A stretch of 64,000 nucleotides of DNA from Escherichia phage OLB35. The translations under genes were made by a program, and so were the position numbers. The notes under the pieces were generated by a model, which was not told where the DNA came from, ran no database searches, and saw only the letters and a program-made list of their open reading frames with translations. The stretch lies in sequence record MH992122.1; one strand, given 5' to 3'. This document shows positions 1 to 64,000 of the stretch, piece after piece. The first letter of the stretch is position 1; every line of letters starts with the position of its first letter.

Positions 1-1531
1 GCTTCTTTAATTATTTCACCATTACGTTGAGCTGCAAGCATGTAACCTTTATGTTCTTTACGTTGATTAAAGACCTTAGTGATTTCAGTTGGAACTACAC
101 CATCACGGTCTTTATAATACATCATGCCGTTAGGAGAGCAACTGTACACATCTGAAGGACGTTCAGCGATTGCGTTAATATAATCATGCAATGGAGCTAC
201 TTTAAACGTTCCTGCTATTGTTTCTGGGCTAATATTCACTTGGCGAATAATACTTGGATACAGAGATGTAAGGTCGAAACTCATTACATATTTGTATCGA
301 TTTGGAATAGGTTCCTTAACAAAAGCGCCAGGATAAGGTTGAACCTGGTGAGAACGACCTTGTGGAATCACCTTGTTCTGCTCTTTAAGGCTATTAAAAA
401 TAATAACATCCCATGTTTTAATTGGGCTAAACACAGATTGAATCTGTATCTTAGCATAATAACCCATGTCCAAACTCAAGTTTATGAACTGGCGTTTAGC
501 ATCAATTTGCAATACACGATACACGTCGATAATGTTATAAGAAATATATCGTTGGTGATTACTTTCACGAAGTTTAGAAATAGGACCGTCATATTTCAGT
601 TTACCGACATTCAATTCAAATTCTGAAATGTAATCCAGAGAATACGACGGTTGGTTTGTGAAAGAGAATTTTTTGTAAAGGTCGATATAATCAAGAACAG
701 AGATACCGAACAATGTAATGATTTCACGAGAACCGTACATGTTTTCAATAACTTTAACACGAGTCTTGCGATACTGCAAAAACCTAGATCATTGTCGGGT
801 GGTGATAAACGTTTCGCAGTAGATTCGCCAAAAATATTCTTGATTCGGTTATACACATATGGAATATCAAATGACTCAACGTTCCATCCAGTCAAAATGA
901 CAGGAGTTTTCTGTTGCCAGAAGTTGAGATATTCCATCAACAATTCTTTTTCGTTATCAAACGGCATATAAATGATTTTATCAATAATTTCGGATGGAAC
1001 TTCATCACCACCTTGTTCTTGAAGCTTAGCAGCGATTTCAATAGACCATTCTTCTACATTACCATATGGAGAATTCAATAGATCAAATACGTAGAACCTG
1101 TCGTCAATTGAGTCATAATGGGTGATAGCATCAATCGGATGTTTTGCTTGTGACGGCTCAGGGAACCCATCCGGAGATGTTACTTCGATGTCGAAGTTAG
1201 CCACACGAATTTTTGTATGGTCGTATTTGATTTCATAGTTATAAGTGTCAGACAAATACGCCAATTTGAAATCGTCCATACCTAATGCTTCAAGACCAAT
1301 ATCTTCCATGCGTTTAATCCATTGGGAGGCATCACGCATATTAGCGAACAACTTACGAGTACACGGCTTACCGTAGATATCGAAATATTTAGTAGCCTGA
1401 CTTTCTGGACAATGAGCAAACAATGATGGTTTATATTCTACTTCACGAGTACGTTCACGGCCATTAGAATCGATGTAACGTTCAAAAATTGAATCACCAA
1501 TCTGTTCAACCGTTAAGTAAAATTCTTTCAT
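1..1531 (-). CDS. 43: DNA polymerase gp43 (B-family), N-terminal ~500 codons; frame interrupted near 775-800; gene runs off the window start
   Basis: From ATG at 1531: MKEFYLTVEQIGDSIFERY...FDIEVTS...GESTAKRLSP, RB69/T4 gp43-like exonuclease domain. Below ~782 the polymerase continues in a different frame (RKTRVKVIENMYGSR...SLYPSIIRQVNISPE...) to position 1. Confidence 0.9.
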
Positions 1532-1591
1532 TTAATTTCCTTTAGACGAGTTATTGTCTTTTGTTTGTTGATGAACTTATTATACTCCAAA

Positions 1592-1607
1592 TGGGACCGA
1601 AGTCCCA
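1592..1607 (-). other. GC-rich palindrome/hairpin (GGGAC-UUCG-GUCCC) between regA and gene 43
   Basis: Perfect 5-bp stem with 4-nt loop, immediately beside a TATAAT-like -10 on the minus strand; could be a terminator or operator. Confidence 0.4.
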
Positions 1608-1612
1608 TTGCT

Positions 1613-1990
1613 TTAATTACCAATTGTGTATTTTGCTTTCAAAGTCCAGTCATCTTTCTGTTTAAAAGAGATAACACGGAAGTTATTAGTCAGGCCAAAC
1701 AGATCTTCACGAGCAGAGTCTTCAATAACAATCAATCCCCAGTCTTCAAGCAGCTGAGCAATCGAATCACGTCGCTGATAGTCTTCACCATCAATATCAA
1801 CCTGACGTCCGTCCATACGCAGCATTTCTTTAAAGTGGACGATGTAATATTTACCTTGCTTTTGGAGGATATGACAGGACTGATAAAGGACTTTATCTTT
1901 GTTATTAGCGATGCCCATACGGGTTAGAGTCTCTTTGACTTTCAGAAAATCTTCAGGGTTCTTCAATTTAATTTCAATCATTTTTACCAT
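1613..1990 (-). CDS. regA: RegA translational repressor
   Basis: [41 protein letters not shown]... closely matches T4 RegA; T4 order 43-regA-62. Confidence 0.9.
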
Positions 1991-2547
1991 TCCAATGCTA
2001 ATTTTTTAAATTGTTTTTGTTCTTTTACGTTTTTAGTAACTTCTTTGAGAAATTCATCAGTGACCATGGCCTTCAGTTCTTTAAGGACTATTGGCAACTT
2101 GTTATTTTTTTCAAGGAGCCGCTTATACTCGGTAGCATCATTCATGTTGATTGTGTAATGTTTCATCAACAGTTTGATAACTAGTAACTCTGAAGTGTCT
2201 TCGACTAGTTTAGCCCATTTAGAGAATCGACGACCACGTGGAATTGCCGCCATCATATAGTTGAAGTGCGCTTCATCACTTAATTCAGAACCGACTAAGT
2301 TCATCATGTAAACGGCTGGCATACATTCTGGAAACTGTGATAATGAGTTCTCAACCATAAATTTTGAGTAGTCGACCTGAGCAATTGACATAGATTTCTT
2401 TTCATTAATAGCATTAATGATTTTAAAGAATTCATTCTCAGGTTTTTCTTTAAACATATCAGCACATTTTTGAATCGCATCAGCGTCATTAGACTTCCAT
2501 GCAATTTGGTGCTCGTTAAGCTGGACGTCATCATCGAATAAGTTCAT
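1984..2547 (-). CDS. 62: Clamp loader small subunit gp62
   Basis: 187-aa ORF between regA and 44, overlapping stop/start; synteny and size. Confidence 0.8.
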
Positions 2548-2548
2548 A

Positions 2549-3511
2549 TTATTTCCAAGTCAGTTCGCAGGTCAGTTGAAGAAGCATATACATAACATGT
2601 AATTCAATATTACTTGCTAGTCCATGAAACTTATTATTTTCGCCTGCAATTTCGTAAAGCGAAATAATACTTTTACCAGGTGCAACTTGATCATAACATT
2701 CTGAAACTAATTTATCGATGAACCATGAATAATCTGCAGCATATTTTGGAGCTAATGCACGAAGTTGTTTGATATCTTTGTTCTTCATTGCTTCGATAAC
2801 ATCGGAGACTGTGCCACGGTCATTAGTTACGATAGACAGAATACCTGCATCAAGAACACCTTTAGACGAGTACTGGTCTAATTGGCCAATTGTACGACGA
2901 AAGTCTGGGAAGTTCTTTTTAACCAGAGCTGCAACAACTTTCATATCAGCGATTTCGATATTTTCGTTCTTACAGATTTCAACCATACGATGAATCATTT
3001 TCTTCATCATCGAGATTTTATCTTCTTCAGTCGGACGACCGAATTCGATAACTCGACAACGACTACGTAATGGTTCAATAATTCCATCAATATTGTTAGC
3101 AGTGATAATAATAGAGCAGTTACTAGAGAATTCTTCCATAAACGTACGAAGGTGACGTTGTGATTCGGCAAGGCCACTACGGTCAAATTCGTCAATAACA
3201 ATAACTTTAGGCTTGCCTTCCATTGAGACTGAACGAGCGAATGCAGTTAACGGACCACGCACAAAATCAATCTTACAATCAGAACCGTTGACGAACATCA
3301 TTTCGGCATTGATATCATTACATAATGCTTTTGCTACGGTTGTTTTACCTGTACCAGGAGAAGGAGAGTGCAAAATAATATGAGGAAGTTTTCCTTTAGA
3401 TACTAAAGACTTGAATATTTCATGGTCATACGCAGGCAGAATACATTCGTCAATGGAAGAAGGACGATATTTCTGTTCTAGAATGTGTTCTTTGGAATTG
3501 ATAGTAATCAT
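2549..3511 (-). CDS. 44: Clamp loader AAA+ ATPase gp44
   Basis: 320 aa; Walker [11 protein letters not shown], Walker B VIVIDEFD; position between 62 and 45. Confidence 0.9.
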
Positions 3512-3586
3512 GTAATTTTCCTCATTATCATTAATCTGGAGGATTTCTCCTCCATAATCGTACTACATTAAACGTAAAGCTTTGAC

Positions 3587-4273
3587 TTAGAAGTCGTGAG
3601 TAGAATCGGCTTCCATTGCAATAACATAACTTACTTGAGAGCTTTCAAACTTGGCTGCAACTTTATCACCAGCTCCCCACAACATTACTTTATAGTTACC
3701 TGGCTGGATTTTCATATTAGCCATGTTGATTACGAAGTTAAAGTTGTTAGAACCATCATAATCGGTAAGAGTCAAAGAATACTTAGGACGAGTCAAGCCA
3801 GAATCTTCAACTTTATTGTAACCATTGATAACAATTTTACCATCTTTATTTGTAATAGCAATTGTATCAATCTGGAGACCACGTGAAACTCGAAGCAATT
3901 GTTGAAGGTCTTCAGCTTTAATTTCAGTAATCACAGAAGCCACCGGGAATTGAATTGGCTTATTAGGAAAAACAATGGTGCTCTTGTCGGCGGCAGGCCA
4001 ATAAACTGTGGAACGCGTATCGGCAATTTTAATATTGCCGTCAGTGTGCATTGAAATTTCAGCATCGTCAGACACTAGACTCAAAATGCTTAAGAAGCTA
4101 TTCAAATCATAAAGTGCTACGTCAAAATCAATTTCATCAGAGATATTTGCTTCCGCATAAGTAGTGCCATTAACTGCACGCGTCATAATAAATTTACCTT
4201 GACTCAGCAGAATACCGGAGTTAATAGAGGCAAAGTTTTTCAGAATAGCGATAGTATCTTTAGACAGTTTCAT
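3587..4273 (-). CDS. 45: Sliding clamp gp45
   Basis: MKLSKDTIAILKNFASINSGILL... matches T4 gp45; the track ORF starts 5 codons upstream at 4288. Confidence 0.9.
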   Translation of the reverse strand: MKLSKDTIAILKNFASINSGILLSQGKFIMTRAVNGTTYAEANISDEIDFDVALYDLNSFLSILSLVSDDAEISMHTDGNIKIADTRSTVYWPAADKSTIVFPNKPIQFPVASVITEIKAEDLQQLLRVSRGLQIDTIAITNKDGKIVINGYNKVEDSGLTRPKYSLTLTDYDGSNNFNFVINMANMKIQPGNYKVMLWGAGDKVAAKFESSQVSYVIAMEADSTHDF

Positions 4274-4315
4274 TTTATTTCCTTTCAAGACAATTCAAAG
4301 TTTATAACAAATTTA

Positions 4316-4732
4316 TTATGCAGCGACCATCTGCTTTTTAATAGCTTCAGGTAGTGATTCAATATATTCTGGAATTTTAGAAGCAACAATTTCGCCAGCT
4401 GCAATTAATTGTTCGTCGGCATCAACACAGTAGAAATCTTCCAGACGCTCAGAACCATCTTTATCAAGAACGATTTTTCCACCAGCTTCAATAGAATCTT
4501 TATAGTGCTTACGCATCAGATGAATCCACATATCAGATACATCGTTATCAATAAAACCATAAATCATAAAACGAGTTTCTTGTGGCAAAGATTGAAGCTT
4601 TTTAGCACTTGCGTCATCACAATGCAGGACCCATGCTTTACGAACACGATTATGGTTATGCGGGTTAGCGTCAGTACGGATAGAAGTAACTTTCAGATCA
4701 GCAGCGGTAAAACCTTTAGCAGTAGTAAACAT
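4316..4732 (-). CDS. rpbA: RNA polymerase-binding protein RpbA (by synteny)
   Basis: 138-aa ORF directly downstream of 45, as in T4; sequence not independently recognised. Confidence 0.55.
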   Translation of the reverse strand: MFTTAKGFTAADLKVTSIRTDANPHNHNRVRKAWVLHCDDASAKKLQSLPQETRFMIYGFIDNDVSDMWIHLMRKHYKDSIEAGGKIVLDKDGSERLEDFYCVDADEQLIAAGEIVASKIPEYIESLPEAIKKQMVAA

Positions 4733-4744
4733 ATTATTTCTCTC

Positions 4745-4945
4745 TTATTCGTAGAAGTCAGTAACTGTCCATGCGGAATTGCGATTAGACATTATTTTAT
4801 TATACTCATCTTTAAAAGCAGATTTGAGCATTTGTTCAGTAACAATATGTTCTTCACCTGAAAACGTATTGGTCAAAACATATTTTTTAATTTCAGGGAC
4901 AACAAGAAGATGTTGTCCGGTTGAATACTCCATGTTGTTCTCCAT
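4745..4945 (-). CDS. 45.2: Small conserved early protein (45.2-like)
   Basis: 66-aa ORF between rpbA and 46 by synteny. Confidence 0.5.
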   Translation of the reverse strand: MENNMEYSTGQHLLVVPEIKKYVLTNTFSGEEHIVTEQMLKSAFKDEYNKIMSNRNSAWTVTDFYE

Positions 4946-4987
4946 TTAATTTGATGTGGTCATTATAACCACATCGTGTTAAAGCGT

Positions 4988-6676
4988 TTATGAAACAGTC
5001 ATTACAGTAAATCGTCCAACTTTACTCATCTGAAGATGTTGTCCATAACGTTGAGGGTCATGGTCTCGATGAGAGATAATGAACACGTTAGTATTTTGTA
5101 AACTTCCAAGAATGGTATCTATAGCCTTAACAGCTTCAGAATCTACAGCGCCGTCAAAAACCTCATCAAGAATCAACGTGTTGATTTTAACACCAGAAAC
5201 CTTTTCAGCAATATCTCGCCATGTAAACAACAATGCGATATCGATACGTGCCTTTTCACCTTGACTAAATGAAGCATAACTAAAATCTTCACGACCACGT
5301 GATTTTATAGATTCATTGAATTCTTCATCAATAGAAAACACGTAATCAGCTTCCATGATTTTAAGGTAATGGTTAATCTGCTTGTTGAACAGAGGCACAT
5401 ATTTTTTAATGATAGCACCTTTAATACCAGAATCTTTTAACATATCTGTGATAATACCACGATGGTATTTTTCAAGAACGATATCCGATTTTGTTTTAAT
5501 GATTTTATCAAGTTCTTTTTGAAGCAAAGCTATCTCATCGGCATGGTCGATAAATTCTGCCGAGGCTTGCTCTATTGCAGCTTTAACTTTCTTAGCTTTA
5601 TCAATAGTGGCAATCATTGCTTGTTTCTTGGTACGAATATCAGATGCAAGGTCCTGTTTAGTCTTAACATTAGCTCTATATTCGTCCACTAGGACACTCA
5701 GATTATCTCTGTGACAGGTAAGTTGCTCGAATGAGTGATTACATTCATGAAGCTTATCGGTAATCTTAGAGACAATAGGATCACCCTGGTGCAACTGTGA
5801 TGCACAAGTAGGACATGTACCGCCATCGTGATACATCTTAATAACTTTGTTATACGAGTCAATTTTAGATTTAATCAAGAATGCTTCTTGTCCGATCTTG
5901 TTGAATGCCTCAGTAGGGTCTTCGTCAAGAACGATATTAAGTAGTCGCTCATTAGCTTCTTCGATTTCTGCTTTTAATGAACGAGCTTCTTTGGCTAGGT
6001 CGTCATACATATTCTGTAGACGCGCTACATTATCGCCAGATAATTTCTTTTGACGTTCGATATTCTCGTTATAAATCTTAATTTGTTGGATAATACCATC
6101 TTTCTTGGCATCGAGAACTTGTCCCTGGGAATTAAGTTCTCGAACTTGAGACTTATTGATTTTATCCATTTCAGCGAGTGTTCCAACTTCTAATAAGTCT
6201 TCAACAAGCTTTCTGCGAGCAGGGGTGTTAAGAGCCATGAAAGGGGTATACCCTGCCGTCCCAAGCACAACGATCTGTTTAAAAGACGCGTATGACATTC
6301 CGATGCTACGTTCAAATTCTTCTTGGAAGTCACGACTGCTGGCAGATTCATCAAGACGAACACCGTCAACGGAGATTTCGAAAATATTGGGCTTTTGGCC
6401 ACGTTTAATGAAGTATTTTTTATCATCAAATTCCATCCAAAGCTCAACTAAGAGCTCTTTCTTGTTCGTGCTATTAATGATTTGTCCTTTCTTAACATCA
6501 CGAAATGGTTTACCGAAAAGTCCGAAAGTAATGGCTTCTAACATCGTAGATTTACCACCGCCATTTTTACCAGTGATTAATGTCTTTTGGACTTTATCTA
6601 ATTGGATATCAATAGGATTCCCACCTACCGACATGATGTTTTGATAACGAACACGATTTAATTTAAATGATTTCAT
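4988..6676 (-). CDS. 46: Recombination endonuclease subunit gp46 (SbcC/Rad50-like ATPase)
   Basis: 562 aa; P-loop GKNGGGKST, long coiled-coil middle, C-terminal ABC-type motifs; precedes 47. Confidence 0.9.
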   Translation of the reverse strand: MKSFKLNRVRYQNIMSVGGNPIDIQLDKVQKTLITGKNGGGKSTMLEAITFGLFGKPFRDVKKGQIINSTNKKELLVELWMEFDDKKYFIKRGQKPNIFEISVDGVRLDESASSRDFQEEFERSIGMSYASFKQIVVLGTAGYTPFMALNTPARRKLVEDLLEVGTLAEMDKINKSQVRELNSQGQVLDAKKDGIIQQIKIYNENIERQKKLSGDNVARLQNMYDDLAKEARSLKAEIEEANERLLNIVLDEDPTEAFNKIGQEAFLIKSKIDSYNKVIKMYHDGGTCPTCASQLHQGDPIVSKITDKLHECNHSFEQLTCHRDNLSVLVDEYRANVKTKQDLASDIRTKKQAMIATIDKAKKVKAAIEQASAEFIDHADEIALLQKELDKIIKTKSDIVLEKYHRGIITDMLKDSGIKGAIIKKYVPLFNKQINHYLKIMEADYVFSIDEEFNESIKSRGREDFSYASFSQGEKARIDIALLFTWRDIAEKVSGVKINTLILDEVFDGAVDSEAVKAIDTILGSLQNTNVFIISHRDHDPQRYGQHLQMSKVGRFTVMTVS

Positions 6677-6927
6677 ATGTATTCTCTTCGAATGAAGTCC
6701 TCTACATATTTTAACATGTCATCCCTATCAGCAAAATATTCATCTAGTTCTGCATACATAACAACACCTGGTGCGTACTCACAGGTAACATACATTGTTC
6801 CAAAGAAACGAGGAGTTGATTCCTCGTAATTCTCAGTCCATTCAACTATACCAATATAACCGTCACCAATACTAAATTCATGACGATGGATTTCATAATC
6901 AGTCTTCGTCATTATACGCATCCTCAA
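6673..6927 (-). CDS. Hypothetical protein (46.1-like)
   Basis: 84-aa ORF overlapping the gp46 start by 4 nt; synteny with T4 46.1. Confidence 0.5.
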   Translation of the reverse strand: MRMRIMTKTDYEIHRHEFSIGDGYIGIVEWTENYEESTPRFFGTMYVTCEYAPGVVMYAELDEYFADRDDMLKYVEDFIRREYI

Positions 6928-7156
6928 TACACGCTTCAGCCATTTTAAGAATAGAGCCAGGAGTATCGTTGTCCATTATATTAAAGCTAAATTCAATAGC
7001 CCAGTCGGTACAGACATGAACGGCTTTAACTTCATTGCCTTCAACGCGTAATGGCTCAATCCAATACTTGATAGTGTTCTCGAATCCATCATCATCTTTA
7101 ACGTCTATTTCAACTTCAAGCCCAAGCCCAGCATTGTTAAATTCATCTAAAGTCAT
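6899..7156 (-). CDS. Hypothetical acidic protein (46.2-like)
   Basis: 85-aa ORF between 46.1 and 47. Confidence 0.45.
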   Translation of the reverse strand: MTLDEFNNAGLGLEVEIDVKDDDGFENTIKYWIEPLRVEGNEVKAVHVCTDWAIEFSFNIMDNDTPGSILKMAEACIEDAYNDED

Positions 7157-8172
7157 TGTGTTGCCTCAATATAAAGTTCGTTGGAATATTTGACCAGCGC
7201 TTCTCTGTCTTCGTCTGAGATATCCGGAATCGCGTCAATATATTCTTTAATGATATCTTGAAGTGATTTAATCTCGATTTCCTGGTCGTCATCAGATTCA
7301 ACACTGTTATCAACTTTAGAAACCATACGAAGAGAGTGAACTACTTTTTCAAGTTCAGATTCAAACTTAGTCAACTCTGAATCAATTTCTGATACTATAA
7401 CACGTACGGCTAGATTAGTATAATCAGAATAATTAATTTTGCCTTTAAACGGATAAGTGATTCGTCGATGCCATGTCGTTTCATTGGGAATAAATTCCAT
7501 ACGTTCAACAACAGTGTCAAATACCCAGAATCCTCGCGGATCGTTCTCATCACCTGCAGTAAGGGTCCATGGTGTCCCAATATATTTGACGTTAGCAGCT
7601 TCAGAGATTGTGTGGAAGTGGCCAGACCAGACTTGTTTATAGGTCTTTAAGAAATCAGGTTCAAGCCCATGAGACTTCATTCCTTTATAGAAATAAAAGC
7701 CGTTCAGTTCCCAGTGCCCAACACAGTACGCTGCGGAAGAAGTCTTGATGTGCTCTAAGATTTCACCTGTATTTTCTTCACACATCCACGGAACGATATC
7801 GATCAGACATCCGTCAAAATCTACAGTAGTTGGATGTTCGTAAATAGTAAAGTTTTCAAATTGAGTTAACAATTCAGAAACAGTGTTAGGTGTTATTGTA
7901 TTCTTAAACGCCATGTCATGGTTTCCTATCGTGACATGAACGTGAATGCCTGCCTTAGAAATCATATCAACTATTTCACGATTGAATTCCATCGTACGAT
8001 GTGTAATTGCTTTACGGACGTCAAACCAATCACCGTACTGAATCCAAGTTTTAATACCGTGTTTCTTAGAGTATTCAATTGCTTGACGAATACCATCACG
8101 TTGAATATCTTGAACCCATGGGTCGTCCTGTTTAACGCCGATATGGAAGTCACCTAAATGTAAAATTTTCAT
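7153..8172 (-). CDS. 47: Recombination nuclease subunit gp47 (Mre11/SbcD-like)
   Basis: MKILHLGDFHIG...GNHD phosphoesterase motifs, T4 gp47-like; the track ORF (to 8250) carries 26 extra N-terminal codons. Confidence 0.9.
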   Translation of the reverse strand: MKILHLGDFHIGVKQDDPWVQDIQRDGIRQAIEYSKKHGIKTWIQYGDWFDVRKAITHRTMEFNREIVDMISKAGIHVHVTIGNHDMAFKNTITPNTVSELLTQFENFTIYEHPTTVDFDGCLIDIVPWMCEENTGEILEHIKTSSAAYCVGHWELNGFYFYKGMKSHGLEPDFLKTYKQVWSGHFHTISEAANVKYIGTPWTLTAGDENDPRGFWVFDTVVERMEFIPNETTWHRRITYPFKGKINYSDYTNLAVRVIVSEIDSELTKFESELEKVVHSLRMVSKVDNSVESDDDQEIEIKSLQDIIKEYIDAIPDISDEDREALVKYSNELYIEATQ

Positions 8173-8218
8173 AAGTCTAACGCCGTTATCGCGATGCAAA
8201 TTAAAACCACAGAAATAA

Positions 8219-8244
8219 ATAAAAAAGGAAGCACTAGGCTTCCT
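8219..8244 (-). terminator. Rho-independent terminator
   Basis: Minus-strand GGAAGC-CUAGU-GCUUCC hairpin followed by a U6 tract, just upstream of the gene 47 start. Confidence 0.6.
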
Positions 8245-8416
8245 TTCCAATTAATACACCGTACAGAGGCTCATTTGAACTTTTAAATCGAATTGGCTTG
8301 TACGTAATAGTTCCTTCGGCTTTAGCTTTATCATAAGACTCTTTAAAACGTCTCATTCTTTCTGCTTTGCCTTTACGGATTTTATCGAAATTTTCAGAAG
8401 TCGGGATGTTCGTCAT
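8234..8416 (-). CDS. Hypothetical small basic protein
   Basis: 60-aa ORF (MTNIPTSENFDKIRKGK...) in the slot where T4 has a-gt; the terminator hairpin overlaps its stop. Confidence 0.4.
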   Translation of the reverse strand: MTNIPTSENFDKIRKGKAERMRRFKESYDKAKAEGTITYKPIRFKSSNEPLYGVLIGKEA

Positions 8417-8455
8417 GCATAAGCACCTCTCAGAAAAAGCCACCTGTCCACGTTA

Positions 8456-8662
8456 TCATCGTTTCCACCATTTCTTAACTTGAAATGAATCAACCCACAC
8501 GAGTTGTTTTGGGTCTGCCTTTACAATAGGCGGACAAATTTCTGTAATAGAACCGTCGTGATATTCCTTTTCAGAAATTTTAACACAAAGAGGACCTCCC
8601 AATTTAAGGGTGAACCCTGCGTTCAAATTCAGACGTTTAAACTTTGTTTGAAGTAGTGCCAT
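8456..8662 (-). CDS. Hypothetical protein
   Basis: Minus-strand ORF of ~68 aa in the 47-55 interval. Confidence 0.4.
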   Translation of the reverse strand: MALLQTKFKRLNLNAGFTLKLGGPLCVKISEKEYHDGSITEICPPIVKADPKQLVWVDSFQVKKWWKR

Positions 8663-8960
8663 TAATGATGTCCTCAATAGCCTGACGAGTAGTAACCCAT
8701 TGGATTTTAATTAACTTTTCATTATATGGTTGTCGTAGAATATCCCGAGATTTCTTAATAGCATATTCGTAAGCTTCGAAGTTGTTTTGAATTGCTGCTT
8801 CTTGAGCATGAGCATAAAGACGGTTTAGTTCAAAACGATTCTTTTTAAGAATCTTTTCGGATTTTTTACGTGCTTCAGCTTCATTTTTCTTTTGGATTTC
8901 TTGTAGCATTTTAGCTACTGCATCTTCTGCTTCTTTATTTTCAATAATCTCGGTAGTCAT
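8637..8960 (-). CDS. Hypothetical protein
   Basis: 107-aa charged/helical ORF in the 47-55 interval. Confidence 0.45.
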   Translation of the reverse strand: MTTEIIENKEAEDAVAKMLQEIQKKNEAEARKKSEKILKKNRFELNRLYAHAQEAAIQNNFEAYEYAIKKSRDILRQPYNEKLIKIQWVTTRQAIEDIINGTTSNKV

Positions 8961-8961
8961 A

Positions 8962-9177
8962 TTATCTCATTAAATTAAAATAAAAACGTCCGTCCTCTTC
9001 AATACAGAACTCGTACTCAACTGGAGTCCCATTTATCGAAAATGACACGTCATGTGGGTTCAAAGGGTCGATGTCAAAATTAATTTTAAATTCTCGACCC
9101 AACAGTTTTACCAAATAAGGGATTGCTTCGTCAAAAGGTTCTTCTAAGTAGTTAGAGATATCAATTGTCATCCTCAT
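8962..9177 (-). CDS. Hypothetical protein
   Basis: ORF starting at an internal Met ([15 protein letters not shown]...) and overlapping the gp55 stop. Confidence 0.4.
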
Positions 9178-9718
9178 ATAAAAAATCCAAACTAGGCGAA
9201 TCGCTAACAACTTCCTTCTTTTCAGCCCCAGGAGCTTTATAAGCGGATTCTTCATAATGCGTCATTTTATCGTAGATGTCTTGAATAAACGTTTCATCTA
9301 CCAACGCTACCATATCATCGTCATGACTGTCGTAGACATTATGAACGAAGTAACTATATTTCTTTGCAACTTCCTTACGTTCTTTTTTGATACGTTGGAC
9401 AAAAGCATTAAAACAAGCTCGAGTTATGTATGCATGTGGGTTATTGTACTTAGTTTCGTCGAAATTATGAAGTCCCTTAATAGAGGCTTCAATCCCATCT
9501 GCAATCATCTCCTGCTTCCAAGACTGGGTATATCCTGAAAAGTTGAAACGTTTGGACAGGCCTTCGGCGATAAGCATAATTGCTAAACCGATGGTATCAT
9601 TCTGACGAATAATTTTGTTTGGGTCTTTATTATTTAAGAGCTCCTTTTTCCACTCGATTATAGCGGCGAGAAGCTCTTTATTATTCACATAGTTATTTTT
9701 AGGTTTTTGTTCAGTCAT
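9161..9718 (-). CDS. 55: Late-promoter sigma factor gp55
   Basis: ...[31 protein letters not shown]...[39 protein letters not shown] matches T4 gp55. Confidence 0.9.
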
Positions 9719-9790
9719 AAGTACCTCTTGGCTCAATTCATAGGTCTATTATATCATAATATTTAGAGACCTATCTTAAAGCACGAGATA

Positions 9791-10060
9791 CTATCGGAGC
9801 AAACAATACGCCTGGAATACTTTTTCCATTAAACGTTTGAACTCATGGATATCGATATAAAGCTCAGTAAGACCGGCATTATAAAGAAAATCTAAAAAGT
9901 TCTCATGTGTTTCGTTATAGTCGCCTTCGTTTAATTGAGATACATGAGTTTCCCAAAAACCAACACCTTTAACGAATGGAAAATACGTGACTTTCATGTA
10001 TTCGTCAACATAAAATTCGCCCAGCTTTTCTTCAGTTATACTGATTCGAGTTAATTTCAT
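9791..10060 (-). CDS. Hypothetical protein
   Basis: 89-aa minus-strand ORF in the densely packed early block. Confidence 0.45.
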   Translation of the reverse strand: MKLTRISITEEKLGEFYVDEYMKVTYFPFVKGVGFWETHVSQLNEGDYNETHENFLDFLYNAGLTELYIDIHEFKRLMEKVFQAYCLLR

Positions 10061-10284
10061 TCTAGTTCCTTTGCTGCTTCAAGAGCAGCATCCAGCGAAT
10101 CAAATTGGTCAACGAAATCAATATTCAACGCATCGTCAACCGTAGCATATAACCACCATTGTTTGAATTCGTATTCTAGAATAAATCCAGGACCTTCAAT
10201 CTGAGGAAGACCTAGGCTATTTGTACCAACTTCGTAACCAGCTAGACGCAGGTCATTAATCAAAGTTTCTGTTAATACGCTCAT
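10057..10284 (-). CDS. Hypothetical acidic protein
   Basis: 75-aa ORF with 4-nt overlap to its neighbour. Confidence 0.45.
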   Translation of the reverse strand: MSVLTETLINDLRLAGYEVGTNSLGLPQIEGPGFILEYEFKQWWLYATVDDALNIDFVDQFDSLDAALEAAKELE

Positions 10285-10661
10285 TTTACCGCCTTAACAA
10301 TTTTCAGGTCAACGAATTTTTTCTTACGTTGATTTTTCATACGACGGATAGTCTTTTCAGAGATTTCATGTTTCTGATAAGCTTTAGATTCAACACCAAA
10401 TGCAGCAACGTCAAATTCAGAAAGAATATATTGTACTAGAATTTCACGAATAGAATTACGTCCAATTTTCTGGTCATGTTTTTGCATAATTTCGTAAAGA
10501 CGGAATTCCCACGCGTCAAGAACTTGAGGAGTAACAATATTGCCGGATTCCAGAAGAGCAACAACTTTATCGAAAGCGAAAGAATTAACTACGTTTTTGA
10601 TTTTAGTAGACATATTATTTTCCTCGGTTATTTTATTATCCAACGAGAGAATTATACTCAT
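10281..10661 (-). CDS. Hypothetical protein
   Basis: 126-aa ORF; start may be the internal Met (MSTKIKNV...). Confidence 0.45.
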   Translation of the reverse strand: MSIILSLDNKITEENNMSTKIKNVVNSFAFDKVVALLESGNIVTPQVLDAWEFRLYEIMQKHDQKIGRNSIREILVQYILSEFDVAAFGVESKAYQKHEISEKTIRRMKNQRKKKFVDLKIVKAVK

Positions 10662-10679
10662 CTCTCAAGAGTTTGTATA

Positions 10680-10919
10680 CTATTTTTTAAGCATGAAAAG
10701 CAAGTAATTTGTATCGCGTGGAGTAATATCAACACCCATATCAAAGATGCCTTTATAGATTGGGTATTTGTTTTCGGTTGTATCGAAGCTGAAACTATTT
10801 CCATCACAACTAACAGTAATAGCATCTGTTAAAATGTCATACTCAATCCTAACAATTGAATCTCCAATTTTAACGTCGAGGTGTTTTTTGAATTTGATAA
10901 AATCTAATTCTTGGGCCAT
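10680..10919 (-). CDS. Hypothetical protein
   Basis: 79-aa ORF. Confidence 0.45.
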   Translation of the reverse strand: MAQELDFIKFKKHLDVKIGDSIVRIEYDILTDAITVSCDGNSFSFDTTENKYPIYKGIFDMGVDITPRDTNYLLFMLKK

Positions 10920-10982
10920 GATATTTTCCTCATTTTAAGACGATAGGAAGACATGTTATTATCTTCCTATCGTTGTACATTA

Positions 10983-11195
10983 TTAACCGAACTTTTTAGC
11001 GCCTTTCCAGCCTTCGTACATAACTGCACAAGTCAATAGTACAGCATGTTGGCATTCTTTGTATTTGTAAATCCAGAACCAGCGTAAGAAGTCTTCATCC
11101 TCAACGCCGTTGAGTTTCATATTGGCAAAGAATTCAGCACGTTCTTCACGAAGCTTTTGCGATAACATAGATTCAGGATTCATTTTGTGTTCCAC
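10983..11195 (-). CDS. Hypothetical protein
   Basis: 70-aa ORF. Confidence 0.4.
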   Translation of the reverse strand: MEHKMNPESMLSQKLREERAEFFANMKLNGVEDEDFLRWFWIYKYKECQHAVLLTCAVMYEGWKGAKKFG

Positions 11196-11314
11196 ACCCC
11201 ATTTTCATCGATGAACTTAATCCAGTCATTTACAGACCATTTAGTTGTATCACCCTTTGGATTAACATTTAAAGTATATAATCCCTGCTTAAAAAGCATT
11301 CGTTTGATATTCAT
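11180..11314 (-). CDS. Hypothetical small protein
   Basis: 44-aa ORF from an internal Met (MNIKRMLFKQ...) preceded by GAGGAAA; the longer track form overlaps the upstream gene. Confidence 0.35.
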   Translation of the reverse strand: MNIKRMLFKQGLYTLNVNPKGDTTKWSVNDWIKFIDENGVWNTK

Positions 11315-11321
11315 AATTTCC

Positions 11322-11615
11322 TCAACTGTAACGATAACATTCGTTAGCTTTACGTTTGGCTTCAGTATGAGAAGTATTATAATCATACTCTTCTTTACTG
11401 TAAACATCTTTTTTCAACTTACGAACTTCTTTGCGGAGTTGTTGATTCATTTCATTCTTGACTTCAGAATCAACGCCTTTCATACGTTTCCATTTATCTG
11501 AGCGGAAAATGTTTTCAACCATGTCTTTGTGGCTAACACCGTCAGGAGCTTTACGTTTACCAAAATAGTCATAATCGCGAACTTTCAAATCTTTACGACG
11601 ATACGTTTTACCCAT
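11322..11615 (-). CDS. Hypothetical basic protein
   Basis: 97-aa lysine/arginine-rich ORF. Confidence 0.45.
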   Translation of the reverse strand: MGKTYRRKDLKVRDYDYFGKRKAPDGVSHKDMVENIFRSDKWKRMKGVDSEVKNEMNQQLRKEVRKLKKDVYSKEEYDYNTSHTEAKRKANECYRYS

Positions 11616-11622
11616 AAGTACC

Positions 11623-11871
11623 TCAGAGGTTGATTGATACGATGCGTTTGATAAAATTCACTTCACTTACTGAAAGGTTTTTAAGACCGATTGATTCTAA
11701 ACGCTGAGTAAGCGTCAACATTGGGATATAGTCCCAATGAGTTTTATATGCTTGATAAGTACGAACGCCATTAGCAATTTCAACATGCAAATCAGAAATG
11801 GTAACGAATACCGGATGCTCGTCATTAACTCTAAGTGTTAGAACAACCTTCTTTGAATCTAAACTAATCAT
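11623..11871 (-). CDS. Hypothetical protein
   Basis: 82-aa ORF. Confidence 0.45.
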   Translation of the reverse strand: MISLDSKKVVLTLRVNDEHPVFVTISDLHVEIANGVRTYQAYKTHWDYIPMLTLTQRLESIGLKNLSVSEVNFIKRIVSINL

Positions 11872-12170
11872 AGTTTAATTTCCTTCGCAATTGAACAGAA
11901 GATACTACGGTCACAAAGCATTTCACCAATTTCTGGATATTTGATTGAACGGTACCAAACATCCAGGCTTGAAACTCTGGTTATCTGTACGGCATTACCG
12001 TTGACAGAATAGTACTGGTCAACCTTAATTTCTTTATCTTCAATTGTCATTTTGTTTTCCTCTATAGCAGATGGTTTAATCTTAACATAACTATCGAGGA
12101 TGTAAACTGTTTTATGAAAATATTTTTGATTTGAGAGGGGCACAAGGAGATAGTGAAGTGAAGATTCCAA
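11868..12170 (-). CDS. Hypothetical protein
   Basis: 100-aa ORF with 4-nt overlap to the downstream gene. Confidence 0.45.
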   Translation of the reverse strand: MESSLHYLLVPLSNQKYFHKTVYILDSYVKIKPSAIEENKMTIEDKEIKVDQYYSVNGNAVQITRVSSLDVWYRSIKYPEIGEMLCDRSIFCSIAKEIKL

Positions 12171-12215
12171 TGGATTATATTAGAAATAAGATAAAGAAGA
12201 CCAGGCGGCACCTGG

Positions 12216-12539
12216 TCAATCTTCTATGATATCAGAGTCGTATCCTAATGAAATCAAGGACTTTTTAAACTCTGCAATATTCTTTTGTTTCTTATCATTT
12301 AAAAATATGACAGGATAACGAATATTAAGTGAAGTGAATCCTGCACGTTTAGCAAGAGATACGATTAAAGAACGGTCGTATTCGATCTTACCATTATTAG
12401 TGAGGACTTTATAAAATGTATAAGGAACATTGAGCTCCTTTAAAAGTTTTATAACAGTATAACATCCTGGACAACGTCCTACTTCTTCAGGGATACCATA
12501 AATTTCAATCTTGTTCTTTAAGTTCGAGTTTTGTTCCAC
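12216..12539 (-). CDS. Thioredoxin/glutaredoxin-fold protein (CPGC motif), NrdH-like
   Basis: IEIYGIPEEVGRCPGCYTVIKLLKEL...; probable GTG start at 12539 with an AAGGA Shine-Dalgarno; the track ORF extends upstream into the neighbouring gene. Confidence 0.5.
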   Translation of the reverse strand: MEQNSNLKNKIEIYGIPEEVGRCPGCYTVIKLLKELNVPYTFYKVLTNNGKIEYDRSLIVSLAKRAGFTSLNIRYPVIFLNDKKQKNIAEFKKSLISLGYDSDIIED

Positions 12540-12822
12540 GAGAAATAATTCCTTGGTAAGCCCAATAAGGAGGATTAACAGAATCCTCGCCAGAGTTTTC
12601 TTCAGGAAAATAAACCTGGATAACAAATCCAGATGCATCAAAGGTAAAATAAACCGTAGGCAGTTCACCTAACAATTCGGCACGAGCATTAATTTCTTCG
12701 AGATCTCGTTCACGTCCAGCCCAAAAACTAGGATTTAGATTACATTCGTAAAAATAATAGTCATTACCGAACATATCAAACCCCTTCCAACTCTCTACCA
12801 CGTACCGCTCAAAACTAATCAT
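12505..12822 (-). CDS. Hypothetical protein
   Basis: 105-aa ORF. Confidence 0.45.
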   Translation of the reverse strand: MISFERYVVESWKGFDMFGNDYYFYECNLNPSFWAGRERDLEEINARAELLGELPTVYFTFDASGFVIQVYFPEENSGEDSVNPPYWAYQGIISRGTKLELKEQD

Positions 12823-12824
12823 AA

Positions 12825-13040
12825 TTAAGCCTTTTTATCAAGAACAGAATTCAGTTTGTTAGTAATTTTATCCAGACGCTCATTGAACTCATTAGAAGAT
12901 AAGCCCTTTTCTGGAGAAATTAAACTAATCACGAAAAATACACCAGTAAAAGGAATAAGAAAAATAGCTCCAACTGCCATAAACAAAAAGAACGTTACAG
13001 TTGTAAGAAAATCAGCTAAACCTTTACGAAATTTATACAT
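12825..13040 (-). CDS. Small membrane protein
   Basis: 71 aa with one long hydrophobic segment (FLTTVTFFLFMAVGAIFLIPFTGVFFVISLI). Confidence 0.45.
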   Translation of the reverse strand: MYKFRKGLADFLTTVTFFLFMAVGAIFLIPFTGVFFVISLISPEKGLSSNEFNERLDKITNKLNSVLDKKA

Positions 13041-13154
13041 ATTTACCCTTAATTAATTAACCAAGCATTGATAAGCACTAAACCATATTGCGAATAAAAT
13101 TCTGGACCAAAATGAAAAATCATATCATTTATAGTATCCATAATGTAATTCAAT

Positions 13155-13625
13155 TTAATCATGTTTCCACACCCCATCGGTATTTGACCAAAGTCGCTGA
13201 TTATCTGATCCTCGCCACAGCTTTTTGGTCGGAAGATTTTTCTCATACTTCCCATCAATAATAACATCAACATATTTAAGCATTTCTAGCTGTTTAATAT
13301 CTTCAAACTTATATCCTGTCCACAACCAAATGCTTTTATTGGGATAAAAATTTTTTACTGTTTGAACAATGCAATGAATAACATCTCGATTGTCAGGATA
13401 GAGAGGGTCTCCTCCAGATATAGTTAATCCTTCTATATAATCATTATTCAAACATTCAATTAATTGTTCTAGTGTTTCACCAGTGAATGGAATACCATTT
13501 CTAGCATTCCATGTTGATTTATTATAACACCCTTCGCATTTATGCAAACACCCTGTAACGAAAAGAACAGTCCTGCAGCCCGGGCCATTCACAAAATCGC
13601 AAGGATAAAATCTATCATAATTCAT
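13155..13625 (-). CDS. nrdG: Anaerobic ribonucleotide reductase activating protein NrdG (radical SAM)
   Basis: CxxxCxxC cluster (GCLHKCEGCYN); sits directly downstream of nrdD. Confidence 0.85.
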   Translation of the reverse strand: MNYDRFYPCDFVNGPGCRTVLFVTGCLHKCEGCYNKSTWNARNGIPFTGETLEQLIECLNNDYIEGLTISGGDPLYPDNRDVIHCIVQTVKNFYPNKSIWLWTGYKFEDIKQLEMLKYVDVIIDGKYEKNLPTKKLWRGSDNQRLWSNTDGVWKHD

Positions 13626-15439
13626 TGGTGTTTAACCCTATGCATGATTTCTTTATTTTTACCGAGATTAAATCCGCGTTCGTTCGGATTTCCCAAATAA
13701 CCGCATGTCCTTCTTATAGTGTTCATCTTTTTAGGATCAGTTTCTCCACAAACTGAACAAACAAATCCGTTTTCAGTAGGAGTCATTTCATGAGTACTTC
13801 CGCATGTAAAACATTTATCCACTGGCATATTAACACCAAAATAATCTAAATGTTGTGCAGCATAATCCCAGACAGCCTCAAGACCCTTTAAATTGTTTTT
13901 CATATCTGGAAGTTCAACATAAGAAATGTGACCACCTGTCGCAATGAAATGATATGGGGCTTCGCGAGAAATCTTTTCAAACGGAGTGATATTTTCTTCT
14001 ACTGAAACATGGAAACTGTTAGTGTACCAGCCTTTATCAGTAACATCTTTTACACTTCCATATTTTTCAGTATCAAGTTTACAGAAGCGATAACAAAGGT
14101 TTTCAGCAGGAGTAGAATATAAGCTAAAAGCAAATCCAGTTCTTTCAGTCCACTGTTTAAGATGAGCATTCATTTTAGTTAAAATTTCTTGTCCAATATC
14201 ACGACCAACAAGAATATTCAATTCATGAATACCAATGTATCCTAAAGACACTGAACTTCTACCGTTTTTAAATAACTCAATTATATCGTCATCAGGTTTA
14301 AGACGAACCCCGAATGCACCTTCTTGGTAAAGAATAGGAGCAACAGTAGCTTTAACTCCTTTTAAGGAACCAATTCTACACATCAAGGCTTCAAAGCACA
14401 GATCCATTCGTTCATTGAATAATTCAACAAATTTCTGTTCATTGAACTGTGTTCCAATATAAGAATCTAATGCGATACGAGGAAGATTCAGTGTTACAAC
14501 ACCAAGATTATTGCGACCATCAAGAATTTCATTACCAGTCGAATCTTTCCATACGCTCAAGAAACTACGACAACCCATTGGAGAAACTGGAACTGAAGAA
14601 CCAGTAATAGCTTTATTATTCTTAACCGAAATAATGTCAGGATACATTCTTTTGCTTGCACATTCTAACGCAAGTTGTTTAATATCATAGTTTGGATCAT
14701 CTTTATAAAGATTAACACCTTCTTCAACAAACATAACAAGTTTAGGAAAAATAGGAGTTATTCCATCACGACCGAGACCTTTAATACGATTTTTCAGAAT
14801 TGCTTTCTGAATCATTCGTTCAGTCCAATCAGTTCCAGTACCAAATGTAATTGTTACAAAAGGCGTTTGTCCGTTTGAACTAAAGAGAGTATTTACTTCA
14901 TATTCATAAGCTTGGAATGCGTCATAGACATCTTTTTCTGTTTTGGATTGAGCATAATTCAGAATGTCCGGTATTTGCCATTTTTCTGCATCTTCAACAT
15001 GTTTAGCGTATGTACGTTTAACATAAGGAGAAAGTACTTTATCGACATTCGCAAATGTAGTTCCGCCATACTGATGTGAAGCAACTTGTGCAGTAATTTG
15101 TGCCATAATTGCAGTAGCAACACCAATCGATTTAGGCGTTTCAATTTGAGCATTGCCTAATTTAAATCCGTTCTCAAGCATTCCTTTTAAATCTACTAAA
15201 CAACAATTAGTAAATGGCAATGATATACTGTAATCTAAATCATGAAAATGAATTAACCCGGCATTATGAGCATTTACAATATGGCTTGGAAGAATACTAC
15301 AAGCGATATGTTTAGAAACAATACCGGCCATTAAATCTCTTTTTGTTGGAAAGACACGAGAATCTTTGTTGGCGTTTTCGGTATTTAATTCTTTATCTTT
15401 ATTTGAAATAAAATATAATAGTTTATATACTACATTCAT
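13622..15439 (-). CDS. nrdD: Anaerobic ribonucleoside-triphosphate reductase NrdD (glycyl radical enzyme), intronless
   Basis: 605 aa; C-terminal glycyl-radical motif RRTCGYLG and CxxC zinc ribbon; one contiguous ORF. Confidence 0.9.
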   Translation of the reverse strand: MNVVYKLLYFISNKDKELNTENANKDSRVFPTKRDLMAGIVSKHIACSILPSHIVNAHNAGLIHFHDLDYSISLPFTNCCLVDLKGMLENGFKLGNAQIETPKSIGVATAIMAQITAQVASHQYGGTTFANVDKVLSPYVKRTYAKHVEDAEKWQIPDILNYAQSKTEKDVYDAFQAYEYEVNTLFSSNGQTPFVTITFGTGTDWTERMIQKAILKNRIKGLGRDGITPIFPKLVMFVEEGVNLYKDDPNYDIKQLALECASKRMYPDIISVKNNKAITGSSVPVSPMGCRSFLSVWKDSTGNEILDGRNNLGVVTLNLPRIALDSYIGTQFNEQKFVELFNERMDLCFEALMCRIGSLKGVKATVAPILYQEGAFGVRLKPDDDIIELFKNGRSSVSLGYIGIHELNILVGRDIGQEILTKMNAHLKQWTERTGFAFSLYSTPAENLCYRFCKLDTEKYGSVKDVTDKGWYTNSFHVSVEENITPFEKISREAPYHFIATGGHISYVELPDMKNNLKGLEAVWDYAAQHLDYFGVNMPVDKCFTCGSTHEMTPTENGFVCSVCGETDPKKMNTIRRTCGYLGNPNERGFNLGKNKEIMHRVKHQ

Positions 15440-15909
15440 TTTAAACTCTTTCTAAGCTGCTTTTTGAATGAAGCTATTAATTGTGTTTTAGTATCAGATT
15501 CATTATATTCAAATCCTCTTTGAAGCATCTCAGTCATCATTTCCTCTTTACCTAGTCTTGAGAACTCTTTAGTTTTGTCTGGAACAAAATTAGGATGGAT
15601 ATTATTATCAGAATAATCTTGTTTCAAATAAACAAGAAGAGCTTCAAGCCATTCGAGGTAGTCGACATCACGACCTTTAAGACCAGAACGGTTGAACTTA
15701 TGCTTCATTTGACCTTCTGCTGCATTGCACAGGTTACATAGTAAACCACGAACCTTACCAGCTTTTGGCCCGTTTAATTCATGGTCGTGGTCAAGATGGT
15801 TACCTTGAACATCAGGGTCTAATTCACGGTGGCAAATAGGACACTTACCGTTCTGTGCATCATAAAATTTTTGTTTTTCTTCTTTATATTTTGCGCCTGA
15901 TAATAACAT
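15436..15909 (-). CDS. 49: Endonuclease VII (Holliday junction resolvase) gp49
   Basis: MLLSGAKYKEEKQKFYDAQNGKCPICHRELDPDVQGNHLDHDHELNGPKAGKVRGLLCNLCNAAEGQ... near-identical to T4 EndoVII. Confidence 0.92.
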   Translation of the reverse strand: MLLSGAKYKEEKQKFYDAQNGKCPICHRELDPDVQGNHLDHDHELNGPKAGKVRGLLCNLCNAAEGQMKHKFNRSGLKGRDVDYLEWLEALLVYLKQDYSDNNIHPNFVPDKTKEFSRLGKEEMMTEMLQRGFEYNESDTKTQLIASFKKQLRKSLK

Positions 15910-15948
15910 GATAAACCCTTACCTTAAATAGATAAGGGTATTTATAAT

Positions 15949-16119
15949 TTAGTAAATGTTATAAAAGTTACGATGAGAACGTTTAGCTTTGCGAAGCTGA
16001 CGTTTAGTAGGACGAACTGTAAATGGTTGTCCAGAGAAAAAATTCGGATCGGTTTTAATAAGCAAATACCAATCACGCTTGCCATTTTTTAATAAACGGT
16101 ACAATAATTTAACTTGCAT
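15949..16119 (-). CDS. Hypothetical small basic protein (56 aa, below the track threshold)
   Basis: ATG at 16119 to TAA at 15949: MQVKLLYRLLKNGKRDWYLL...RQLRKAKRSHRNFYNIY. Confidence 0.35.
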   Translation of the reverse strand: MQVKLLYRLLKNGKRDWYLLIKTDPNFFSGQPFTVRPTKRQLRKAKRSHRNFYNIY

Positions 16120-16276
16120 AATAATCTCTTCCCATTTCCATATCGATTAATTCATTTATTGAAGGTTCATCATAACATGGTTCTTCGTCGTTGTAATCTG
16201 TTTCGACGTCTGGCTCGACAGTCTCCCATCGAGCAGAATACCACGGTTTAACCCCGGAGTTTATTGAGCTCTTCAT
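16109..16276 (-). CDS. Hypothetical small acidic protein (55 aa)
   Basis: ATG at 16276: MKSSINSGVKPWYSARWETVEPDVETDYNDEEPCYDEPS...; overlaps both neighbouring genes. Confidence 0.3.
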   Translation of the reverse strand: MKSSINSGVKPWYSARWETVEPDVETDYNDEEPCYDEPSINELIDMEMGRDYYAS

Positions 16277-16604
16277 AATCAATCCAGGATTCTAGCCCTG
16301 ACGGCAGGTCACATTCAATGTTCCACAGAAGCTCTTCAATGGCTTGCAGGCGATTATATTCTTCAACGGTAATGGTAACCATTGGTGCAACCGGTTCTGC
16401 CTTTTTAACCATCATGTCGTTCATCAGGACGTAAAGGTCATCACGAACGACAGTGTCGTTCCATCCCCATGATTTGGCTTCGTAAGCTAATGATGAAGGG
16501 AGCACATTTAAAACTTCAATAATAGTTGGAGCATCAGGACCAAGTTCATTGGCACAAACTTCGTATACATCCTGGAAATCTTTAAGATTTAATGAATATG
16601 TCAT
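16248..16604 (-). CDS. Hypothetical protein
   Basis: 118-aa ORF. Confidence 0.5.
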   Translation of the reverse strand: MTYSLNLKDFQDVYEVCANELGPDAPTIIEVLNVLPSSLAYEAKSWGWNDTVVRDDLYVLMNDMMVKKAEPVAPMVTITVEEYNRLQAIEELLWNIECDLPSGLESWIDYEELNKLRG

Positions 16605-16622
16605 TTAAAATTTTCTCGCAGG

Positions 16623-16919
16623 TTATTGTTCTACCCATGAACAAGAGACTTCAAAATCAGGACCACCGTATTCCCAGTGATATTCACCAACAGGAATCCA
16701 GTCACCGTGCTCGTTTTCTTCATAGTCCTCAGGCTCAAGGCCAACGAATCGCCATTGGACACCGATGATTCGATTACCCATCATTACTCGAAATTCGCCC
16801 CATGGATTATCGATAGCATACTGAATATCGTTCTTGGCACGAGAGCACATTTCTTGATATAATAAAGCTTCTAATTCACCCTGGTCATAAGGGCCAGGGA
16901 AAGTTAAATCAATACTCAT
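16623..16919 (-). CDS. Hypothetical Trp-rich protein
   Basis: 98-aa ORF. Confidence 0.45.
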   Translation of the reverse strand: MSIDLTFPGPYDQGELEALLYQEMCSRAKNDIQYAIDNPWGEFRVMMGNRIIGVQWRFVGLEPEDYEENEHGDWIPVGEYHWEYGGPDFEVSCSWVEQ

Positions 16920-17179
16920 TTAAAATATTCTCGTAGTTGGTCAAATCCACCAATGTGACTTCCGTCAGGAGCAAACACTTGAGGCATAGTCAATCCAACT
17001 TGTGATTCACGTCCAAGCTTAACCAGAAGCTCAGCAATTTTCTCATCGTCGAACACACCTTTTTCCGGCATAACATTAATGAATTCGAATGGCTGTTTCT
17101 TAACAGTCAGCAATCGTTTCGCATTATCACAATAAATGCATTTATGAATAGTAGAGTCATACCCGTACACTTTAAACAT
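16916..17179 (-). CDS. nrdC: Glutaredoxin NrdC
   Basis: MFKVYGYDSTIHKCIYCDNAKRLLTVKKQPFEFINVMPEKG... matches T4 NrdC with a CxxC active site. Confidence 0.9.
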   Translation of the reverse strand: MFKVYGYDSTIHKCIYCDNAKRLLTVKKQPFEFINVMPEKGVFDDEKIAELLVKLGRESQVGLTMPQVFAPDGSHIGGFDQLREYFK

Positions 17180-17585
17180 TATTTTTCCTTTCATCGATTA
17201 AATATGCAATGCCAAATACAATACATGTAATAAAACCTGTGATACAGATAGAAACCAACAACACTGTACCAAAGAACCAAATCAAGTTATCTTTAGTAGT
17301 TTGTTTGATATCCATCTCACGAATTTCTATAGCTATCGTATCACCTTTATTCAGAAGCGTATAAAACGATGGCGATACACACCTGTCAAAAACTCGTCCT
17401 TGCTCATCTTTATAGACTGCAATAAATTCTAATTTAGAATATTTTCCTGTAGATTGGCCTGAGATTAATTCCACTACCTCCACAGGAATTACTTTAGTTT
17501 CCATGTAAGTATTCTGACTGTTCCAAATGAATGGAATAATAGCAAAAACTAAAGCTGCGATAAAACAACGAAGGCTATATCTCAT
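17172..17585 (-). CDS. Membrane protein (two predicted TM segments)
   Basis: 137 aa with N- and C-terminal hydrophobic helices. Confidence 0.5.
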   Translation of the reverse strand: MRYSLRCFIAALVFAIIPFIWNSQNTYMETKVIPVEVVELISGQSTGKYSKLEFIAVYKDEQGRVFDRCVSPSFYTLLNKGDTIAIEIREMDIKQTTKDNLIWFFGTVLLVSICITGFITCIVFGIAYLIDERKNNV

Positions 17586-17890
17586 TATAATGTTCTCTCA
17601 AATTTGTGGAAGCATTTACGGCATTTCAATTTCAAGTTATCAGTGGTCCAGTTAACCAGTTGGACCTGGATAGTTCCACATTCCGGGCATGGATGTTTTG
17701 CTGCTGATTTGGCAGCATTTTCACGTCGTTCAACCATTTTCATTATTTCGTTCCATGCTGGAGGAACGAACTCTTCTTCACCGTGGATTTTATCTCGCTG
17801 AACAAATTCAATCTTTGAACTATCGTCAATAAACTTAGCCAAGCCATGATTAGTGCTCATATCAATATCCTCTAAAAGACGTAGTTTCAT
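17585..17890 (-). CDS. Zinc-ribbon protein
   Basis: 101 aa; CPECG...CRKCFHKF four-cysteine motif. Confidence 0.5.
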   Translation of the reverse strand: MKLRLLEDIDMSTNHGLAKFIDDSSKIEFVQRDKIHGEEEFVPPAWNEIMKMVERRENAAKSAAKHPCPECGTIQVQLVNWTTDNLKLKCRKCFHKFERTL

Positions 17891-18840
17891 TATAACACCT
17901 CAATGGCATTTCGTAAACCGTCCGCTTTCGCATTCAGAGCTTTTAACGATTTAGTTTGTTCTTTAATCTGGGCTTCGACTTCTTTCAGACGAGATTTGAG
18001 GTACTCACGTTCTTCTCTCAAGTTGTCAACTTTTTCTACTTTAGGTTCTTTAATAGTCTTAAGTTTATACTCGTTAGGGTTCTTCAGCTTAATTCGGGTG
18101 CGAGAACTGTATAACATTGAACCGTTATCTTCGGATTCGTCGAACGTTTCAACAACATCCATAGTCTCTAACAATGTAATAAGTTTATAAGACAATGAAC
18201 GAACGGTTTTGTTATGCTTATTAATTTCTTCAGCTTTCATGGTACCGAGATTACGTGAGTAGTAATAAGGAACCTGGATATCAATTGATAATGATGCGTT
18301 ACCATTACCGGTCGGTTTGAATACTGCAGTAACCCAATCTTTAACATGAACTTTATTTGTACGACCATCACCGCCCGTGAATAATTTACGAGAATGTTTA
18401 AAAAGCATATTCACTTGGTTATTGAATTCACAAGCAAATTTATCAGCAAATTTAGTTTCAGGAATGGTAGATAACCAATCAGCCAAATGAGTCTTTTTAA
18501 CATCATTAACAATAGTGAATTCAACCAAATCGGTTTTAGATGTCACAGATTTAATAAAGCTCGGCTTCATAAAGTTTTTAATGTTATCGCGAGCTACAGT
18601 AGAAGATAATAAACGAGAACGTTTGAACCATTGAAGCAGTGTCCCTAATGAATGAGAATATGCATTCTGAGTATCTTTACAGATATGATTTTCTTGGCCT
18701 GTGTATGTACCAAAATCGCGAAGAATACCACTTACTACATCTCGGTGTGGAACATCAAATCCTAGTGCACCAGAAGCGCGCTGAGCATGAACGTTAGCGA
18801 TAAGACCGGCAAAGTATTCAATGTAATGTGAACGTGTCAT
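17890..18840 (-). CDS. Hypothetical protein with C-terminal coiled coil
   Basis: 316-aa ORF; C-terminal heptad-rich segment (REEREYLKSRLKEVEAQIKEQTKSLKALNAK). Confidence 0.55.
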   Translation of the reverse strand: MTRSHYIEYFAGLIANVHAQRASGALGFDVPHRDVVSGILRDFGTYTGQENHICKDTQNAYSHSLGTLLQWFKRSRLLSSTVARDNIKNFMKPSFIKSVTSKTDLVEFTIVNDVKKTHLADWLSTIPETKFADKFACEFNNQVNMLFKHSRKLFTGGDGRTNKVHVKDWVTAVFKPTGNGNASLSIDIQVPYYYSRNLGTMKAEEINKHNKTVRSLSYKLITLLETMDVVETFDESEDNGSMLYSSRTRIKLKNPNEYKLKTIKEPKVEKVDNLREEREYLKSRLKEVEAQIKEQTKSLKALNAKADGLRNAIEVL

Positions 18841-18868
18841 AATATTTTCCTCTAGTTAAGATAGATTC

Positions 18869-18897
18869 ATTATACTCCAACCATCCTTGGTTGTAAA
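18869..18897 (-). promoter_or_regulatory. Early sigma70-type promoter (GTTTACA-N17-TATAAT) with a palindromic spacer
   Basis: Minus strand reads GTTTACAaccaaggatggttggagTATAAT about 30 nt upstream of the ATG at 18840. Confidence 0.6.
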
Positions 18898-18902
18898 CTA
18901 TT

Positions 18903-19862
18903 TTATGATTTTAATGCATTCATTGCGTTAAAAAGTTTAGAATACTGCAACTGGAGATTCGTTACAACACTTTGAGCATCACGAAGCTTAGCTTGTGCTT
19001 TGTCAAGTTCAACAGACAGTTGGTCCATAGTGGCCTTGATTTGATTGTAATGGTAATCTTCGACCGGAAGAAGGTCATTAGAAACATTTAGTTTTACTGC
19101 AGACAGTTTGCACACATTTGGCAAACCTTTAAACATTGATTTACCCGAAGTAGAATATGAACCTAGAACTTCAGCATTACCAATTGGGGTTGCAGTAATT
19201 GACGCTTCAAATGTTGCATTTTCCTTTTTAAGATTTTGATAGTATTCAGAGTCTTTGTGCCACCACGGCGCAGGAACCTTTTTACCAATAGATACACGAG
19301 CCTGGATAGCGATATGGCCCTTATTCTTGATAGGGTCGATAATATTAAGCTCACGAGAATAAATTGCTTTAATCTGGTGGATATTATCACCTAAAACTTC
19401 CAACGCTTGGTGGAATACACGAGCAACGTTATCATTCTTAGGTTTATACGTAAGAGTGAACTCGTTCTCACTGATAACCATGATTTCTAACTTATCGTAA
19501 GTATATTTCAAATGTTTCATGTTAATTGCTTGAGGACGAATACGAGAAGCAATGGCCATCAGATTGTTAAGGTTATTCCGGAACTGCTTAGCGAAATATT
19601 GACCTTCACCGCCAATACAAAAATTACGAAGTTTCTGTTTGGCCAATAAACGGCTGAACTCACCATTTTTAATGAACTCTTTAACGGGTGTGTTAGTAAC
19701 GCATTCAAATTGGGTAAACATACGAGAAGTAATCCCATAATATGAACAGATTTCCTCAATCTCTTCAGGAGTCTTTACAGGCATACGGATAGGATTAGGT
19801 CCTGGAGTATATGCGTTCGAGGTAAATTCTTTGATAAGTTCTCTACGTGTAATAAAAGCCAT
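18903..19862 (-). CDS. Hypothetical protein with C-terminal coiled coil
   Basis: 319-aa ORF. Confidence 0.55.
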   Translation of the reverse strand: MAFITRRELIKEFTSNAYTPGPNPIRMPVKTPEEIEEICSYYGITSRMFTQFECVTNTPVKEFIKNGEFSRLLAKQKLRNFCIGGEGQYFAKQFRNNLNNLMAIASRIRPQAINMKHLKYTYDKLEIMVISENEFTLTYKPKNDNVARVFHQALEVLGDNIHQIKAIYSRELNIIDPIKNKGHIAIQARVSIGKKVPAPWWHKDSEYYQNLKKENATFEASITATPIGNAEVLGSYSTSGKSMFKGLPNVCKLSAVKLNVSNDLLPVEDYHYNQIKATMDQLSVELDKAQAKLRDAQSVVTNLQLQYSKLFNAMNALKS

Positions 19863-19888
19863 TTTATATTCCTCATGTTGAAAAATTT

Positions 19889-19917
19889 ATTATACTCCAA
19901 CCATCCTTGGTTGTACA
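19889..19917 (-). promoter_or_regulatory. Early promoter; core identical to the one at 18869-18897
   Basis: Identical ~28-nt core (ttatactccaaccatccttggttgta on the plus strand) upstream of the ATG at 19862. Confidence 0.6.
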
Positions 19918-20913
19918 TCATTCCTTAAGAAGTTTTACTACTTGAATAAGATTAGCTCGTTCTGTTTTATTTTTACCGTTTAAGCCTGCTAATCGTGAGA
20001 TTTCATCGTCAGTCTGTTGAATAGTTACATTAAGTTCGTTAATCAAAGCTTCAAAGTATTTGATTTGCTCAGCATGTTTTGATTCAAATTTCTGAACAGG
20101 AATAACATCTTGGTTCAGTTCATCAATAAGGTCTTTAAGAGCATCTTCTTGGTTGATATCATATTCAACTTCTTTTATTTCTTCAACGAGCTCGTCTTTA
20201 TATCTAACGTCTTTTAGTCCTGGAGCTGGTCCTGAAATCTCTTCTTTAAGAGTACAAACATACCCAATACGGTATCCAATGCCGTCTCGCTTGATATCAA
20301 CTTCGTCGATAAATCCACAATGTTTAAGACCAGAGCCGATTATGTCAAAATATCCTTGACGTCGTCCTTCAAACGTTACACGAACTACTAAGACAGTTTT
20401 ACCACCAACCTTTTGAAGCTCACATTTATAAAAGTCTGTTGAACCTGAATAACGTGGATGAGTTTTAAAGTTCATCTGACGATCTAGGCCCATTTGTAAA
20501 CGTGCTGTTACGGCCATAAAACGTGTTTGGTTCTCGTTAAGATGAGCAACAATCCATTTCAAAGGCATTTTACACTGTTCACGACCGAACAAATCAGTAC
20601 GTCCTAGATTACGCAGGATATTGTTAGAGTTAATCATCGACAGAACGTTAAGTTTATTCAGCGCGCTGAAGATTCCATCAGCCATTGATTTTCCATAACC
20701 TTTACACGCTTTAATAAGTGCTCGCGGCAGATTAGTATAGATTTCAGACGGCATATGAAAATCAAATTTACTAGTCAGTAATTGATGAACTTGGATAGCA
20801 ATTTGCTCGTAATTAAGTGCTCTGCGATCATTATGGTCTTTAAACCACACTTTAATCTGTGAAGCACATAAACCGTTAATTTCATGTTTTACCGCATCAG
20901 ATGTAATACTCAT
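19918..20913 (-). CDS. Hypothetical protein with C-terminal coiled coil
   Basis: 331-aa ORF. Confidence 0.55.
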   Translation of the reverse strand: MSITSDAVKHEINGLCASQIKVWFKDHNDRRALNYEQIAIQVHQLLTSKFDFHMPSEIYTNLPRALIKACKGYGKSMADGIFSALNKLNVLSMINSNNILRNLGRTDLFGREQCKMPLKWIVAHLNENQTRFMAVTARLQMGLDRQMNFKTHPRYSGSTDFYKCELQKVGGKTVLVVRVTFEGRRQGYFDIIGSGLKHCGFIDEVDIKRDGIGYRIGYVCTLKEEISGPAPGLKDVRYKDELVEEIKEVEYDINQEDALKDLIDELNQDVIPVQKFESKHAEQIKYFEALINELNVTIQQTDDEISRLAGLNGKNKTERANLIQVVKLLKE

Positions 20914-20975
20914 AACTATTTCCTCAGATTGAATTGGAACTCAAAACCATTATAACCCGTCCTTGGGTAAAGCGT

Positions 20976-21503
20976 TTATGCGTGAACCGTCTTTAAACGT
21001 TCTTCAAATTTCCGAAGAGTACTAATACGTTCTGCTTTCTGTTTTGTATAGTTTGCAATACGTTCTGAAGTGAGAGCGTATCGTTCGTTTACTGTTTCTT
21101 TCATGAAGTCAGGGATTTCACGAGAAGCTTTAATTTCATCAAACTTGTCGAGTACTGCCTGGTCTTCAGCGATTAAATTTTCGTACATCTCGATATCTTT
21201 CTTGATAAACTCGATATCTTCCTGGGTTACTTTGGATAAACGAGACGCTTTATCCTTTTTGTACTGCTCGTTAGTTTCACGAGACCAGAATAATGTACGT
21301 TTTTTGTTAGTGTTTTTGTAGACTTCCACAATTCCAACTGAATCGATGATAACAATCCAATTCCAGCGAGATTTGAAAATCTGACCTCCGTCCACGGTAA
21401 TCTCGTTATCATAAGCAACGTCATTAAAGAACTTGCTTTGTGCTTCAGATTTAAATTTACCGTCGTTATAATTTACCAGGTTGAAAATATCTTTAGCGTT
21501 CAT
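20976..21503 (-). CDS. Hypothetical protein
   Basis: 175-aa ORF with a Shine-Dalgarno GGAGGT upstream. Confidence 0.55.
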   Translation of the reverse strand: MNAKDIFNLVNYNDGKFKSEAQSKFFNDVAYDNEITVDGGQIFKSRWNWIVIIDSVGIVEVYKNTNKKRTLFWSRETNEQYKKDKASRLSKVTQEDIEFIKKDIEMYENLIAEDQAVLDKFDEIKASREIPDFMKETVNERYALTSERIANYTKQKAERISTLRKFEERLKTVHA

Positions 21504-21530
21504 GTTTTACCTCCAGTAGTTGATAGGTCT

Positions 21531-21559
21531 ATAATAACATAACCATAGACCTTGTAAAC
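21531..21559 (-). promoter_or_regulatory. Early promoter / PeSL-like element
   Basis: Minus-strand TTTACA, ~16-nt spacer, TATTAT; -10 flanked by inverted repeat AGGTCTAT/ATAGACCT. Confidence 0.5.
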
Positions 21560-21561
21560 AA

Positions 21562-21849
21562 CTAAAAGAAACTTTTTTCAGTATTTTTTCCACTGAACCA
21601 AACAGACTTCGGGATTTTTTGTAATTTTTCAGACTTAAGTTTCTCTTCCTGTTCTTTCTTATATACTCCCTTGTCGTACTGGAGCATCTCTAGGGCATTC
21701 TTTTGCAAACGATCTAAGGTAATTAAGGCTTTAGTTTTTCCTTTCAAGGAAGAGTCCTGGCGAACTTCCTCGCTATATTGCATCGTAGAACTAACCATAC
21801 GATGTGCATACAGTTCGACTGCGGCTTTGATTTTTTGCATAAAATCCAT
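21562..21849 (-). CDS. Hypothetical protein
   Basis: 95-aa ORF. Confidence 0.45.
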   Translation of the reverse strand: MDFMQKIKAAVELYAHRMVSSTMQYSEEVRQDSSLKGKTKALITLDRLQKNALEMLQYDKGVYKKEQEEKLKSEKLQKIPKSVWFSGKNTEKSFF

Positions 21850-21987
21850 AACATATCCTCTTTGATTTGTACATCATTATTTTTAAATATTTCTATGCCC
21901 TCAGTAGGTTCCTGGTGTCCTTCTTTGAGGTAAGCCATATGGTTATTAATCTTTATGGCTTTTGTTACCTCAGGACTTCCTGTAAGC

Positions 21988-22980
21988 TTATTTCAGTAAA
22001 GTTACTTCAGAGATTTCCTCCCAACCATCTTTATCAGTTGAAATAAAATCTGCTACATAAAGAGCCGTACGTAATGATACATTGCGAAGACGAGATACGT
22101 TAGCCTTCATCCAGGACAATGCTTTGTACGTTTCAGCATCAGTCAAGCCACGTTTCTGCATCATGTCAGTAGATAATATTACATCTTCAACTCGAACCAT
22201 AATCTCTTCATTAGAGTGTACTCCAAGGTCCAAATACACTGAACGAGATACTAAAGCTTGAAGGTGTGGAGCAAGTTTCGAACCGCGTTCTAACTCTTTA
22301 TCAATATCAACGTTTGTAATGAAAACGATAGTACCTTCAAACTCAAATTCTTTATCGATACCCTTATCATCGAGATAAGATGACGCAGTGCTCCAGCAAA
22401 CTTTGCGTTTATCACCAGTATCTAATGCTGCTTTAAGAAGGTTCAAGATGTCCATATCCGAGAATACGTCAACGTCGTCGATTAAGAGAACGCTGTCTGC
22501 ATCACGGTTGAGCCAAAGTTGTTCGTAAAGGCCAATACCAGAGATTTTACCATTAATGCTTTTGTATTTGATGAAACCGTTATCATTAGCATTATTAAGT
22601 GCTTTATCCAGAGAATACGTCTTACCAATACCGGCTGCACCTGAAATAATGAGTGAACGAATTTTGCCATCGATAATACCATTCGTCATCATGTTCATTA
22701 CTTTAAAGCGTTTGTTGATACGAGTTTTCATATCTTCAGTGCTTTCAACAACTGCAACTGGTGATGTCTCAACTCCTTCCATTACGATGTCTGATTTGAA
22801 GACCCATACTCCACGTTCAGAACCATCAATCATAACGAAAATTTTACCGTCACCTAAGTGGGAACATTCAGGATTAAGCTTTGCCGGGAACCATGTCTTT
22901 GTGGCAACATAAGAACCAGAGATTTCGTTATTACGATAGATACCTTTTTTGATTTGAACGTTGAACATTTTATTCTCCAA
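21988..22980 (-). CDS. P-loop NTPase
   Basis: 330 aa; Walker A GAAGIGKT and Walker B VLLIDDVD. Confidence 0.6.
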   Translation of the reverse strand: MENKMFNVQIKKGIYRNNEISGSYVATKTWFPAKLNPECSHLGDGKIFVMIDGSERGVWVFKSDIVMEGVETSPVAVVESTEDMKTRINKRFKVMNMMTNGIIDGKIRSLIISGAAGIGKTYSLDKALNNANDNGFIKYKSINGKISGIGLYEQLWLNRDADSVLLIDDVDVFSDMDILNLLKAALDTGDKRKVCWSTASSYLDDKGIDKEFEFEGTIVFITNVDIDKELERGSKLAPHLQALVSRSVYLDLGVHSNEEIMVRVEDVILSTDMMQKRGLTDAETYKALSWMKANVSRLRNVSLRTALYVADFISTDKDGWEEISEVTLLK

Positions 22981-23007
22981 ATTTACTCATTTCGTTTCGA
23001 TAGGTCT

Positions 23008-23036
23008 ATAATAACATGTTTAAAGCAAAAGTAAAC
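23008..23036 (-). promoter_or_regulatory. Early/middle promoter
   Basis: Minus-strand TTTACT-N17-TATTAT; a MotA-box-like TTGCTTTA overlaps the spacer. Confidence 0.45.
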
Positions 23037-23038
23037 AA

Positions 23039-23257
23039 TTATTTGCGACGAGATTTTTTGGTAAGAGGTTGAAAGAACACTGCTTTACCGGCAGGAGTCA
23101 AAGTGACTCGTAATGCATTACCGATTCCCAAGGATGCTTTAACCAGACCTTTAGATTTCAGTTCACCGAATGCTTGACGTTGGTCTGCATTACGAGTGTT
23201 AACCATAAGACCTTTATCACCAGCTTCACGAATCATTTCTAGCATTTTGGTTTTCAT
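23039..23257 (-). CDS. Small basic protein, possibly DNA-binding
   Basis: 72 aa from the internal Met (MKTKMLEMIREAGDKGLMVN...) preceded by GAGGAGAA. Confidence 0.45.
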   Translation of the reverse strand: MKTKMLEMIREAGDKGLMVNTRNADQRQAFGELKSKGLVKASLGIGNALRVTLTPAGKAVFFQPLTKKSRRK

Positions 23258-23346
23258 TTTGTTTTCTCCTCTTGTTTTGATAGGTCCTATAATAACATAT
23301 CCTAAAAGCATGTACACTACTTTTTAAAAATATTTTGACCCCTAAA

Positions 23347-23360
23347 GGGCCCGAAGGCCC
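23347..23360. terminator. GC hairpin (GGGCC-CGAA-GGCCC), bidirectional terminator candidate
   Basis: Perfect 5-bp GC stem with T-rich flanks on both strands, immediately 3' of the nucleotidyltransferase gene. Confidence 0.5.
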
Positions 23361-23363
23361 TTA

Positions 23364-24353
23364 TCATTTATAGTATGAATTATGATTTTCGAGATAGACT
23401 TGCTCAAGGAAATCATCCCAGAAACTCATATCTACCTTTTGTTGCATACCGTTCTTAGCGGCTTGTTCTGACGCGTGTTCAACTTGGTCAACGATATCTT
23501 CTAGGAATTCTTGTACAGTTTTAAACGTATGTTTACCAAGCTTAACATCGAGAATAAATGGAGCATCCTGAAGTGGGTAAACCAGGTCGCCGGTTTTGTA
23601 AATTTCCAATAATTGAAGTCCACCACGACACGCATGACTCAATGCTTTCCAGTCAATACCTTCATTGGCTTCTGCCTTACGAGCACGTTCACCATAGTTC
23701 TCTTCCAGTTTAACCAGGATGGCATTGAACTCTTTATTGGTTAACGTGTCTTGGAATTTACGGTCTAACAGATTATAGAATGTTTGCTTACCTGTTTTCT
23801 CGTTTTCGGTTTCAACCCACGAAGCAAATTCACCTATAGGCAGAACATTCTTCATATGTGATAAACGAATTACTGCACCGTTATCAAAGTATTGTCCCCA
23901 TTCATTAGAACGTTTAAGGGCTTGACGAAGAACAGCCAGTCGAGAACCCTTGACGCCATATTTAGAAGCTTGCTTACGGACATACCCTAAATAAGATTTC
24001 ATGTTAGTGGTATAGAAACGAGACCTGTTATCTTGAATATACTTCCATACATCAGGCAAATCAGATTTAACTACTAGACTTGGTGGAGTGTGAAGCATAT
24101 CTAATGCGACGGTTTCACCATCAGCAGCTAGTTTAAAGAAATATTTGAGACTATACAACTCATGGTCCACGTCGTCTTTTGTGTTCTTAGAAGATGTGTT
24201 ATTCGTGTTCTTGCTCATATGTTCTTTAACGTTACCGGTCAAGATATCACGAGCATGAGGGACATAAATTTCTTTAAAATCGACGTCAGATTCAGGAGTA
24301 GACGTTCCATAAAGGTGGCTACCAAAGTAGCCTTTCATAATTGTTTTCATCAT
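23364..24353 (-). CDS. Pol-beta-superfamily nucleotidyltransferase
   Basis: 329 aa; N-terminal GSHLYGTSTPESDVD fits the G[SG]x9-13Dx[DE] motif. Confidence 0.55.
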   Translation of the reverse strand: MMKTIMKGYFGSHLYGTSTPESDVDFKEIYVPHARDILTGNVKEHMSKNTNNTSSKNTKDDVDHELYSLKYFFKLAADGETVALDMLHTPPSLVVKSDLPDVWKYIQDNRSRFYTTNMKSYLGYVRKQASKYGVKGSRLAVLRQALKRSNEWGQYFDNGAVIRLSHMKNVLPIGEFASWVETENEKTGKQTFYNLLDRKFQDTLTNKEFNAILVKLEENYGERARKAEANEGIDWKALSHACRGGLQLLEIYKTGDLVYPLQDAPFILDVKLGKHTFKTVQEFLEDIVDQVEHASEQAAKNGMQQKVDMSFWDDFLEQVYLENHNSYYK

Positions 24354-24823
24354 TTAGCCTTATATTCAAGAGTAGGACAGACTTTTTCTTTACGAGCTTT
24401 AAGGTATTCACCTATTAATGATTTCTTACGTTCAATAGGCTCAAGTCCATTTTTAATTCGTTCTTGGTTTTGTGCAATGAGCTCAACTTCTTTATAATAC
24501 TTCCGCTCTCTGTATAAGTCGATTAGCCACGGTATGCCTAATACTAAAACTATAGAAATACCAACACATAATGCAATGAATAAAACACCTACACCAATTG
24601 AGGCCGGAACCAATGTCCATAAACTACTAAAGACAAAGAATTTAGTTAAAATTTCCTGGCCAACGATTGTGGCCGCTGCTAAAATCGCAAATCCAATAAT
24701 CGAAACAAACAATACCGGGAGAAACGTTTTCCAAAAATAAGCACACAACGTTTTCGGACGATTCCATGTACTATTAAACGCGGCATAAATTTTAAAGTGC
24801 CAAGAGTTTTCATTGATAATCAT
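24350..24823 (-). CDS. Integral membrane protein (3 predicted TM segments)
   Basis: 157 aa; stop/start overlap (ATGA) with the nucleotidyltransferase gene. Confidence 0.55.
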   Translation of the reverse strand: MIINENSWHFKIYAAFNSTWNRPKTLCAYFWKTFLPVLFVSIIGFAILAAATIVGQEILTKFFVFSSLWTLVPASIGVGVLFIALCVGISIVLVLGIPWLIDLYRERKYYKEVELIAQNQERIKNGLEPIERKKSLIGEYLKARKEKVCPTLEYKAK

Positions 24824-24832
24824 AATAATTCC

Positions 24833-25363
24833 TTATTTCAAAGTTGGGATAATAGAATCGAGATAAGCTTTAAGAGCAACTGCTTCATCTTTGTCTAATG
24901 TAACGATATGTTGACGAAGGTCATCAATTTGACGAATAACTACAACATCGCCATCTTCATAAGAAGGATTAACGCCTAGGACCGTTGTATAGTCAGGGCG
25001 GTCCTGATTTGTAATAAAAGCATTACGGCATTTAGCCCATTGAAGTTTGGCCTTTTTGGCTGTTTCAGATTCCATTAATTCTTTCACCTTAGTGACGAAT
25101 GTTTTCCAATTATTAATAGAAAGGCATTCATCTTCTGTTTCGATATTAACCCCACTATAAAGACCGTGATAAAAACGAACTTGAAGGTCTTCATCGATGT
25201 TAATTACAGATGCATGGCCGGGCGGATTGAGTTTCAAAATCTTGTCCAGTTCCATAGGAAGAATAGTAACAGAATCATCTTCTTGTGTCAGAACATACAC
25301 ATAACCACGTTTTTCGATACATAAATCGCCAAACAACTCGGTTGTTTCAATTACAGTTTTCAT
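24833..25363 (-). CDS. Hypothetical protein
   Basis: 177 aa from the ATG at 25363 (MKTVIETTELF...); the track form begins at a TTG four codons upstream. Confidence 0.5.
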   Translation of the reverse strand: MKTVIETTELFGDLCIEKRGYVYVLTQEDDSVTILPMELDKILKLNPPGHASVINIDEDLQVRFYHGLYSGVNIETEDECLSINNWKTFVTKVKELMESETAKKAKLQWAKCRNAFITNQDRPDYTTVLGVNPSYEDGDVVVIRQIDDLRQHIVTLDKDEAVALKAYLDSIIPTLK

Positions 25364-25364
25364 A

Positions 25365-25544
25365 TTATTCACCAATTAAAGTTTCAACAAAATTCACCAA
25401 ATCATTCAGACAAGCATCAACCTGTTTTTCATAAAAGTCTTCGTTATCATTTACTGCATGATAAGCTACATCATTCAAATCTGAATCGGCTTCACGTAAG
25501 TTACGGATAAGTTCCATCAATTTATTAGCTTGTTCACGGGTCAT
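25365..25544 (-). CDS. Hypothetical small acidic protein (59 aa)
   Basis: MTREQANKLMELIRNLREADSDLNDVAYHAVNDNEDFYEKQVDACLNDLVNFVETLIGE. Confidence 0.35.
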   Translation of the reverse strand: MTREQANKLMELIRNLREADSDLNDVAYHAVNDNEDFYEKQVDACLNDLVNFVETLIGE

Positions 25545-25651
25545 TTTACCATACTCGTTTCAATAAGATTCACTATGCCGTTTACCATGTTATAAGTAAA
25601 CATCGGATAATTGTATTGTACTACAACATAAGCGATAAGCAAAAGTTTCAT
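25541..25651 (-). CDS. Hydrophobic micro-protein (36 aa)
   Basis: MKLLLIAYVVVQYNYPMFTYNMVNGIVNLIETSMVK; Shine-Dalgarno GGAGAACAAA; its TGA overlaps the next ATG (ATGA). Confidence 0.35.
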   Translation of the reverse strand: MKLLLIAYVVVQYNYPMFTYNMVNGIVNLIETSMVK

Positions 25652-25679
25652 TTTGTTCTCCGTTCGTTTTGGTAGGACT

Positions 25680-25708
25680 ACTATAACATAATCCTACCAA
25701 GATGTAAA
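25680..25708 (-). promoter_or_regulatory. Early promoter / PeSL-like element
   Basis: Minus-strand GTTTACA-N17-TATAGT; -10 embedded between arms GGTAGGA/TCCTACC. Confidence 0.5.
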
Positions 25709-25945
25709 CTACCGATTGTGTTTTAAATGTTGATAAAGTTCTTCAACTTGTTTAGGGTCCAAAACAATTAGGTCATTTTCTTGACGAAGATAAATCCATC
25801 CCTTATCACCAGGTCCATTTTTACAAAACATCACCGTCGTCATATCATCATCTTCAGCGCTTTCAGGTAAAAGTTCAAGTACACCGTCTTCAGATTTTCC
25901 AGTATAATCGTAAAGCATAATATCCTCACATAATCTCGTTAACAT
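25709..25945 (-). CDS. Hypothetical protein
   Basis: 78-aa ORF. Confidence 0.45.
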   Translation of the reverse strand: MLTRLCEDIMLYDYTGKSEDGVLELLPESAEDDDMTTVMFCKNGPGDKGWIYLRQENDLIVLDPKQVEELYQHLKHNR

Positions 25946-26108
25946 ACATTTGCAATTCGGTGTGGGCGTCGGCCATCTTTTTCATTGCCTTATTGATATC
26001 AATATCGCCATCTTCGCACCCATGAGCATTTTCCCAATCGGATACAGAATTAGCATACTCTTCAATCAAAAACATCAACTTAGAAATCTTTTCTTTACGT
26101 GTCATAAC
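25926..26108 (-). CDS. Hypothetical protein
   Basis: Internal-Met start (MTRKEKISKLMF...) with Shine-Dalgarno GAGGAGAA. Confidence 0.4.
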   Translation of the reverse strand, partial: VMTRKEKISKLMFLIEEYANSVSDWENAHGCEDGDIDINKAMKKMADAHTELQMYVNEIM

Positions 26109-26172
26109 GTTCTCCTCTAGTAAGTAAGGACTACTATAACACAACCTGAGGAGAAGTAAACTGATAATATCC

Positions 26173-26200
26173 AAAAAGCCCCAACCATAAGGAAGGGGCT
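26173..26200 (-). terminator. Rho-independent terminator
   Basis: Minus-strand AGCCCC-UUCCUUAUGGUU-GGGGCU hairpin followed by a U5 tract. Confidence 0.6.
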
Positions 26201-26206
26201 AGTAAA

Positions 26207-26509
26207 TTAGATAGATGTAGACTCTAATTTTATTTTCATGAACTCGGCAAATTGTTTGGCAGTTTTTATGCCTTGTTCATGACATTCAAATGCATCATCA
26301 CAGGGGCTATTTTTGTAATGCTTTGCCATATACTTATAGAATTTTTCAGAGTTCTCGACATTTTGAATTTCAAACAAAGTATATACGTTTTTAATCCCTG
26401 ATTCCATAAAGTTATCAAAGTATGGGTCAACATATGCAGTACCAACGATAGGAGTTGTTGCTGCAAAAAACCCAAGCATCGCCATGACAGCTATCGCTCT
26501 TAAGGCCAT
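26207..26509 (-). CDS. rI: Lysis-inhibition regulator RI (periplasmic, signal-anchored)
   Basis: MALRAIAVMAMLGFFAAT...VDPYFDNFMESGIKNVYTLFE... matches T4 RI; lies just before tk. Confidence 0.8.
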   Translation of the reverse strand: MALRAIAVMAMLGFFAATTPIVGTAYVDPYFDNFMESGIKNVYTLFEIQNVENSEKFYKYMAKHYKNSPCDDAFECHEQGIKTAKQFAEFMKIKLESTSI

Positions 26510-26521
26510 ATAGGCCTCCTG

Positions 26522-26734
26522 TTAATTTTGGCCAGTATTTATTTTTCGCCTTTGGACGGCCTTAACATCTGCGAGGTATTTTTCCAGCTTTCGCTTGCGT
26601 GTATAATCAGCTTTAGAACCAGTTTGACGGATATCCTCGTTTAAATGAGAAATAGAATGTCCTAATTCTCTTCGGATTTCGTCCAATTGGGTTACAGTAA
26701 GATTACGAAGTTGTCTTTCGTTTAATTGCTGCAT
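26522..26734 (-). CDS. Hypothetical protein (rI.1 position)
   Basis: 70-aa ORF between rI and tk. Confidence 0.45.
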
Positions 26735-26761
26735 ATATACCTCTTGGTTAGATATTAGTAT

Positions 26762-27343
26762 TTATAACAACCCTGTCAAATCATTCCAATGCTTCCGGCA
26801 TAATGACACGTATCTATCGGTATCACCAATTTCAATTTGACTGCCATCTGTAATTGGAAGTCCGTCTTCCGTGACTCTAGCTACCATTGTGGCTTTTTTA
26901 CCGCAATGACAGACACCTTTAAGTTCAACAAGCTTATCGGCAATAGCCATTAATGCTTGAGAACCTTCAAATAGATTACCTTTAAAATCTGTTCGTAGTC
27001 CGTATGCCATTACCGGCACATTGTATACGTCAACAATACGACTAAGTTGATACACCTTTTCAGTAGTTAAGAACTGAGCTTCGTCAACAAATACACAGTG
27101 AATATCCTTTTGTGCTGCAGCCCATTTATAAAATTCAAAGATATCCATGTCTTTTGTAATTATATTGGCATCCTGACGAATACCAATACGGGAGACTATT
27201 TCACCTTTTGAATCGCGAGTATCAATAGCCGGTTTAAGAACTAATACACCCATGCCACGTTCTTTATAGTTATGTGCGGCAGTAAGTAATGAAGCAGACT
27301 TACCAGCGTTCATAGCGGCATAGGTAAAAATTAAACTAGCCAT
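26762..27343 (-). CDS. tk: Thymidine kinase
   Basis: 193 aa; P-loop YAAMNAGKS and C-terminal zinc ribbon CHCGKKA...CRKHW; T4 Tk-like. Confidence 0.9.
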   Translation of the reverse strand: MASLIFTYAAMNAGKSASLLTAAHNYKERGMGVLVLKPAIDTRDSKGEIVSRIGIRQDANIITKDMDIFEFYKWAAAQKDIHCVFVDEAQFLTTEKVYQLSRIVDVYNVPVMAYGLRTDFKGNLFEGSQALMAIADKLVELKGVCHCGKKATMVARVTEDGLPITDGSQIEIGDTDRYVSLCRKHWNDLTGLL

Positions 27344-27352
27344 AAGAGTCCC

Positions 27353-27535
27353 TTATAGTGAATTCACGTAGTCAATGAGTTCTTGTTCTTTCCTGTCAAA
27401 TGATTCCATCAATGCTTGATATTCTTCGTCTGTTAAAGGAGCATATTCATCGTACGCATTAGTGGCTGCTTGCTCATCCAATAGGTCATGGATAAGTTCG
27501 AACAGTTTAGTTTTCTCTTCTTTAGTTAATTTCAT
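27353..27535 (-). CDS. Hypothetical acidic protein
   Basis: 60-aa ORF. Confidence 0.4.
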   Translation of the reverse strand: MKLTKEEKTKLFELIHDLLDEQAATNAYDEYAPLTDEEYQALMESFDRKEQELIDYVNSL

Positions 27536-27753
27536 TTAGGTTCACCTTCTTTAATGAAATCCGGATAAGGATTAAATCCAGAATAAAATCCTTCACCTTT
27601 ATGATTGCTACAACCCTTGTTCGAGCAATAGCACCAATAATCAAAATCACAAGCCATTTCGTCATTGCATAGAGCAAATACTACAGGCCATTCACATTTT
27701 TCACATTTAGCACCTGTAAGAATTTTTGTTTGGCTCATAACAATGGTTCCCAA
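27532..27753 (-). CDS. Cysteine-rich small protein
   Basis: 73 aa with 9 Cys (CEKCEW...CNDEMACDFDYWCYCSNKGC). Confidence 0.45.
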   Translation of the reverse strand: MGTIVMSQTKILTGAKCEKCEWPVVFALCNDEMACDFDYWCYCSNKGCSNHKGEGFYSGFNPYPDFIKEGEPK

Positions 27754-28232
27754 TCAACAATCACAATTTCTAGTTTAGTGGAATACGTATCTAAAATCTC
27801 TTCGATGACATCCCAGTTTCCGCCACCGATACCTGCACCAATTCTTGGCATATAAATTACAGGCTTTGTTATCTTATTCTTTCCGAATTCATTTAATTCT
27901 ATTATACAATTCATTAAAGCAGGGTACTCAAAATTAGGTCCCGGCTCAAACTGTGTATAAAGATTAAAGCAATAAGCTTTATGGGTCTTAAAATATTTTT
28001 CATAAACCGAATAAGTCCCGAGTTTAGACTCGTCTCCGAATTCGGTTTGAAGTTTATCTGCTTCCAGAATTTTTGGATAAGCCTTTGCCAATTGACCTGC
28101 TACACCGGCACCCATTGTATGAAAACAATTGCACCCATGAGCAATATTATTACCTTTAGAAAACAGGGCGACAATATCGCCCTTGATATAGTTTTTAATC
28201 ACTTGCTGCAAGTCCTCTAGTATAAGAGTCAA
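27735..28232 (-). CDS. Macro-domain-like protein (putative ADP-ribose binding/processing)
   Basis: 165 aa; glycine-rich motifs MGAGVAGQLA and RIGAGIGGGNW resemble macro-domain signatures. Confidence 0.45.
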   Translation of the reverse strand: MTLILEDLQQVIKNYIKGDIVALFSKGNNIAHGCNCFHTMGAGVAGQLAKAYPKILEADKLQTEFGDESKLGTYSVYEKYFKTHKAYCFNLYTQFEPGPNFEYPALMNCIIELNEFGKNKITKPVIYMPRIGAGIGGGNWDVIEEILDTYSTKLEIVIVDWEPLL

Positions 28233-28533
28233 CTAGACGGTCCACCATAGAATTGCATGCTGCCTTATCTTTAGGTTCCGCCACCGAGCATTCTAATATT
28301 TGCCATTTTTTATGATATCGTTTAATTAAGGTAGACGCCTTGAACCTACTAGACGCCCCATCTTTTTCTCCGTCTTTATATGCGTATAACAATTTTTGTG
28401 AAAAATCTACTTTACACTCTTGACTTTTACCACAATAATCAGACGCCGTTCTGTTTGTATACTCCGTTACATCAGTATATGTAGTATTAGCAAGAGCGTT
28501 AAATGAAACCAAGCCAACTATTAAAGCCAACAT
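28195..28533 (-). CDS. Secreted/periplasmic protein with signal peptide
   Basis: MLALIVGLVSFNALA signal peptide; 4 Cys in the mature part. Confidence 0.5.
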   Translation of the reverse strand: MLALIVGLVSFNALANTTYTDVTEYTNRTASDYCGKSQECKVDFSQKLLYAYKDGEKDGASSRFKASTLIKRYHKKWQILECSVAEPKDKAACNSMVDRLVDSYTRGLAASD

Positions 28534-28538
28534 TTTGG

Positions 28539-29081
28539 TCATTCTTTTACTTCCAGTAGTTTATTTGATTTAAGGTAATTAGCCTTTTCTAGGACTTCAG
28601 AAGCATATTTACTGCCAGCACTTGTCTTCCATCCCGCATTATATGAGGATATAGCTTTTCTTATATCCCCGTTATGTATATTTAACCAATAAGAAAATTC
28701 GATATAAGCCCATCTTGTTGAATTAGACCGCTTAGATAGCATTTTCTTAATTTGGGCATCAGTCATATTATAACCAAGCTGGTTAATTCTTGCCCTCATT
28801 GTTGGTAGATAGTTTTGGAACATTCCATACGCATGGTGACCTTTCTTATCTTTAAGATTAATACCGGCAGATGATTCTTGCCATAGTATTGCGGCCATTA
28901 TGTATCCAAGTCCTTTCTTATGCATATTTTCATGCGTTTTAAATTTTCCGTCCTTAGAAAACTGTTCCCCAAACTGATAAGCATAATTCAAGTTATCGAG
29001 TTGGACATTACTAAAAGTATGCTCGGAGCTATGTGCTGATAACGAAAGAGCAAATAGACCAGCGAGTAGTGCTTTTCTCAT
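28539..29081 (-). CDS. Secreted lytic-transglycosylase-like (SLT domain) protein
   Basis: Signal peptide MRKALLAGLFALSLSAHS; WQESSAG...YGMFQ and SYNAGW resemble SLT catalytic motifs. Confidence 0.5.
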   Translation of the reverse strand: MRKALLAGLFALSLSAHSSEHTFSNVQLDNLNYAYQFGEQFSKDGKFKTHENMHKKGLGYIMAAILWQESSAGINLKDKKGHHAYGMFQNYLPTMRARINQLGYNMTDAQIKKMLSKRSNSTRWAYIEFSYWLNIHNGDIRKAISSYNAGWKTSAGSKYASEVLEKANYLKSNKLLEVKE

Positions 29082-29089
29082 GTTTACCT

Positions 29090-29548
29090 CTAGATTTTAA
29101 TCACTGCTTTAGAAGCTTTTCCTGGTAGTCGTTTACTGTTAATAATAGCCATTCTACATTGAAGAGTCTTCATTTTGAATGCCGGATTTTCGCGACAAAC
29201 TGTAAGTCCTAACCAAAGATTTCCATCAGTTATTTCTAAACGGCCTGGGCGATATTCGACACCTTCGACAAAATCTTCATCAACATCTGGACGTGCCGGC
29301 ATTGATAAAAATTCTGCAACTTCTTTAACATGATTTTTTACTTTACGAAATAATTCAAAAACGTAATTCTCATCTATTTCTCTCTGGATGGCACGATCTA
29401 AGAGATGTTGAGAATACTTGATATGAAAGCCTGGTAGTCCAAGAGACTTTGCAGCATCTTTTATACCGGCATTGATTTGACGAAACTCCGTTTCAAAGAT
29501 TCGACGGAGTTTATTGCGACGGATAAAAACTTCCGAATTGATAGTCAT
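29090..29548 (-). CDS. regB: RegB site-specific endoribonuclease
   Basis: MTINSEVFIRRNKLRRIFETEFRQIN...RLEITDGNLWLG...RLPGKASKAVIKI matches T4 RegB; the track ORF has 19 extra N-terminal codons. Confidence 0.88.
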   Translation of the reverse strand: MTINSEVFIRRNKLRRIFETEFRQINAGIKDAAKSLGLPGFHIKYSQHLLDRAIQREIDENYVFELFRKVKNHVKEVAEFLSMPARPDVDEDFVEGVEYRPGRLEITDGNLWLGLTVCRENPAFKMKTLQCRMAIINSKRLPGKASKAVIKI

Positions 29549-29628
29549 TTTTATTTCTCCTCTAGTTGACAGGTCTATAGTAACACAACTAGAGGAGAAG
29601 TAAACCACTTTTTGATAGGAATTAACTT

Positions 29629-29905
29629 TTAAACTGCTTTAGATACTTCGTCACGAACCTGGTGGAAGTTCTTGAGCTGTTCAAGGCGTTGTTCGTAATA
29701 CGCAATCTCATCTTCTTCAAGACAATCGTCAGCGTCTTCTTTCAGATATGCCTTGTACTCATTAAAGAGGGCCCATAGGCGGTTCTCAAAGTCATCAAGG
29801 CTTTGAATTTTCTTGTGCTTAGGAACAAGGCTAAAAGGATTGCTTTCAGTTATGCTTGTGACCTTTTCTTATGAGTTCCAAATACCCAGTAATAGTAGAA
29901 GCCAT
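29629..29905 (-). pseudogene. Frameshifted ORF ([14 protein letters not shown] then frame change)
   Basis: ATG at 29905 runs 19 codons to a TGA; an adjacent frame continues ...[15 protein letters not shown]...[28 protein letters not shown]; break at the T4 run 29864-29867. Confidence 0.5.
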
Positions 29906-30174
29906 TAGTATTTTTCCTCAGGTCGAAATACTGCACGACACGCCCACATGCTGGCTTCTTTTAGATGTTGCTTAGCGTACTTAAGAGCCTGCACTGCATC
30001 CATATCTTCTTTGGTTTGCTGCTCTGTTTCATTTTCTTTCAAGATATATGCTTCTTCAATAAGAGCATCAAACAGCAATCCAAGACGGACTTCTGCATCT
30101 TTAATAGCGTTCACTTTACCGATTTTATCATCGGTATGCGGCTTGTAGCCTTTGATGTCTTCAATCGACATAAG
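29905..30174 (-). CDS. Hypothetical protein
   Basis: Internal-Met start (MSIEDIKGYKPH...), ~89 aa; the longer track form overlaps the upstream gene. Confidence 0.45.
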   Translation of the reverse strand, partial: LMSIEDIKGYKPHTDDKIGKVNAIKDAEVRLGLLFDALIEEAYILKENETEQQTKEDMDAVQALKYAKQHLKEASMWACRAVFRPEEKY

Positions 30175-30385
30175 GAATTTCCTCATCGGTGGCAAGGTCA
30201 TATTCGACCAATTGGATAGGCTCGTTAATACCATATCCACGTACAGTGATATCGGTTGTCGGATATTTTCCAGTAATATCACCCATTCTAAATGATTCAG
30301 TGAATGATTGCTCGCCTGAATTACTAAACCATTCTGCGAAAGCATTTAGCACATCTTTAGACCCTTCTATAATCAATTTAGCCAT
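30161..30385 (-). CDS. Hypothetical acidic protein
   Basis: 74-aa ORF. Confidence 0.45.
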   Translation of the reverse strand: MAKLIIEGSKDVLNAFAEWFSNSGEQSFTESFRMGDITGKYPTTDITVRGYGINEPIQLVEYDLATDEEIPYVD

Positions 30386-30747
30386 TATAGACTCTCAGTA
30401 AAGGTACGAGCGATAACGTCGCGCTGCTGTTCCGGAGTCAGAGAGTTAAAGCGAACTGCATAACCGGATACACGGATGGTCAGCTGCGGATATTTTTCCG
30501 GATGCTTAACTGCATCTTCCAGAGTTTCACGTCGCAGAACATTAACGTTCAGGTGTTGTCCACCTTCAATTTTAACTTTAGGTTGATGTTCAATTTCAAT
30601 TTCACGGGCATTCAAACCGTAGAAAATTTCCGGGTCTACAATAGCGTCTTCTTTAAAAGTCTTAGAGGCAATAATCCGGGCTTGAGTACCGTCTTCAAAA
30701 TAAATAGTGCCTTTATGTGCACCTTCAAGAATTTGATATGCTTTCAT
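30385..30747 (-). CDS. Autonomous glycyl radical cofactor (GrcA/YfiD-like; T4 Y06I family)
   Basis: C-terminal [29 protein letters not shown] glycyl-radical motif; the last ~60 aa look like E. coli GrcA as recalled. Confidence 0.85.
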
Positions 30748-30753
30748 ATAACC

Positions 30754-31062
30754 TCAATTAGAAAATAAATTTATCCAAGTTTTTTCTTTAATCAAAAATG
30801 GGTCGGAATTAAACGCCATTAAACTTTGAGTGATTAATCCCTTAAATGGACCATCAATAAATTCCATTTTGAAATGCGGAATAGTAGTCATCAACCGTGC
30901 ATTAGGAGCAGTACAAAGAACCTGCTGCCCTGCGAACGGACCTTTAGTCAAACGGTATCGTTTAGGTTTAAAATGGTAAATCTCATAATTTTCTACAAGG
31001 GCCCTTTTATTGCATACTGGGCTGTTATAACAATATTCAAAAACTTCAATAGTGGTCATCAT
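30754..31062 (-). CDS. Hypothetical protein
   Basis: 102-aa ORF. Confidence 0.45.
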   Translation of the reverse strand: MMTTIEVFEYCYNSPVCNKRALVENYEIYHFKPKRYRLTKGPFAGQQVLCTAPNARLMTTIPHFKMEFIDGPFKGLITQSLMAFNSDPFLIKEKTWINLFSN

Positions 31063-31634
31063 TGCATTCCAATCACAAAAAATTGAGGACGAGCATTACC
31101 GCCGATGCAATATTTGCTTTTGCAGCAGTACTGTACTGTTTTAATATGGACATTGTAAATCTTATCCATATCAGGAGCTTTAATAGGCTCGTCAATTATA
31201 TACAGAATACGAGAAAGCGTTAATCCACGGAATTTAGAACCTTCATTGCCAATAAAACTACGGACAGAATCAGTAAATAAACGGAATCGAATATCATCGC
31301 TAGAATAACGAGAAAATTCTTTTTCAATGTTGCCAGCAGAAATTTTAGCATAAGCTGAAGTATTAGAAAGAACAATAACTGTTCCACCATCATACAGCCA
31401 ATTAGCAGCAAAATTAGTCACAGCAATTGATTTACCTGATTGTCTGCCGCCGTCTAAACGAAGTGTACAGTACTGCTTGAGTACGTCTTCAAATGGTGGG
31501 ATATAACCGTTCTTACAAATTTCTTCTACTCTAGCATCAGAATGGTGTGTAAAAGCATTCATCAGGGATAGATAAGGTCCAGTTAAAAATGTTCTCATAT
31601 TATTTCTCTTAAGGTTTGGGCCATTCCGTGGCAC
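31059..31634 (-). CDS. Hypothetical protein
   Basis: 191-aa ORF; true start may be the internal Met at 31598. Confidence 0.5.
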   Translation of the reverse strand: MPRNGPNLKRNNMRTFLTGPYLSLMNAFTHHSDARVEEICKNGYIPPFEDVLKQYCTLRLDGGRQSGKSIAVTNFAANWLYDGGTVIVLSNTSAYAKISAGNIEKEFSRYSSDDIRFRLFTDSVRSFIGNEGSKFRGLTLSRILYIIDEPIKAPDMDKIYNVHIKTVQYCCKSKYCIGGNARPQFFVIGMQ

Positions 31635-31711
31635 ATGTTAGGTCCTTCGACTCGCTATGTAAACCCATTACCGCATTGCGCTCGACCACAATTCTAGGAG
31701 AAAGTAAACTG

Positions 31712-32014
31712 TTATTTACCTTTAATTACTTTAGCTGCTTCGATAGCCGCTTGCTGAAGGTCATCCATAGACATACCGAATTTAGAAGCAAAGTTATCAA
31801 TTTTCTTTTCGACAGCATTCAAAGGCTTGGCCTGTTTACCTTCATTAGCGCCAGGAAGAGCGAGAATACGCTCTTTGTCAATATAAAGGCTTACAAGTTT
31901 CTTACGGTCTTTATCGGACAAATCATGAAATGAATGGGCCTTTTTATTTATAGCGGCTTCTAATTTACCTGCACTCACTCGCGCTTCAGTAATAAATTCT
32001 TGATATGTTTTCAT
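31712..32014 (-). CDS. ipII: Internal protein II-like (capsid-targeted)
   Basis: N-terminal capsid targeting sequence MKTYQEFITEA...; 100 aa; resembles T4 IPII as recalled. Confidence 0.8.
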   Translation of the reverse strand: MKTYQEFITEARVSAGKLEAAINKKAHSFHDLSDKDRKKLVSLYIDKERILALPGANEGKQAKPLNAVEKKIDNFASKFGMSMDDLQQAAIEAAKVIKGK

Positions 32015-32078
32015 TTTTTGTTTCCTTGTTTGTTTTGATAGAGTAATTATACCATATTAATACTTAAGCGTAAACAAT

Positions 32079-32339
32079 TTAAGCTTTACCGCCAGAAATA
32101 ATTCCGAAGTTGTTAAAATCGTATCCAATATCGTCAACATCTACTTTAGGATTTACTACAACATAAGCAATTTCACTACGTTTTGCATAGGTGTTGATTT
32201 CTTTACCATCGCCACCTAAGAAAGAATACCCATTACGTTTTAATGAGCCAAAGTCTTCGGCATCACCAATTTACTTCGATAGCAGCTTTCTGTTCCGCAG
32301 ATAATGTACTTCAGTGATAAACTCTTGATATGTTTTCAT
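32079..32339 (-). pseudogene. Internal-protein-like gene with in-frame TAA after codon 22
   Basis: ATG at 32339: MKTYQEFITEVHYLRNRKLLSK, TAA at 32271-32273, then the same frame stays open to 32079 (IGDAEDFGSLKRNGYSFLGGDGKEINTYAKRSEIAYVVVNPKVDVDDIGYDFNNFGIISGGKA). Confidence 0.5.
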
Positions 32340-32345
32340 TTTTCC

Positions 32346-32756
32346 TTAGTAAATTGATTTACCATAGTATTTGTACCAAGTCGGACGTTGAGCAATTTTT
32401 TCATCTAAGCGTGCTTGACTTATCGCAATGGACGCTTCGGACGGGACATAATTATTACGAAATTCGGCAGGGATGTCGGAAATATCCTGGACTGTCGTGT
32501 CCTTGATTTTGAAACCACGTTTCAAACATTCAGCGATTAGCTCGATTTGACGTAAACGTAAAAATTCGAGTTTGTCGTAAAAGAATGTTACGTGACCTGT
32601 GCCTAAGATAAATGTTGGAGAGATTTTAAAATCCTTTACACATTTACCATTTTGAACATGTTTACGGACTGCACCAAATACGCGTGGTAATTCACGATAC
32701 TCAGCCATAAGATGTTGGTCGGACAGTTCAGAAACAAGTGTTAAATTGATACGAGT
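32346..32756 (-). CDS. denV: Endonuclease V (pyrimidine-dimer DNA glycosylase) DenV
   Basis: [35 protein letters not shown]... near-identical to T4 DenV. Confidence 0.92.
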
Positions 32757-32817
32757 CATAATTTCCTCCAAGTAGTTGATGAATGTATAGTATCAAAACT
32801 CTTGGAGGAAGTAAACA

Positions 32818-33099
32818 CTATTTTTCTGAAGCGCCTGAAATATATTTTTCAAGACGTTGTTTCATCAGCGAGCCGTTCTTAGCGATTTCTTCCGGTTTAT
32901 CGCACATACGCAACAAGGCTTCAAGCTTAGCGATATCACTGGTGCGCTCAAATTTGCGAGTATCTATCTTACTAGCAAGTTCAGAAATACGTGCTAATAG
33001 ACTTTCAGCTTCAACCAAAGCTGCACCTAGCTTAGTTGCAAATGTGTCAGTAGCTTCGTTAAGAATAGATTCTGATAAAAATTCACTATATGTTTTCAT
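32818..33099 (-). CDS. Internal protein (CTS-bearing)
   Basis: Starts [10 protein letters not shown]...; 93 aa; adjacent to lysozyme e. Confidence 0.6.
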
Positions 33100-33557
33100 A
33101 TATACGCTTTCCAAGTTCCTGTTTTAAATGTTGAGATTACGCGTTTCGCGCGATTAGGTGTCTGACGATACCATTTAGATTGGGCTAGATTTACTGCCGC
33201 TTCATCCCAACGTTTCTGTTGAAGCATACGAAGAGAATTAGTAAAACCAGCGACGCCTGCTACACCCATTTGGAAGACCATATTGACCAATGCACACCGA
33301 CGAACTGCATCTAAAGAATCATATACCGGTTTAAGTTTAGCATTAACGTCTTCATTAAATAGCTTTTCAGCCTCATCAAGGGTAATTGTACCGTTGCATT
33401 TACGACCGATCATTCTGTCAAGTTCAGCTTTAGCTACGGCTAAAGACGGGTTCTTTGTTACTAAATGGCCTATGCCAATCGTCCAAAAGCCTTCAGTGTC
33501 TTTGTATAAAGTCAGTCTAAGACCTTCGTCATTACGAAGCATTTCAAATATATTCAT
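33096..33557 (-). CDS. e: Lysozyme (endolysin) e
   Basis: [32 protein letters not shown]... matches T4 lysozyme; appears to lack ~9 residues near T4 positions 70-80. Confidence 0.92.
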
Positions 33558-33591
33558 AATACCTCCCACGTTTATAGGAGGTATTTATTAC

Positions 33592-34050
33592 TTATATGAC
33601 GGTAGTGAGCACCTTATATAATGATTTGCCCATTACATATTCCCATTGAGAAGGTTTAATTAAAGCGTATGCATCAAATTCAGGAATCTGTCGTCCGTCT
33701 GGGAATGTATGATAGGAATTACAAACACTGTTTCTGAATTGCTCGTGCTCTACAGGGATGGTATATAGGAACAGATGAATATTCTTATTGTCTGAGTAAT
33801 GATGTTCACCTAGGTCTTTCAGGAAGGCAGGGTCATATTGTGTAAACCCAGTTTCTTCTTCGCATTCACGAATAGCGGCTTCAATAGGAGATTCGCCAGG
33901 TTCGACACGGCCTTTAGGAATATCCCACCGATGAGCTAAAGAACCTTTAGGACGAGAACCAGTTACACGGCCCATGAATAACTCTTTATCTTCGGTAAGG
34001 AAAATAATACCGGCTGATAGCTCTTTCACTTTATTTTTCTTACTCATCAT
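33592..34050 (-). CDS. nudE: Nudix hydrolase NudE (e.1)
   Basis: Nudix box GRVEPGESPIEAAIRECEEETG; downstream of e as in T4. Confidence 0.85.
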   Translation of the reverse strand: MMSKKNKVKELSAGIIFLTEDKELFMGRVTGSRPKGSLAHRWDIPKGRVEPGESPIEAAIRECEEETGFTQYDPAFLKDLGEHHYSDNKNIHLFLYTIPVEHEQFRNSVCNSYHTFPDGRQIPEFDAYALIKPSQWEYVMGKSLYKVLTTVI

Positions 34051-34276
34051 CTCGGTCCCATGATTTGGCCATTAATTCGGACATAAATTCTTCAATGCGC
34101 GTTTCTTTAGATGGACTTTCACTATTAGAGACCGCAAGTTTGTAATCTGCAATAGGACAGAACATATCAAGGTCCATATTAAGATCGTCTTTGATTTTTT
34201 CTTCTGACACATCTTTATCATATGTGTACAGATAACTATCACATGATTCTGATTTAATGTAAATTGCTATACTCAT
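34040..34276 (-). CDS. Hypothetical acidic protein
   Basis: ~78-aa ORF. Confidence 0.4.
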   Translation of the reverse strand: MSIAIYIKSESCDSYLYTYDKDVSEEKIKDDLNMDLDMFCPIADYKLAVSNSESPSKETRIEEFMSELMAKSWDRDDE

Positions 34277-34764
34277 CTCAAATTCCTGCATTCGGTAATA
34301 AAACGTTCAACTTCATTATTCTTGGCCTTTATCTTGTCTTTACGTTCCTGTAAACTACTTTTAACAAGATTAATAATGATGCCTATAGTACCTCCACCAA
34401 TAATACCACCAATAATACTTACGATAGTAGATGCTAATAAGATAGCGATAATATCTAATATAGCAAAGGCACTTACTTTAGTACTAAAAAACCACACCGA
34501 TGGTACAAATATAATCCATCCTGTTATCCATTGGCACTTATTGAAAAACTTTTCAAGCTCAGCTTGAGTTGTTCGTATTACTTCATCGATAGGTTGATAT
34601 CCATTAATGTATCTGTTCACGATAATACCTGCTGGTTTGTCGATTTTAAATGCTTGACATTGGTGTTTCACTAAATAAGATGGACATCCTGTCCAATCTA
34701 CTGAATAGTATGAAATACCTTCGTTGCCATCGTCTATATTAGACCAATATGTTTTGTTAATCAT
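34273..34764 (-). CDS. Membrane protein with glycine-zipper C-terminus
   Basis: 163 aa; two TM segments including IIGGIIGGGTIGIIINLV. Confidence 0.5.
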   Translation of the reverse strand: MINKTYWSNIDDGNEGISYYSVDWTGCPSYLVKHQCQAFKIDKPAGIIVNRYINGYQPIDEVIRTTQAELEKFFNKCQWITGWIIFVPSVWFFSTKVSAFAILDIIAILLASTIVSIIGGIIGGGTIGIIINLVKSSLQERKDKIKAKNNEVERFITECRNLR

Positions 34765-35450
34765 TACCAGCCTTCCATAGGGAATTCCAGATAAACTTGG
34801 GCATTGACACGAATTTCATTGGTGATCTTTTTAACTCGGTCTGTATTACGAGATACACGTCCGAACCAACGCCATCCATTACTAATTGCACGAGAACCAG
34901 TGTGCCATGTTTGCCAATCGAACTGAAGAAGAGTACGGTCTGGAGCTTCCCATTTCTCTAGTTCGCCTTTTTCAATTTTTTCGAGGACTTCTTTGTGCCA
35001 TTGGCGATAGATAAGTTCGCCATCAGGAATCTGACTGAACTCTGCAGTTCCTGTTGCAAAATGAGTAGGACACACGTCAGCGTTAACAAGACCAAGAATA
35101 TGTTCAGACAAATAGCGAGGATTGTCATAGTCAGGTTGTCCTGCAGTAATAAAATGTTGACCAACCGGAATATCCCGGCGCGGTACATCATCATGGTGAT
35201 AACCTGGAATAGCAGGATACCAACCAGGCATCAGCATATGAACCCGAGAATCAAATACAACATGTTGATTAGTCCAATCAATTGGGAGATTGACAATAAA
35301 GCTACGAGTAATAGGACCGCCGTTATCCTAAGCAAATTTTAAACTACAGTTAAAGAACATAGGCTCGTTCTTGATTTGATCATTAGAAATACCGCCGGCA
35401 AAACCACCTACTGCACGAGCTTGACTATTAAACACTTTAGAACTATTCAT
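34764..35450 (-). pseudogene. 229-codon reading frame interrupted by an in-frame amber codon
   Basis: ATG at 35450 (MNSSKVFNSQARAVGGFAGG...SLKFA), TAG at 35328-35330, same frame continues (DNGGPITRSFIVNLPIDW...) to 34764; the track sees only the C-terminal 157 aa. Confidence 0.5.
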
Positions 35451-35451
35451 A

Positions 35452-35757
35452 TTATTTTCCTCGACATTCTTTAATGAAATTTTCTAGATTGGTAGATTCA
35501 ATAGCTTTTTTACGAGCTTCTGCGTGTTCTTCTTCAGACAATTTACATTTATAATTAACCCAGACGTTATGGTCAAAACTAGTCGTGGCATATAATAACA
35601 AAGCCCCGACGAATAATAAAAATGGTGATAAGAATACAAAACCAGGAACACCATCCATATCGTAAGCCTTTTGTAATACTGCAACAGAAAGAGCTACGTA
35701 AAAAGGTGATACAAATATAGTTAAAAGACCAATTCGGTTGGTTTCGCCTAATTTCAT
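35452..35757 (-). CDS. Membrane protein
   Basis: 101 aa with two hydrophobic helices. Confidence 0.5.
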   Translation of the reverse strand: MKLGETNRIGLLTIFVSPFYVALSVAVLQKAYDMDGVPGFVFLSPFLLFVGALLLYATTSFDHNVWVNYKCKLSEEEHAEARKKAIESTNLENFIKECRGK

Positions 35758-35785
35758 AATATTCTCCTCATGTTTTAATAGGACT

Positions 35786-35814
35786 ACTATAACATAGTCC
35801 TATAATTGTGTAAA
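35786..35814 (-). promoter_or_regulatory. Early promoter / PeSL element
   Basis: Minus-strand TTTACA-N17-TATAGT; -10 between inverted arms ATAGGACTA/TAGTCCTAT. Confidence 0.55.
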
Positions 35815-35827
35815 CAGTTTTGCGAAA

Positions 35828-36784
35828 TTATTTGAAAGGTTTTACCATATGGAAATTTTGTTTAAAACGTTTTACATAATCGTCATGTCCTAAGCTTTGG
35901 TACATACTTACAACTTTGCTGTAGTTTTCCCAAGCGTATTCACGGAACCAGCCTGACGTGATTGAAGTACAGACTTTTTCTAATGCCATCATAAAACTAT
36001 CACGTGGATGGATTTCAAAGTTATTAGGAATCTGAGAACGTTCTAACGCTAGTACACATGATTCTTCGTATACGCCGGCTAATTTGACCATTTCTGGTAA
36101 TGATTCGAACTTCTCGCGTGAGGTCATGACTTCAGAACCATCTTTCATATAAAATGTATACGCTGGACGGTCTGTTAGTGCAATGGCTTCGTGAATAGTA
36201 TCATGGTCATACGTATAGATGTCATCTTTAAAGAATGCGCTTTTAGAAGTGTCAAGAACTGGGTGAGCATAGTTCAAGGTTTCTTTCTGGCGTTTCAGCA
36301 TAATTTCAGTAAGTTCATCGTTCAGTGTAACACCTTTACCACGAAGATACTGAATATGGTTCATAGTCTTTAAAAAGAATGGATTATTTTTCTTGAAACG
36401 ATGAGACATCTTAATTGCAAGACACATCTCAGGAGTTGCCCAGTAAAACCCGTTCAAACGGTCTTTAGTCAAATTTTTCTTGGCGTATTTTAAAAGGTCA
36501 TAAGAAGACGTGAAATCTTCAGGAGTGAGTTCACCGACTAATTCACGGACATTAGTGATTGCCGGAACAATATATGCTTCAAAATGAGTTTCGCGTCCAT
36601 TATGGAAGCATTTGAAAACTTGGACATCAGGGTTATCTTGGTGAACATATACACCCATCATTTGATTTTTGAATACATTCCAAGAACCTTGGTCCGCAAT
36701 AAAGTCCCAATCACTATTTTTGATAGCGCTAGAATCAATAAGGCCGTGATAGTGAAGTGCACGAGAACCAATAACTAACATCAT
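35828..36784 (-). CDS. Hypothetical protein (318 aa), candidate enzyme
   Basis: Large ORF (MMLVIGSRALHYHG...) with no motif I can assign. Confidence 0.55.
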   Translation of the reverse strand: MMLVIGSRALHYHGLIDSSAIKNSDWDFIADQGSWNVFKNQMMGVYVHQDNPDVQVFKCFHNGRETHFEAYIVPAITNVRELVGELTPEDFTSSYDLLKYAKKNLTKDRLNGFYWATPEMCLAIKMSHRFKKNNPFFLKTMNHIQYLRGKGVTLNDELTEIMLKRQKETLNYAHPVLDTSKSAFFKDDIYTYDHDTIHEAIALTDRPAYTFYMKDGSEVMTSREKFESLPEMVKLAGVYEESCVLALERSQIPNNFEIHPRDSFMMALEKVCTSITSGWFREYAWENYSKVVSMYQSLGHDDYVKRFKQNFHMVKPFK

Positions 36785-36812
36785 AATATTTTCCTCGGAT
36801 TAATTCATTAAC

Positions 36813-37064
36813 TTAAATTTCGCGACATGCGATATTATATTCATCCCAGAGGTCGTCATGTGAAGCCTCTACCAATGGAACGATTGTGCCGTTTATGTCT
36901 TCATTATAAGGGCAAATTGTACAGTGCGCATCTTCGAATCGGATGCCTTTGTGTTCAGATTTTTTATAACGCATATCGAATATCTTTGCAAACTTTTCAC
37001 GAGTAATAGTTTTAGCAACTACTTCTGTTCCTATACTTTCGTAATAAACCATTGTTGTCTCCAT
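36813..37064 (-). CDS. Cys/His-rich small protein
   Basis: 83 aa; HCTICPYNEDINGT...CREI. Confidence 0.45.
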   Translation of the reverse strand: METTMVYYESIGTEVVAKTITREKFAKIFDMRYKKSEHKGIRFEDAHCTICPYNEDINGTIVPLVEASHDDLWDEYNIACREI

Positions 37065-37080
37065 TTAATTTGATAGGACT

Positions 37081-37109
37081 ACTATAACATAGCCCTATCT
37101 TGTTGTAAA
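37081..37109 (-). promoter_or_regulatory. Early promoter / PeSL element
   Basis: Minus-strand TTTACA-N17-TATAGT with flanking GATAGGACT/AGCCCTATC arms. Confidence 0.5.
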
Positions 37110-37114
37110 CTGTT

Positions 37115-37312
37115 TTAGCAAGAATAACTAGATGATACCCAGCCTTGAACAGTAATACTATTATTTGATAACGAGATTGCGTCCTGGAGATTCAGACCTG
37201 CATTATCTTCAATCCACAATGTAACTTCTTCACGCTCTTCGGTTGCAATCTGGAACAGGTTTTCTAGAGCAGCTACTGCCGTACGTACAGCACAATCTAA
37301 TTCACGAGACAT
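37115..37312 (-). CDS. Small protein, WVSSSxxC-tail family, member 1
   Basis: 65 aa ending ...VQGWVSSSYSC. Confidence 0.5.
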   Translation of the reverse strand: MSRELDCAVRTAVAALENLFQIATEEREEVTLWIEDNAGLNLQDAISLSNNSITVQGWVSSSYSC

Positions 37313-37321
37313 ATGATTTCC

Positions 37322-37595
37322 TTAACAAGTGTGAGAAGATGCAACCCAACCACCATCTTCAAGGCTCAAGTTGTAGTCGTATTGGTAAACGTCGGCCCAT
37401 TCAGCATAACCGTTTTTTTGTACAACGTTCAAGATCGGCTTTAAGATGTCCTGGTGAATGATAGGTTCCACCCATGCCATAAGCTGGATACAAGTTGAAT
37501 GTTGTGTTTTGTTTATTAGCAATTTCTTTGGCAGCCTCAATAGCTGCATAGATTTTTGCTACAGCTTCAGCCAGTTCGGTTTGTTCTTTAGACAT
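37322..37595 (-). pseudogene. WVSSSxxC-tail family member 2, frameshifted
   Basis: N-terminal frame (37595-37401: MSKEQTELAEAVAKIYAAIEAAKE...YGMGGTYHSPG) and C-terminal frame (to 37322: ...NGYAEWADVYQYDYNLSLEDGGWVASSHTC) each match the intact paralogue. Confidence 0.5.
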
Positions 37596-37604
37596 AATGA
37601 TTCC

Positions 37605-37910
37605 TTAGCACAACGCAGAAGACGAAACCCAAGCACCTTCAGTAATAACGTAACCATTACCTTCACGCTTAACATCGCCACCATTATTTTCAATTTCATC
37701 TTTCATCCACTGGGATACGATTTCACCCTTAGGATAATAAGTACGACCGCTACCATAATCACCTACAGAAAATGATACTGCATATTGGTCTGCGATCTTT
37801 GTTGCTTCTTCTTCGATACGTTCAGCTTGATTCAGAAGTTTATAAATTGCATCTGAAGCGGATTTGGCATCATTAAACTCTGGTACTTTAATTTCAATAA
37901 TCTTACTCAT
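37605..37910 (-). CDS. WVSSSxxC-tail family member 3 (intact)
   Basis: 101 aa: MSKIIEIKVPEF...GDYGSGRTYYPKG...GNGYVITEGAWVSSSALC. Confidence 0.55.
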   Translation of the reverse strand: MSKIIEIKVPEFNDAKSASDAIYKLLNQAERIEEEATKIADQYAVSFSVGDYGSGRTYYPKGEIVSQWMKDEIENNGGDVKREGNGYVITEGAWVSSSALC

Positions 37911-37935
37911 TTTCTACATTCCTTAATAAAGTTTT

Positions 37936-38321
37936 CGATTGTTTCATTTTCACGTTTAGCTAGGAGTTCATTATAACTAATCATTTGAGAAGCGTAAACA
38001 GCATAAATTCAGTTAAGGCTTTTGCATCTTATTTCCTTAACGAATTCCATAGCTTCTTCATATTCATACTTTTTAACAGCTTCGATTGTTTCATTTTCAC
38101 GTTTAGCTAGGAGTTCATTATAACTAATCATTTGAGAAGCGTAAACAACGCCGTCAATAAGAAATCCAACTAATCCAAAGGCAAATCCCATGCCAATACT
38201 CATAATAAAAATTAGAATGTTCTCACCAAGAGAAGGCCAGCATAAATTCAGTTAAGGCTTTTGCATCTTATTTCCTTAACGAATTCCATAGCTTCTTCAT
38301 ATTCATACTTTTTAACAGCTT
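37936..38321. repeat. Segmental duplication, units A-B-A-x-B (A ~65 bp, B ~83 bp)
   Basis: A at 37936-38000 and 38083-38147; B at 38001-38083 and 38239-38321, near-identical; unit A carries GTTTAC-N17-TATAAT on the minus strand. Confidence 0.8.
38009..38203 (-). CDS. Chimeric small membrane protein sharing its C-terminus with the next gene
   Basis: 64 aa; last 22 aa (VKKYEYEEAMEFVKEIRCKSLN) identical to the end of 38248-38640 because of repeat unit B. Confidence 0.4.
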   Translation of the reverse strand: MSIGMGFAFGLVGFLIDGVVYASQMISYNELLAKRENETIEAVKKYEYEEAMEFVKEIRCKSLN

Positions 38322-38640
38322 CATCATACTGAGCTTGGGCTTTTGCGCACTGAACTTTCCATTCTCTTAATCGGGCTCTGTGATGACGTCCTTGGTACCA
38401 ATATCCCATCCAGTTAATAGGCATTAATAAAAACGGTACAATAAGTGGTGCGACGAACATTAATGAAAATGCTGCATCAGACGATATAACTTCACTAGAA
38501 TCTAAAACGGCTCCTATAATCATAAAGATTAAAAATGCTAAAGCTAAAATAGGGCCAAATAGTACTTCATTTGGGATTAATTTACGCTTGTATTCATACG
38601 CCCAGGGCTTACTTGGCATGTATAGGGTTGGCTTTGACAT
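38248..38640 (-). CDS. Membrane protein
   Basis: ~130 aa from the internal Met (MSKPTLYMPSKPWAY...); two TM helices. Confidence 0.5.
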   Translation of the reverse strand: MSKPTLYMPSKPWAYEYKRKLIPNEVLFGPILALAFLIFMIIGAVLDSSEVISSDAAFSLMFVAPLIVPFLLMPINWMGYWYQGRHHRARLREWKVQCAKAQAQYDEAVKKYEYEEAMEFVKEIRCKSLN

Positions 38641-39232
38641 ATTCTCTACATTCCATAATAAATTGCTCAAGGATTAAATTGTTAGTGAAATTAGGACTAA
38701 CAACCATAGTTTCATAAAGCGCATCAATAGCACTTAAAGCATCAACTCTCTTAAGCAAAGGCTTGCCTTCATACATAGTTTCAGAATCGACGATTAACGT
38801 AAAGTAGTATTTTTTATTATCGACTAGAACTTCTGTATCGATATAAAACATATTAGTCCTCAGAAGCTTATCTCTAAAACCATAATAATCTTCAGAGCGT
38901 TCGCTGATATATTCCCATTCAGTGTTTAAACAACAAACAGACCACGTAGGAGCAACGAAATCAGTGAATCTAATATCATGGTCTGCAACTAGTTTAGCAA
39001 TAGCTCCGATATCATGAATCATAATACCTGGGGCTAATAAAGATTTTCTGCTATGGCTAGCCGTTTTCTCGGTGGTCTCATAAGAAGACGACCAGTACCA
39101 TTTACGTCCGGTTGCAACATATCGTAATGAATCAACTAAAGACGTAGGTGGATTTACCTTATCTCGGAACTCTTCGAACATTGAGTCAATATCATTATTT
39201 TGGTTTCGCATGTTAACTCCTTTATTATCCAA
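38609..39232 (-). CDS. Hypothetical protein
   Basis: 207-aa ORF; start may be at 39211. Confidence 0.5.
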   Translation of the reverse strand: MDNKGVNMRNQNNDIDSMFEEFRDKVNPPTSLVDSLRYVATGRKWYWSSSYETTEKTASHSRKSLLAPGIMIHDIGAIAKLVADHDIRFTDFVAPTWSVCCLNTEWEYISERSEDYYGFRDKLLRTNMFYIDTEVLVDNKKYYFTLIVDSETMYEGKPLLKRVDALSAIDALYETMVVSPNFTNNLILEQFIMECREYVKANPIHAK

Positions 39233-39260
39233 AAGGAGGACCGGAGTCCTCCGTATTATT

Positions 39261-39854
39261 TTATTTCAAAGAGTTAATATATTCTTGTACATCAGCAGAA
39301 GTGGTTTCGACACCGGCTGGAGTGCCATTGAACGTTTCAACACGAGTCAGAGTGTCTTCGATATCAACCTTAGTCAGTGCAGCAATTTCAATCACATCAT
39401 CAGCCGTAGAGATACCAAGGGCATTGGCTGCTCGAGTTTCACGAATGTATTCGAGTTTGATTGCCAGATTCTGACGAGCATCATCAAGTTCAACCACCTT
39501 ACGAGCAATTTCAATTCGCATAGCGGCATAACCGTCAGCTTTTGTATTAAGTTGTTCGGCAGTTCGACGATACAGAAGACCAAGCTTAGCATGCATGGTA
39601 ACATCTTGTCCTTCAGCCAGGAGCTTACGAATTTCACGTTCCTTAGAAGCGGCTTGCTTGTTCTTTTCATTAACAAGTTCGCGAATACGTTTTTCTTCAT
39701 TAATAGATTTAACAGAAGCCGTTTTTAGTTCTTTGATTTGGGTAATCAACTTATCTGCAGCTGCGTTATACTGTTCTTCGACAGTCAGATTTTTAGCCAT
39801 AGCAGTACCCAGTTTAGTGCGGATGAATTCAACAAGTTTCTTCAGTGTGTTCAT
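39261..39854 (-). CDS. Alpha-helical coiled-coil protein (possibly PspA/IM30-like)
   Basis: ~198 aa, Ala/Lys/Glu/Arg-rich heptad pattern; family assignment is tentative. Confidence 0.4.
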
Positions 39855-39924
39855 ATTATTACCTTTCAATTGGTGGTTTATTATCCAATGAGAGCATTAT
39901 ACTCTGCTCTCAAGAGTTTGTAAA

Positions 39925-40152
39925 TTATTTTTTAATCAAATTGACATAAAACTTGGCGTCTTCCGGGTGCATGCCTTCGCAGTATTCTTCAACCATGAAC
40001 TTCTTAACAGCTTCATAAGGACCACTCAGATTAAGCTCAGTTGTCCAAAACTTGGAATCTTGGGCTGAATCGATACGAACTTCAGGGTGTCGGTTGCGAA
40101 TAACTTCTTCGGTGTATTCATAATCAACGACATCAATACTAACTTTAGCCAT
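39925..40152 (-). CDS. Hypothetical protein
   Basis: 75 aa: MAKVSIDVVDYEYTEEVIRNRHPEV... Confidence 0.5.
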   Translation of the reverse strand: MAKVSIDVVDYEYTEEVIRNRHPEVRIDSAQDSKFWTTELNLSGPYEAVKKFMVEEYCEGMHPEDAKFYVNLIKK

Positions 40153-40700
40153 TTTGTTTCTCCTCTGTAGTTGATAAGTCTTAACTATAGTATCACCATC
40201 ATTGGTGTTTGTACATCATTATTTTTAATTTTTCCAACTTAACAACCTTCAGCCAAGATACAACAGAGTTTTTATCTGAGGATTCAAATTCAGGCATTGG
40301 ACTTTCACCGCGAATAACTTCTTCGGTGTATTCATAATCAACGACATCAATACTAACTTTAGCCATTTTGTTTCTCCTCTGTAGTTGATAAGTCCTATAG
40401 TATCACCATCATTGGTGTTTGTACATCATTTATTTTTAATTTTTCCAACTTAACAACTTGTAGTGTCCTTCATTCATACGTGGTTTATCCCAAGAAATAC
40501 TAATATATGATTCGCCATCAATAGCTTTTTCTTCACCACCACCACTGATAGTCCTCTGTAGTTGATAAGTCCTATAGTATCACCATCATTGGTGTTTGTC
40601 AACTATTATTTTTAATTTTTCCAACTTAAAACTTGTAGTGTCCTTCATTCATACGTGGTTTATCCCAAGAAATACTAATATATGATTCGCCATCAATAGA
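40085..40700. repeat. Three tandem copies of a ~160-230-bp module (gene 3' end, promoter, leader, gene 5' start)
   Basis: Core ...ttttgtttctcctctgtagttgataagtc(c/t)ta...tagtatcaccatcattggtgtttgt... recurs at ~40153, ~40366 and ~40549 with flanking duplicated coding ends. Confidence 0.8.
40199..40366 (-). CDS. Chimeric 55-aa ORF created by the duplication
   Basis: MAKVSIDVVDYEYTEEVIRG...; first 19 aa identical to the start of 39925-40152, then diverges. Confidence 0.3.
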   Translation of the reverse strand: MAKVSIDVVDYEYTEEVIRGESPMPEFESSDKNSVVSWLKVVKLEKLKIMMYKHQ

Positions 40701-40916
40701 AGTCGCCGGGTTTTTCTCTACCGTAAGACCTTCACTTTCCAGCCATTCAATAGTATTTGCGCATAAATCTGAAGAACACCTCATCGGAAACTGGCAAGAT
40801 TTTTCACCTTTAGATGCAGCGTTATACATCTTTTCTAAAATACGCTTTTGCACGTTTTTAAAAATGGTTTCAGCAGATTCTTCAGATTTTTTATTCAGTT
40901 CAGTATAAAGACTCAT
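40626..40916 (-). CDS. Hypothetical protein
   Basis: Start at the second Met (MSLYTELNKK...) after GAGGAG; C-terminal coding end is duplicated in repeat copy 2. Confidence 0.5.
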   Translation of the reverse strand: MSLYTELNKKSEESAETIFKNVQKRILEKMYNAASKGEKSCQFPMRCSSDLCANTIEWLESEGLTVEKNPATSIDGESYISISWDKPRMNEGHYKF

Positions 40917-41005
40917 AATATTCTCCTCATTAATAGGGCTCATAATATCTCAATCATTAGCTCATTTACGTATTTATAGTAACAGCATTCTCTGAGAGAT
41001 TCAAA

Positions 41006-41033
41006 CTAAAAAGCCCCAACCTTTTGGCTAGGG
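41006..41033 (-). terminator. Rho-independent terminator
   Basis: Minus-strand AGCC-loop-GGCU hairpin followed by UUUUU, 3' of 41043-41507. Confidence 0.5.
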
Positions 41034-41042
41034 TACAGAATG

Positions 41043-41507
41043 TTATTTGATTTGTTTAGCAGACCAAATGCGGTCTTTAATAAGTTTTTGGATATCTTCA
41101 ACATACTCAAGGCTATGAGCGTGAGGATTATCTTTGAAGCTATGTGCTCGTGCCAGTTTCTGGCCTTCAGTTTTGATTACCAAAAGTTCTTTAAGAATTG
41201 CTTCATACTTAGAAATAATTCCTTTGGCGATATTTTTTTCTTGAGCTGCTTTAGGGCCCGCTTTTGGTGCTGGTGCTTTACCTGTAGCTTTCTGGAACAA
41301 TTCACCTGATGCAGCTAGGCTTTTAAAAACTCGGCTAACAGTATTAGCATTAGTAAAACCTTCGGCTTTAAAATCTCTAATAAAACGGAAACGTTCTTCA
41401 TCAGAGGCGTCTTTGTAAGAATATTTACCTGCTTGAATTGCTGCAATCGCAGCGGCTTTTACATCTGAACTAGATTGTTCAGTCAAAAATTCTGCATATG
41501 ATTTCAT
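41043..41507 (-). CDS. Internal-protein-like (CTS-bearing) protein
   Basis: N-terminus MKSYAEFLTE resembles the capsid targeting sequence; 154 aa, Ala/Lys-rich. Confidence 0.5.
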   Translation of the reverse strand: MKSYAEFLTEQSSSDVKAAAIAAIQAGKYSYKDASDEERFRFIRDFKAEGFTNANTVSRVFKSLAASGELFQKATGKAPAPKAGPKAAQEKNIAKGIISKYEAILKELLVIKTEGQKLARAHSFKDNPHAHSLEYVEDIQKLIKDRIWSAKQIK

Positions 41508-41551
41508 GTTACTTTTCCTAAGTTAATTAACTTATCTATTTATTATTATGC

Positions 41552-41580
41552 AAAAAAGCCCCAACCTTTCGGAAGGGGCT
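41552..41580 (-). terminator. Rho-independent terminator at the end of the tRNA/stable-RNA transcription unit
   Basis: Minus-strand AGCCCC-loop-GGGGCU hairpin followed by a U6 tract. Confidence 0.6.
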
Positions 41581-41582
41581 AA

Positions 41583-41886
41583 GCCTTGCGGTAACCTTGT
41601 CGGGGTTCCACCTGCTAAGGCAAGTGTTTGTACGAAACGCCGGGATTCGAACCCGGTTATTAAGCAGTTGACGCTACTCAATATTTTTAAAAGGCCATAT
41701 CTCGACCATATCCGAACGTTCCGTCAAAAACGCTACTCGGCTTACGGCAAAGATATTTCCTCGAATCGATAATTCGGTGCGCCGTTTCTGCTGTGATAGT
41801 AAAGAATCAGAACACAGTAAAACTGTGGGAGAAACTATACTCCAGGGAACATCAGTCCGACGACTTACCGGTAGCGACCCGGTTTC
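41583..41886 (-). ncRNA. Non-coding stable-RNA region with a tRNA-like T-arm (possibly analogous to T4 small RNAs)
   Basis: No plausible minus-strand ORF; contains CCGGG-TTCGAAT-CCCGG plus a repeated GAGTAGCG; bounded by tRNA-Arg and the terminator. No cloverleaf could be folded by hand. Confidence 0.3.
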
Positions 41887-42231
41887 TCATTTTGGCATAT
41901 CATCAATTTGCTCTCGACGCCGACGCCATAGATTAATCGCTTCATTAACACATTCGGCGTTTGGTATATGACGGCAATAATATAATGATTCGCGTTTCTG
42001 GAACCGATGTTGCAACGGGATTTCGTTTAAAAGATCTTTACGATCAAAGTATTCAAAACTAGTTAACCCTGAACGGTTTTTAATGAACTTCCAATGTCCG
42101 AATTCGTTTTGAACATAGATGTAATCGGCATGCTGATACAGCGAATTAATCAACCGGTCGGAAATAACTGTATCCTGTTCGTTAAAATAAAACGTTAAAT
42201 CATGAACTACCAGATAAATATTACCTTTCAT
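41887..42231 (-). CDS. Hypothetical protein inside the tRNA cluster
   Basis: 114 aa from the ATG at 42231 (MKGNIYLVVHDLTFYF...) with GAGGAAA; the longer track form would overlap tRNA-Arg. Confidence 0.5.
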   Translation of the reverse strand: MKGNIYLVVHDLTFYFNEQDTVISDRLINSLYQHADYIYVQNEFGHWKFIKNRSGLTSFEYFDRKDLLNEIPLQHRFQKRESLYYCRHIPNAECVNEAINLWRRRREQIDDMPK

Positions 42232-42249
42232 ATTTTCCTCACTTGAAGT

Positions 42250-42326
<77 letters not shown>

Positions 42327-42329
42327 AAT

Positions 42330-42404
42330 TGGTGACCCTGGCTGGTTTCGATCCAGCTACCTATCAGTTATGAGCTGACAGCTCTCCCATTGAGCTACAG
42401 GGCC
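42330..42404 (-). tRNA. tRNA with anticodon CAU (Met or Ile2-type)
   Basis: Acceptor GGCCCTG/CAGGGTC, D-arm GCTC-AATGGGA-GAGC, anticodon loop CTCATAA, T-arm GCTGG-ATCGAAA-CCAGC, encoded CCA; C4-G69/C5-G68 fit an Ile2-type tRNA. Confidence 0.8.
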
Positions 42405-42483
42405 TAAATAACTTTCTATTATGAAAGGCACTTTAGAGCACCTTTGGTAATAGAGGGTATGAATTAATAATAACACATAATTC

Positions 42484-42999
42484 TTAAAGCAAATCAATCA
42501 TTTTAACGGTTGGCAAAACGATTTCTTCTTCAATATAAGCAAATTCGACACGTTCAACTACACGCAAGAAATCGTAATCATAGTATTCAGAAGCATAGCC
42601 AAGAATATCAATAAGTCCTTGAGATATCTCATCGCCTTTCACAAAGAACAGGTCGAATACGCGGGCTTCGTCTTCTTCAGATTTATCACCAAGGTCTACT
42701 TCGATGCCAAAGACCTTTTTAATAAATTCCGGTTGGAGTTGGTCTGAGAACAGTCCTTCAACCAGATATTCGTAGATAATAAGCGAGCAACGACCGAATG
42801 GTGTATTACCGCAATAACGTTCGGCTTTGGTGCTAGAATGACGGCTCTTAAATTTCTTCAAGAGATATTTAAACTGTTGGAGCTCATGCTCTTCCACTTC
42901 AAACAATGTTTTGGTTTTATAGTTGTCACCATCACTTTCATAGGTAGTGACATCAATTACGTAGCCCTTAGGAATTGTACTGCCTAATCGAATATTCAT
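42484..42999 (-). CDS. Hypothetical protein
   Basis: 171-aa ORF. Confidence 0.5.
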   Translation of the reverse strand: MNIRLGSTIPKGYVIDVTTYESDGDNYKTKTLFEVEEHELQQFKYLLKKFKSRHSSTKAERYCGNTPFGRCSLIIYEYLVEGLFSDQLQPEFIKKVFGIEVDLGDKSEEDEARVFDLFFVKGDEISQGLIDILGYASEYYDYDFLRVVERVEFAYIEEEIVLPTVKMIDLL

Positions 43000-43003
43000 T
43001 TAA

Positions 43004-43294
43004 TCACCGTACCATATTAATGTAATTATATTCAATGCAACGTAATTTCAAAGGATTCTTGAAAATATCATATTCAAGAGGGCCTTTTTCTGTTTCAATA
43101 AAGAAATCAAAGTTAACTGTGTTAAATTTATCATCTTCACAGAGTAATTTAACCTGTGAAGACGAACGGTCAATGTAAACCTTTTCAACTTCAAAATATG
43201 TTAAAATGCCATAATCATCGATCAATGCTTTAGCTGCACGTTGATCGCTTTCGTATCCATTCTCGACAGATTTTACTTTAGCATAAAGAATCAT
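43004..43294 (-). CDS. Hypothetical protein
   Basis: 96-aa ORF. Confidence 0.45.
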   Translation of the reverse strand: MILYAKVKSVENGYESDQRAAKALIDDYGILTYFEVEKVYIDRSSSQVKLLCEDDKFNTVNFDFFIETEKGPLEYDIFKNPLKLRCIEYNYINMVR

Positions 43295-43653
43295 GAGTGT
43301 TCCACCGCTTCAAAAGTATGTGCATTTACAATCTGGTACCAGTCAAAATTTTCTTCAGCATTTTTGTAGATTTCACGAAGAGCTTCAACAGTTTTTCCTG
43401 TAGCAACAAGATCATCAATACCACCAAGAGGATAACAGTCATAACCAGCAAACAGAAGGAAATTAATAGTTTCTGTAGGTTCTGGATGCAGTGTACCATT
43501 GTCATCGACTACTTCAAAGAACATATAACCAGGCGATTTAGATTTAATCCAAGCCCATGCTTGAGCTGCTGAATCAAATGGTCTGCGTATCAAACGACAA
43601 TCAGGGTCTTTAGAAGGATTTGCTTCAAAATCTGCATATACATGATATTTCAT
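43291..43653 (-). CDS. Hypothetical protein
   Basis: 120-aa ORF with 4-nt overlap. Confidence 0.5.
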   Translation of the reverse strand: MKYHVYADFEANPSKDPDCRLIRRPFDSAAQAWAWIKSKSPGYMFFEVVDDNGTLHPEPTETINFLLFAGYDCYPLGGIDDLVATGKTVEALREIYKNAEENFDWYQIVNAHTFEAVEHS

Positions 43654-43839
43654 TTACTCACCTTTTGCAATTTTATCCATAACGATAGCGATTAAGCCGA
43701 TTAGAAATGCTACTACCAATGAGATAGAGTTTTCAGTTGTTGTCAGTAGTCCACAAATGAATCCTACAAACATCGAAAAGCTAAAAGCCATTGAAGCAAT
43801 TACTACAGCAACATTACGAATCAGTTCAGCGCGTTTCAT
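43654..43839 (-). CDS. Small membrane protein
   Basis: 61 aa with two hydrophobic helices (MKRAELIRNVAVVIASMAF...). Confidence 0.5.
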   Translation of the reverse strand: MKRAELIRNVAVVIASMAFSFSMFVGFICGLLTTTENSISLVVAFLIGLIAIVMDKIAKGE

Positions 43840-44265
43840 TTTATTTCTCCTTTACTCATTTTGTTTTGATAGGACTACTATAACATATCCATATAGGCTT
43901 GTATATCTTTATTTCAAATATATTGCGTATTTTTTATAGCCACCAGGCTCGTGTCGAAGACCTTTATCATTCGCAAAACGTTGAATGTTATTGAACTGGT
44001 TTTCATCGAATGATGATTTAATCTTAGCTTTAGATCCTTTAGTTATAGAAATAAACATCTCGGAAGACCCTTTCTTAAAGTCTGATGCAGATACTTCAAC
44101 ACCGTTCTTAGCAAGTGACCTCAGAATTGCATCTGCGTACACTTCATATGTGTCGAATATGAAAAAGTTTTGTTAGCTACCAAGCGTGATATATTGAGAA
44201 TCAGTTCAGCGCGTTTCATTTTATTTCTCCATTTACTCATTTTGTTTTGATAGGACTATTATAAC
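43819..44265. repeat. Direct repeat pair (~65 bp each) carrying a PeSL promoter plus the first codons of a gene
   Basis: gaatcagttcagcgcgtttcattttatttctcc...gataggact...ataacat at 43819-43885 and 44198-44265; the second copy starts a 32-codon ORF sharing MKRAELI with 43654-43839. Confidence 0.75.
43909..44142 (-). CDS. Hypothetical basic protein
   Basis: 77-aa ORF. Confidence 0.45.
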   Translation of the reverse strand: MYADAILRSLAKNGVEVSASDFKKGSSEMFISITKGSKAKIKSSFDENQFNNIQRFANDKGLRHEPGGYKKYAIYLK

Positions 44266-44286
44266 ATAGTCCTATCGGCATGTAAA
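44258..44286 (-). promoter_or_regulatory. Early promoter / PeSL element with perfect 10-bp inverted repeat around the -10
   Basis: Minus-strand TTTACA-N17-TATAAT; GATAGGACTA ... TAGTCCTATC arms flank the -10. Confidence 0.6.
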
Positions 44287-44290
44287 CTAC

Positions 44291-44578
44291 TTACAGAAGA
44301 GTTTTTGCAATAATTTTAAGCTGAGCTACAGAAATGTGCTTAGCTTTAAACAGTGCAGTCTCTTCAGCCGGAGAGATAACAATAGTAGCGCCATCTTTCT
44401 TAGCAGACCATCCATCCCCTAAGTAAACAGTACCTTTTACTTCTTCGCCGTCAGCCAGACTAATCATTGGTTTGCCCTCACGTCCTTTATTTGCTTTAAT
44501 AACTTCGGAAGTAAGGGTTGCTTCAGTCAGAGTAGAAACGTTAGCATCAGGTGATATAAATTCTTTATAGGTTTTCAT
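44291..44578 (-). CDS. Internal protein I-like (capsid-targeted)
   Basis: Starts MKTYKEFIS...; 95 aa; sits between the tRNA region and 57B as T4 ipI does. Confidence 0.6.
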   Translation of the reverse strand: MKTYKEFISPDANVSTLTEATLTSEVIKANKGREGKPMISLADGEEVKGTVYLGDGWSAKKDGATIVISPAEETALFKAKHISVAQLKIIAKTLL

Positions 44579-44624
44579 TTTATTTCCTTGAGGCTGTTTA
44601 TTTGATAGGATGATAGTAACACAC

Positions 44625-45395
<771 letters not shown>

Positions 45396-45399
45396 TTTA

Positions 45400-46134
45400 T
45401 TACCTTAAGATTTTTTCAATTTTATAATAAAGCTCTTCTAACGAGCCGTCGTTTGTAATAACTAAATCGCCTTCTTCAATAGGCAACCCAGCTTCTGTAA
45501 TATGTTTATCAGTGGATTCCGTACCAGAGCGAACCACATGAATAACTGTAGCACCCATCGCTCTAGCGGTTTCCATTTCATGGACTTGGCGTGTATCGGT
45601 TACAACATAGTAATCGAAATCACTTCCAATATAATCCATATAGTTTAATGCAAAAAGCTTAACCCAATACATACGGTCAAATAAATTAACGACAACATCC
45701 GTACCGAGGGCTTGCATAAGACGGCGGATCGACCATGTGTCGTTGATATTATTTATAGCTTCACGCAGGGCTTCATATGGTTTAATATCTAGATATGAAT
45801 ATCCACCTTCTAACGATGATAATACTTTAACATTATTAATTGGTAAATATTGACTTTGTAAATAAATTAGCGCTTCTTCCAATAATTCAATAACATCCAA
45901 CTTATTGAGATTTAATGGTGTTTCACGGTCGTATCCAATGCCTTCAAAGTATTCGTATTTCAACTCTGTGAATACATCAGGATTTTCAGCATGTCTACGT
46001 CCCCAGGCTATTGCTAGAGCGTCTTTAATTGGATATGCTAATTGGTATTTTACGGATTTAAAGTTTGAATTGATGTAATCAGCAGTAGTGTCTTTACCAC
46101 TACGTTTGATGCCACTTAAAAAGATTAGCTCCAT
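45400..46134 (-). CDS. 1: Deoxynucleoside monophosphate kinase gp1
   Basis: P-loop LSGIKRSGKDTTADY; T4 gp1-like; synteny 57A-1-3-2-4. Confidence 0.88.
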   Translation of the reverse strand: MELIFLSGIKRSGKDTTADYINSNFKSVKYQLAYPIKDALAIAWGRRHAENPDVFTELKYEYFEGIGYDRETPLNLNKLDVIELLEEALIYLQSQYLPINNVKVLSSLEGGYSYLDIKPYEALREAINNINDTWSIRRLMQALGTDVVVNLFDRMYWVKLFALNYMDYIGSDFDYYVVTDTRQVHEMETARAMGATVIHVVRSGTESTDKHITEAGLPIEEGDLVITNDGSLEELYYKIEKILR

Positions 46135-46187
46135 AGGTTTTCCTCATATAATTTATAAGTGATTATAACATACGGAGCTAGAAGCGA

Positions 46188-46778
46188 TTAACGCAAGGAA
46201 GGGTGTCTAGAAATGGATTTAGATTCGGCTGCTTGACGAGGCTGTTGAGATACAATGACTTCGCCGTCTTTTTCTATCGTCATATACGCGTAGTGAATAG
46301 TTGCTACGCACGTAACGGCAGGGTCAGAATCTTCAGTGTAACTAAATTCAATTTCGCTCAAATCAGAAATCCATGGTTTATAGAAATTTGCCGTCAAAAC
46401 GACTTCAGTCTTATTGTTGTTTAAAATGTGCAAAGTAACAAACTCAGGACCATCAGCATGGGCCGTATTATGTCCGGTTATATAGTTATTAGTGCTGAGC
46501 ATCCATTTATACATGTTCATCCAGGACGTCATGTCTTCATCAACTATAAATCGTACAATAAAAGGGTCATATTCAAATGTTGTGCCTGCACGCATTGCAC
46601 GCCCTAGCCCCATTGTGCCTGTCACAGTTTCAACAACAGGAATTCTCACACCTGGCAGTGGAGCCGTTTGGGCATTGAGCACAAAACCTGAAGTTCGTGT
46701 ACTATCCGGGATATCCACAACAAAGTTTGTTATATTTGTTTGGTTAAAAATCTGTCTCGCTGGACGAGTCATAAGCAC
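46188..46778 (-). CDS. 3: Tail completion / sheath stabiliser gp3
   Basis: ...MTRPARQIFNQTNITNFVVDIPDSTRTSGFVLNAQTAPLPG...; position between 1 and 2. Confidence 0.8.
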   Translation of the reverse strand: MLMTRPARQIFNQTNITNFVVDIPDSTRTSGFVLNAQTAPLPGVRIPVVETVTGTMGLGRAMRAGTTFEYDPFIVRFIVDEDMTSWMNMYKWMLSTNNYITGHNTAHADGPEFVTLHILNNNKTEVVLTANFYKPWISDLSEIEFSYTEDSDPAVTCVATIHYAYMTIEKDGEVIVSQQPRQAAESKSISRHPSLR

Positions 46779-46874
46779 CTCAAAAACGCTTTAATAAAAA
46801 TGCAGTATAATGGTTTTAGGTCTCTTCCATTAATCCGGTTCAACAGAATATCAGAAGAACGGAAGAGAATAGAA

Positions 46875-47696
46875 TTAAGATTTCCAAACAGTATTCGCAG
46901 AGAAACGTTTTCCTTTTGACATAAATTGCTGAGTAGGTAACATGATTATGTTAGCCCAGTCTTTAGGAGCGATTTCTGTTATTGTTCCTCTAATGTGTCC
47001 TGGTAGGTATGCTTTAATCATTTTGTCAGCACCTTGAAATCCTTTCACCTTGCTCCAGTCTATCTTCAACTTTGTGTTATTAGTAATAGTAGTTGTGCTA
47101 GCATATTGCTTCAGCAATTCTTCAAGAAACTGTTGACGTGCTTTAGGTGGGATATAGTGCAAGTTTAACCCGTACATCAAATTATGTTTACCTAATCCTA
47201 AATAAATAATCAAAGGATATCGGTCCCAATACGGCAGAGTATCTTTATGTTTGGCATCATACATGTAAGTATAAATTTTGCCTGGCGTAGGCTTGACTAC
47301 TTTATGACCTTTTACACTTTTCTTAATTGTTTCAACGAACCACTTAGATGATTTGTTGTTTACTGCTGCGCCTTCATTTCTAATCTTTTCTCGTATTGAA
47401 CTGCGAAACGAGTTTATCATCAGAAGTTGACGTTCTTGCTTATTTAGTTTATTTTTAGGTTTAGATTCAAGCGTTTCAATTTTCTGTGCAGTCTTAATAG
47501 ATGATGCATATCTAGACATTGCAGATGTAAACGATGAGTATTTTATTCCTTTTGATTCTGCAAATGCTTTTGCAGTGATTCCTTTCTCTTTAGCTTTCTT
47601 GTATTCTAATCCTATCTCAATCCATTTTCTTTCATTCATAGACTGAGCAATCTTAGGGGCTTGTACGCCTTCAGATATAATTTGGAATATGCTCAT
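46875..47696 (-). CDS. 2: DNA end protector protein gp2
   Basis: 273-aa lysine-rich ORF between 3 and 4. Confidence 0.8.
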
Positions 47697-47698
47697 AA

Positions 47699-48148
47699 TT
47701 ACCCCTTGTATCCGAGTTTCCTAAGTCCGTCTTCGGTTAAAACTCGAAATTTTATATTTCTCTTTTCTGCGACAGCAGAAGCAGCTTTCCATTTGTCACA
47801 GTTCACAGACCACACGTAGATCTCGTTCATATAACGTTTCTTTGCTGCGGTCGTAAGATTTACAGGCTTAATAGGTGGTTGAGTTTCTTTCTTTGGTTTT
47901 ATTTCTACAAAGAACTCTTGACCTGATGCATCTTTCATCCATATGTCCATATAGTATCGACGTTTCTTACCTTCAGCATTACAAAAATATGGAATTACGG
48001 CTGTTTCACTACCCCATGCAATAATTTCCGGATTTTTATCCAACCATTCGAAAAAGAATTTTTCCCAGTTTGAACGATACGTTATTTTGGTATGGTCTCC
48101 ACGGTATTTTTTTAAATTTTTTGGGACCCATTTACCAGAGTAGGCCAT
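47699..48148 (-). CDS. 4: Head completion protein gp4
   Basis: [49 protein letters not shown]... matches T4 gp4. Confidence 0.88.
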
Positions 48149-48159
48149 GTTGTCCTCCT

Positions 48160-48167
48160 TATAAATA
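48160..48167 (+). promoter_or_regulatory. Late promoter (TATAAATA) for gene 53
   Basis: Exact TATAAATA ~40 nt upstream of the gene 53 ATG. Confidence 0.7.
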
Positions 48168-48174
48168 GTATTAT

Positions 48175-48182
48175 TATTTATA
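48175..48182 (-). promoter_or_regulatory. Late promoter (TATAAATA on the minus strand) for gene 4
   Basis: Reverse-complement TATAAATA ~27 nt upstream of the gene 4 ATG; divergent with the gene 53 promoter. Confidence 0.65.
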
Positions 48183-48209
48183 CCAATTTAATATTGGAAG
48201 GAGACTATT

Positions 48210-48785
48210 TTGTTATTTACATTCTTCGACCCAATAGGATATAGTGCTAAAACAGTTGATAAGAATGCACCTACTATTCCTATGACAGACATATTTCGTA
48301 ACTATAAAGAGTACTTTAAACGTGTTGCTGCCAATTATAGATTACGTTCTTATTACATTAAAGGCTCTCCACGTCCTGAAGAACTAGCAAACATAATTTA
48401 TGGCAACCCTCAATTATACTGGGTCCTTTTGATGTGTAATGATAACTATGATCCGTATTATGGTTGGATTACATCTCAGGAAGCAGCGTATCAAGCGTCT
48501 ATTCAGAAATATGCAAATGCTGGCGGAGACCAAATTCTTTACCATATTAACGAGAACCGTGAGAAATTTTACAATTTAGTTTCATATCCAGACGAGCCTT
48601 TAGTATGGTATGATAAAGGTGATGAAGCTCGTAAGTATCCGCAATATAAAGGACCTTTGGCTGCAGTAGATACTTATGAAGCAGCTGTACTAGATAACGA
48701 AAAACTTCGTAAAATAAAAATTGTTGCAAAGGAAGATATAAACTCGTTTATCACTGATTTGATTCGTGAGATGGAGATTGCATAA
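48210..48785 (+). CDS. 53: Baseplate wedge protein gp53
   Basis: MLFTFFDPIGYSAKTVDKNAPTIPMTDIFRNYKEYFKR... matches T4 gp53. Confidence 0.9.
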   Translation: MLFTFFDPIGYSAKTVDKNAPTIPMTDIFRNYKEYFKRVAANYRLRSYYIKGSPRPEELANIIYGNPQLYWVLLMCNDNYDPYYGWITSQEAAYQASIQKYANAGGDQILYHINENREKFYNLVSYPDEPLVWYDKGDEARKYPQYKGPLAAVDTYEAAVLDNEKLRKIKIVAKEDINSFITDLIREMEIA

Positions 48786-50518
48786 TGGAAATGATTAGTA
48801 GTAGCCTTAATTGGTTCGTGGGTGTTGTCGAGGACAGAATGGACCCATTGAAACAAGGGCGTGTTCGAGTACGAGTCGTAGGACTTCATCCAGCGCAGAG
48901 AGCACAAGGTGACGTACAAGGTATTCCTACCGAAAAACTTCCATGGATGACTGTTATTCAACCTATTACATCGGCATCAATGTCGGGTATTGGTGGTTCT
49001 GTTACAGGCCCTGTCGAAGGAACTCGAGTATATGGTCATTTCTTAGACAAATGGAAAACAAACGGTATTGTACTCGGTACATATGGTGGAATTGTACGCG
49101 AAAAGCCTAATAGACTAGAAGGTTTTTCCGACCCTACAGGTCAATATCCACGACGTTTAGGTAATGATACGAACGTATTAAACCAAGGTGGTGAAGCTGG
49201 TTATTATTCGAATTCTAACGTAATTCAAGACAACAACTTGGATTATGGTATAAACCCAGATGATACAGATTTAGCAAATATTCCAGAAGATGATGACCCT
49301 AATTTTACAATAACAGAAATGTTACGTCGTGATGAAGGTCTTCGTGATAAAGTGTATTGGGACCATCTAGGGTATCCTACAGTAGGTATTGGACACCTTA
49401 TCGTAATGGAAAAGACCCGAGATATGTCTCGAATTAATAAATTATTATCTGATCAAGTAGGGCGTGAAGTAACAGGAAATCCCGGGACTATTACATTAGA
49501 AGAAGCAACAGCGTTATTTGAGAAAGACCTTGCTAAGATGCAGAAAGACATTCGTTCTAATTCTAAAGTAGGTCCTGTTTATGCTAAAATGAACAGGTCT
49601 CGTCAAATGGCATTAGAAAACATGTGCTTCCAAATGGGCGTTGGCGGTGTAGCAAAATTCAATACTATGCTTAAAGCAATGGCCACAGGTGATTGGAAAA
49701 CTGCATACAAATCTGGGCGTGATTCATTATGGTTCCAACAGACTAAAGGACGTGCTTCACGCGTAACAACAATTATTTTAACTGGTAACATGGAATCATA
49801 CGGTGTTCCTGTTAAAACACCACCTTCGCCTGGTGTTGGTGCCGATTTAGTTACTAGAAATACAGATCCAGAAGACCCGGCTGGTCCTCCTGTTCCATTA
49901 GATTCGCGTATCCTTTTTAAAGAACCTGAATCAAGTTATCGCGGTGAATACCCGTATGTTCATGCTATGGAAACAGAAAGCGGTCATATCCAAGAATTTG
50001 ATGACACTCCAGGTAACGAACGTTATCGCTTAGTTCATCCAACAGGGTCATATGAGGAAGTTTCTCCATCCGGGCGTCGTACTCGTAAAACTGTAGAAGA
50101 CCTTTTTGACATCACTAATGGTGATGGGAATTTCCTGGTTTCTGGTGATAAACTTGTTAACGTTGGTGCTAATGAAATATATTATAACATGGCAGACCGC
50201 CTCCATCAAATAGATGGCAGCGACACAATCTTTATTCGTGGTAACCAAACTAAAACTGTTGAAGGCGATGGAACTCTTTACGTTAAGGGCAATATCAAAA
50301 TAGTTGTTGACGGAAATGCAGATATTCTTGTTAAAGGTGATGCTAAGACTCAAGTTGAAGGGAATCATGACTATACTGTCAATGGTAATGTTAAATGGAC
50401 TGTCAATGGTAATGTTGATATGACTGTTGCTGGCAATTGGTCTGAGACAATGACTACAATGAGCTCAATAGCTTCAGGACAATATACTGTTGACGGATCT
50501 CGTATTGATATTGGGTAA
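48785..50518 (+). CDS. 5: Baseplate hub / tail lysozyme gp5
   Basis: 577 aa; N-terminal OB domain, central lysozyme domain (RDEGLRDKVYWDHLGYPTVGIGHL), C-terminal VxGxxxxxV beta-helix repeats. Confidence 0.92.
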   Translation: MEMISSSLNWFVGVVEDRMDPLKQGRVRVRVVGLHPAQRAQGDVQGIPTEKLPWMTVIQPITSASMSGIGGSVTGPVEGTRVYGHFLDKWKTNGIVLGTYGGIVREKPNRLEGFSDPTGQYPRRLGNDTNVLNQGGEAGYYSNSNVIQDNNLDYGINPDDTDLANIPEDDDPNFTITEMLRRDEGLRDKVYWDHLGYPTVGIGHLIVMEKTRDMSRINKLLSDQVGREVTGNPGTITLEEATALFEKDLAKMQKDIRSNSKVGPVYAKMNRSRQMALENMCFQMGVGGVAKFNTMLKAMATGDWKTAYKSGRDSLWFQQTKGRASRVTTIILTGNMESYGVPVKTPPSPGVGADLVTRNTDPEDPAGPPVPLDSRILFKEPESSYRGEYPYVHAMETESGHIQEFDDTPGNERYRLVHPTGSYEEVSPSGRRTRKTVEDLFDITNGDGNFLVSGDKLVNVGANEIYYNMADRLHQIDGSDTIFIRGNQTKTVEGDGTLYVKGNIKIVVDGNADILVKGDAKTQVEGNHDYTVNGNVKWTVNGNVDMTVAGNWSETMTTMSSIASGQYTVDGSRIDIG

Positions 50519-50521
50519 TAT

Positions 50522-51037
50522 ATGGCACAAATACTTCCTTTAAATACCGACTTAGGAGAAGACATGGAAGGGGCGTCTATTGACGTCCTTTTTACTCCTC
50601 AGCTAGAAACGTCCGAAACTTTAGTGTCAATAAATATAACAGATTATGAACCGACACAAGGCATTACGGTAGATGGTAATCGTTTATATGGAACATATGA
50701 AAGTGTGTTTAGCTTTTCTTCGGATGCATTGAAATATCGATTAAATGATGATTTTAAAACTGCATCTTCATGGGATGATTTACCGAAAGATGAATCCGCA
50801 CAGTTATATTTGTGGAGAGCTCCTCAGAATCTTCGTAAAGTGTTTAGTTATACGGTTGAAATGATTTATAACTACCAAGAAGAAAGTTCATCAGGCGGCA
50901 CAAGAAGTGACTCTGGTGCAGAACCTCCACCGGCTCCAGTACAAAAAACTCTTACTAAGGTTTATACAAAAACTATAGTAGGAAATTGGAGCAAATGGGC
51001 ACAACAATTACGAAACTATGTTTATATGAGGCCATAA
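50522..51037 (+). CDS. 5.1: gp5.1-like protein
   Basis: 171-aa ORF immediately after gene 5. Confidence 0.55.
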
Positions 51038-51039
51038 AA

Positions 51040-51333
51040 ATGTCTGGCTTAAGTTACGACCAGTGCGTTACAACAGGTCATGAAGCATGGCCTCCTACGG
51101 TAATTAACGCTTCTCAATCTAAAGTATTCACCGGTGGTATTCCTGTTCTTGTAGCAGGAGACCAAATAACACCTCATACAGAAATTAAAAAACCATACGA
51201 GACTCATGGAGGTGTTACTGAACCTCGTACATCTAAAGTATATGTCACCGGTAAAAAGGCCGTTCAAATGGCTGACCCAATTTCATGCGGGGACACTGTT
51301 TCTCAGGCCTCGTCAAAAGTCTTTATCAAATAG
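51040..51333 (+). CDS. 5.4: gp5.4 PAAR-like spike tip protein
   Basis: 97 aa from [19 protein letters not shown]...; PAAR-like [15 protein letters not shown] region; between 5.1 and 6. Confidence 0.75.
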
Positions 51334-51341
51334 GAATTAAA

Positions 51342-53312
51342 ATGGCAAACACTCCTGTAAATTATCAATTAACCCGAACAGCGAATGCTATTCCCGAGAT
51401 TTTTATCGGGGGCACATTTGCCGAAATCAAACAAAACATTATCGAATGGCTCAATGGACAGAACGAATTTCTTGATTATGATTTTGAAGGTTCGCGTTTA
51501 AACGTATTGTGCGACCTTTTAGCATATAATACTCTTTATATCCAACAGTTCAGTAATAGTGCGGTGTATGAAAGCTTTATGCGCACTGCAAACTTGCGTA
51601 GCTCTGTTGTACAAGCGGCTCAAGATAACGGATACCTGCCTTCATCTAAATCGGCAGCACAAACAGAAATTATGCTCACATGTACGGATGCATTAAATAG
51701 AAACTATATCACTATTCCACGTGGTACTCGTTTCCTGGCGTATGCTAAAGGTACTTCTGTAAATCCATATAACTTTGTTTCCACAGAAGACGTCATTGTA
51801 GTTAAAGACAAAAATAATCAATATTTCCCACGTCTTAGGTTAGCTCAGGGACGTATTGTTCGTACTGAATTAACATTTGATAAATTAAAACCTATCATTA
51901 TTCGTGATAAGAACATTGACCGTAATTTGGTTAAATTGTATGTTGACGGAGCAGAATGGATTAACTGGACTCGCAAATCGATGGTTCATGCTGGTTCTAC
52001 TTCAACCATTTATTATATGCGAGAAACTGTTGACGGGAACACTGAATTTTATTTTGGTGAAGGTGAAATCTCTATTAACACATCAGAAGGTGCTTTAACA
52101 TCTAACTACGTTGGCGGCCTTAAACCTGTCCAGGGTTCTAAAATCGTAATTGAATATATTTCTACTAATGGTGCTGAAGCAAATGGTGCAGTAGGATTCT
52201 CTTATGCTGATACATTAGCTAATATCACAGTTATTGGAATTAATGAAAACCCAAGTAATAACCCTGACTTCGTTGGTGCGGATGGCGGTGGCGACCCTGA
52301 AGATATTGAACGTATCCGTGAATTAGGTACAATTAAACGCGAAACTCAACAACGATGTGTGACTGCGACAGATTACGACACATTCGTCTCTGAACGATTT
52401 GGTTCTATTATTCAAGCGGTTCAGACATTTACGGATTCATCTAAGCCTGGGTACGCATTTATTGCTGCTAAACCTAAGTCTGGGTTATATTTGACTTCCG
52501 TCCAACGAGACGATATTAAAAATTATCTTAATGAGTATAACTTAGGGACGATAACTCCTGTTGTTATTTCTCCTGATTATTTGTTTATTAAAATGAATAT
52601 TCGCGTTACGTATGCATTGAACAAATTACAGGAATCTGAACAATGGTTAGAAGGCCAAATTATTAATAAAATCGACCGGTATTATATTGAAGACGTGGAA
52701 ATTTTTAACTCGTCATTCGCAAAATCTAAAATGCTAACGTATGTCGATGACGCAGATATTTCTATCATTGGTTCGTCTGCGACTATTCAAATGGTTCGCG
52801 AGGTACAGAACTTCTACAAAACACCTGAAACAGGTATTAAATACAATAACCAGATTAAAGATAGAACATTAGAATCTAACGTGTTTTCATTTGATAGTTT
52901 ACGCGTTGACCCTGAAACGGAAGATACTATTAAATATGACGTTCGCATTGTAGGTTCAGATAGAAATGACCGTGGCATTGGACAAGTTATTATTGGCCCG
53001 TTTGCAGATGGCGACGTTATAGAAAATGCTTATATTCAACCATATACTGGTGACGATTTTAATAAACTTCATGTTACGGACGGAAGAAACAAATATTACT
53101 CTATAGGTGAAGTAAATTATCCGGCTGATTCAATTTATTGGAATATAGCTAAAATTGATTTAACTTCCGATAGATTTGAAGTTCAAACTATTGAACTCTA
53201 TTCAGACCCAGCTGATGATGTTATCTTTACTAAAGACGGGTCATTAATTGTATTTGAAAATGACTTACGTCCACAATATTTAACCATAGATTTGGAGCCT
53301 ATTTCACAATGA
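51342..53312 (+). CDS. 6: Baseplate wedge protein gp6
   Basis: ~656 aa from MANTPVNYQ...; the track ORF starts 19 codons earlier; synteny 5-6-7. Confidence 0.88.
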   Translation: MANTPVNYQLTRTANAIPEIFIGGTFAEIKQNIIEWLNGQNEFLDYDFEGSRLNVLCDLLAYNTLYIQQFSNSAVYESFMRTANLRSSVVQAAQDNGYLPSSKSAAQTEIMLTCTDALNRNYITIPRGTRFLAYAKGTSVNPYNFVSTEDVIVVKDKNNQYFPRLRLAQGRIVRTELTFDKLKPIIIRDKNIDRNLVKLYVDGAEWINWTRKSMVHAGSTSTIYYMRETVDGNTEFYFGEGEISINTSEGALTSNYVGGLKPVQGSKIVIEYISTNGAEANGAVGFSYADTLANITVIGINENPSNNPDFVGADGGGDPEDIERIRELGTIKRETQQRCVTATDYDTFVSERFGSIIQAVQTFTDSSKPGYAFIAAKPKSGLYLTSVQRDDIKNYLNEYNLGTITPVVISPDYLFIKMNIRVTYALNKLQESEQWLEGQIINKIDRYYIEDVEIFNSSFAKSKMLTYVDDADISIIGSSATIQMVREVQNFYKTPETGIKYNNQIKDRTLESNVFSFDSLRVDPETEDTIKYDVRIVGSDRNDRGIGQVIIGPFADGDVIENAYIQPYTGDDFNKLHVTDGRNKYYSIGEVNYPADSIYWNIAKIDLTSDRFEVQTIELYSDPADDVIFTKDGSLIVFENDLRPQYLTIDLEPISQ

Positions 53313-56300
53313 CAGTAAAAGCGCCAGCAGTCACGAGTCTCAGATTATCTAAATTGTCCGCAAACCAAGTTCAAATTCGCTGGGATGAGGTTGGCGCTAA
53401 TTTCTACTATTTTGTGGAAATAGCTGAGACCAAAACAGCTAATGGGGAAGCAATTCCCCGTAATAGCTATAGATGGACTAATTTAGGATATACCGCTGAT
53501 AACAATTTCTTTGAGTCTGGTTTAAATTCATTAACAACATATATGATGCGTGTGGCTACAGCAGCGGAGGGATTTGAGCAGTCTGATTGGAGATACACCG
53601 AAGAGTTTGAAACATTTGAAATAAACGCTTACACATTCCAACATATGATTGAAATGCAATTAGCTAACGAGTTTATTTCTGAAAAATTTACAAAAAATAA
53701 TACAAACTACGTTGATTTTAATAATGACACTATCATGGCAGCACTGATGAGCGAGTCGTTCCAATTTAGTCCTGCATACACCGATGTGTCATCGATTAGA
53801 AATTTTATAATTGGTGAAAATCGGTATCATGAAATCCAGGGGCATATCCAGGACGTATGTAAAGATATAAATCGAGTATATCTAATGGAATCTGAAGGAA
53901 TTCTTTACCTTTTTGAAAGATTCCAACCTATTGTAAAAGTGTCTAATGATAAAGGCCAAACATGGAAAGCGGTTAAATTGCTTAATGACCGTGTAGGATA
54001 TCCACTTTCACGAACTGTATATTACCAATCAGAATATACGACGTATTTGCTCGGCTATGATAAGATTTTTTACGGGCGTAAATCATCCGATATTCGTTGG
54101 TCTGCTGATGATGTTCGTTTCAGTTCACAAGATGTAACATTTGCTAAAATCGGGGACCGATTAAATTTAGGTTTTGATGTAGAGATTTTCGGTACATACG
54201 CATCATTACCAGGAAACGTATCACGTATTGCAGAAGCTATTACTTGTAATGATGACTATGTTTATATTGCGGCCAGAGATAAAGTTCGCTTCGTTAAAAC
54301 CAGTAACGCTCCTATTGATTCAGATCCATTATCTCCGACCTATTCCGAACGGTTGTTTGAACCTGAGACGTTTACAATAACAGGCAACCCTAAAGCAGTT
54401 TGTTATAAAATGGATTCTGTTGGTGGAAGAATATTCGCTCTTATTATTGGTGAAGTCGAAAACGTTAATGACGACCCAAGAACAAAGCCTATTTTAGATT
54501 CCGTTGATAAAGGTGTATACGTTTTAGACCATGACGCTGGAAAATTTAAAAGGATATTTGGTAATACCGAAGAAGAACGCCGTCGTATAGAACCGGCTTT
54601 CACCAATATGTCTACTGATGGTGTTGAGCTTTATATCTCTTCTAGTAATTTTAAATTTTTAGAATCTGATATTGTTGACGACCCAGAAACGCAATCTAAG
54701 TATGGACTTTTAGGAGCAGTTAAGTATGAATATCCTAGAGAATGGCTCGCAGATAAACATTACCATATGATGATTTTCGCATCAAACGAAGAAAGTAATT
54801 GGGAAACTTTTTCACCAACTCCTATGCAGTATTATGCAGAACCTTTCTTTAGTTATTCTAGAAAATCAGGCACACGTTCTTGGATTAATAACTCTGATAG
54901 AGCGGTAGTGATTTATTCTGATTTGCTTTACACAAAGGTAGTGGAAAGCCACCCTAGCACTTCACCTGATCGTAAAGTTCATGAATACTGGAATGATGGC
55001 GATTGTAAGATTGTTATGCCGAATATAGAATTCACTGGATTTAAAAAATACGCATCTGGTATGTTGTTTTATAAATCATCAGGTGAAATAATTTCATATT
55101 ACGATTTTAGTTATCGTGTTAGAGATAACGTTTCTATAATTTGGAAGCCCACTAACGTATTTTTGACCTCCTCATTACAAAACCAAGAAAAAGAAACTTC
55201 TTGGGTTCCTGTTGAAGAGACTGGTCTAGCTGACCCGGATTTACGCCCATTACTCACTACAATGATGCCAGAGTCTTATCTGTTGGATAATACAAACTTT
55301 GAAGCATTTTGTGAAGCGTATATTCAATATCTTTCTGATGGATACGGGACTCATTATAATAACTTATTGAATTTGATTAAAAATAAATACCCACGAGAAG
55401 AACACGCATGGGAATATCTTTGGTCTGAAATTTATAAACGGAACATTTATTTGAATGCTGAGAAACGTGATTTAGTTTCTAGGTTCTTTGAGTCCAGAAG
55501 TTATGATTTTTATTCTACTAAAGGAACTGAAGCGTCGTATAAGTTTTTGTTTAAAGTTCTTTATAACGAAGACGTTGAAGTGGAAATTGAGTCATCTGCT
55601 GGAACAGAGTACGATATCATAATTCAATCTGATTCTATAAGTGAAGATTTGGTTGGACAAACTATATACACCGCTACAGGTAGATGTAATGTTACATATT
55701 TAGAAAGAAGCTATTCTAAAGGTAAATTACAATGGACTGTGACTATTCATAACCTTTTAGGTAGGCTTTTAGTCGGTCAAGAAGTAAAAGCCGAAAGACT
55801 AGCAGATTTTGAAGGTGAAATAGTTCGCGGTATTAAAGGTAAAGAACTTGCCCAAAACACTATCGATTATTTTAATCGTGGTAGAGCTTATTACGTCATG
55901 AAAATAAAGTCAAATCTTCCATCCTCTCGTTGGAAATCTGACGTACTACGTTTTGTACATCCGGTAGGATTTGGATTTATTGCAATAACCTTATTAACAA
56001 TGTTTATTAATACAGGATTAACGCTTAAACATGTTGAAACTATTATTAATAAATATAAAAATTATAAGTGGGATTCCGGACTGCCTACGGAATATGCAGA
56101 CCGCGTCGCTCGTTTAGACCCTCAAGGTAATGTAGAATTCAATCCTGTTACAGGTGAAGTAATTTATGATGCTGGTCCTTATGCCGGTATCGAATACCCT
56201 TTACCTGCAAATTATAACGAAGAAAATGATAACTCTATTTTCCAAGGACAATTACCGTCCGAACGACGCAAGCCAATGAGCCCATTATTTGATGCATCAG

Positions 56301-56407
56301 GTACAACGTTCTCTAGATTTAGAGAGCTTGTTAATGAAAGATTGTTAGATAACGTGGGAAATCCTAGAGACCCGATTAATCCACCACAGGTTAAATTAGA
56401 TGAATGA
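53309..56407 (+). CDS. 7: Baseplate wedge initiator gp7
   Basis: 1032 aa, same length as T4 gp7; overlapping stop/start with genes 6 and 8. Confidence 0.9.
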   Translation: MTVKAPAVTSLRLSKLSANQVQIRWDEVGANFYYFVEIAETKTANGEAIPRNSYRWTNLGYTADNNFFESGLNSLTTYMMRVATAAEGFEQSDWRYTEEFETFEINAYTFQHMIEMQLANEFISEKFTKNNTNYVDFNNDTIMAALMSESFQFSPAYTDVSSIRNFIIGENRYHEIQGHIQDVCKDINRVYLMESEGILYLFERFQPIVKVSNDKGQTWKAVKLLNDRVGYPLSRTVYYQSEYTTYLLGYDKIFYGRKSSDIRWSADDVRFSSQDVTFAKIGDRLNLGFDVEIFGTYASLPGNVSRIAEAITCNDDYVYIAARDKVRFVKTSNAPIDSDPLSPTYSERLFEPETFTITGNPKAVCYKMDSVGGRIFALIIGEVENVNDDPRTKPILDSVDKGVYVLDHDAGKFKRIFGNTEEERRRIEPAFTNMSTDGVELYISSSNFKFLESDIVDDPETQSKYGLLGAVKYEYPREWLADKHYHMMIFASNEESNWETFSPTPMQYYAEPFFSYSRKSGTRSWINNSDRAVVIYSDLLYTKVVESHPSTSPDRKVHEYWNDGDCKIVMPNIEFTGFKKYASGMLFYKSSGEIISYYDFSYRVRDNVSIIWKPTNVFLTSSLQNQEKETSWVPVEETGLADPDLRPLLTTMMPESYLLDNTNFEAFCEAYIQYLSDGYGTHYNNLLNLIKNKYPREEHAWEYLWSEIYKRNIYLNAEKRDLVSRFFESRSYDFYSTKGTEASYKFLFKVLYNEDVEVEIESSAGTEYDIIIQSDSISEDLVGQTIYTATGRCNVTYLERSYSKGKLQWTVTIHNLLGRLLVGQEVKAERLADFEGEIVRGIKGKELAQNTIDYFNRGRAYYVMKIKSNLPSSRWKSDVLRFVHPVGFGFIAITLLTMFINTGLTLKHVETIINKYKNYKWDSGLPTEYADRVARLDPQGNVEFNPVTGEVIYDAGPYAGIEYPLPANYNEENDNSIFQGQLPSERRKPMSPLFDASGTTFSRFRELVNERLLDNVGNPRDPINPPQVKLDE

Positions 56408-57404
56408 TTCAAGTGTTGTCTATCGTTCGATAGTTACTTCAAAATTTAGAACTGAAAAAATGTTGAATTTCTACAATTCAATAGGTGATGGTGATAATAA
56501 AAACACCATCTTTATAACGTTTGGTCGGTCTGAACCATGGGCTGCTAATGAAAATGAGGTGGGCTTCGCCCCACCGTATCCAACAGACTCGGTTTTAGGT
56601 GTAACAGATATGTGGACTAACATGATGGGTTTAGTTAAAGTTATCCCATCTATGTTAGACTCGGTTATTCCTAGACGTGACTGGGGAGATATTCGTTATC
56701 CGGACCCTTATACGTTCAAAATAAATGATATAGTCGTATGTAATACAGCCCCATATAACGCCACTGAAGTCGGAGCTGGATGGTTAGTATACCGTTGCGT
56801 AGATGTTCCTGATGTTGGGATGTGTTCTATTGAGTCTCTCGACAACAAAGAAGAATGTCTTAAATTAGGCGGTAAATGGACTCCATCTGTTAGGTCTTTA
56901 ACCCCTCCTGAAGGCCGTGGAGATGCTGAAGGGATTATCGAAGTTGGTGATGGATATATATGGGAGTATCTTTATGAGATTCCACCCGATGTGTCTATAA
57001 ACCGATGTACTAATGAATATATAGTCGTTCCATGGCCGGAAGAAGTTAAAGAAGATCCTGCTCGTTGGGGATATGAAAACAATCTAACCTGGCAACAAGA
57101 TGATTTTGACCTTGTGTATAGAGTTAAAGCAAACATAATTCGTTTTAAAGCCTATTTAGACTCAGTTTATTTCCCTAATGCAGCACTGCCTGGTAATAAA
57201 GGATTTAGACAAATTTCTATTATCACAAACCCCTTGGAAGCTAAACTCCGTCCTAATGACCCTAATATAAAAGCTGAAAAGGATTATTATGACCCCAGAG
57301 ATTTACAGCGTCATTCTGGTGAAATGATTTATATGGAAAACCGTCCACCTATTATTATGGCAATGGACCAAACCGAAGAGATCAATATTTTGTTTATGTT
57401 CTAA
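56400..57404 (+). CDS. 8: Baseplate wedge protein gp8
   Basis: 334 aa, same length as T4 gp8; synteny. Confidence 0.88.
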   Translation: MNDSSVVYRSIVTSKFRTEKMLNFYNSIGDGDNKNTIFITFGRSEPWAANENEVGFAPPYPTDSVLGVTDMWTNMMGLVKVIPSMLDSVIPRRDWGDIRYPDPYTFKINDIVVCNTAPYNATEVGAGWLVYRCVDVPDVGMCSIESLDNKEECLKLGGKWTPSVRSLTPPEGRGDAEGIIEVGDGYIWEYLYEIPPDVSINRCTNEYIVVPWPEEVKEDPARWGYENNLTWQQDDFDLVYRVKANIIRFKAYLDSVYFPNAALPGNKGFRQISIITNPLEAKLRPNDPNIKAEKDYYDPRDLQRHSGEMIYMENRPPIIMAMDQTEEINILFMF

Positions 57405-57433
57405 TTTAGGGAGACTTCGGTCTCCCTTTCGCG

Positions 57434-57441
57434 TATAAATA
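57434..57441 (+). promoter_or_regulatory. Late promoter (TATAAATA) for gene 9
   Basis: Exact TATAAATA ~25 nt upstream of the gene 9 ATG. Confidence 0.7.
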
Positions 57442-57466
57442 GTATAAACTATTAAGGATTAGCCAC

Positions 57467-58330
57467 ATGTATATTCAAACTCCAAAACAATTGATTGACG
57501 TTGGCGAAATTGGTAACGCTTCTACAGGCGATATCCTTTTTGACGGCGGTGTTAAAATAAACAATGATATAAATGCTATTTACAATGCGTTTGGTGACCA
57601 ACGAAAAATGGCAACTGCTAATGGGACAGGACCAAATGGACAAATAATCCATGCTACTGGATACTACCAAAAAGGAGGTCCTACTGATTATTTCACCCCT
57701 GTTCCAGTAGGAAGTAGACACGACATAGATGCTTCTACCGGTGGTGTTATTGTTACTGTTGCTAGAGGTGAACTCGGCGATTCCGTGGAATTTATAAATT
57801 CAAACGGGTCAATTTCGGTAAACAACCCATTAAGTATCCAAGCATTAGATTCTATTAAAGGTGTTGCAGGTAATTTAGTTATAACTACACCTTATACTAA
57901 AGTTACTCTTCGTTGTATTTCTTCTGGTGCAGGCGGTTCAATATGGGATTATTCTACAGAAAGTATGTTTAGTCATACCGAAATTCCTGTAGACGGGACA
58001 TGGAATATTATTTCAGACTATGTCAATATTCCTCTATTTTATAAAACTGAATATAATGCTGCTAAACTTTTGGTTACATGCCAATCTGCCAATGGCAGAA
58101 AAATTAAATCATGCGAAATAAATATTCTAATAGATACAATTAATTCAAGAGTTATTTCAACCGAATACGCAGTGATGCGCGTTGGTAATGATAACGAAGA
58201 AGATGAAATTGCGAATATTAGTTTTTCGATAATTAACAATTTTGCCACTATGACAGTTTCTTCACGTATAAATGGTCTTCGAGTGGCAGCTAAAGTTATT
58301 TCAACTCAGAAAATTAGGGTCGCTCAATAA
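57467..58330 (+). CDS. 9: Baseplate protein gp9 (long tail fibre socket)
   Basis: 287 aa; MYIQTPKQLIDVGEIGNASTGDILFDGG...; synteny. Confidence 0.88.
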   Translation: MYIQTPKQLIDVGEIGNASTGDILFDGGVKINNDINAIYNAFGDQRKMATANGTGPNGQIIHATGYYQKGGPTDYFTPVPVGSRHDIDASTGGVIVTVARGELGDSVEFINSNGSISVNNPLSIQALDSIKGVAGNLVITTPYTKVTLRCISSGAGGSIWDYSTESMFSHTEIPVDGTWNIISDYVNIPLFYKTEYNAAKLLVTCQSANGRKIKSCEINILIDTINSRVISTEYAVMRVGNDNEEDEIANISFSIINNFATMTVSSRINGLRVAAKVISTQKIRVAQ

Positions 58331-60144
58331 TGAAACAAAATATTAAAATTGGGAACGTCGTTGATGACGGACAAGGCGATTACCTTCGTCGTGGTGGTGC
58401 AAAAATTAATGAAAACTTTGATGAGTTGTATTATGAATTAGGCGATGGCGAAGTTCCATATTCCGCTGGTGCCTGGAAAACATACCATTCTTCAGATGGA
58501 CTTAATTTAGCTGCTGAATGGGGTAAATCATACGCAATTGATACTTCAACAGGGCGTGTTTCTATAAATTTACCTAAAGGAACAGTGGAAGATTATAATA
58601 AAGTAATTAGAGCCCGTGATGTATTCGCCACATGGAATATTAACCCTGTAACATTAATTGCTGCCAGTGGTGATACTATTAAAGGTTCTTCTAGCCCAGT
58701 AGAAATCAATGTGCAGTTTTCAGACTTAGAATTAGTTTACTGTTCTCCTGGACGCTGGGAATACGTTAAAAATAAACAAATAGACAAAATTACTAGTTCT
58801 GATATTAGTAGTGTAGCTCGTAAAGAATTTTTAGTCGAAGTTCAAGGTCAAACTGATTTTCTTGATGTATTTGGGTCTGTTTCTTATAATGTGAATAATA
58901 TCCGTGTAAAACATCGTGGTAACGAATTATACTACGGTGATGCGTTCAGTGACAATAGCGACTTTGGTTCTCCAGGAGCTAATCCTGGAGAAATCGTTGC
59001 ATTAGATGGTAAAAACATCCGTTTAAGACAACCATGTAATATTGGCGACACCGTACAAATTGAAACCTTTTTGGATGGGATTACACAATTACGCAGTTCT
59101 TATTCTCGCCGCCAAATACGTATTTTAGATTCAAAATTAACAACCCGTCCTTCCTTAGAAGGAAGTGTATATGTCGCTGATTTGTCAACTTTGAAATCTA
59201 TTCCTTTTTCCGCATTTGGAGTTAATCCTTCAGAACCGGTCAATACCAATTCTTTAGAAGTTCGTTTTAACGGTATTCTTCAAGAATTAGCTGGTACTGT
59301 TGGTTTACCTATGTTCAGATGTGAAGGAGCTGACGCAGAAACTTCTACTGAGTGTTCAGCTTTAGGTGGGACTTGGGTTACATCTAACACAGATTATTCT
59401 ATTGAATATGATGATAACGATGCAACTATCGCACGTGCTTTAGTCTTTGACCGTAAGTTTGAAGACCAAGACATTATTGATATTACATGGTTTAATAACG
59501 ATTTAGGCACTTTATTAAGTATCGATGACATTTTAGATACAACTGATGAAAGGTATGTCGCACAAGGTGCAACCGTAAATGTGACAGGCGATGTGGCTTT
59601 GACCGATTTCAATAATATCGGATGGCCTAATGTAGAACCTGTTCCGACATATAGCAGGGAATTCTCGTCTATTGCAAATATTTTTAACACTATTTACCCT
59701 GTCGGTACTATTTACGAAAATGCAGTGAACCCTAATAACCCAGCCACATATTTAGGATTTGGCTCTTGGAAATTATGGGGACAAGGAAAAGTATTAGTTG
59801 GATGGAACGACGATATTAGCGATCCTAATTTTGCATTAAATAATAACGACCTTGATTCTAGCGGGAATCCTACACATACCGCCGGTGGAACAGTCGGAAC
59901 AACGTCTAACACACTAACTAATTCTGATTTACCTCCTACTCAAACTGACGAGAAAGTTCTTATTTCCGATGAGAACGGTACAATTATTATTGGTGGTTGT
60001 CAATATGACCCTGATGCGGAAGGTCCTATATACACCAAATACCGTGAAGGCCACGCCACAACGAATAGTACACACGTACCGCCTCAAGCTGTAAATAATA
60101 TTCAACCGTCAATTACCGTATACCGTTGGGTAAGGATTGCATAA
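58330..60144 (+). CDS. 10: Baseplate wedge / short-tail-fibre attachment protein gp10
   Basis: 604 aa; synteny 9-10-11. Confidence 0.88.
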
Positions 60145-60803
60145 TGACCATACTTAATACTAAAGCGGGAGTAATATCCCGCGAAGCAGATTTTTTAGGA
60201 TTTAGAAAAAATCCTACTCAAATTGATATTTTAAACAACCAAGGCGTAGGTTCTGTAACTATTTCTCAATTGGCAAAAGGATTCTACGATGATAACGTGG
60301 AATCTGCAATAAACGATGTTCATAATATTGCTAGAGCAGATGTAGGAACAGTTACAATTAACACCTCAGGTGTATCTCCTGAAGGAACTTCACAGGTAGA
60401 TTATTGGTCCTTTAGTGGAAGTGTAACTGACCCTAGTTTGCCCGATGGAAGCCCTGTTATTGTAAAAGTTTACGGGCTTCCTGTTAACGCTACTGTAGGT
60501 ATGACAGCCGACGAATTTGTTGTACAATTACGTACTACTCTCCGGAATGCGATTTCCGACCAATTGGCTATTGCAGAGTATAAAGATGACCCTACTGTTG
60601 GGACTAAATTACAAATAACATATTTAGATAACCAAAGACACATACTCCCAACGTATTCCGCTTATGGTATCACGGTTTCTCAAGAAATAGTGTCTCAGGC
60701 TAAGTCCGGATACGGCACTTGGAATTTACTAGGTGCGCAAACCATTACTCTTGACAACCATACTTCACCTACAACCTTTTATTATTTTGTGAGAAGCGCA
60801 TGA
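60144..60803 (+). CDS. 11: Baseplate wedge protein gp11
   Basis: 219 aa from [20 protein letters not shown]...; ATG overlaps the gene 10 stop (TAATG). Confidence 0.88.
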
Positions 60804-62350
60804 GTAACAATACATATCAACACGTTTCGAATGAATCGGTATATGTTGAATTTGACCCTGCAGGGTCAAATTTTGATAGTTCAATAACCAATGTCCAGGC
60901 AGCCTTAGCCTCAATTAGCGCATATGGTGTTAAAGGTGTTCCGGACGCAAGCGAAGCAGAAAAAGGTGTAATTCAATTAGCGACAGAACAAGAAGTTCTT
61001 GATGGATTTAATAGTACTAAAGCCGTTACACCCGCCACATTAAATGCAAGACTTCAGTATCCGAACGCGTCAGAAACACAATACGGTGTAACTAAATATG
61101 CAACACAAGAGGAAGCCATTGCCGGCACTTTAGACACTGTTTCTATTACTCCACTTAAATTAAACCAAACTATTGATAACACGTTCTCTACTCGTTATTC
61201 CACCGAAACAACTAATGGTGTTATTAAAATTGCAACTCAAACCGCTGCACTTGCCGGGTCTGATGATACCACAGCAATGACACCGCTTAAAACTCAGCAA
61301 TTAGCAATAAAATTAATTTCTCAAATAGCTCCTAATAACGACCCGGCTTCAGAATCTATTACCGGTGTTGTGCGTTTAGCTACAGTGGCTCAAACACGTC
61401 AAGGAACTCTTCGCGAAGGATATGCAATTTCCCCGTATACCTTTATGAATTCTGTTGCAACACAAGAATATAAAGGTGTTATACGTCTAGGAACACAAGC
61501 AGAAATTAATAGTAATTTAGGAGATGTTGCTGTAACGGGTGAAACGCTAAATGGTAGAGGAGCTACCGGTTCTATGCGTGGAGTCGTAAAATTAACGTCA
61601 CAGGCCGGTGTTGCACCCGAAGGCGATAGCTCTGGAGCATTAGCATGGAACGCAGATGTAATTAATACACGCGGTGGGCAAACTATTAATGGTTCTTTAA
61701 ATTTAGACCATCTCACAGCAAATGGAATTTGGTCACGTGGCGGAATGTGGAAAAACGGTGACCAGCCGGTTGCAACAGAGCGATATGCATCTGAACGTGT
61801 TCCTGTTGGAACAATTCAAATGTTCGCAGGTGATAGCGCTCCTCCGGGTTGGGTTTTATGTTATGGCGGGACCATTTCTGGAGACCAATTTCCGGACTAT
61901 CGAAATGTGGTTGGAACGAGATTTGGCGGTGATTGGAATAATCCTGGAATTCCAGATATGCGCGGCCTTTTTGTTAGAGGAGCTGGTACAGGTAGCCATA
62001 TTTTAAATAATCGCGGACAAGACGGCTATGGAAAGGATAGATTAGGTGTAGGATGTGACGGCATGCATGTTGGCGGTGTCCAAGCGCAGCAAATGTCATA
62101 TCATAAACACGCTGGTGGATGGGGCGAATATCAACGTCACGAGGCACCATTCGGAGCATCCGTATATCAAGGTTATTTGGGTACTAGAAAATACTCTGAT
62201 TGGGATAATGCGTCGTATTTCACAAATGACGGCTTCGAATTAGGTGGTCACCGTGACGCAACAGGCACTCTTAACCGTGAAGGACTTATCGGATATGAGA
62301 CTCGTCCATGGAATATATCTTTAAATTATATTATTAAAGTCCATTACTAA
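60800..62350 (+). CDS. 12: Short tail fibre protein gp12
   Basis: 516 aa; N-terminal repeats (GV(I/V)(Q/K/R)LAT..) and C-terminal receptor-binding region with His-rich metal site (HKHAGGW). Confidence 0.9.
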
Positions 62351-62359
62351 GGGTAAAAA

Positions 62360-63802
62360 ATGATCGAATTAAAAAGTCTACCATACGTTGATGGCCCTCC
62401 TGATGAGGGTCAAAAACGTTTAAACTGGATTAAAAATTCAGAAGAAATAACTGGCGCTGATACGTTATACGGTTCTGAAGGAGTAATGAACCGTCCAATA
62501 ACAGAAGTTCAACGAAATGTAGAAACAATTAACGATAACGTTAAGACTATAGCAGAATCTTTAGATACCGCTAATGCTGATATTGACACAATTAAAAGTA
62601 TCTTGGATGTTTCTGGTGACGTAGATGCTTTAGCACAAATTGGACATAACACTGATGATATTGAAGTATTAAAACACACTGTAAATTCACACGGTGTTGA
62701 TATTTTAAACACTGAAGAAAAACTAGATGATACTATTGCTAATATCGGAGTAGTTAATCCAGAAACAGATTCGGTGTATCGTACGGTGCGTAACGACCTT
62801 CTTTGGATTAAAACCGAATTAGGGCAATATACTGGACAAGATATTAATGGTGTCCCAACCGAAGGTAATGAAAGCACCGGTATGAAACGACGTATTATTA
62901 CTAACAGTTCAGTGTTGGTTGACCAAGGCGTTCGTTTAACCGAGTTAGAAAATAAATTTGCCGATTCTGATGTTGGGGCTCTGACAACCGAAGTTGAAAA
63001 CCTCCGTCAAGAAATAGGTCCTAGACCATCGTTAACAGTACCGGTTTACACTCGTTTATCCGGTATTGATTCATCCATTTCTATCCAAACTAGAGATATT
63101 GCGGCATTAAAAGATTTTGTTGGATATCCTAATTCAACCGCTATTAAAACTCAAGTCGAGGCCAATAGTCTTTCTATATCAACAATAAATTCAGTCATTA
63201 ACTCGACTGGCGGTATTAAACCACGTTTGACAACGTTAGAAACTACTATAGGCTCTCCAGATTTACCAACTACTCTTCAGGGTAAGATCAAATTAAATAC
63301 CGATTCCATTTCAGGTATTAACACAGTTTTAGGTGTTGATTCTTCTAGTGGTTTACGTTTTAACGTAGCATGGCTTAATCAGGTGGTTGGAGTTGATTCA
63401 AACGGTGGACAACCTGAACCGGCTGGTTCACTTTTATATAGGACTCGTATTCTTGAAACTGGTGTTACCGACCTAGGCAATAACATTCAAAACGTTCAAA
63501 CCGAATTGGGAACTAATTCGTCTGGTATTAAAGGACAAGTAACTAGTTTAAATAAACTTATAAGCGGCACCAACCCAAACGGTCAAACCATAGAAGAACG
63601 TGGTATATTGCCAACAGTTAAAAACCACGACACGACAATTACGGATTTAACTACGCGTGTTACCACTTTAGAAACAGACCTTGCTGCAGCAGAAGCAGAA
63701 ATTCAGGCCCTTGAAGAGGCTGGATATATCGAAGATGCTCCTTCAGACGGTAAATTCTATGTTCGTAAAGATGGTGCTTGGGTTGAACTTCCTACAGCTT
63801 AA
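62360..63802 (+). CDS. wac: Fibritin (whisker antigen control) Wac
   Basis: 480 aa coiled-coil protein ending ...EAGYIEDAPSDGKFYVRKDGAWVELPTA (foldon). Confidence 0.9.
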   Translation: MIELKSLPYVDGPPDEGQKRLNWIKNSEEITGADTLYGSEGVMNRPITEVQRNVETINDNVKTIAESLDTANADIDTIKSILDVSGDVDALAQIGHNTDDIEVLKHTVNSHGVDILNTEEKLDDTIANIGVVNPETDSVYRTVRNDLLWIKTELGQYTGQDINGVPTEGNESTGMKRRIITNSSVLVDQGVRLTELENKFADSDVGALTTEVENLRQEIGPRPSLTVPVYTRLSGIDSSISIQTRDIAALKDFVGYPNSTAIKTQVEANSLSISTINSVINSTGGIKPRLTTLETTIGSPDLPTTLQGKIKLNTDSISGINTVLGVDSSSGLRFNVAWLNQVVGVDSNGGQPEPAGSLLYRTRILETGVTDLGNNIQNVQTELGTNSSGIKGQVTSLNKLISGTNPNGQTIEERGILPTVKNHDTTITDLTTRVTTLETDLAAAEAEIQALEEAGYIEDAPSDGKFYVRKDGAWVELPTA

Positions 63803-63808
63803 TGAAAA

Positions 63809-64000
<192 letters not shown>

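Follow-up and report, generated by a model that had tools for sequence, protein, structure and literature searches.

The window analysed here is the whole 64,000-nt stretch of Escherichia phage OLB35 (MH992122.1). It derives from a Mosigvirus, that is, an RB69-like, T4-related coliphage, as the first-pass annotation had guessed from the letters alone, and the record closest to it is that of Escherichia phage CCU7 (97.5% over 16 kb); no record identical to the window was found in the phage collection. On the minus strand, an ATG at 35450-35448 opens a run of 40 codons (MNSSKVFNSQARAVGGFAGGISNDQIKNEPMFFNCSLKFA), the reading-frame translation of which ends in NCSLKFA and is cut off by a premature amber codon, TAG, at 35328..35330. 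Beyond this codon the frame stays open for 187 further codons (DNGGPITRSF...EFPMEGW) and is closed by a TAA at 34766-34764. Counting this final stop, the frame spans 229 codons; it would otherwise constitute a 228-codon gene, a homologue of RB69ORF132c, of which the amber occupies codon 41. The coordinates, peptide strings and codon counts of the earlier description, which had an amber interrupting a 229-codon frame, all proved correct, and so did its exclusion of a homopolymer artefact, codon 41 lying outside any homopolymer. The N-terminal fragment (codons 1-40, MNSSKV...CSLKFA; 35331..35450, minus strand) is homologous to family residues 1-40 and would be the sole part translated if termination at the TAG were normal. 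What follows the TAG (codons 42-228 and the TAA; 34764..35327, minus strand) stays in frame, is nearly undecayed and holds the invariant residues HHDD (85-88), H183, R194 and R198. The longest ATG-started ORF lying 3' of the TAG begins at Met72 and encodes 157 aa (34764..35237, minus strand); past the amber, no other canonical start codon (ATG, GTG or TTG) occurs in this frame, and Met72 has no obvious Shine-Dalgarno sequence.

The split gene is located in an accessory region upstream of e.2, nudE and the lysozyme gene e, within the plastic e-to-tRNA region. Its upstream neighbour is a homologue of RB69ORF133c (35452..35757, minus strand), encoding a membrane-like protein of 101 aa and preceded by a promoter-like site (35814-35786); the TAA of this gene (35454-35452) lies one base upstream of the split-gene ATG, in the arrangement TAATATG. 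The downstream neighbour, e.2 (34273..34764, minus strand), encodes a 163-aa membrane protein (PF26896, Phage_T4_Y06M), the ATG of which overlaps the split-gene TAA (TAATG). Judging from this overlap, translation of e.2 may be partly coupled to that of the split gene, and early termination at the TAG might lower it. Elsewhere in the window, two other genes differ from their CCU7 counterparts at the N-terminus. In the homologue of XYS98129 (32339-32082, minus strand), the first 22 codons are unlike those of CCU7 and close with an in-frame TAA, after which homology to CCU7 returns (IGDAEDFGSLKRNGY...); this gene represents either a swapped N-terminal module or a second split gene. The homologue of XYS98136 (29886-29611) is diverged at its N-terminus in a similar way, and its stop comes 8 codons early.

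Comparison with relatives showed that both sides of the TAG belong to one gene. The two parts align end to end (residues 1-228) with single, uninterrupted proteins of 228 aa at 94-96% identity, and the profile of PHROG 1843 (function unknown) was matched over positions 1-222 of 222. A single unbroken CDS of 687 nt is annotated at the locus in every relative examined, and a single ORF of about 225 aa was present in 80 IMG/VR loci, down to about 50% identity. Searching 5.8 billion proteins returned 1289 homologues, nearly all of about 228 aa; among phage records, the gene is present in 472, and in 457 of these the match is single and full-length. Family members occur in T4-like phages of Aeromonas, Klebsiella and Serratia, with more remote ones in phages of Mycobacterium and Gordonia. 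The N-terminal 40 residues, which include the motif IKNEPMFFN, belong to the best-conserved parts of the family. The residue aligned with the stop is Y, W, F, M, I, R, H, K, L, S or E, most commonly Tyr, in 87 related loci and in 59 proteins from the databases, none of which has a stop there. The first-pass annotation had left three options: recent pseudogenisation, an amber mutant propagated on a suppressor host, or two genes, the upstream one encoding a 40-aa peptide. It had proposed that orthologues stopping here and restarting downstream would speak for the last of these; no such orthologue was found, and the two-gene reading is refuted, because codon 41 is always sense in the 87 loci and 59 proteins. 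One gene broken by an amber codon is thus what the homology and the full-length PHROG 1843 match on both sides of the TAG describe.

No match to the RB69ORF132c-family protein was found in Pfam, in NCBIfam, or among PDB sequences below E = 0.1, and fold comparison was the only informative route to annotation. An AlphaFold model was built on an intact relative 95% identical to the split gene (mean pLDDT 90.9, pTM 0.88). In this model three strands and three helices are assigned to residues 1-73 (pLDDT of 90-98), and the stretch of residues 1-40 comprises one helix and three beta strands, all above pLDDT 90; comparison of the model with known folds indicated a double-stranded beta-helix. Across the family, H85, H86, D87, D88, H183, R194 and R198 are invariant, and these residues fit, at the level of sequence, the HxD...H...R signature of a metal triad (HxD/E...H) plus a basic 2OG-binding residue, with H86, D88 and H183 as the predicted triad. 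In UniRef, one cluster already bears the name 'phytanoyl-CoA dioxygenase family protein'. Solved dioxygenase structures share 8-15% identity with the phage protein and give TM-scores of only 0.3-0.4. Taken from the model, a predicted fold like that of Fe(II)/2-oxoglutarate dioxygenases can be assigned with confidence. The family is widespread and uncharacterised, and has no Pfam model.

Two allele classes were distinguished around codon 41. The W-type, represented by CCU7 and Shf125875, reads TGG GAT at codons 41-42, and the Y-type, represented by phage 55, LF82-1, JS09 and AlbertHofmann, reads TAT AAT. The window reads TAG GAT; the second position of its TAG (A, 35329) is the Y-type base, and the third (G, 35328) is the W-type base. 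At the 48 sites where the W and Y classes differ consistently, the window never carries a third base and follows, from 5' to 3', the order 20 Y, 1 W, 3 Y, 5 W, 1 Y, 15 W and 3 Y. A Y-type block resembling LF82-1 and AlbertHofmann (35329..35397, minus strand; gene nt 54-122), with 23 of 24 fixed sites of the Y class, is followed by a W-type block resembling CCU7 and Shf125875 (35241..35328, minus strand; gene nt 123-210), with 20 of 21 fixed sites of the W class, and this second block takes the last base of the TAG as its first. The main switch from Y to W accordingly falls between gene nt 122 and 123, that is, between bases 2 and 3 of codon 41 (Fisher, P = 1.3e-10). A second Y-type, LF82-like block (35109..35205, minus strand; about codons 82-114) holds the private change P92R (35176). 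Three codons are per-site chimeras of the two classes: codon 38 (AAA in the window, AGT in the W-type, GAA in the Y-type), codon 41 (TAG, TGG and TAT, respectively) and codon 53 (GTC, GCC and ATG, respectively). Within the whole gene (687 nt) only three bases are private to the window, namely P92R and two synonymous changes, and the upstream flank is identical to that of CCU7 and Shf125875. On a larger scale, at 1309 sites over about 40 kb where CCU7 and LF82-1 differ, the window agrees with CCU7 at 929, with LF82-1 at 367 and with neither at 13; such fine-grained mosaicism is expected of T4-like phages.

Codons 18-63 of the gene (window 35262-35397) are hypervariable among otherwise near-identical Mosigviruses (17 loci), in which the combinations HNVQ/GGIS/HEIK, S/E/N/K at residue 38, W/Y/F at residue 41 and TNQH/NTDQ are found. 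This pattern suggests frequent allele shuffling or diversifying selection.

The window also carries other lesions of its own. The essential DNA polymerase gene 43, which starts at 1531 and runs off the left end of the window, contains a 26-nt insertion (CCGACAATGATCTAGGTTTTTGCAGT; 773-798, minus strand) placed within a His codon (C|AT) and shifting the frame. This insertion was absent from 118 related phage records, from IMG/VR and from GTDB genomes, and no source for it was found in the window, in IMG/VR or in GTDB genomes. The insert contains a TGA, after which the correct downstream frame opens, and a run of five T (GGTTTTTGC) lies in the frame overlap; that a -1 slip at this run restores the gene 43 frame is pure speculation, and the RNA fold at the insertion was not significant (z = -0.97). 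The insertion is either an assembly artefact or a feature deserving a look of its own. In the homologue of XYS98117 (90 aa; about 37595-37325), a small hypothetical gene, a run of seven A at 37413-37419 (minus strand) corresponds to six A in CCU7 and produces a frameshift; an exact match to the 121 nt around the run was found in none of 104 related records, the four closest being one base shorter, and the run has the look of a sequencing error in a homopolymer, or else of a frameshift private to this sequence. Lastly, a tandem duplication of about 175 nt (40375-40524 and 40552-40699) runs from the 3' end of one small gene across an early-promoter-like TTGACA...TACTAT element into the 5' end of the gene that follows, and its junction occurs in none of 139 related records.

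As to the origin of the TAG, two co-circulating sense alleles, TAT (Tyr) and TGG (Trp), could have exchanged during a mixed infection; homologous recombination or gene conversion, or patchy heteroduplex repair, would have joined them within codon 41, and a junction between codon positions 2 and 3 would have brought together TA and G to give TAG. Recombination inside the codon is proposed because the TAG sits exactly at the switch between the Y and W blocks. T4 has very short patch repair. Read from the sequence comparison, the stop most likely came from recombination or patchy repair between sense alleles and not from a new point mutation. The more specific account, natural intracodon recombination with very short patch heteroduplex repair producing a null TAG allele of the hypervariable gene, is offered tentatively. 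A rough likelihood ratio, which depends on simple assumptions, favours a junction over a point mutation by about 25-65; its inputs were a private divergence of 0.4-1.1% per site and a roughly 1-in-10 chance of a junction at this bond (10-nt uninformative interval). It is not very unusual in this population for neighbouring informative sites to switch (15 of 201 in a three-way comparison), and unsampled third alleles could exist. Parental or reciprocal haplotypes, the latter of which would read TGT (Cys) at codon 41, were not found in the phage collection (megablast with a 101-nt query; tblastn), and no phage record exceeded 90% identity across the full 69-aa mosaic query by tblastn. The TAG allele itself was absent from the phage collection (megablast, 101-nt query) and from IMG/VR (exact 23-mer), and a degenerate pattern detected no TAG on any allele background in IMG/VR or the JGI metagenomes; the positive control, a T-initial codon (TNN) at the same position, recovered 9 contigs, all sense. 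The exact 157-aa and 40-aa products had no record in the protein collection, and the literature on RB69ORF132c, Mosigvirus amber alleles and T4 heteroduplex repair held nothing directly useful.

A single-base mutation (TGG to TAG, or TAT to TAG) beside an older recombination junction would equally give a real nonsense allele. It is one step from either neighbouring allele and results in the same sequence; TGG to TAG, a G-to-A change, is the classic transition route to amber, private differences from the two genomes compared amount to 1.1% of sites in the window, and the gene carries other private changes such as P92R. Such a mutation would nevertheless have to hit the very site adjoining the block boundary and yield the base that the other class carries there; codons 38 and 53 are equally chimeric, and the likelihood ratio given above points to a junction; we consider this origin unlikely. 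Slightly better placed, though still on the doubtful side, is the view that the TAG is a base-calling, polishing or consensus artefact over a true TGG or TAT, produced for instance from a mixed W/Y population or by a reference-guided consensus over a segment that is hypervariable. The private 26-nt insertion in the polymerase gene and the private homopolymer frameshift make an assembly artefact a serious rival, such lesions being hard to square with a viable phage; in addition, codons 38 (AAA), 41 (TAG) and 53 (GTC) are all W/Y mixtures, as per-site calls on a mixture would give, and the TAG allele, seen in no other database sequence searched, rests on one sequence. Against this, the W and Y bases are arranged in long clean blocks (20 and 15 sites) and not as random per-site noise, a k-mer assembler has no way of changing strain from one variant base to the adjoining one, the quality of the window is good overall (frameshifts number only 2, beside about 108 intact homologous genes), and fine-scale mosaicism extends across the whole 40 kb, as real T4-like recombination predicts.

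The two remaining readings concern whether the full-length protein, or two proteins, could still be made. A conditional amber, with the full-length product kept by a supE (Gln) or supF (Tyr) E. coli host, draws on the record host fields, according to which related Mosigviruses were isolated on DH5alpha, a strain that carries supE44; position 41 tolerates many residues, Tyr most often, and by this criterion of sequence a suppressed protein would very likely be active, and the remainder of the gene is undecayed. The tRNA scan of the 64-kb window bore out the earlier statement that no amber suppressor tRNA is evident, detecting only tRNA-Arg(TCT) and tRNA-Met(CAT), and no other in-frame amber accompanies this one in the window genes that have CCU7 homologues. 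Moreover, a dispensable gene persists briefly without suppression, and recency explains the lack of decay equally well; maintenance by a suppressing host is therefore judged improbable. A genome-wide amber pattern or recoding was considered and rejected, as no in-frame amber occurs elsewhere in the window genes homologous to CCU7 and TAG is the normal stop of 5 of the 108 genes. That the locus holds two real genes, or undergoes programmed recoding or readthrough at the TAG, would follow from the bare ORF structure alone and is hardly credible: no orthologue has either a stop or a start at this point, no in-frame ATG, GTG or TTG lies between the TAG and Met72, the TAG splits a single predicted domain, and the stop is not conserved, in a window where a suppressor tRNA is absent and TAG is a normal terminator.

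In a non-suppressing host, translation would end after 40 residues. The resulting peptide would probably be useless according to the model, because residues 1-73, which are conserved, belong to the folded core (pLDDT 90-98) and the predicted catalytic core is missing from it; a product restarted at Met72 would be without residues 1-71, and hence without the N-terminal strands of the fold. The event appears to be recent, because the downstream 187 codons are nearly perfect, with 3 private substitutions in the 687 nt of the gene. Independent disruptions of the same gene were seen in other phages: an 86-nt deletion with a frameshift at about codons 36-64, within the hypervariable segment, in phage EP32a (cluster of 11 sequences), a 33-codon internal deletion in vB_EcoM_005, and frameshifts in an IMG/VR contig. 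From these losses, the gene is apparently dispensable and repeatedly lost. Among the three options of the first-pass annotation, recent pseudogenisation is the best supported, given the undecayed downstream codons and these independent disruptions. Overall, we regard it as somewhat probable that the codon-41 amber is a recent knockout, i.e. a young pseudogene, of a conserved, apparently dispensable accessory gene, likely arising from allele splicing. The hypervariable segment hosts both the TAG and the EP32a deletion, and it may be a recurrent breakage point for the gene family.

For annotation, the locus is to be described as a single disrupted gene, a pseudogene of the RB69ORF132c family, and not as a 40-aa ORF plus a 157-aa ORF, and the sequence calls for a check of the reads, because the DNA polymerase gene in this window is broken too. 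The finding adds modestly to the evidence that a widespread phage gene with dioxygenase-like features can be dispensed with and has been lost repeatedly. It would also illustrate neatly that a stop can be made from two sense codons when diverged alleles of T4-like phages recombine at a fine scale; if true, gene destruction by recombination of diverged alleles becomes directly visible, as a hybrid incompatibility at the level of the codon. It has no bearing on genetic-code variation or on the biology of suppression.

Set beside known systems, the locus resembles the amber alleles and young pseudogenes of T4-like accessory genes in having a lone TAG at a codon that every relative reads as sense, an otherwise intact ORF, a place in the plastic accessory region and independent losses elsewhere; it differs in that this TAG was seemingly built from two sense alleles at a junction and not by a new substitution, and no evidence makes it a laboratory amber mutant. 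As for the protein, the PhyH-like Fe(II)/2OG dioxygenases (EasH, EctD, proline hydroxylase H11, HygX and human PHYH) show no sequence-level match to the phage family, with identity of 8-15% and TM-scores of 0.3-0.4. Programmed readthrough and recoding by phage suppressor tRNAs share with it the in-frame TAG in a coding region, but here the stop is unconserved, a suppressor tRNA is absent, TAG is a normal terminator and other genes are unaffected. The closest parallel for the proposed origin is classical fine-structure intracodon recombination, reportedly seen in Yanofsky's crosses at trpA codon 211 and in T4 rII mapping, where two alleles differing within one codon likewise gave a third codon, as TAT and TGG would have given TAG here. 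The classical crosses were selected and restored function, whereas the phage event would be natural, unselected and function-destroying, and is deduced from comparative sequence only. The event is of a known kind, an instance of ordinary phage genome decay and not a new coding trick.

Follow-up and report, generated by a model that had tools for sequence, protein, structure and literature searches.

A tandem array of small phage proteins with a common C-terminal cysteine tail and its linkage to a gene for a putative nucleotidyltransferase

In Escherichia phage OLB35 (MH992122.1), three short genes lie side by side on the minus strand between 37115 and 37910 of the 64,000-nucleotide stretch analysed here (the window), and all three products finish in the same pattern, GxWV(S/A)SSxxC. 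Why should neighbouring small proteins keep one Ser-rich segment and one terminal cysteine in common, and what would act on them? We have analysed the array, the family to which it belongs, and the genes that accompany it in other phages.

Three paralogous genes between 37115 and 37910

All features of the array described in the original prediction, namely three adjacent minus-strand ORFs with this ending, were found in the window, and their location between e/nudE and the tRNA genes (42250-42404) was confirmed. M3 (37605..37910, minus strand; 101 aa), the equivalent of RB69ORF138c/139c, is intact and consists of an N-terminal helix, a YGSGRTYYP motif and the tail AWVSSSALC (C-terminus ...TEGAWVSSSALC). 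It matches phrog_899 with E=1.3e-22 and is 99% identical to P0001 of Shigella phage phi25-307. M2 (37322..37595, minus strand), the equivalent of RB69ORF137c, is broken by a +1 frameshift into two pieces, one at 37401-37595 (64 aa, ending in CTKKRLC and a stop) and one at 37322-37549 (75 aa, ending ...EDGGWVASSHTC). M1 (37115..37312, minus strand; 65 aa), the equivalent of RB69ORF136c, matches phrog_4882 with E=1e-36 and is a reduced member made up of an N-terminal helix and the tail GWVSSSYSC (...TVQGWVSSSYSC), without the YGxGG segment. The window has 740 stop-to-stop ORFs with a length of 35 aa or more, and among them only M1, M2 and M3 have the tail, a pattern far beyond chance. The gene order M3-M2-M1 is kept in relatives whose downstream enzyme, described below, is as low as 67-74% identical.

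The likeness of the three proteins extends beyond the tail, as had been proposed for M2 and M3. BLASTP aligned M2 with M3 at E=4e-6 and still at 1e-3 when both tails were cut off, and hhalign aligned the M1 subfamily with the main family at E=4e-7 with the tail and at 0.016 without it, the register being unchanged. Judged by these alignments, M1, M2 and M3 are true paralogues. M3 had two sub-threshold matches in Pfam, and nothing relevant was found for the small proteins in NCBIfam or among PDB sequences. The family has no T4 name. In our literature search the PHROG ids, the RB69 ORF names, DUF7275 and DUF7277 gave no matches.

The split of M2 between two frames, also noticed at first, is caused by an A7 homopolymer on the coding strand (37413..37419, minus strand; T7 on the plus strand). 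The closest relatives have A6 and an uninterrupted CDS of 273 nt for 90 aa. With A6 in place of A7, the repaired M2 is a 90-aa protein with YGMGGTYH and the tail GWVASSHTC, which matches phrog_899 with E=3.2e-18. In all 130 phage records with the M2 segment, where the run is A6, 81 query bases stood against 80 aligned ones, and none of the records reached 100% identity. The truncated 64-aa product, which represents the A7 allele, was found on at least five sequence backgrounds; for an A5 allele there are at least two. Pervasive homopolymer sequencing error in the window was considered and rejected, since the indels relative to Shf125875 are mostly compensated pairs in diverged patches; the insertion in the A-run of M2 is isolated among them.

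This frameshift is an ordinary homopolymer indel, one A added to an A6 run, with no recoding signal, and M2 in this sequence is probably a non-functional copy. That the split is instead a programmed frameshift or a transcriptional-slippage site yielding two products is very improbable: the shift does fall within the A7 run and both length alleles recur, but A6 with an unbroken 90-aa ORF is what the great majority of relatives have, repair of the frame takes +1/-2 whereas the classical shift is -1, and what is seen is typical of a hypermutable homopolymer or of sequencing error. Programmed ribosomal frameshifting was rejected because it is neither kept in the relatives nor needed there for a full-length product.

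A phage protein family and its linked partner gene

The family to which these proteins belong is large (596 representatives at E<=1e-3) and confined almost to phages. Its members are small (median 86 aa) and acidic (median pI 4.5), and their hallmark is an invariant C-terminal W-x-[S/A/P]-S-[S/T]-x-x-Cys-COOH. When the tail was defined as W-x-[SAP]-S-[ST]-x-x-C, ending at Cys or one residue beyond, it was present in 143 of 145 representatives, with W(-7), S(-4) and C(0) invariant and position -3 always Ser or Thr; in 135 of the 145 the protein ends exactly at Cys. YGMGG was found in 114 of the 145. Most members have a YGMGGTYYP loop, and most have a single Cys. Forty array members match through the tail alone and have otherwise nothing detectable in common with the others. 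No consistent fused domains were found in long family members, whose N-terminal extensions look like mis-called starts.

Serine codons of both the TCN and the AGY class are used at Ser(-4) and Ser(-3) among 178 distinct tails, so it is the protein that is under selection and not the DNA. A DNA-level cause of the tail, that is, overlap with the Shine-Dalgarno sequence of the next gene, was rejected, because the Shine-Dalgarno sequence starts within the stop codon, M1 has no immediately following gene, and codons and stop codons vary freely over the 178 tails. A bacterial origin of the genes was likewise rejected (7 matches among 185,579 species genomes, all on MAG contigs). So was kinship with the T4 internal (capsid-targeted) proteins: the (L/I)-x-E-like tripeptides of M3 (...KVPE) and M2 (...LAE) are not conserved family-wide, and are treated as coincidence.

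On the same minus strand, downstream of the array, lies a gene for a protein of 318 aa (35828..36784), the equivalent of RB69ORF134c, which carries DUF7277 and DUF7275 (E=8e-79 and 2.9e-27; 264.3 and 95.6 bits against a gathering cut-off of 27) and is a putative nucleotidyltransferase. The window proteins at this locus are clear members of phrog_899, phrog_4882 and phrog_2141.

Among 80 IMG/VR loci with the enzyme, 73 hold one to five tail or family ORFs, all on the strand of the enzyme gene and upstream of it in all but one locus; the tail is absent from all 11,271 ORFs that lie on the other strand of the enzyme loci. Five of the seven loci scored as negative hold degenerate tails (WVQSSC, WQSSNQSC, WAGSSC). 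Of the other two, one (L028) has no tail ORF and one (L081) has too little upstream DNA. The reverse test, in which small-gene loci in IMG/VR were searched with a degenerate DNA pattern for YGMGGTY, found the enzyme downstream in 32 of 32 assessable loci; no small gene without the enzyme was found among them. Two unrelated metagenomic phages share the layout, one of them with three tandem paralogues followed by the DUF7277/7275 gene. The linkage spans distant phages, jumbo phages included, in which enzyme identity falls to about 38% and the other neighbours are wholly different. Among 38 non-redundant loci no third conserved gene was found. Our analysis showed a conserved two-component module, with the small genes as its upstream part and the gene for the DUF7277-DUF7275 protein as its downstream part.

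Among 50,697 deposited phage genomes, 732 hold a detectable homologue of the enzyme, including those of RB69-like, JS98-like, Aeromonas, Acinetobacter, Pseudomonas and jumbo phages and of some coliphages that are therapeutic candidates. Three homologues from Gram-positive phages were examined and had no tail-bearing neighbour, so the enzyme is presumably able to act on something else as well. The small proteins diverge faster (38-64% identity) than the enzyme (64-74%).

Other elements of the locus are less constant. An ORF of 83 aa between the array and the enzyme gene (36813..37064, minus strand; RB69ORF135c equivalent, phrog_3723) is lineage-specific and no conserved part of the module. Upstream of M3 there is a promoter-like site of the sigma-70/T4-early type (37970..37998, minus strand; TTTACG-17-TATAAT), a consensus match only, within a duplicated 67-nt segment. 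A PeSL-like cassette lies between M1 and the 83-aa ORF (37073..37110, minus strand); in it an 11-bp hairpin (dG -16 kcal/mol, z -5.2) and an early-promoter-like sequence, GTTTACA-17-TATAGT, overlap. Its second copy is found directly downstream of the enzyme gene (35778..35815, minus strand). The module is probably expressed early.

Possible roles of the tail and of the 318-aa protein

In an alignment of 35 enzyme sequences, the invariant or near-invariant residues were G6, S7, D25, D27, E69, K125, H128, K139, T140, R165, H194, D195, H198, E240, E241, E248, R249, K270, G278 and R281. No variation was seen at G6, S7, D25 and D27, and 34 of the 35 sequences have E or D at position 69, on a hydrophobic strand of the form h-h-E-x-E-h-h. 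The Pol-beta elements hG[GS] and [DE]h[DE]h and a third carboxylate on a later hydrophobic strand are all present; 11-17 residues separate GS from DxD, a little more than the classical 9-13. After these N-terminal elements would come a helical domain with many invariant His, Asp, Glu, Lys and Arg residues. From GS...DxD...hEh we infer, at the motif level only, that the protein is a nucleotidyltransferase of the Pol-beta type. The homologue in Acinetobacter phage PhaR5 has been annotated 'putative nucleotidyltransferase' by an independent annotator, the one exception among members that otherwise carry the annotation 'hypothetical'.

Profile comparisons of the enzyme gave weak matches. The best per-member Pfam matches were DUF6036 (E=0.013), described in Pfam as a 'nucleotidyltransferase of unknown function', and DUF4269 (E=0.11). 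With hhalign, E. coli Cca (E=0.1-0.17) and AadA (E=0.26; sequence typed by hand) aligned non-significantly, both on the catalytic DxD. Nothing significant was found in PADLOC, in per-member Pfam searches at E<=10, by hhalign against Cca, GlnD or AadA, or among PDB profiles searched with full-length and N-domain alignments. The AF2 single-sequence model of the protein had a pLDDT of 36, too low for use.

Two more specific assignments were tried and rejected. For MNT-HEPN, the consensus RYLKNSPH gives an R-x6-H, but the His varies among members and is replaced by Phe in the window protein; there was no HEPN match in Pfam, and the sole PDB match was to the KEN region of RNase L (E=0.6), outside the catalytic motif. 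For MenT/AbiEii (DUF1814), PF08843 was absent at E<=10 in all 35 members. As to an HD domain in the C-terminal part, the invariant H128, H194-D195, H198 and E240/E241 bear a loose resemblance to the H...HD...D metal-binding pattern; Pfam showed no HD match, and the HD regions of Cca and GlnD were not aligned by hhalign.

As for the tail, we tentatively favour the reading that it is the site which this enzyme recognises or modifies and that the array is a set of substrates, a reading that we hold with something less than confidence. The DUF7277-DUF7275 protein would recognise the tail and act on it; most plausibly, either Ser(-4)/Ser(-3) or the terminal Cys would receive a nucleotidyl group or one derived from a nucleotide. 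On this view the paralogues of the array would serve as alternative substrates, comparable to several precursor genes beside one modifying enzyme, and their fast-evolving bodies may carry different downstream activities. In favour of this reading are the linkage of the genes, the enzyme signature, the precedent of Pol-beta-fold enzymes that modify proteins (see below), and the tail as the sole common part of some array members. There is also a substrate-like asymmetry, in that the enzyme occurs without an adjacent small gene but never the reverse among assessable loci, and in that the small proteins diverge faster than the enzyme.

The original prediction suggested that the tail is a modification or processing signal or else a shared binding module, and the first of these has stood in part: the linkage to the DUF7277/DUF7275 gene, which lies outside the coordinates of that prediction, lends it indirect support, and the predicted structure speaks against it. 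In the AF2 model of M3 (mean pLDDT 90.7) the tail lies within the fold, with W-V-S as a beta-strand and SSAL as a helical turn (pLDDT about 87), and the YGxGxTYY strand and the W-V-S strand belong to one sheet. Since AF2 places the tail inside the fold, it would not be a free, floppy tag. Modification sites are less typically built into a beta-sheet and a terminal helical turn. Two further observations also run against substrates as the explanation, namely that the conserved gene order would be just as expected for a regulator and its enzyme or for an antitoxin and its toxin, and that the Gram-positive homologues have no tail-bearing neighbour.

A bolder extension, which we consider rather unlikely, is that the module is a new phage system of post-translational modification, in which the tail tag is turned into a new chemical structure for host take-over or counter-defence. 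A Ser-linked nucleotide or nucleotide-derived cofactor might then work with the terminal thiol; or else an activated Ser might be eliminated and the Cys add across to form a ring. An anti-defence role of the small proteins is speculation.

The main rival of the substrate reading, less probable yet with a real chance of being right, is that the small proteins are regulators or antitoxins, which would inhibit, mimic the substrate of, or steer an enzyme that acts elsewhere, for example on host tRNA or another RNA. The Ser/Cys tail would be inserted in the active site, and the enzyme would act like the MenT/AbiEii toxins. The small genes stand upstream of the enzyme gene on its strand, in a toxin-antitoxin-like order, and a precedent exists in the nucleotidyltransferase MenT1, whose active sites are blocked by the 68-aa antitoxin MenA1 (PMC10435456). 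Many of the enzyme's invariant residues are basic and the small proteins acidic; the module is often near tRNA or RNA-repair genes (the tRNAs of the window, the tRNA cluster of Gordonia phage ClubL, the polynucleotide kinase of Muntaha); and single small genes are repeatedly knocked out in isolates with the enzyme intact. However, Pfam searches at E<=10 found no DUF1814/AbiEii or HEPN match, and it would be unusual for one enzyme to have as many as five diverged 'antitoxins'. An enzyme without an adjacent small gene, as in L028 and the Gram-positive phages, is unexpected if neutralisation is needed, and array members that keep nothing but the tail suit a tag better than a fitted inhibitor surface.

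It is improbable, in our judgement, that the YGMGGTYY loop, the aromatic residues and the Ser-rich C-terminal turn form a pocket for a small molecule or nucleotide, so that the proteins would be carriers or sponges, binding either what the neighbouring enzyme makes or immune signals of the host. The conserved residues are indeed mostly Gly, Ser/Thr, Tyr and Trp (Y52, G53, G55, T57, Y58, W68, W94, S97, S98), and the sheet predicted by AF2 holds both conserved strands. In other phages the genes also occur in accessory regions beside genes of the anti-defence type, L008 having a Gad2-domain neighbour and L010 NAPRTase and PRPP-synthetase neighbours. But M1-type and other tail-only members persist in arrays without the Gly-rich loop, strong acidity is unfavourable to nucleotide binding, and no similarity to known sponge folds was detected.

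Still less probable is that the tail is an element of folding, metal binding or oligomerisation (a shared metal or disulfide) with no direct contact with the enzyme, adjacency having come from co-function or joint cassette mobility: it is structured in the AF2 prediction, a single Cys in most members would permit intermolecular chemistry and PeSL-like recombination cassettes flank parts of the module, but the linkage holds across very distant phages among wholly different neighbours, and the cassette between M1 and the enzyme gene would favour uncoupling over co-transfer.

Our literature search on phage nucleotidyltransferases with a C-terminal cysteine gave nothing relevant. The common tail and the linkage point to an undescribed two-part phage module, perhaps made up of an enzyme and the proteins on which it acts. 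With its invariant terminal Cys behind invariant Ser and its link to a single enzyme gene, the tail offers experiments a clear target at low cost. Should the tail prove to be modified by the enzyme, protein nucleotidylylation would gain a new acceptor motif, perhaps a new chemistry, and two DUFs and three PHROGs would gain a function. If the small proteins regulate an RNA-directed enzyme, the module would be a new relative, carried by phages, of the nucleotidyltransferase toxin systems. For annotators, a search with the tail regex and a DUF7275 neighbour is a reliable way to these short, often overlooked genes.

Comparison with known systems

The window proteins belong to phrog_899, phrog_4882, phrog_2141 and DUF7277/DUF7275, computational groupings labelled 'unknown function', none of which records the tail motif or the linkage of small protein and enzyme.

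RiPP clusters have tandem precursor genes beside one modifying enzyme, and in lanthipeptides Ser/Thr and Cys residues are joined into rings. The module is similar in its tandem diverged genes with one short invariant segment, its single enzyme gene, and a Ser-x-x-Cys spacing that suits lanthionine rings. Its products, however, are folded proteins of 65-110 aa and not leader-core peptides, with the conserved part at the C-terminus. A RiPP or lanthipeptide cluster was rejected, as there are no LanB, LanM, LanKC, protease or exporter genes and only two conserved components, neither of which matches such enzymes. To our knowledge, no dehydration chemistry is known for this type of enzyme.

CitX and MdcG are transferases which put a nucleotide-derived prosthetic group on a Ser of the small acidic carriers CitD and MdcC. 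Compared by description, the module likewise has a small acidic protein with a Ser that would be essential and a dedicated transferase nearby. In CitD and MdcC the carrier Ser is internal; the motif of the module proteins stands at the very C-terminal end, with an invariant Cys and Trp in it.

What the module has in common with MenT and AbiEii is a nucleotidyltransferase, here putative, of some 300 aa, with Pol-beta motifs at the N-terminus, a C-terminal helical domain, and a small gene ahead. It differs in that none of the 35 module enzymes matches DUF1814 and in that there are up to five small genes per enzyme. The MenA antitoxins belong to unrelated families, whereas the small proteins of the module all share one C-terminal motif. 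The context of MenT/AbiEii is chromosomal toxin-antitoxin loci, that of the module lytic phages.

Enzymes of the Pol-beta fold are known to modify protein hydroxyls, as in GlnD-PII, GlnE-glutamine synthetase and MntA-HepT, and the genes of MntA and HepT are adjacent, with the modification placed on the partner (PMC7641770). By this likeness, an enzyme with GS...DxD would pass an NMP to a hydroxyl of a small protein encoded alongside. Against that, the acceptors of GlnD, GlnE and MntA are Tyr residues in an internal loop, whereas here the candidates are an invariant Ser-Ser and a terminal Cys; the HEPN motif of HepT is absent; and no sequence or profile similarity of these enzymes to the module enzyme was detected. 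The module is further set apart from them by having several paralogous partners for each enzyme, encoded almost only by phages.

The tandem array and its protein family

The window comes from a Mosigvirus, an RB69-like T4-type phage. Over a 1-kb piece around the array the window shares 99.8% identity with Shigella phage Shf125875, and this piece was matched by 171 phage records. The original prediction placed here three consecutive minus-strand ORFs with a common C-terminus, the middle one split, and the ORF listing and direct reading confirmed this. M3 lies at 37605-37910 (101 aa, ending ...EGAWVSSSALC), M2 in two frames that overlap, one at 37401-37595 and the other, with the ending ...DGGWVASSHTC, at 37322-37549, and M1 at 37115-37312 (65 aa, ending ...VQGWVSSSYSC). 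The gaps between them are 9 nt, and the AAGGA of the next gene continues from each stop codon. Their RB69 equivalents are RB69ORF139c/138c, 137c, and 136c, respectively. The proposed site between e/nudE and the tRNA genes agrees with the Shf125875 annotation, and ARAGORN located tRNA-Arg and tRNA-Met at 42250-42404.

The shared tail, W-x-[S/A/P]-S-[S/T]-x-x-C, was present in these 3 of the 740 stop-to-stop ORFs of the window and in no others. The proposed relatedness of the members extends beyond it, because similarity persisted without the tails. M2 and M3 matched each other in BLASTP at E=4e-6, and at E=1e-3 after removal of both tails. By hhalign, the M1 subfamily matched the main family at E=4e-7 over helix and tail and at E=0.016, in unchanged register, over the tail-free part; M1 is a shortened form of the family.

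The small proteins form a large family that is almost exclusively of phage. When a 12-sequence alignment served as the query of a full HMMER search, 596 cluster representatives scored E<=1e-3. The tail was found in 143 of the 145 best matches, with the C-terminus exactly at the Cys in 135 and one residue beyond it in 8. Counting back from this Cys as position 0, all 143 have W(-7), S(-4), and C(0), and position -3 is Ser or Thr without exception. The 145 best matches have a median length of 86 aa and a median pI of 4.5; most have a single Cys, and 114 contain a YGMGG(TYYP) loop. The fetched loci gave 178 distinct tails, in which the TCN/AGY codon counts at the two invariant Ser residues were 138/40 and 126/52; both TGC and TGT encode the Cys, and each of the three stop codons was seen. 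This mixture of codon classes and stops shows that the constraint on the tail acts on the protein and that the invariant C-terminal motif is selected at that level.

Broken members, repeats, and expression context

The coding strand of M2 reads ACA AAA AAA CGG, an A7 run (T7 at 37413-37419), where A6 and a single annotated 273-nt CDS are found in Shf125875, p000v, and Mizar. In 130 of 130 phage records with the M2 segment, 81 query bases align to 80, and none of the records is identical; one A fewer restores the frame. The 64-aa truncated product of the window (…CTKKRLC) is identical to a protein of Escherichia phage OLB35 and was also found in four further sequence variants from independent assemblies, and mar005P1-type phages have another truncation (…CTKTAMLNG…) compatible with an A5 run. 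Among isolates and assemblies A6 is the commonest; A7 is shared by the window, OLB35, and four or more further sequence backgrounds. Since A7 and A5-type truncations recur, the run behaves as an indel hotspot that would switch the gene off, the broken copies being either null alleles or sequencing errors. No scattered homopolymer errors were seen across the window relative to Shf125875.

In the RB69 reference (L173, NC_004928.1, 1935-2241), a single T insertion after GTGG splits the M3 orthologue into ORF138c and ORF139c, and its tail has a Ser-to-Pro change. The M3 orthologue of this laboratory type strain is a pseudogene, and individual array members are evidently dispensable in the laboratory.

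M3, M2, M1, the 83-aa ORF135c equivalent (36813-37064, minus strand), and the partner gene discussed below lie on one strand with short gaps. Sites like T4 early promoters, identified by consensus matches alone, precede M3 and also lie in the gap from M1 to the 83-aa ORF; no TATAAATA late promoter was found near the array. A 38-nt cassette occurs in four minus-strand copies (25672-25709, 35778-35815, 37073-37110, and 44250-44287; 0 expected by chance), in which a stable hairpin, AUAGGRCUAUGUUAUAGUAGUCCUAU (dG -16 and -12.8 kcal/mol), shares bases with an early-promoter-like GTTTAC-17-TATAGT. Two copies flank the pair of ORF135c and the partner gene. The copies correspond to the PeSL promoter/stem-loop cassettes described for T4-type phages, where these mediate modular shuffling (PMC2839356, PMC4122927).

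Directly upstream of M3 are perfect direct repeats of 67 nt (37934-38000 = 38081-38147) and 85 nt (37999-38083 = 38238-38322), which may be either an artefact of the assembly or the trace of a recent duplication or deletion. The 67-nt unit contains a promoter-like TTTACG-17-TATAAT. Because of these repeats (37934-38322), the e.3 homologue, a single 119-aa ORF in Shf125875, is split into ORFs of 25 and 64 aa, and the ORFs at 38248-38670 and 38009-38203 are identical in their last 23 residues (…AVKKYEYEEAMEFVKEIRCKSLN). The hydrophobic central segment of the e.4-like 140-aa ORF suggests a membrane protein.

Linkage to a DUF7277/DUF7275 gene

The contigs of two distant family members share a neighbour one or two genes downstream of the small gene, a protein of 307-349 aa with Pfam domains DUF7277 and DUF7275. 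In the window, a 318-aa ORF (35828-36784, minus strand; the RB69ORF134c equivalent) contains both domains (E=2.9e-27 and 8e-79) two genes downstream of M1. In one of these two metagenomic phages, three tandem paralogues (89, 86, and 112 aa) precede the DUF7277/DUF7275 gene. The tandem paralogy is old, the M3-M2-M1 order being conserved in phages whose partner protein is 67-74% identical.

The linkage of the small genes to this one enzyme-like gene is near-obligate and oriented. Among 80 IMG/VR loci encoding a relative of the enzyme, 73 had at least one ORF matching the family HMM or the tail pattern; these ORFs were all on the strand of the enzyme gene, upstream of it except one, and usually in runs of 1-5, while no opposite-strand ORF with the tail was found (11,271 ORFs). 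Immediately upstream, five of the seven negative loci carry degenerate forms of the tail (…WVQSSC, …WQSSNQSC, …WAGSSC, …WESSEKCW), one is short of upstream DNA, and the last (L028) has tRNA genes upstream instead. Starting from the small gene, with loci retrieved by a degenerate DNA pattern for YGMGGTY, the enzyme gene was downstream on the same strand in 32/32 loci with a family ORF and sufficient downstream DNA, leaving out 10 others whose DNA stops within 1.2 kb. There was no third conserved gene among 38 non-redundant loci.

The enzyme was found in 732 records of deposited phages, predominantly of Gram-negative hosts, and in 7 of 185,579 bacterial species genomes, all MAG contigs, 5 of which have an upstream tail ORF. 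The distant homologues in the Gram-positive loci, those of Gordonia phage ClubL (L174), Streptomyces phage Muntaha (L175), and Brevibacillus phage Sundance (L176), retain the N-terminal GS...DxD and have no W..SS..C ORF alongside; the homologue of Acinetobacter phage PhaR5 has a tail-bearing neighbour, ending …WYNSSESC. The 93-aa gene upstream in Sundance has acidic EEEEYSSSYY repeats at its end, and a tRNA cluster and a polynucleotide kinase are found near the ClubL and Muntaha homologues, respectively. Beside the module in other phages are a Gad2-domain gene (L008, 10139-10339) and, in L010 (1-2493 and 8033-9622), a NAPRTase and PRPP-synthetase-like pair and a DUF2828/DUF7788 gene; these are accessory genes of counter-defence or RNA-biology type.

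The putative enzyme and its relation to the small proteins

In an alignment of 35 diverse enzyme sequences, G6-S7 and D25-x-D27 were invariant, and position 69, within a hydrophobic h-h-E-x-E-h-h strand, was acidic in 34. This N-terminal pattern is the classical Pol-beta nucleotidyltransferase signature. The rest was predicted to be helical, with K125, H128, K139, T140, R165, H194, D195, H198, E240, E241, E248, R249, K270, G278, and R281 invariant. The best per-member Pfam matches were weak (DUF6036, 0.013; DUF4269, 0.11), and profile searches of PDB sequences were empty. Alignments by hhalign to E. coli Cca and to AadA were non-significant, and both land on the known catalytic DxD. The GenBank entry for the PhaR5 homologue is independently labelled 'putative nucleotidyltransferase', and the partner protein is likely to be a nucleotidyltransferase.

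We favour an enzyme-substrate relation, in which the partner protein would act on the tail-bearing small proteins, since the tail alone is common to all array members, including those with otherwise unrelated bodies, and since its two invariant hydroxyls and its thiol beside a free carboxylate are of a modifiable kind. Moreover, no assessable locus has a small gene without the enzyme, while the converse occurs. The small proteins also diverge faster than the enzyme. The main rival is that they are regulators or antitoxins in a MenA1-MenT1-like arrangement (PMC10435456), with which the gene order is compatible. It gains somewhat from the tail being structured in the AF2 model of M3 and from the tRNA or RNA-repair genes frequently close by. 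A ligand-binding role of the small proteins and a purely structural tail are both less likely. An anti-defence role of the array, hinted at in the original prediction, is speculative, though plausible from its location and early-gene context.

No literature mention of these DUFs, PHROGs, RB69 ORFs, or the tail motif was found, and the module components are in databases as unnamed clusters only; the motif and its enzyme linkage appear undescribed. That the module performs a chemistry of a new kind has a low, though not negligible, probability. Known Pol-beta-fold enzymes that modify proteins are GlnD, GlnE, and MntA (PMC7641770). The enzyme-substrate relation is further favoured by a likeness to multi-precursor modification clusters, which the module resembles in having several diverged 'tagged' genes next to one enzyme.

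Follow-up and report, generated by a model that had tools for sequence, protein, structure and literature searches.

T4 uses short-homology illegitimate recombination for deletions and duplications, and with such events, as with template switching of the FoSTeS/MMBIR type, the locus described here shares several joints of 2–3 nt, direct orientation of the copies, a combination of duplication and deletion, and a position in a non-essential hyperplastic region. It differs from them in that two natural alleles contributed the pieces, and in that the net change in length relative to one of these (allele I, see below) is exactly zero; the mechanism is here read from sequence only. Described T4 deletions and duplications that end at repeats of a few base pairs include the HPR deletions of Mosig et al. 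1998, in so far as these are cited in PMC2839356.

A second described system is that of the PeSLs, which consist of an early promoter, a stem-loop and an AT-rich tract, are repeated through hyperplastic regions, and recombine by homology (PMC2839356; PMC4122927). In PeSL cassettes and mini-circles (Arbiol et al. 2010, PMC2839356; Comeau et al. 2014, PMC4122927), an early-type promoter (TTTACW-N17-TAYWAT class) is found beside a hairpin rich in AT, in the gap separating a stop codon from the following SD and ATG. The present locus resembles these cassettes in being tied to the presence or absence of a small ORF and in having direct repeats that could excise a small circle. However, its breakpoints lie outside any cassette homology, its hairpin is weak and not conserved, and its promoter is normally part of coding sequence, with no dispersed repeat family.

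The third point of comparison is a natural allele of the same locus, found in phages such as p000v, CCU7, moha and LF82-41, from which the gene e.3 has been deleted. This allele shares with the window (the whole stretch of 64,000 nucleotides that was analysed) the junction …TTTATGCTG/TTTACGC… between copy 1 of unit B and copy 1 of unit A (B1 and A1, listed below), as well as the e.4 tail variant and the retained promoter, and about 300 nt are identical to p000v. Upstream of the B1/A1 junction, the window has in addition one further copy each of B and A, together with 90 nt from the 5′ part of e.3; none of the deletion-allele phages has these. We propose that the locus is probably the product of a recent, strain-specific and complex rearrangement of the non-essential gene e.3, through microhomology-mediated illegitimate recombination or template switching between two natural alleles.

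Gene content of the locus

By its sequence, the window is that of a Mosigvirus, an RB69-like T-even phage, and the 2-kb neighbourhood of the locus was matched at 90–99% identity by 146 phage records. The corresponding genes in RB69, phage 55 and Shf125875 are e.5, e.4, e.3 and RB69ORF139c/138c. In the RB69 annotation e.3 encodes a 119-aa predicted membrane protein; normally it starts with an ATG embedded in the e.4 end and stops with a TGA that overlaps the start codon (ATG) of the gene that follows. Alignment of the same locus with these three phages revealed that unit A corresponds to the 3′ coding part of e.3 and unit B to the 3′ end of e.4, and that A plus B have taken the place of 147 nt in the middle of e.3 (segment m, with the second hydrophobic segment). 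The e.4 allele of the window is nearly identical to that of phage CCU7. The features of the locus are the following:

38248–38640, minus strand: e.4 (RB69 name), intact, encoding a predicted membrane protein of 130 aa; matches phrog_2604 over positions 1–130 of 130 (E 3.8e-64)
38238–38322, minus strand: unit B, copy 2; the final 24 codons of e.4 with its stop and a further 10 nt, bearing the 17-nt tail variant TAACTGAATTTATGCTG
38244–38286 (copy at 38005–38047), minus strand: AU-rich hairpin of 13 bp with a 16-nt loop, enclosing the former SD and ATG (38266) of e.3
38148–38237, minus strand: segment x; 90 nt of e.3, from its 5′ part with the first transmembrane helix; same sequence as in RB69 and Shf125875
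38009–38203, minus strand: chimeric remnant ORF of 64 aa, composed of e.3 residues 22–41, the C-terminal 22 aa of e.3 and the C-terminal 24 aa of e.4
38081–38147, minus strand: unit A, copy 2; 3′ coding part of e.3 with a promoter-like TTTACG-N17-TATAAT at 38145–38117, inside the chimeric ORF
37999–38083, minus strand: unit B, copy 1; duplicate of the e.4 end with the hairpin at 38005–38047, giving the chimeric ORF its 24-aa tail and stop codon
37934–38000, minus strand: unit A, copy 1; promoter-like site at 37998–37970, in its native position upstream of the next gene
37907–37933, minus strand: last 8 codons of e.3 (NFIKECRK-stop), with an SD and an ATGA overlap onto the downstream gene start
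37605–37910, minus strand: downstream gene of 101 aa, RB69ORF138c/139c homolog ending in ...WVSSSALC, with the promoter-like site of unit A upstream

The downstream gene is one of three tandem small paralogs at 37115–37910 (homologs of RB69ORF136c, 137c and 138c/139c), each ending in W-V-[S/A]-S-S-x-x-C and belonging to phrog_899 and phrog_4882, both of unknown function. For the neighbouring proteins, these three included, Pfam gave no hit above threshold and no PDB sequence matched. At 37413–37419 the coding strand of the window has a run of seven A residues where all six fetched relatives have six, and the extra A shifts the frame by +1, breaking up the RB69ORF137c homolog (90 aa) into ORFs 37401–37595 and 37322–37549; the gene is either a genuine pseudogene or disrupted only by a sequencing error in the homopolymer. 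A 22-nt similarity (91%) was furthermore seen between 37909–37930 at the 3′ end of e.3 (..ENFIKECRK) and 38641–38662 at the 3′ end of e.5 (..EQFIMECRE), both stretches lying directly before the start codon of the next gene. Between e.6 and e.5, a perfect GC-rich hairpin on the minus strand (39235–39252; GGAGGACC/GGTCCTCC) is followed by a T-run; it is terminator-like, and the corresponding SA35RD annotation is that of a rho-independent terminator.

Structure of the repeats

A repeat search resolved the region 37934–38322 into two exact direct repeats, both at 100% identity: unit A of 67 nt (37934–38000 = 38081–38147, at a spacing of 147) and unit B of 85 nt (37999–38083 = 38238–38322, at a spacing of 239). 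Adjoining units overlap by 2–3 nt (CA, TTC). Their order is A-B-A-x-B on the plus strand, which in the coding direction reads e.4...B–x–A–B–A–tail–next gene, all local genes being on the minus strand. An earlier note on this DNA had reported the same order, with coordinates for A and B that were right to within 1–2 nt, and the duplication that it described is real, exact and recent, the copies of 67 and 85 nt being 100% identical. Because an 18-nt piece of B is expected only 0.02 times in shuffles of the window, a chance origin of exact repeats of this length can be excluded. Apart from its own duplicate, no further copy of unit A was found within the 2.5-kb region searched (37000–39500). ORFs 38009–38203 and 38248–38670 have a C-terminus in common, as the earlier note had said of two genes; its length is 24 aa (EAVKKYEYEEAMEFVKEIRCKSLN) and not 22.

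Two natural alleles and the hybrid in the window

Searches with the boundary between the e.4 end and x, and with the boundary between x and A, sorted the 139 GenBank relatives that match the locus into two alleles. Allele I, in 110 of them, has the coding order e.4–b–v′–x–m–A–tail and an intact e.3 of 119 aa. In the other 29 (allele II), e.3 is deleted and the order is e.4–b–v–A–tail; here e.4 has another 17-nt tail, v (TAACTGAATTTATGCTG), at its end, and this tail is followed without a gap by the –35 of the promoter-like site in A. Members of allele II include CCU7, p000v, moha, FL31, PTE-Eco05, LF82-41 and one IMG/VR contig. The v/A joint is identical in all of these; the e.3 deletion thus had a single origin and later spread onto diverged backgrounds.

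The window follows neither order and reads e.4–b–v–x–A–b–v–A–tail, a hybrid present in 0 of the 139 relatives; comparison of the locus among close relatives, a check named beforehand, thus returned two natural alleles and left the window on its own. Its parts can nevertheless be assigned. The stretch 38238–40246 is 99.7% identical to CCU7 (allele II), and the tail variant in unit B copy 2 is, judged by its sequence, typical of the e.3-deletion allele. Segment x (38148–38237) matches allele I of RB69 and Shf125875 without a difference. The right-hand b–v–A (37783–38083, about 300 nt), with B1 and A1, is identical to allele II of p000v, and 36811–37999 shows 2 differences from Shf125875 (allele I). 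Three joints are then novel in the window (v/x, x/A and A/b), the fourth, B1/A1, being the natural deletion-allele junction. What the earlier note had missed was that A is normally the 3′ coding end of e.3, which has been destroyed here, and that the B/A junction pre-exists in 29 relatives.

None of the v/x, x/A and A/b joints was contiguous in 50,697 phage records, a collection from which the genome of Escherichia phage OLB35 is absent; the matches obtained were joins of several pieces, and the search of phage records with the boundary between the e.4 end and x gave no full-length match above 88.5%. Nor were the three joints found in IMG/VR, JGI metagenome contigs or GTDB genomes; the IMG/VR result counts for little, as positive controls showed that this collection holds only one contig per natural allele.

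Fate of e.3 and the chimeric ORF

As read from the aligned sequences, e.3 is destroyed, both its start context and its second transmembrane segment having been lost. Because of the allele-II tail variant, its own SD and ATG (38266) now read MQKP-stop (38252–38266). The ATG at 38203, with which ORF 38009–38203 opens, is an internal e.3 methionine without a Shine-Dalgarno sequence, and residues 22–41 of e.3 in this ORF correspond to the first hydrophobic helix only. Against the e.3 family phrog_2330, the ORF aligned with profile positions 22–42 alone (E 2.8e-5), compared with 1–122 (E 4e-50) for e.3 of RB69, and against the e.4 family only its tail matched. It thereby falls short of a full-length match to the two-helix e.3 family of about 120 aa, the second hydrophobic segment and the native start being gone.

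Among 5.8 billion protein clusters, the chimeric architecture was found in one protein from one genome, that of Escherichia phage OLB35 (Mosigvirus utam; genome of 169,140 bp). This protein, AYR04047.1, is annotated as hypothetical with a length of 60 aa and is 100% identical to the ORF in the window, so that the window most likely is OLB35. No record was returned when the 64-aa ORF, e.4 and P0001 were looked up as exact proteins, and a literature search on phage OLB35 yielded nothing useful.

ORF 38009–38203 is best read, on these comparisons, as a pseudogene remnant. It had been described as a chimeric gene; a chimera of e.3 and e.4 parts it is, but as a remnant with neither the e.3 start nor an SD. 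The second A copy lies inside this ORF as claimed, and its supposed translation is unproven given the MQKP-stop at the e.3 start and the lack of an SD at 38203. Since 29 relatives are without e.3 altogether, the loss of this gene was presumably neutral.

The promoter-like site in unit A

Both A copies carry TTTACG-N17-TATAAT on the minus strand, at 37998–37970 and 38145–38117. The site had previously been noted as GTTTAC-N17-TATAAT; it is present in both copies, with a spacer of 17 when counted from TTTACG and of 18 when counted from GTTTAC. The latter is the geometry of T4 early promoters, in which GTTTAC occupies –36 to –31 (PMC1524935). Promoter-like matches are not enriched in the region over shuffles (10 found versus 11.6 expected), and the site in A is accordingly a match to consensus only.

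At the same site and on the same strand, Nolan et al. 2006 predicted two RB69 promoters, Pe:70143 (HMM score 4.9, weak) and Pm:70132 (score 16.2) (PMC1524935, additional files 3 and 4). In contrast to RB69, the window has the site twice, and neither copy is preceded by the A-rich tract of allele I (…AAGAAAAATAAAAAG) before the –35. In the SA35RD record the A site is annotated as a T4 middle-type promoter, GCTT-N14-TATAAT. The 20 nt upstream of the –35 are 65% AT for A1 and 55% AT for A2, no richer than the genome. The A copy at 37934–38000 is placed as the promoter of the gene at 37605–37910, as proposed before and as in all relatives, and the predicted promoter for the downstream WVSSSxxC gene cluster is present twice, 147 bp apart. 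That the allele-II deletion ends immediately upstream of the –35 suggests that the site is needed for the downstream genes.

Origin of the rearrangement

The copies in the window are identical and in direct orientation, and the novel joints, which are absent from the 139 relatives, fall at microhomologies of 2, 3 and 3 nt (TG, TGT, GAA); with random breakpoints, the joint chance of this is 7e-4 to 2e-3. Such microhomology at three joints is a signature of illegitimate recombination or template switching, the former having been one of two mechanisms suggested in the earlier note. On this reading, the left flank and first b–v would derive from a CCU7-like allele-II parent, x from an allele-I genome, and the right-hand b–v–A from an allele II identical to that of p000v, with downstream genes closest to those of Shf125875. 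The simplest route we infer would start with a 147-bp tandem duplication of [A–b–v] in an allele-II genome via the GAA microhomology; during a mixed infection, exchange with an allele-I genome would then have left x behind as a patch of 90 nt, joined at TG and TGT. Because the copies are still 100% identical while allele II has gathered SNPs, the event should be young. A literature search on T4 microhomology duplications yielded nothing useful.

Some points speak against this reading. It requires at least two or three non-homologous joints, its intermediate haplotypes (allele II with the tandem duplication; v directly before x) were seen nowhere, and the structure is known from one assembly, in which the homopolymer frameshift 500 bp away (37413–37419) could hint at some sequencing error.

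A rival view is that no such molecule exists, and that a stock containing both allele-I and allele-II genomes, or the use of an allele-I-type reference, led an assembler or polisher to a chimeric consensus. Counted from the first b through the last A, the total length equals that of allele I (322 nt), x is identical to allele-I references, the two flanks resemble different relatives, a single record supports the structure, and the homopolymer frameshift is nearby. We nevertheless regard an artefact as unlikely. No overlay or reference-guided scheme that we constructed reproduces B–x–A–B–A, as x would need to be overwritten too; specifically, an overlay of allele-II reads on an allele-I reference would put A immediately behind the first B and leave e.4 sequence left of the second, and the window shows neither of these. 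Three junctions at 2–3 nt microhomology are, moreover, the signature of a biological joint, and isolated indels relative to CCU7 are few elsewhere in the 64 kb, arguing against a generally error-ridden assembly. Fine-scale mosaicism is also normal in T-even phages. Finally, a natural allele matches B1, A1 and their surroundings exactly over about 300 nt, and this together with the B1/A1 joint rules out a synthetic, accidental or in-silico overwrite.

The equal length is the only really odd feature of the locus, and independent illegitimate events do not predict it. From the first b to the last A, window and allele I both measure 322 nt: the 147 nt of m are replaced by 64 + 83 = 147 nt, and the 17 nt of v′ by the 17 nt of v. 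Ancient homology between m and A plus B was rejected as the cause, their alignment identity being at random level and their translations unrelated. The equality may be a coincidence, helped by both coding joints being in frame. Alternatively, it might be a mechanistic footprint, with exchange between e.3+ and e.3-deleted genomes held in register by flanking homology, within a synapsed joint molecule, through copy choice or branch migration across the heterology; we consider this quite improbable. If it were true, the locus would be a trapped intermediate of gene gain and loss, and its 85- and 67-nt repeats would continuously shed circles of 239 bp and 147 bp and regenerate the natural deletion allele.

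That selection maintains the structure, either for a functional 64-aa chimeric membrane peptide (an e.3 transmembrane helix with an e.4 tail) or for tandem promoters raising expression of the downstream WVSSSxxC genes, also appears very improbable. Both novel coding joints (x/A and A/b) are in frame, which has a chance of about 1/9, the chimeric ORF retains one hydrophobic helix, and the promoter-like site is duplicated. However, the ATG at 38203 is without an SD and the e.3 initiation region stops after 4 codons, e.3 is dispensable in 29 relatives, and the structure occurs in one genome only. Exact repeats, furthermore, should be lost fast through the recombination system of the phage itself, as in T4.

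The second mechanism in the earlier note was PeSL-mediated exchange. In a scheme of this type, a mini-circle of x–A–B (239 bp) or B–A (147 bp) would have integrated through homology of the promoter/stem-loop cassette, as for RB49/phi1. Formally, the structure does equal a Campbell-type integration of a B–x–A circle into allele II. Allele II and B1/A1 also have a PeSL-like anatomy, with early-promoter hexamers at 17-nt spacing (as consensus matches, in both A copies) and a hairpin set 5 nt ahead of the –35 of a T4-early-type promoter, in the interval from the e.4 stop to the following SD and ATG; this hairpin, which belongs to unit B, is absent before A2. The tail variant of the deletion allele creates it (–10.8 kcal/mol, z –2.39), and no such hairpin arises from RB69-type sequence (z +0.67). 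However, unit A by itself does not fold significantly (z –0.35), and the hairpin is not conserved among allele-II phages, in which CTT/CTG/CTC (a Leu codon in the stem) and GAAATT changes are uncompensated. Two defining features of PeSLs were looked for in vain: the sequence before the –35 is AT-rich in neither promoter copy, and no dispersed family of cassettes with homology to mediate the exchange was seen in the 2.5 kb searched for further copies of A (37000–39500).

Genuine PeSL-like repeated cassettes do exist 2 kb upstream (40165–40620), to which unit A shows no similarity. They are part of a second cluster of segmental direct repeats at 40096–40699 (88 nt at 99%, 69 nt at 71–88% in three copies, and 91 nt at 91%), in which each repeat has a gene 5′ end, an A-rich tract and promoter-like hexamers flanking a small CACCA/TGGTG stem-loop, and the number of these cassettes varies among the window, CCU7 and p000v. 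With breakpoints that are microhomologies, and with a circle that would itself require the three novel microhomology joints and leave nothing for cassette homology to explain, an origin by PeSL shuffling is extremely improbable.

Consequences for the locus

Under microhomology-mediated rearrangement between the two alleles, the exact 67- and 85-nt repeats should destabilise the locus, with allele II restored if the B copies recombine and e.4–B–x–A produced if the A copies do. For annotation, the 60/64-aa "hypothetical protein" would be an e.3 pseudogene remnant with a copy of the e.4 tail, and no new gene family. The event is of an ordinary kind for this hypervariable T-even region and has no evident functional significance. 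It offers a clean natural example of how the hyperplastic regions of T-even phages are remodelled, with co-circulating alleles of a dispensable gene giving rise to a dead remnant, a formally chimeric ORF and a duplicated promoter.

Follow-up and report, generated by a model that had tools for sequence, protein, structure and literature searches.

Three early-promoter modules between ORF146c and frd.3 in a Mosigvirus sequence: a probable chimera of two phage variants, more likely of assembly than of cellular origin

Between two small genes of a T4-type coliphage, the window (the whole stretch of DNA analysed here, 64,000 nt) carries three copies of one early-promoter cassette, separated by pieces of genes. 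The question is whether this arrangement records recombination in a phage or arose when the sequence was put together. The window belongs to a Mosigvirus (RB69-like T4-type coliphage) and is 96-98% identical to CCU7, CAU_ECP01 and Shf125875 across 25 kb. The locus lies in the e-to-tRNA hyperplastic region, where the genes occupy the minus strand in the order g134-like (41043-41507), ORF146c-like (40626-40916), repeat zone, frd.3-like (39925-40152) and e.6-like (39261-39869). The ORF146c-like gene is the short allele (96 aa; Pfam Phage_T4_Y10B in relatives); its product ends in ...NEGHYKF and that of CCU7 and PhAPEC2 in ...HYKLLSWKN, because of a 1-nt deletion (AAGTT-TTAAG) relative to these two phages. 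The frd.3-like gene encodes 75 aa (Pfam Phage_FRD3 in relatives).

The three modules lie head to tail on the minus strand within 40153-40625, at a spacing of 175-214 nt: P3 at 40625-40552, P2 at about 40457-40367 (core 40367-40437) and P1 at 40246-40153, directly upstream of frd.3, which it is predicted to drive. An earlier sequence-only reading of this DNA had claimed three copies of a module, and these are indeed present, 91-95% identical to one another (P3/P2 94.8% over 96 nt, P2/P1 95.1% over 102 nt, P3/P1 90.8% over 87 nt). Within the window, BLAST of module against module gave E-values of 1e-27 to 1e-41 and found no further high-identity copy in the 64 kb, which excludes chance or low complexity as the source of the repeats. 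A looser early-promoter family is dispersed, with 6 copies of 53 nt at 64-89% identity. Larger repeats pair 40096-40183 with 40310-40397 (88 nt, 99%) and 40434-40524 with 40609-40699 (91 nt, one indel).

On the sense strand, the unit comprises the last ORF146c codons (AAGTTGTTAAGTTGG) followed by an AT-rich tract upstream of the boxes (AAAAATTAAAAATAA), a -35 box, a 17-nt spacer with the hairpin CACCA-ATGA-TGGTG, an extended -10 box (TGaTACTAT), the start region AGGACTTATCAACTACA, the SD GAGGAG and an ATG. The 5-bp hairpin lies in the -35/-10 interval of all copies and of the relatives as well; its folding z-scores (-0.1 to -1.7) are no better than those of shuffled sequences, it has no T-run, and no terminator-like site was found in 40153-40625. 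The P3 promoter (TTGACA, a 17-nt spacer with the CACCAatgaTGGTG hairpin, TGaTACTAT) matches the consensus at 10/12 positions plus the TG, whereas P2 and P1 (TGTACA, 17 nt, TACTAT) match at 8/12, under the scan threshold, with a sequence that is kept in all relatives. The -35 of P3 differs from that of P2 and P1 by a cluster of four bases (ATGATGTAC to ATAGTTGAC), which perfects the inverted repeat TAGTTGAcAA / TTaTCAACTA from 5/10 to 9/10 matches; from its bases, this cluster looks like a replication-templated (quasi-palindrome-type) mutation in a physical copy. At the 3' end, P2 and P1 carry SD and start codon (GAGGAGAAACAAAATG), whereas P3 runs from GAGGA into a filler with no ATG there. P2 has an extra A (AAATAAATG) typical of Shf125875, mogra and phiE142, and P1 has a copy-specific 4-nt insertion (TATAG-TTAA-GAC) and includes the final 13 nt of the ORF146c coding end (GTTGTTAAGTTGG). 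Markers of the CCU7 lineage (loop AATGA, TATAGG) occur in all three modules.

The DNA between the modules consists of gene fragments. Read in sense, the locus runs from the short ORF146c through P3, a 27-nt filler, a start-less ORF146c 3' end and P2 to a fusion of frd.3 codons 1-19 with ORF145c codons 20-38, and on through the final 13 nt of ORF146c and P1 to frd.3. The filler (40551-40525, minus strand; CTATCAGTGGTGGTGGTGAAGAAAAAG), which has to be added to the layout first proposed, separates P3 from the stump. It shares homology with an interior stretch of the long ORF146c allele (mogra/Shf: CTTGGGGTTGGGGTGGTGAAGAAAAAG), aligning as RTISGGGEEKAI in the window and RTWGWGGEEKEI in mogra. Its first 10 nt match no known allele, and a search for a better donor of the 27 nt returned only two allele forms (22/28 and similar), neither identical. 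The stump (40438-40524, minus strand) is a second ORF146c 3' end (CTATTGATGGCGAA...KLLSWKN and a stop codon), with no in-frame start codon ahead of an internal Met. The 3' coding end IDGESYISISWDKPRMNEGHYK(F/L) is accordingly present twice, at 40699-40626 as the end of gene 40626-40916 and at 40524-40438 as the stump, a duplication that the sequence-only reading had seen correctly.

That reading had also described a 55-codon chimeric ORF at 40199-40366 (minus strand; MAKVSIDVVDYEYTEEVIR + GESPMPEFESSDKNSVVSW + LKVVKLEKLKIMMYKHQ) opening with the first 19 codons of gene 39925-40152. This origin holds, as 40366-40310 equals frd.3 codons 1-19, and the account can be extended: the remainder, at 40309-40247, comes from a real gene that is intact in relatives, RB69ORF145c (50-54 aa), and consists of its codons 20-38 plus CTGAAG, after which the 3' part of the ORF runs on into P1. 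No homology between frd.3 and ORF145c that might have caused the fusion at codons 19/20 was found by BLASTP at E<=100.

Public Mosigvirus genomes show few architectures at the ORF146c-frd.3 locus, all of them clean. In the C type (CCU7, PhAPEC2, SF, ESh27), the short ORF146c is followed by the promoter P and frd.3; in the A type (O157 typing phage 3, ST2, JN02), by P, ORF145c (50-54 aa), P' and frd.3. The S type (Shf125875, mogra, one GenBank assembly) has the long ORF146c (167 aa), P, ORF145c, P' and frd.3, and the phiE142 type has the long ORF146c, P and frd.3. Both endpoints of the ORF145c presence/absence polymorphism lie in the repeated SD/start sequence GAGGAG(T)AAACAAAATG, which makes it the type of exchange predicted by the model of promoter-early stem-loop (PeSL) cassettes.

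Against this background, the simplest origin, an in-situ tandem duplication in one genome by replication slippage or unequal sister exchange with no second parent, appears highly improbable. The head-to-tail order and regular spacing of the copies would fit it, as would the presence of one lineage's markers in all of them, but the spacers are foreign to the C type and contradict it. The ORF145c piece with the next 3 nt (GTT, common to the P1 start) equals Shf125875 at 66/66 nt, including a GG variant, and the long-allele piece is absent from CCU7. A simple tandem duplication, moreover, repeats its own sequence and creates a single junction type, and four different junctions are found here.

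The first new junction joins the SD edge to the interior of the long allele (ACAGAGGA to CTATCAGTGG), the second leads from that interior to about codon 73 of ORF146c (GAAAAAG to CTATTGATGG), the third fuses frd.3 codon 19 to ORF145c codon 20 (GTTATTCGC to GGTGAAAG), and the fourth passes from about codon 40 of ORF145c to the last ORF146c codons (GCTGAAG to GTTGTTAAGTTGG). The k-mers spanning them are ACAGAGGACTATCAGTGG, GAAAAAGCTATTGATGG, GTTATTCGCGGTGAAAG and GGCTGAAGGTTGTTAAGTTGG. None of the four falls within the conserved promoter core: they are in coding sequence or at the edge of the cassette, with shared microhomologies of 0-8 nt. Junction microhomologies are ACAGAGGA/ACAAAGGA, (C/A)(T/A)ATTG, AAGGTT/AAGTT, TGT and GAA.

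The position of these junctions bears on the mechanism proposed by the sequence-only reading, namely PeSL shuffling caught with its intermediates still present. In its classical form, homologous exchange between cassettes or integration of a mini-circle would insert a cassette plus an ORF, here with intermediates yet to be resolved. Part of this stands: what is repeated is an early-promoter cassette of T4 type within a hyperplastic region, its anatomy fits the PeSL-like elements of T-even phages, the relatives' ORF145c polymorphism behaves as the model predicts, and a normal cassette indel is associated with 43813-44284, although the cassette body there is scrambled. Degraded and multiplied -35/-10 copies have also been published and put down to recombinational slippage (Comeau et al., 2014, PMC4122927). 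However, 4/4 window-specific junctions outside the core contradict this reading; the inserted units are a start-less 3' stump and a 19+19-codon chimera in place of cassette-flanked ORFs; and mini-circle integration predicts the gain of one cassette and ORF, not a locus that keeps the S-type length, within 10 nt of the alternative allele. PeSL shuffling is thus a possible but not the best reading, and in its classical form an improbable one; the assembly artefact that the sequence-only reading had named as its refutation is at least as likely.

The retained length becomes clear from the register, measured as distance from the ORF146c ATG in the window, in Shf125875/mogra and in CCU7. The filler core lies at 379 in the window and 381 in Shf125875/mogra, the promoter at 476 and 489, and the ORF145c piece at 610 and 623, all three being absent in CCU7; frd.3 starts at 764 nt in the window, 773/774 in Shf125875/mogra and 374 in CCU7. 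The promoter and the ORF145c piece are 134 nt apart in the window as in the S type. The diagonal between window and mogra stays constant within 11 nt from 33342 to 41572, whereas CCU7 is off by -239, -390 and +1117 nt. Each CCU7-type copy begins where C and S types are truly homologous, be it in the body of ORF146c, in the promoter P or in the body of frd.3, and then extends 45-108 nt into unrelated sequence with its length almost unchanged; PeSL-to-PeSL exchange, mini-circle integration and simple tandem duplication all fail to predict such a pattern. Judged by these alignments, the locus is a mosaic in which one CCU7-type stretch is used three times, together with two islands (27 nt and 63 nt) from the S type. 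A genuine S-type locus has about the length of the window locus, so an artefact would not be exposed by the size of an amplicon alone.

The same signature recurs nearby. Within 6.3 kb, alternative alleles are combined into mosaics of S-type length at three more loci. At 37999-38145, 147 nt of the e.3 membrane-protein gene are replaced, with length kept, by perfect copies (85 + 67 nt) of adjacent gene ends, yielding a 64-aa hybrid ORF; the 67-nt copy, X' (38081-38147), comes after an S-type piece, Z. The intergenic region upstream of ORF146c (40917-41042, minus strand) is part of the same mosaic block as the promoter modules. There the CCU7 flanks of the 1117-nt e.8/ORF149c segment are joined (GTTACT to ATAAAT) at the length of the Shf type (132 versus 129 nt). 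The two sources are interleaved base by base at 40950-40975, and 4/4 bases that depart from the right-hand source equal the left-anchored one in exact register, leaving zero bases unexplained. At 43840-44300, an internal-protein (Ip) cassette without a start codon is scrambled from three alleles (681 nt versus 671 nt); the normal cassette indel at 43813-44284 has promoter repeats about 90% diverged. One variant's coordinates with the other's bases, the mark of a chimera, are therefore found at several polymorphic loci. In addition, the essential DNA polymerase gene contains a unique 26-nt frameshifting insertion at 773-798, which means that the record is not, as it stands, the sequence of a viable genome free of errors.

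Searches for the novel sequences elsewhere were negative. The junctions of the window were not found in about 150 Mosigvirus records, were absent from the metagenome contigs and genome contigs searched, and had no match in IMG/VR, where only two contigs with this locus make the negative a weak one. Neither the 55-codon nor the 64-aa hybrid ORF occurs in a collection of 15 billion proteins. A neighbouring 154-aa protein was found in 22 contigs, every one with clean architecture, and each of the three neighbouring mosaic loci is absent from all public records searched.

The surroundings of the locus belong to a real phage lineage. The flanks differ from CCU7 by 0-1 mismatch per 500 nt from 38238 to 41500, and many 500-nt bins of the window are 2-8% away from both CCU7 and Shf125875, which excludes a pure two-parent chimera of the whole window. 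The window-specific substitutions (106 synonymous / 49 non-synonymous; 37/13/105 over the three codon positions) are strongly third-position and synonymous, so that random sequencing error behind the divergence is excluded as well; on this substitution pattern, the backbone is a genuine independent lineage under purifying selection. The change of SNP ancestry from Shf-like to CCU7-like coincides exactly with the 38000-38238 locus, and further S-like patches lie at 42200-42400 and 44007-44150.

A real, very young recombination scar, left by mixed infection of a CCU7-like and a Shf125875-like Mosigvirus, is accordingly a rival to be weighed, although we regard it as rather unlikely. Donor strands would pair at three anchors (ORF146c body, promoter P and frd.3 body), be carried base for base into heterology by helicase-driven branch migration, or held there in register as a heterologous 3' tail in the recombination filament, and finally be joined by microhomologies in register. 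With exchanges clustered in this way (high negative interference), four switches within 800 bp and comparable scars at heterologies close by would be expected, and the promoter cassette, as one anchor, would have a PeSL-like role. The ancestry switch and S-like patches speak for such an event, as do the junction microhomologies, the copy-specific mutations with their quasi-palindrome-type cluster in P3, the purifying selection on the backbone and the location in the e-tRNA/IP hyperplastic region, where shuffling is documented. The CCU7 architectures at 38000 and at this locus could, furthermore, be derived from those of the window by simple direct-repeat recombination. Register would, however, have to survive 45-108 nt of fully heterologous sequence at no fewer than seven ends, and we know of no recombination pathway that preserves it in this way. 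No such scar exists in about 150 sequenced relatives, though C and S types co-circulate; the base-by-base interleaving at 40950-40975 also counts against it, and the broken polymerase gene shows errors in the record. T4-type recombination, as Singer et al. (1982) are cited in PMC2839356, works on less than 50 bp of homology, so direct repeats of ~150 nt with 95-99% identity and a gap of only 27-63 nt should not persist for long. A single very recent event would be required for one genome to carry four unstable scars.

The locus as recorded most likely does not reflect a genome that replicates. It is better read as a chimera of two phage variants that arose more likely during assembly than in a cell. 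The explanation is probably, though far from certainly, an assembly chimera of the mixed-variant or reference-guided kind. From the demonstrated anatomy, donor types, register, uniqueness and neighbouring-locus signature, we infer a computational rather than a cellular process. The CCU7-type stretch (ORF146c 3' end, early promoter, SD and frd.3 codons 1-19) would have been written three times into an S-type frame, as CCU7-like reads or contigs were superimposed on an S-type scaffold or a co-occurring S-type variant, or combined with it one position at a time. Reference-guided or iterative mapping consensus and the polishing of a mixed population are possible routes. The islands of 27 nt and 63 nt would survive where no CCU7-type copy reaches, and the triplication would exist in no single phage DNA molecule. 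A process based on coordinates accounts for the register, the reuse of one donor, the survival of the islands, the way bases interleave, and why all of this falls together in a single record.

Other computational routes fared less well. A mis-join in a De Bruijn graph is excluded, as the junctions share only 0-8 nt, and a consensus of a multiple-genome alignment is excluded both because each genome gives a residue once, leaving no room for triplication, and by the missing 1117-nt e.8/ORF149c segment. Strict column-wise overlay of CCU7 on Shf125875 fits only piecewise, since small indels shift the register and X' stays unexplained.

Several observations count against an assembly origin as well. 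The copies are not identical (the four-base cluster of P3), and the 4-nt insertion in P1 and the 1-nt deletion in the ORF146c end break strict register. Neither X' (38081-38147) nor the first 10 nt of the filler is explained by simple overlay of reads from one sample, the backbone is a genuine, selected lineage (by its ratio of synonymous to non-synonymous changes), and no specific pipeline can be named that reproduces every detail. Illegitimate recombination in T4-type phages also yields junctions with 3-8 nt of microhomology.

The two outcomes differ in what they would mean. If the locus is an artefact, the genome is unfit for claims on promoter multiplication, gene birth or PeSL intermediates, and four hyperplastic loci and the DNA polymerase gene in the record are suspect. 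If it were instead a mosaic in real phage DNA, a doubtful prospect, in-register strand assimilation would have crossed 45-108 nt of unrelated sequence at several hyperplastic loci at once, leaving heterologous patches in register, extra promoter copies and gene stumps. This would be a previously undescribed outcome of T4-type recombination, caught crossing heterology with promoter cassettes as anchors, and would offer a concrete route for the spread of such cassettes and for the breakage and fusion of small early genes. In either case, the register test (an alternative allele's length, the other allele's bases and unique junctions) offers a cheap chimera flag for phage databases.

Among known systems, the PeSL cassettes of T4-type phages (Arbiol et al., 2010, PMC2839356; Comeau et al., 2014, PMC4122927) are close in anatomy. 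As in these, the unit is intergenic, lies in a hyperplastic region and adjoins genes that differ between close relatives. The upstream gene's stop codon falls within an AT-rich tract, the -35 and -10 boxes are 17 nt apart with a small hairpin between them, and SD and start codon follow at the 3' end in P2 and P1, though P3 has no ATG. It differs in that the 5-bp hairpin lacks a T-run and folds no more stably than shuffled controls, so that it does not clearly qualify as the stable stem-loop of a PeSL element, and in that the high-identity unit is present at this locus only. The endpoints that characterise PeSL events, inside the cassette and moving whole ORFs, are seen only in the relatives' ORF145c polymorphism; in the window, the junctions lie outside the core, gene fragments intervene and the alternative allele's length is kept.

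According to Repoila et al. (1994), as cited in PMC2839356 and PMC4122927, early-promoter elements flank the IP genes of T-even phages; as described there, they resemble the present unit in their T4-type early promoters, weak AT-rich stem-loops and small, exchangeable early genes alongside, but the cases are clean allele replacements, not multiplied promoters and truncated genes. The IP locus of the window (43840-44300), 3 kb away, shows the same kind of mosaic. Homology-facilitated illegitimate recombination reportedly uses homology as the anchor at one end and 3-10 nt of microhomology at the other, and its description is said to come from bacterial natural transformation rather than from T4-type phages. 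The CCU7-type tracts likewise start in homology and end in heterology at short microhomology, but this process is not known to hold register with the recipient.

Consensus chimeras caused by reference bias or mixed strains occur in viral genome assemblies. The window departs from these in the small indels and copy-specific base clusters of its copies and in X', which a one-sample overlay does not explain. It resembles them in combining one variant's coordinates with another's bases, in the scaffold-derived islands that remain where nothing maps, in the use of one read-derived sequence at several anchors, in the interleaving of bases where overlays meet, and in junctions that are unique.

Beyond the early-promoter module, an interleaved duplication with the order X-Y'-X'-Z-Y (primes denoting copies of the labelled segments) occupies window 37934-38322 at the e.3/e.4 locus. 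Here, two perfectly copied gene 3' ends, 85 nt from e.4 and 67 nt from e.3, stand in place of 147 nt of the gene for the e.3 membrane protein, a replacement that creates a hybrid ORF of 64 aa (38009-38203). The arrangement has the same length as the type found in Shf125875 and mogra, the S-type relatives, and a deletion junction, Y|X, is the sole form of the e.3 locus in CCU7 (the closest C-type relative), phiE142 and phiC120. The retained S-type piece, Z, is preceded in the window by the 13-nt TGAATTTATGCTG, which occurs elsewhere only in deletion alleles.

A scrambled internal-protein cassette was located at 43840-44300, consisting of a copy of the promoter and first 7 codons of the trna.4-like gene (100% identical to CCU7), followed by Ip9 nt about 113-157, Ip7 nt about 88-217 (100% to Shf125875) and Ip9 nt 166-264. 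As a result of the scrambling, the Ip gene lacks a start codon, and this order of pieces was seen in the window only. A 54-nt tandem direct repeat (44624-44715; core of 38 nt, 89% identity) adjoins the IP/gp57B region, and the alignment diagonal to CCU7 moves by 54 nt at this point. Near the tRNA genes, a short patch at 42200-42400 carries 0 mismatches to Shf125875 versus 24 to CCU7 within CCU7-like surroundings, a clean, equal-length allele replacement.

Upstream of the ORF146c-like gene, the intergenic region (40917-41042) joins the CCU7 flanks of the 1117-nt e.8/ORF149c segment at GTTACT|ATAAAT, a junction found in no record; the intergenic length is 132 nt in the window versus 129 nt in Shf125875. 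All four bases deviating from the right-hand CCU7 source (4/4) correspond, in register, to the left-anchored CCU7 sequence. In P3, the promoter copy directly downstream of the same gene, a four-base cluster in the -35 region (40590-40600) turns ATGATGTAC into ATAGTTGAC, giving the consensus TTGACA; complementarity with TTATCAACTA, which lies downstream, also improves from 5/10 to 9/10, a pattern typical of quasi-palindrome-templated mutation.

In gene 43 (DNA polymerase, minus strand), a 26-nt insertion, CCGACAATGATCTAGGTTTTTGCAGT (773-798), lies directly after ...AKRLSP; because it shifts the frame, the ORF stops at 611, and the remaining polymerase sequence runs on in a different frame. The insertion was present in none of the 112 matching phage records, and no second copy was found within the window. 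Separately, a 27-nt deletion was observed at 33345/33346 relative to CCU7, Shf125875 and mogra, all of which hold 24-27 additional bases there.

Finally, a dispersed early-promoter family comprises 53-nt units at 22982, 23262, 35760, 37055, 43851 and 44232, built from GTTTACA, 17 nt and TATAGT, with a stem (AGGACTA...TAGTCCT) extending across the -10 box. The dispersed units are stronger candidates than the three-copy P3/P2/P1 module for elements resembling the promoter-early stem-loop (PeSL) cassettes of T4-type phages.

Follow-up and report, generated by a model that had tools for sequence, protein, structure and literature searches.

PeSLs combine an AT-rich stretch, a promoter, a stem-loop, a Shine-Dalgarno (SD) sequence and a start codon; their copies, some of them degraded to 'half' PeSLs, are mostly found in hyperplastic regions, and they border the indels that distinguish close relatives (PMC4122927; PMC2839356). 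They have been described in RB49/phi1, PST/T4 and nt-1/KVP40 (Arbiol et al. 2010, PMC2839356; Comeau et al. 2014, PMC4122927). As cited in these two papers, Repoila et al. 1994 (EMBO J 13:4181) dealt with analogous T-even elements at internal-protein (IP) loci, which the account in PMC2839356 gives as T4 early promoters with weaker AT-rich stem-loops; the RB15 record Z35082 comes from that work. Arbiol et al. regard the T-even elements as analogues, not homologues, of the RB49 PeSLs (PMC2839356). In morons and integron gene cassettes, too, a small gene moves with its own expression signals into intergenic sites (PMC2839356).

Our results concern a repeat in Escherichia phage OLB35, on which no paper was found in the literature, and in particular in a window of 64,000 nucleotides, the whole stretch of DNA that was analysed. 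It is probable that what has been duplicated is a PeSL-like regulatory cassette belonging to a T4-type IP locus, and that recombination left the present arrangement as a scar. The genome is that of an RB69-like T4-type phage (Mosigvirus): megablast returned about 300 T4-type phages, the best matches being Mosigviruses with identical gene order. On the minus strand this order is gp1-57A-57B/Acb1-ipI-[insert]-trna.4-trna.3-trna.2, in agreement with annotated Mosigviruses and with T4 (57B-ipI-trna.4 at the locus), and this gene content puts the repeat between 57B/Acb1 and trna.4, in the hypervariable IP locus. The genes that frame it are as follows.

45400-46134, minus strand: gp1, dNMP kinase.
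45165-45395, minus strand: 57A.
44710-45165, minus strand: 57B/Acb1 (Pfam Acb1, E 7e-59).
44291-44578, minus strand: ipI, internal protein I, a nuclease inhibitor (Pfam IPI_T4, E 1e-49), directly upstream of the intact cassette.
43654-43839, minus strand: trna.4, with a counterpart in T4, encoding a 61-aa conserved small hydrophobic protein (phrog_1692, E 1e-32).

The equivalent 57B-trna.4 interval of RB15 (Z35082) reads 57B-Ip5-Ip9-Ip7-Ip8-trna.4, and the annotation of RB32 describes Ip7/Ip9 as 'flanked by 43 bp direct repeat'. As far as the T-even IP elements are known from the accounts and records cited above, the correspondence with them is close: the locus (57B-trna.4) and the gene families (ipI, Ip7, Ip9) are the same, the element is likewise a T4 early promoter with an AT-rich stem-loop that aligns with the T4, RB15/RB32 and Mosigvirus copies, and the number and identity of the IP genes likewise vary between relatives. 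On the same basis, three differences stand out. Here the repeat runs 21 nt into the coding sequence of trna.4, which is not an IP gene; one junction appears to be illegitimate; and in place of an intact IP the repeat encloses an intragenic Ip9/Ip7/Ip9 mosaic that lacks the leader.

The repeat comprises about 69 nt, recurring at 43818-43886 and 44198-44267; a single substitution and a single indel separate the copies, and weaker similarity extends the repeat to 43813-43903 and 44193-44284. A repeat search reported 93% identity between 43813-43853 and 44193-44233 and 89% between 43851-43903 and 44232-44284, offset by a 1-nt indel; in a global alignment 71 of 74 positions are identical over 43813-43886 and 85 of 94 over 43813-43903. 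The sequence-only reading had put a ~65-bp repeat at 43819-43885 and 44198-44265, and it is indeed present and correctly placed, with a 33-nt core, GAATCAGTTCAGCGCGTTTCATTTTATTTCTCC, that occurs exactly twice (43818-43850 and 44198-44230; none expected from 100 shuffles). That reading had also made the repeat out to be a promoter, a palindrome, an SD and a gene start of seven codons, which the anatomy of the upstream copy bears out; the coding part is the first seven codons of trna.4 (MKRAELI; ATG AAA CGC GCT GAA CTG ATT). The parts of the two copies are listed below.

44198-44290, minus strand: upstream, intact PeSL-like cassette with promoter, stem-loop, SD, ATG and trna.4 codons 1-7.
44287-44281, minus strand: its -35 box, GTTTACA, of the T4 early promoter type.
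44263-44258, minus strand: TATAAT of its extended -10, TGtTATAAT, at a 17-nt spacer from the -35.
44276-44249, minus strand: 11-bp stem-loop embracing the -10, with the perfect stem GATAGGACTAT/ATAGTCCTATC.
44230-44227, minus strand: SD GGAG, after a CAAAAC... stretch and followed by 7 nt to the ATG.
44219, minus strand: ATG of the upstream copy, opening MKRAELI.
43840-43905, minus strand: downstream, degraded cassette before the real trna.4, with the left stem arm lost and the SD AGGAG.

The two copies are not equivalent, the -35 box and the left stem arm being degraded in the downstream copy only. The upstream copy is predicted to fold at -18.5 kcal/mol (z -4.83), and its promoter scores 11/12, with TG, against the PST/T4 consensus TTTACW-N17-TAYWAT; the downstream copy yields no stable hairpin (-3.2 kcal/mol, z +1.1), and its boxes (-35 TATACA/ATATACA; -10 TGtTATAGT, 43882-43877; 17-nt spacing) score 9/12, with TG kept. 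Common to both are GGAG, the 7-nt spacing and the ATG. A scan of 43500-45300 found no intrinsic terminator, so the hairpin is not a classical terminator.

The upstream copy thus has the make-up of a PeSL, with promoter boxes 17 nt apart that fit the PST/T4 consensus, a stem-loop, an SD and a start codon. The likeness extends to the AT-rich stretch and to the position of the stem-loop between the boxes or over the -10, these being the commonest positions in RB49/phi1, and at the level of the genome to many copies on one strand in variable, hyperplastic regions, to 'half' copies, to an association with indels (the cassette copies at the insert boundaries are boundaries of indels between close relatives) and to the mechanism proposed for PeSLs, mini-circles or homologous exchange. 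Promoter and attenuator activity and mini-circles have been demonstrated for the RB49/phi1 PeSLs only. Unlike morons and integron cassettes, it has no integrase or attC site and is transcribed in the same direction as its neighbours, and its mobility would depend on the homology of the regulatory element itself.

Related elements recur across the window. The palindromic core TTTGATAGGACTACTATAACAT is present in five copies where none is expected, and there are ten extended -10 promoters of the GTTTAC type, all on the minus strand; several of them contain this palindrome, and an SD and a start codon come after each one. The elements before ipI, Ip7, Ip9 and trna.4 in T4, CCU7, KAW3E185, Shf125875 and G2285 all align, and share the blocks GTTTAC, TGnTA, CCTATCAA and TAAAATGAAA. 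Three further cassettes lie at a distance from the IP locus.

25680-25709, minus strand: palindromic early-promoter cassette (ATAGGACTATGTTATAGTAGTCCTAT), followed by an SD and a small ORF; stem of 10-12 bp.
35786-35815, minus strand: the same type, with the same following parts and range of stem lengths.
37081-37110, minus strand: the same type, with the same following parts and range of stem lengths.

These three (at 25.7, 35.8 and 37.1 kb) are likely to be sites of other presence/absence polymorphisms. A GTTTAC-type early promoter at 32046-32075 (minus strand) precedes an ORF that starts MKTYQE..., an internal-protein leader, and this region is presumably a second IP locus (the ipII/ipIII region).

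The extent of the insert follows from comparison with CCU7, the closest relative, in which ipI, one cassette and trna.4 follow one another with no insert. The flanks (42400-43850 and 44198-44593) match CCU7 with 0 mismatches, and the first mismatches appear at 43851; the insert is therefore 43851-44197 (347 bp). The layout of CCU7 is shared by PECP20, APCEc01, HX01 and T4, and other relatives carry IP genes at the very same site: a 102-aa Ip7 in Shf125875 and Mizar, an 87-aa Ip9-type gene in KAW3E185, and Ip7 plus Ip9 in G2285, which has no ipI. Two cassettes flanking an IP gene are normal among relatives. The proposal of cassette-mediated recombination made from the sequence is supported by these relatives with no gene, Ip7 or Ip9 at the exact site, and by one insert boundary that falls inside the cassette homology; the comparative alignment suggested as its check gave the CCU7 result above. 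The resident, intact cassette is the upstream copy, which shares 100% identity with the sole cassette of CCU7; it would therefore be the gene remnant that entered the 5' end of trna.4, rather than a promoter that was placed upstream of an existing gene. The downstream copy is composite, identical to CCU7 from 43850 leftwards and donor-like, of the KAW3E185/G2285 type, right of 43851 (higher coordinates).

By its sequence matches, the insert is a mosaic of an Ip9 middle fragment, an Ip7 core, an Ip9 C-terminus and half of a degraded cassette, and two ORFs can be read across it.

44143-44197, minus strand: Ip9 middle fragment (..YITLGS*QNFFIFDTYE), 88-91% identical to KAW3E185/G2285 Ip9 over 44192-44143.
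44007-44140, minus strand: Ip7 core YADAILRSLAKNGVEVSASDFKKGSSEMFISITKGSKAKIKSSF, identical to Shf125875 Ip7 at 134/134 nt and to Mizar at 133/134.
43909-44006, minus strand: Ip9 C-terminal third DENQFNNIQRFANDKGLRHEPGGYKKYAIYLK*, 96.9% identical to KAW3E185/G2285 over 44007-43781.
43851-43908, minus strand: left half of a KAW/G2285-type trna.4 cassette, from the cassette alignments.
43909-44142, minus strand: 77-codon GTG ORF, the open part of the Ip9/Ip7/Ip9 mosaic, with the IP leader absent.
44121-44219 (including the stop), minus strand: chimeric 32-codon ORF MKRAELILNISRLVANKTFSYSTHMKCTQMQF*, with codons 1-7 from trna.4 and the rest from the out-of-frame Ip9/Ip7 remnant.

The gene held to be unrelated to its surroundings in the sequence-only reading is instead this leaderless three-piece mosaic of two internal-protein genes, and the 32-codon ORF was correctly said there to overlap it out of frame (by 22 nt). 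Each known IP family accounts for part of the 77-codon ORF: in PHROG profiles, residues 2-55 match Ip7 (phrog_2667, E 2e-14) and residues 43-77 match Ip9 (phrog_7673, E 1e-17), with the Ip7 core spanning profile positions 30-83 of 101 and the Ip9 C-terminal part positions 56-90 of 90. Of the 32-codon ORF, only the first ~22 residues resemble the trna.4 family phrog_1692, and weakly so (E 0.004). Pfam gave no match for the remnant, trna.4, Ip7 or Ip9.

All the full-length homologues of Ip7 and Ip9 examined carry the leader MKT(Y/F)xEFIxE(A/S), but it is missing from the 77-codon ORF, which begins at Ip7 profile position 30 and whose frame is shut upstream by a TAA (44175-44173, within the Ip9 middle fragment, upstream of the GTG at 44142). 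We take this N-terminal leader to be the capsid-targeting signal and prohead-protease cleavage site of T4 internal proteins. Its absence is the reason that the ORF is not filed here as a functional IP.

Between Ip7 and Ip9 themselves, BLASTP found homology in the 15-aa leader and none beyond it; a likeness between LDDEYADAILRSLAKNG and LDENQFNNIQRFANDKG was a visual impression only and was set aside. The motif (H/Y)(I/V)T(L/V)G, noted in the KAW3E185 Ip9-type protein and at 44143-44197, is conserved in Ip9-type proteins and is reminiscent of HxTx in 2H phosphoesterases, of which the adjacent Acb1/57B is one; as Pfam gave no match, this likeness is visual only.

Three junctions, each read from a single assembly, delimit the pieces of the mosaic. 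At J0 (44193-44198) trna.4 codon 7 (...GAACTGATTC) is joined to the interior of Ip9 (TCAATATATCACG...) with a microhomology of at most 2-3 nt. J1 (44140-44143) and J2 (44007) are in frame, with microhomologies of 1-3 nt, and their positions in Ip9 are at most 4 nt apart, so that effectively an Ip7 core has been inserted in Ip9. As both are in frame, the mosaic may at one time have worked as a gene, or may still do so. A full-length intact Ip9/Ip7/Ip9 donor was not found in searches of the phage collection or the protein-cluster collection, no other carrier of the arrangement was found in the phage collection or the JGI metagenomes, and J0 was absent from all the collections scanned (phage collection, IMG/VR and JGI metagenomes). 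The IMG/VR search for the exact junction patterns, which returned none, was of low power, its positive control, the canonical trna.4 start, being recovered from 3 contigs only.

The following course of events would account for the arrangement. The starting genome would have had the common ipI-cassette-trna.4 layout, as in CCU7, PECP20, APCEc01, HX01 and T4, and would have gained 347 bp from a relative carrying Ip7/Ip9-type genes. The left crossover is taken to be homologous because the boundary lies inside a stretch identical in all trna.4 cassettes (about 40 nt, with the SD, the ATG and seven codons), and the right crossover to be illegitimate because the partners at J0, trna.4 codon 7 and the interior of the Ip9/Ip7/Ip9 mosaic, share at most 2-3 nt. 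Such an unequal exchange between a CCU7-like genome and the donor would be one route; alternatively, a mini-circle carrying the Ip remnant, the cassette and trna.4 codons 1-7 may have been excised illegitimately from the donor and integrated by a single crossover. Either route yields exactly this product, which explains the duplicated gene start.

That cassettes recombine at this site is implied by the single cassette of CCU7, PECP20, APCEc01 and HX01, which is a hybrid: in its left half it agrees with the element that precedes Ip7/Ip9 in KAW3E185/Shf125875, in its right half with the KAW/G2285-type trna.4 UTR. From its sequence, such a hybrid is the expected product of IP-gene deletion through recombination between two flanking cassettes. 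Deletion from cassette to cassette therefore happens at the site, and the single-cassette layout is the common, older state, with the caveat on direction that CCU7 could derive from an ancestor resembling the window by deletion between the repeats.

About 400 bp from the insert, between 57B/Acb1 and ipI, lies a 54/55-nt tandem duplication (44624-44678 and 44679-44733, minus strand) whose copies differ at 2 sites. Its unit holds the last seven codons and the stop of 57B (DWAEDLK*), as well as parts of the ipI cassette: its AT-rich stretch, its -35 box GTTTACA and the left arm of its stem. There is one unit in CCU7, KAW3E185, Shf125875 and Mizar, where the 57B-ipI spacer is 76 nt long, compared with 131 nt in OLB35; the best phage records cover only 77 nt of the 131-nt query. 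The duplication is either a second private scar by ipI (from unequal exchange or slippage) or a caution on the assembly.

The latter possibility bears on the insert as well, for a mixed lysate, or reads that contain repeats, might have been mis-assembled into the duplication and the mosaic. No other genome searched shows the arrangement, the tandem duplication is a second private oddity close by, and the left boundary lies in a 38-nt stretch common to many phages, where an assembler could have switched paths. However, the repeat copies differ (about 89-97% identity) and have different flanks, while a collapsed or expanded repeat would be identical; the partners at J0, J1 and J2 share at most 3 nt and so offer no shared k-mer for a mis-join in the graph; and two-cassette layouts around an IP gene are normal in relatives. 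We therefore give an artefact little credence. Slightly less credible still is an origin in situ, in which an ancestor with the order ipI, cassette, full-length Ip9/Ip7/Ip9, cassette, trna.4 underwent ectopic gene conversion primed in the upstream cassette, copying the downstream trna.4 UTR plus 22 nt before switching back into the IP gene, and the CCU7 type arose by deletion. With more than 40 identical nt in common, the cassette cores could prime ectopic synthesis, and deletion between the two repeats of the window would give a hybrid cassette like that of CCU7. Yet the CCU7 layout and its hybrid cassette are common to the more diverged APCEc01, HX01 and PECP20 while the window's flanks are 100% CCU7, which argues that the window is the derived state, and no phage with a full-length mosaic is known. 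An origin in situ is thus less parsimonious than an insertion scar.

A different question is whether the product is a functional new operon, in which the 32-codon ORF would deliver ribosomes by termination-reinitiation to the GTG at 44142 and the leaderless Ip7/Ip9 chimera, unpackaged, would act early in the cytoplasm. The 32-codon ORF is probably translated, because its initiation region is identical to that of trna.4; its stop (44123-44121) lies about 20 nt from the GTG, and J1 and J2 are both in frame. Against this, the GTG has no SD upstream (TTCGACACATATGAA-GTG), and the only in-frame ATG of the 77-codon ORF (Met28) lacks a properly spaced one; the stop neither overlaps nor adjoins the start but falls 19-22 nt downstream of it, so that reinitiation would have to run backwards; and the in-frame TAA in the Ip9 fragment closes the frame above. 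The product lacks the leader carried by every full-length homologue examined, and it forms a one-member cluster on one contig in a collection of 5.8 billion protein clusters, so that no argument for function can be drawn from conservation; a contig look-up had no contigs encoding the 77-aa protein on record. The translationally coupled leader peptide proposed from the sequence is therefore unsupported, and we regard such an operon as improbable. The broader version, that cassette shuffling here gave birth to a gene, an in-frame mosaic of two IP families cut from its leader and expressed from the early promoter behind the 32-codon ORF as a cytoplasmic early protein (for example in anti-defence), seems to us a little more improbable again.

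On the insertion-scar reading, an intact early promoter, SD and ATG would now open a fortuitous 32-codon ORF, for which early transcription and translation are expected. The IP remnant behind it would have neither a capsid-targeting leader nor an SD of its own and, as far as its sequence tells, is most likely untranslated or non-functional. The gene trna.4 would now be served by read-through from the intact promoter together with the weakened extended -10 promoter of the downstream copy. Expression of the remnant is made more doubtful by the lack of the late-promoter motif TATAAATA and of a terminator in 43500-45300, and by an Rfam search at E<=1 that gave no RNA family over 43000-45500. Both ORFs are regarded as by-products of the exchange, on account of the missing SD, the TAA that closes the frame, the backward reinitiation over ~20 nt and the single known carrier.

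For annotation, this means that the call 'ip7 protein' on 43909-44142, which stands in the single database entry matched by the 77-aa product (Escherichia phage OLB35; 99% identity, 89% query coverage), is better taken as a probable pseudogene or remnant. Were the remnant expressed, it would illustrate how structural-protein genes can give rise to new early genes, but no observation here points that way, and the significance of the locus beyond documentation is small. The repeat is an ordinary trace of a known process in T4-like phages, the shuffling of genes by way of promoter cassettes. As such it provides a base-resolved example of how early-promoter/stem-loop cassettes mediate the gain and loss of IP genes in T4-type phages, and suggests that these exchanges are at times imprecise, a homologous crossover on one side being paired with an illegitimate one on the other, so that gene starts are duplicated and chimeric mini-ORFs and gene remnants without their 5' part are left behind.
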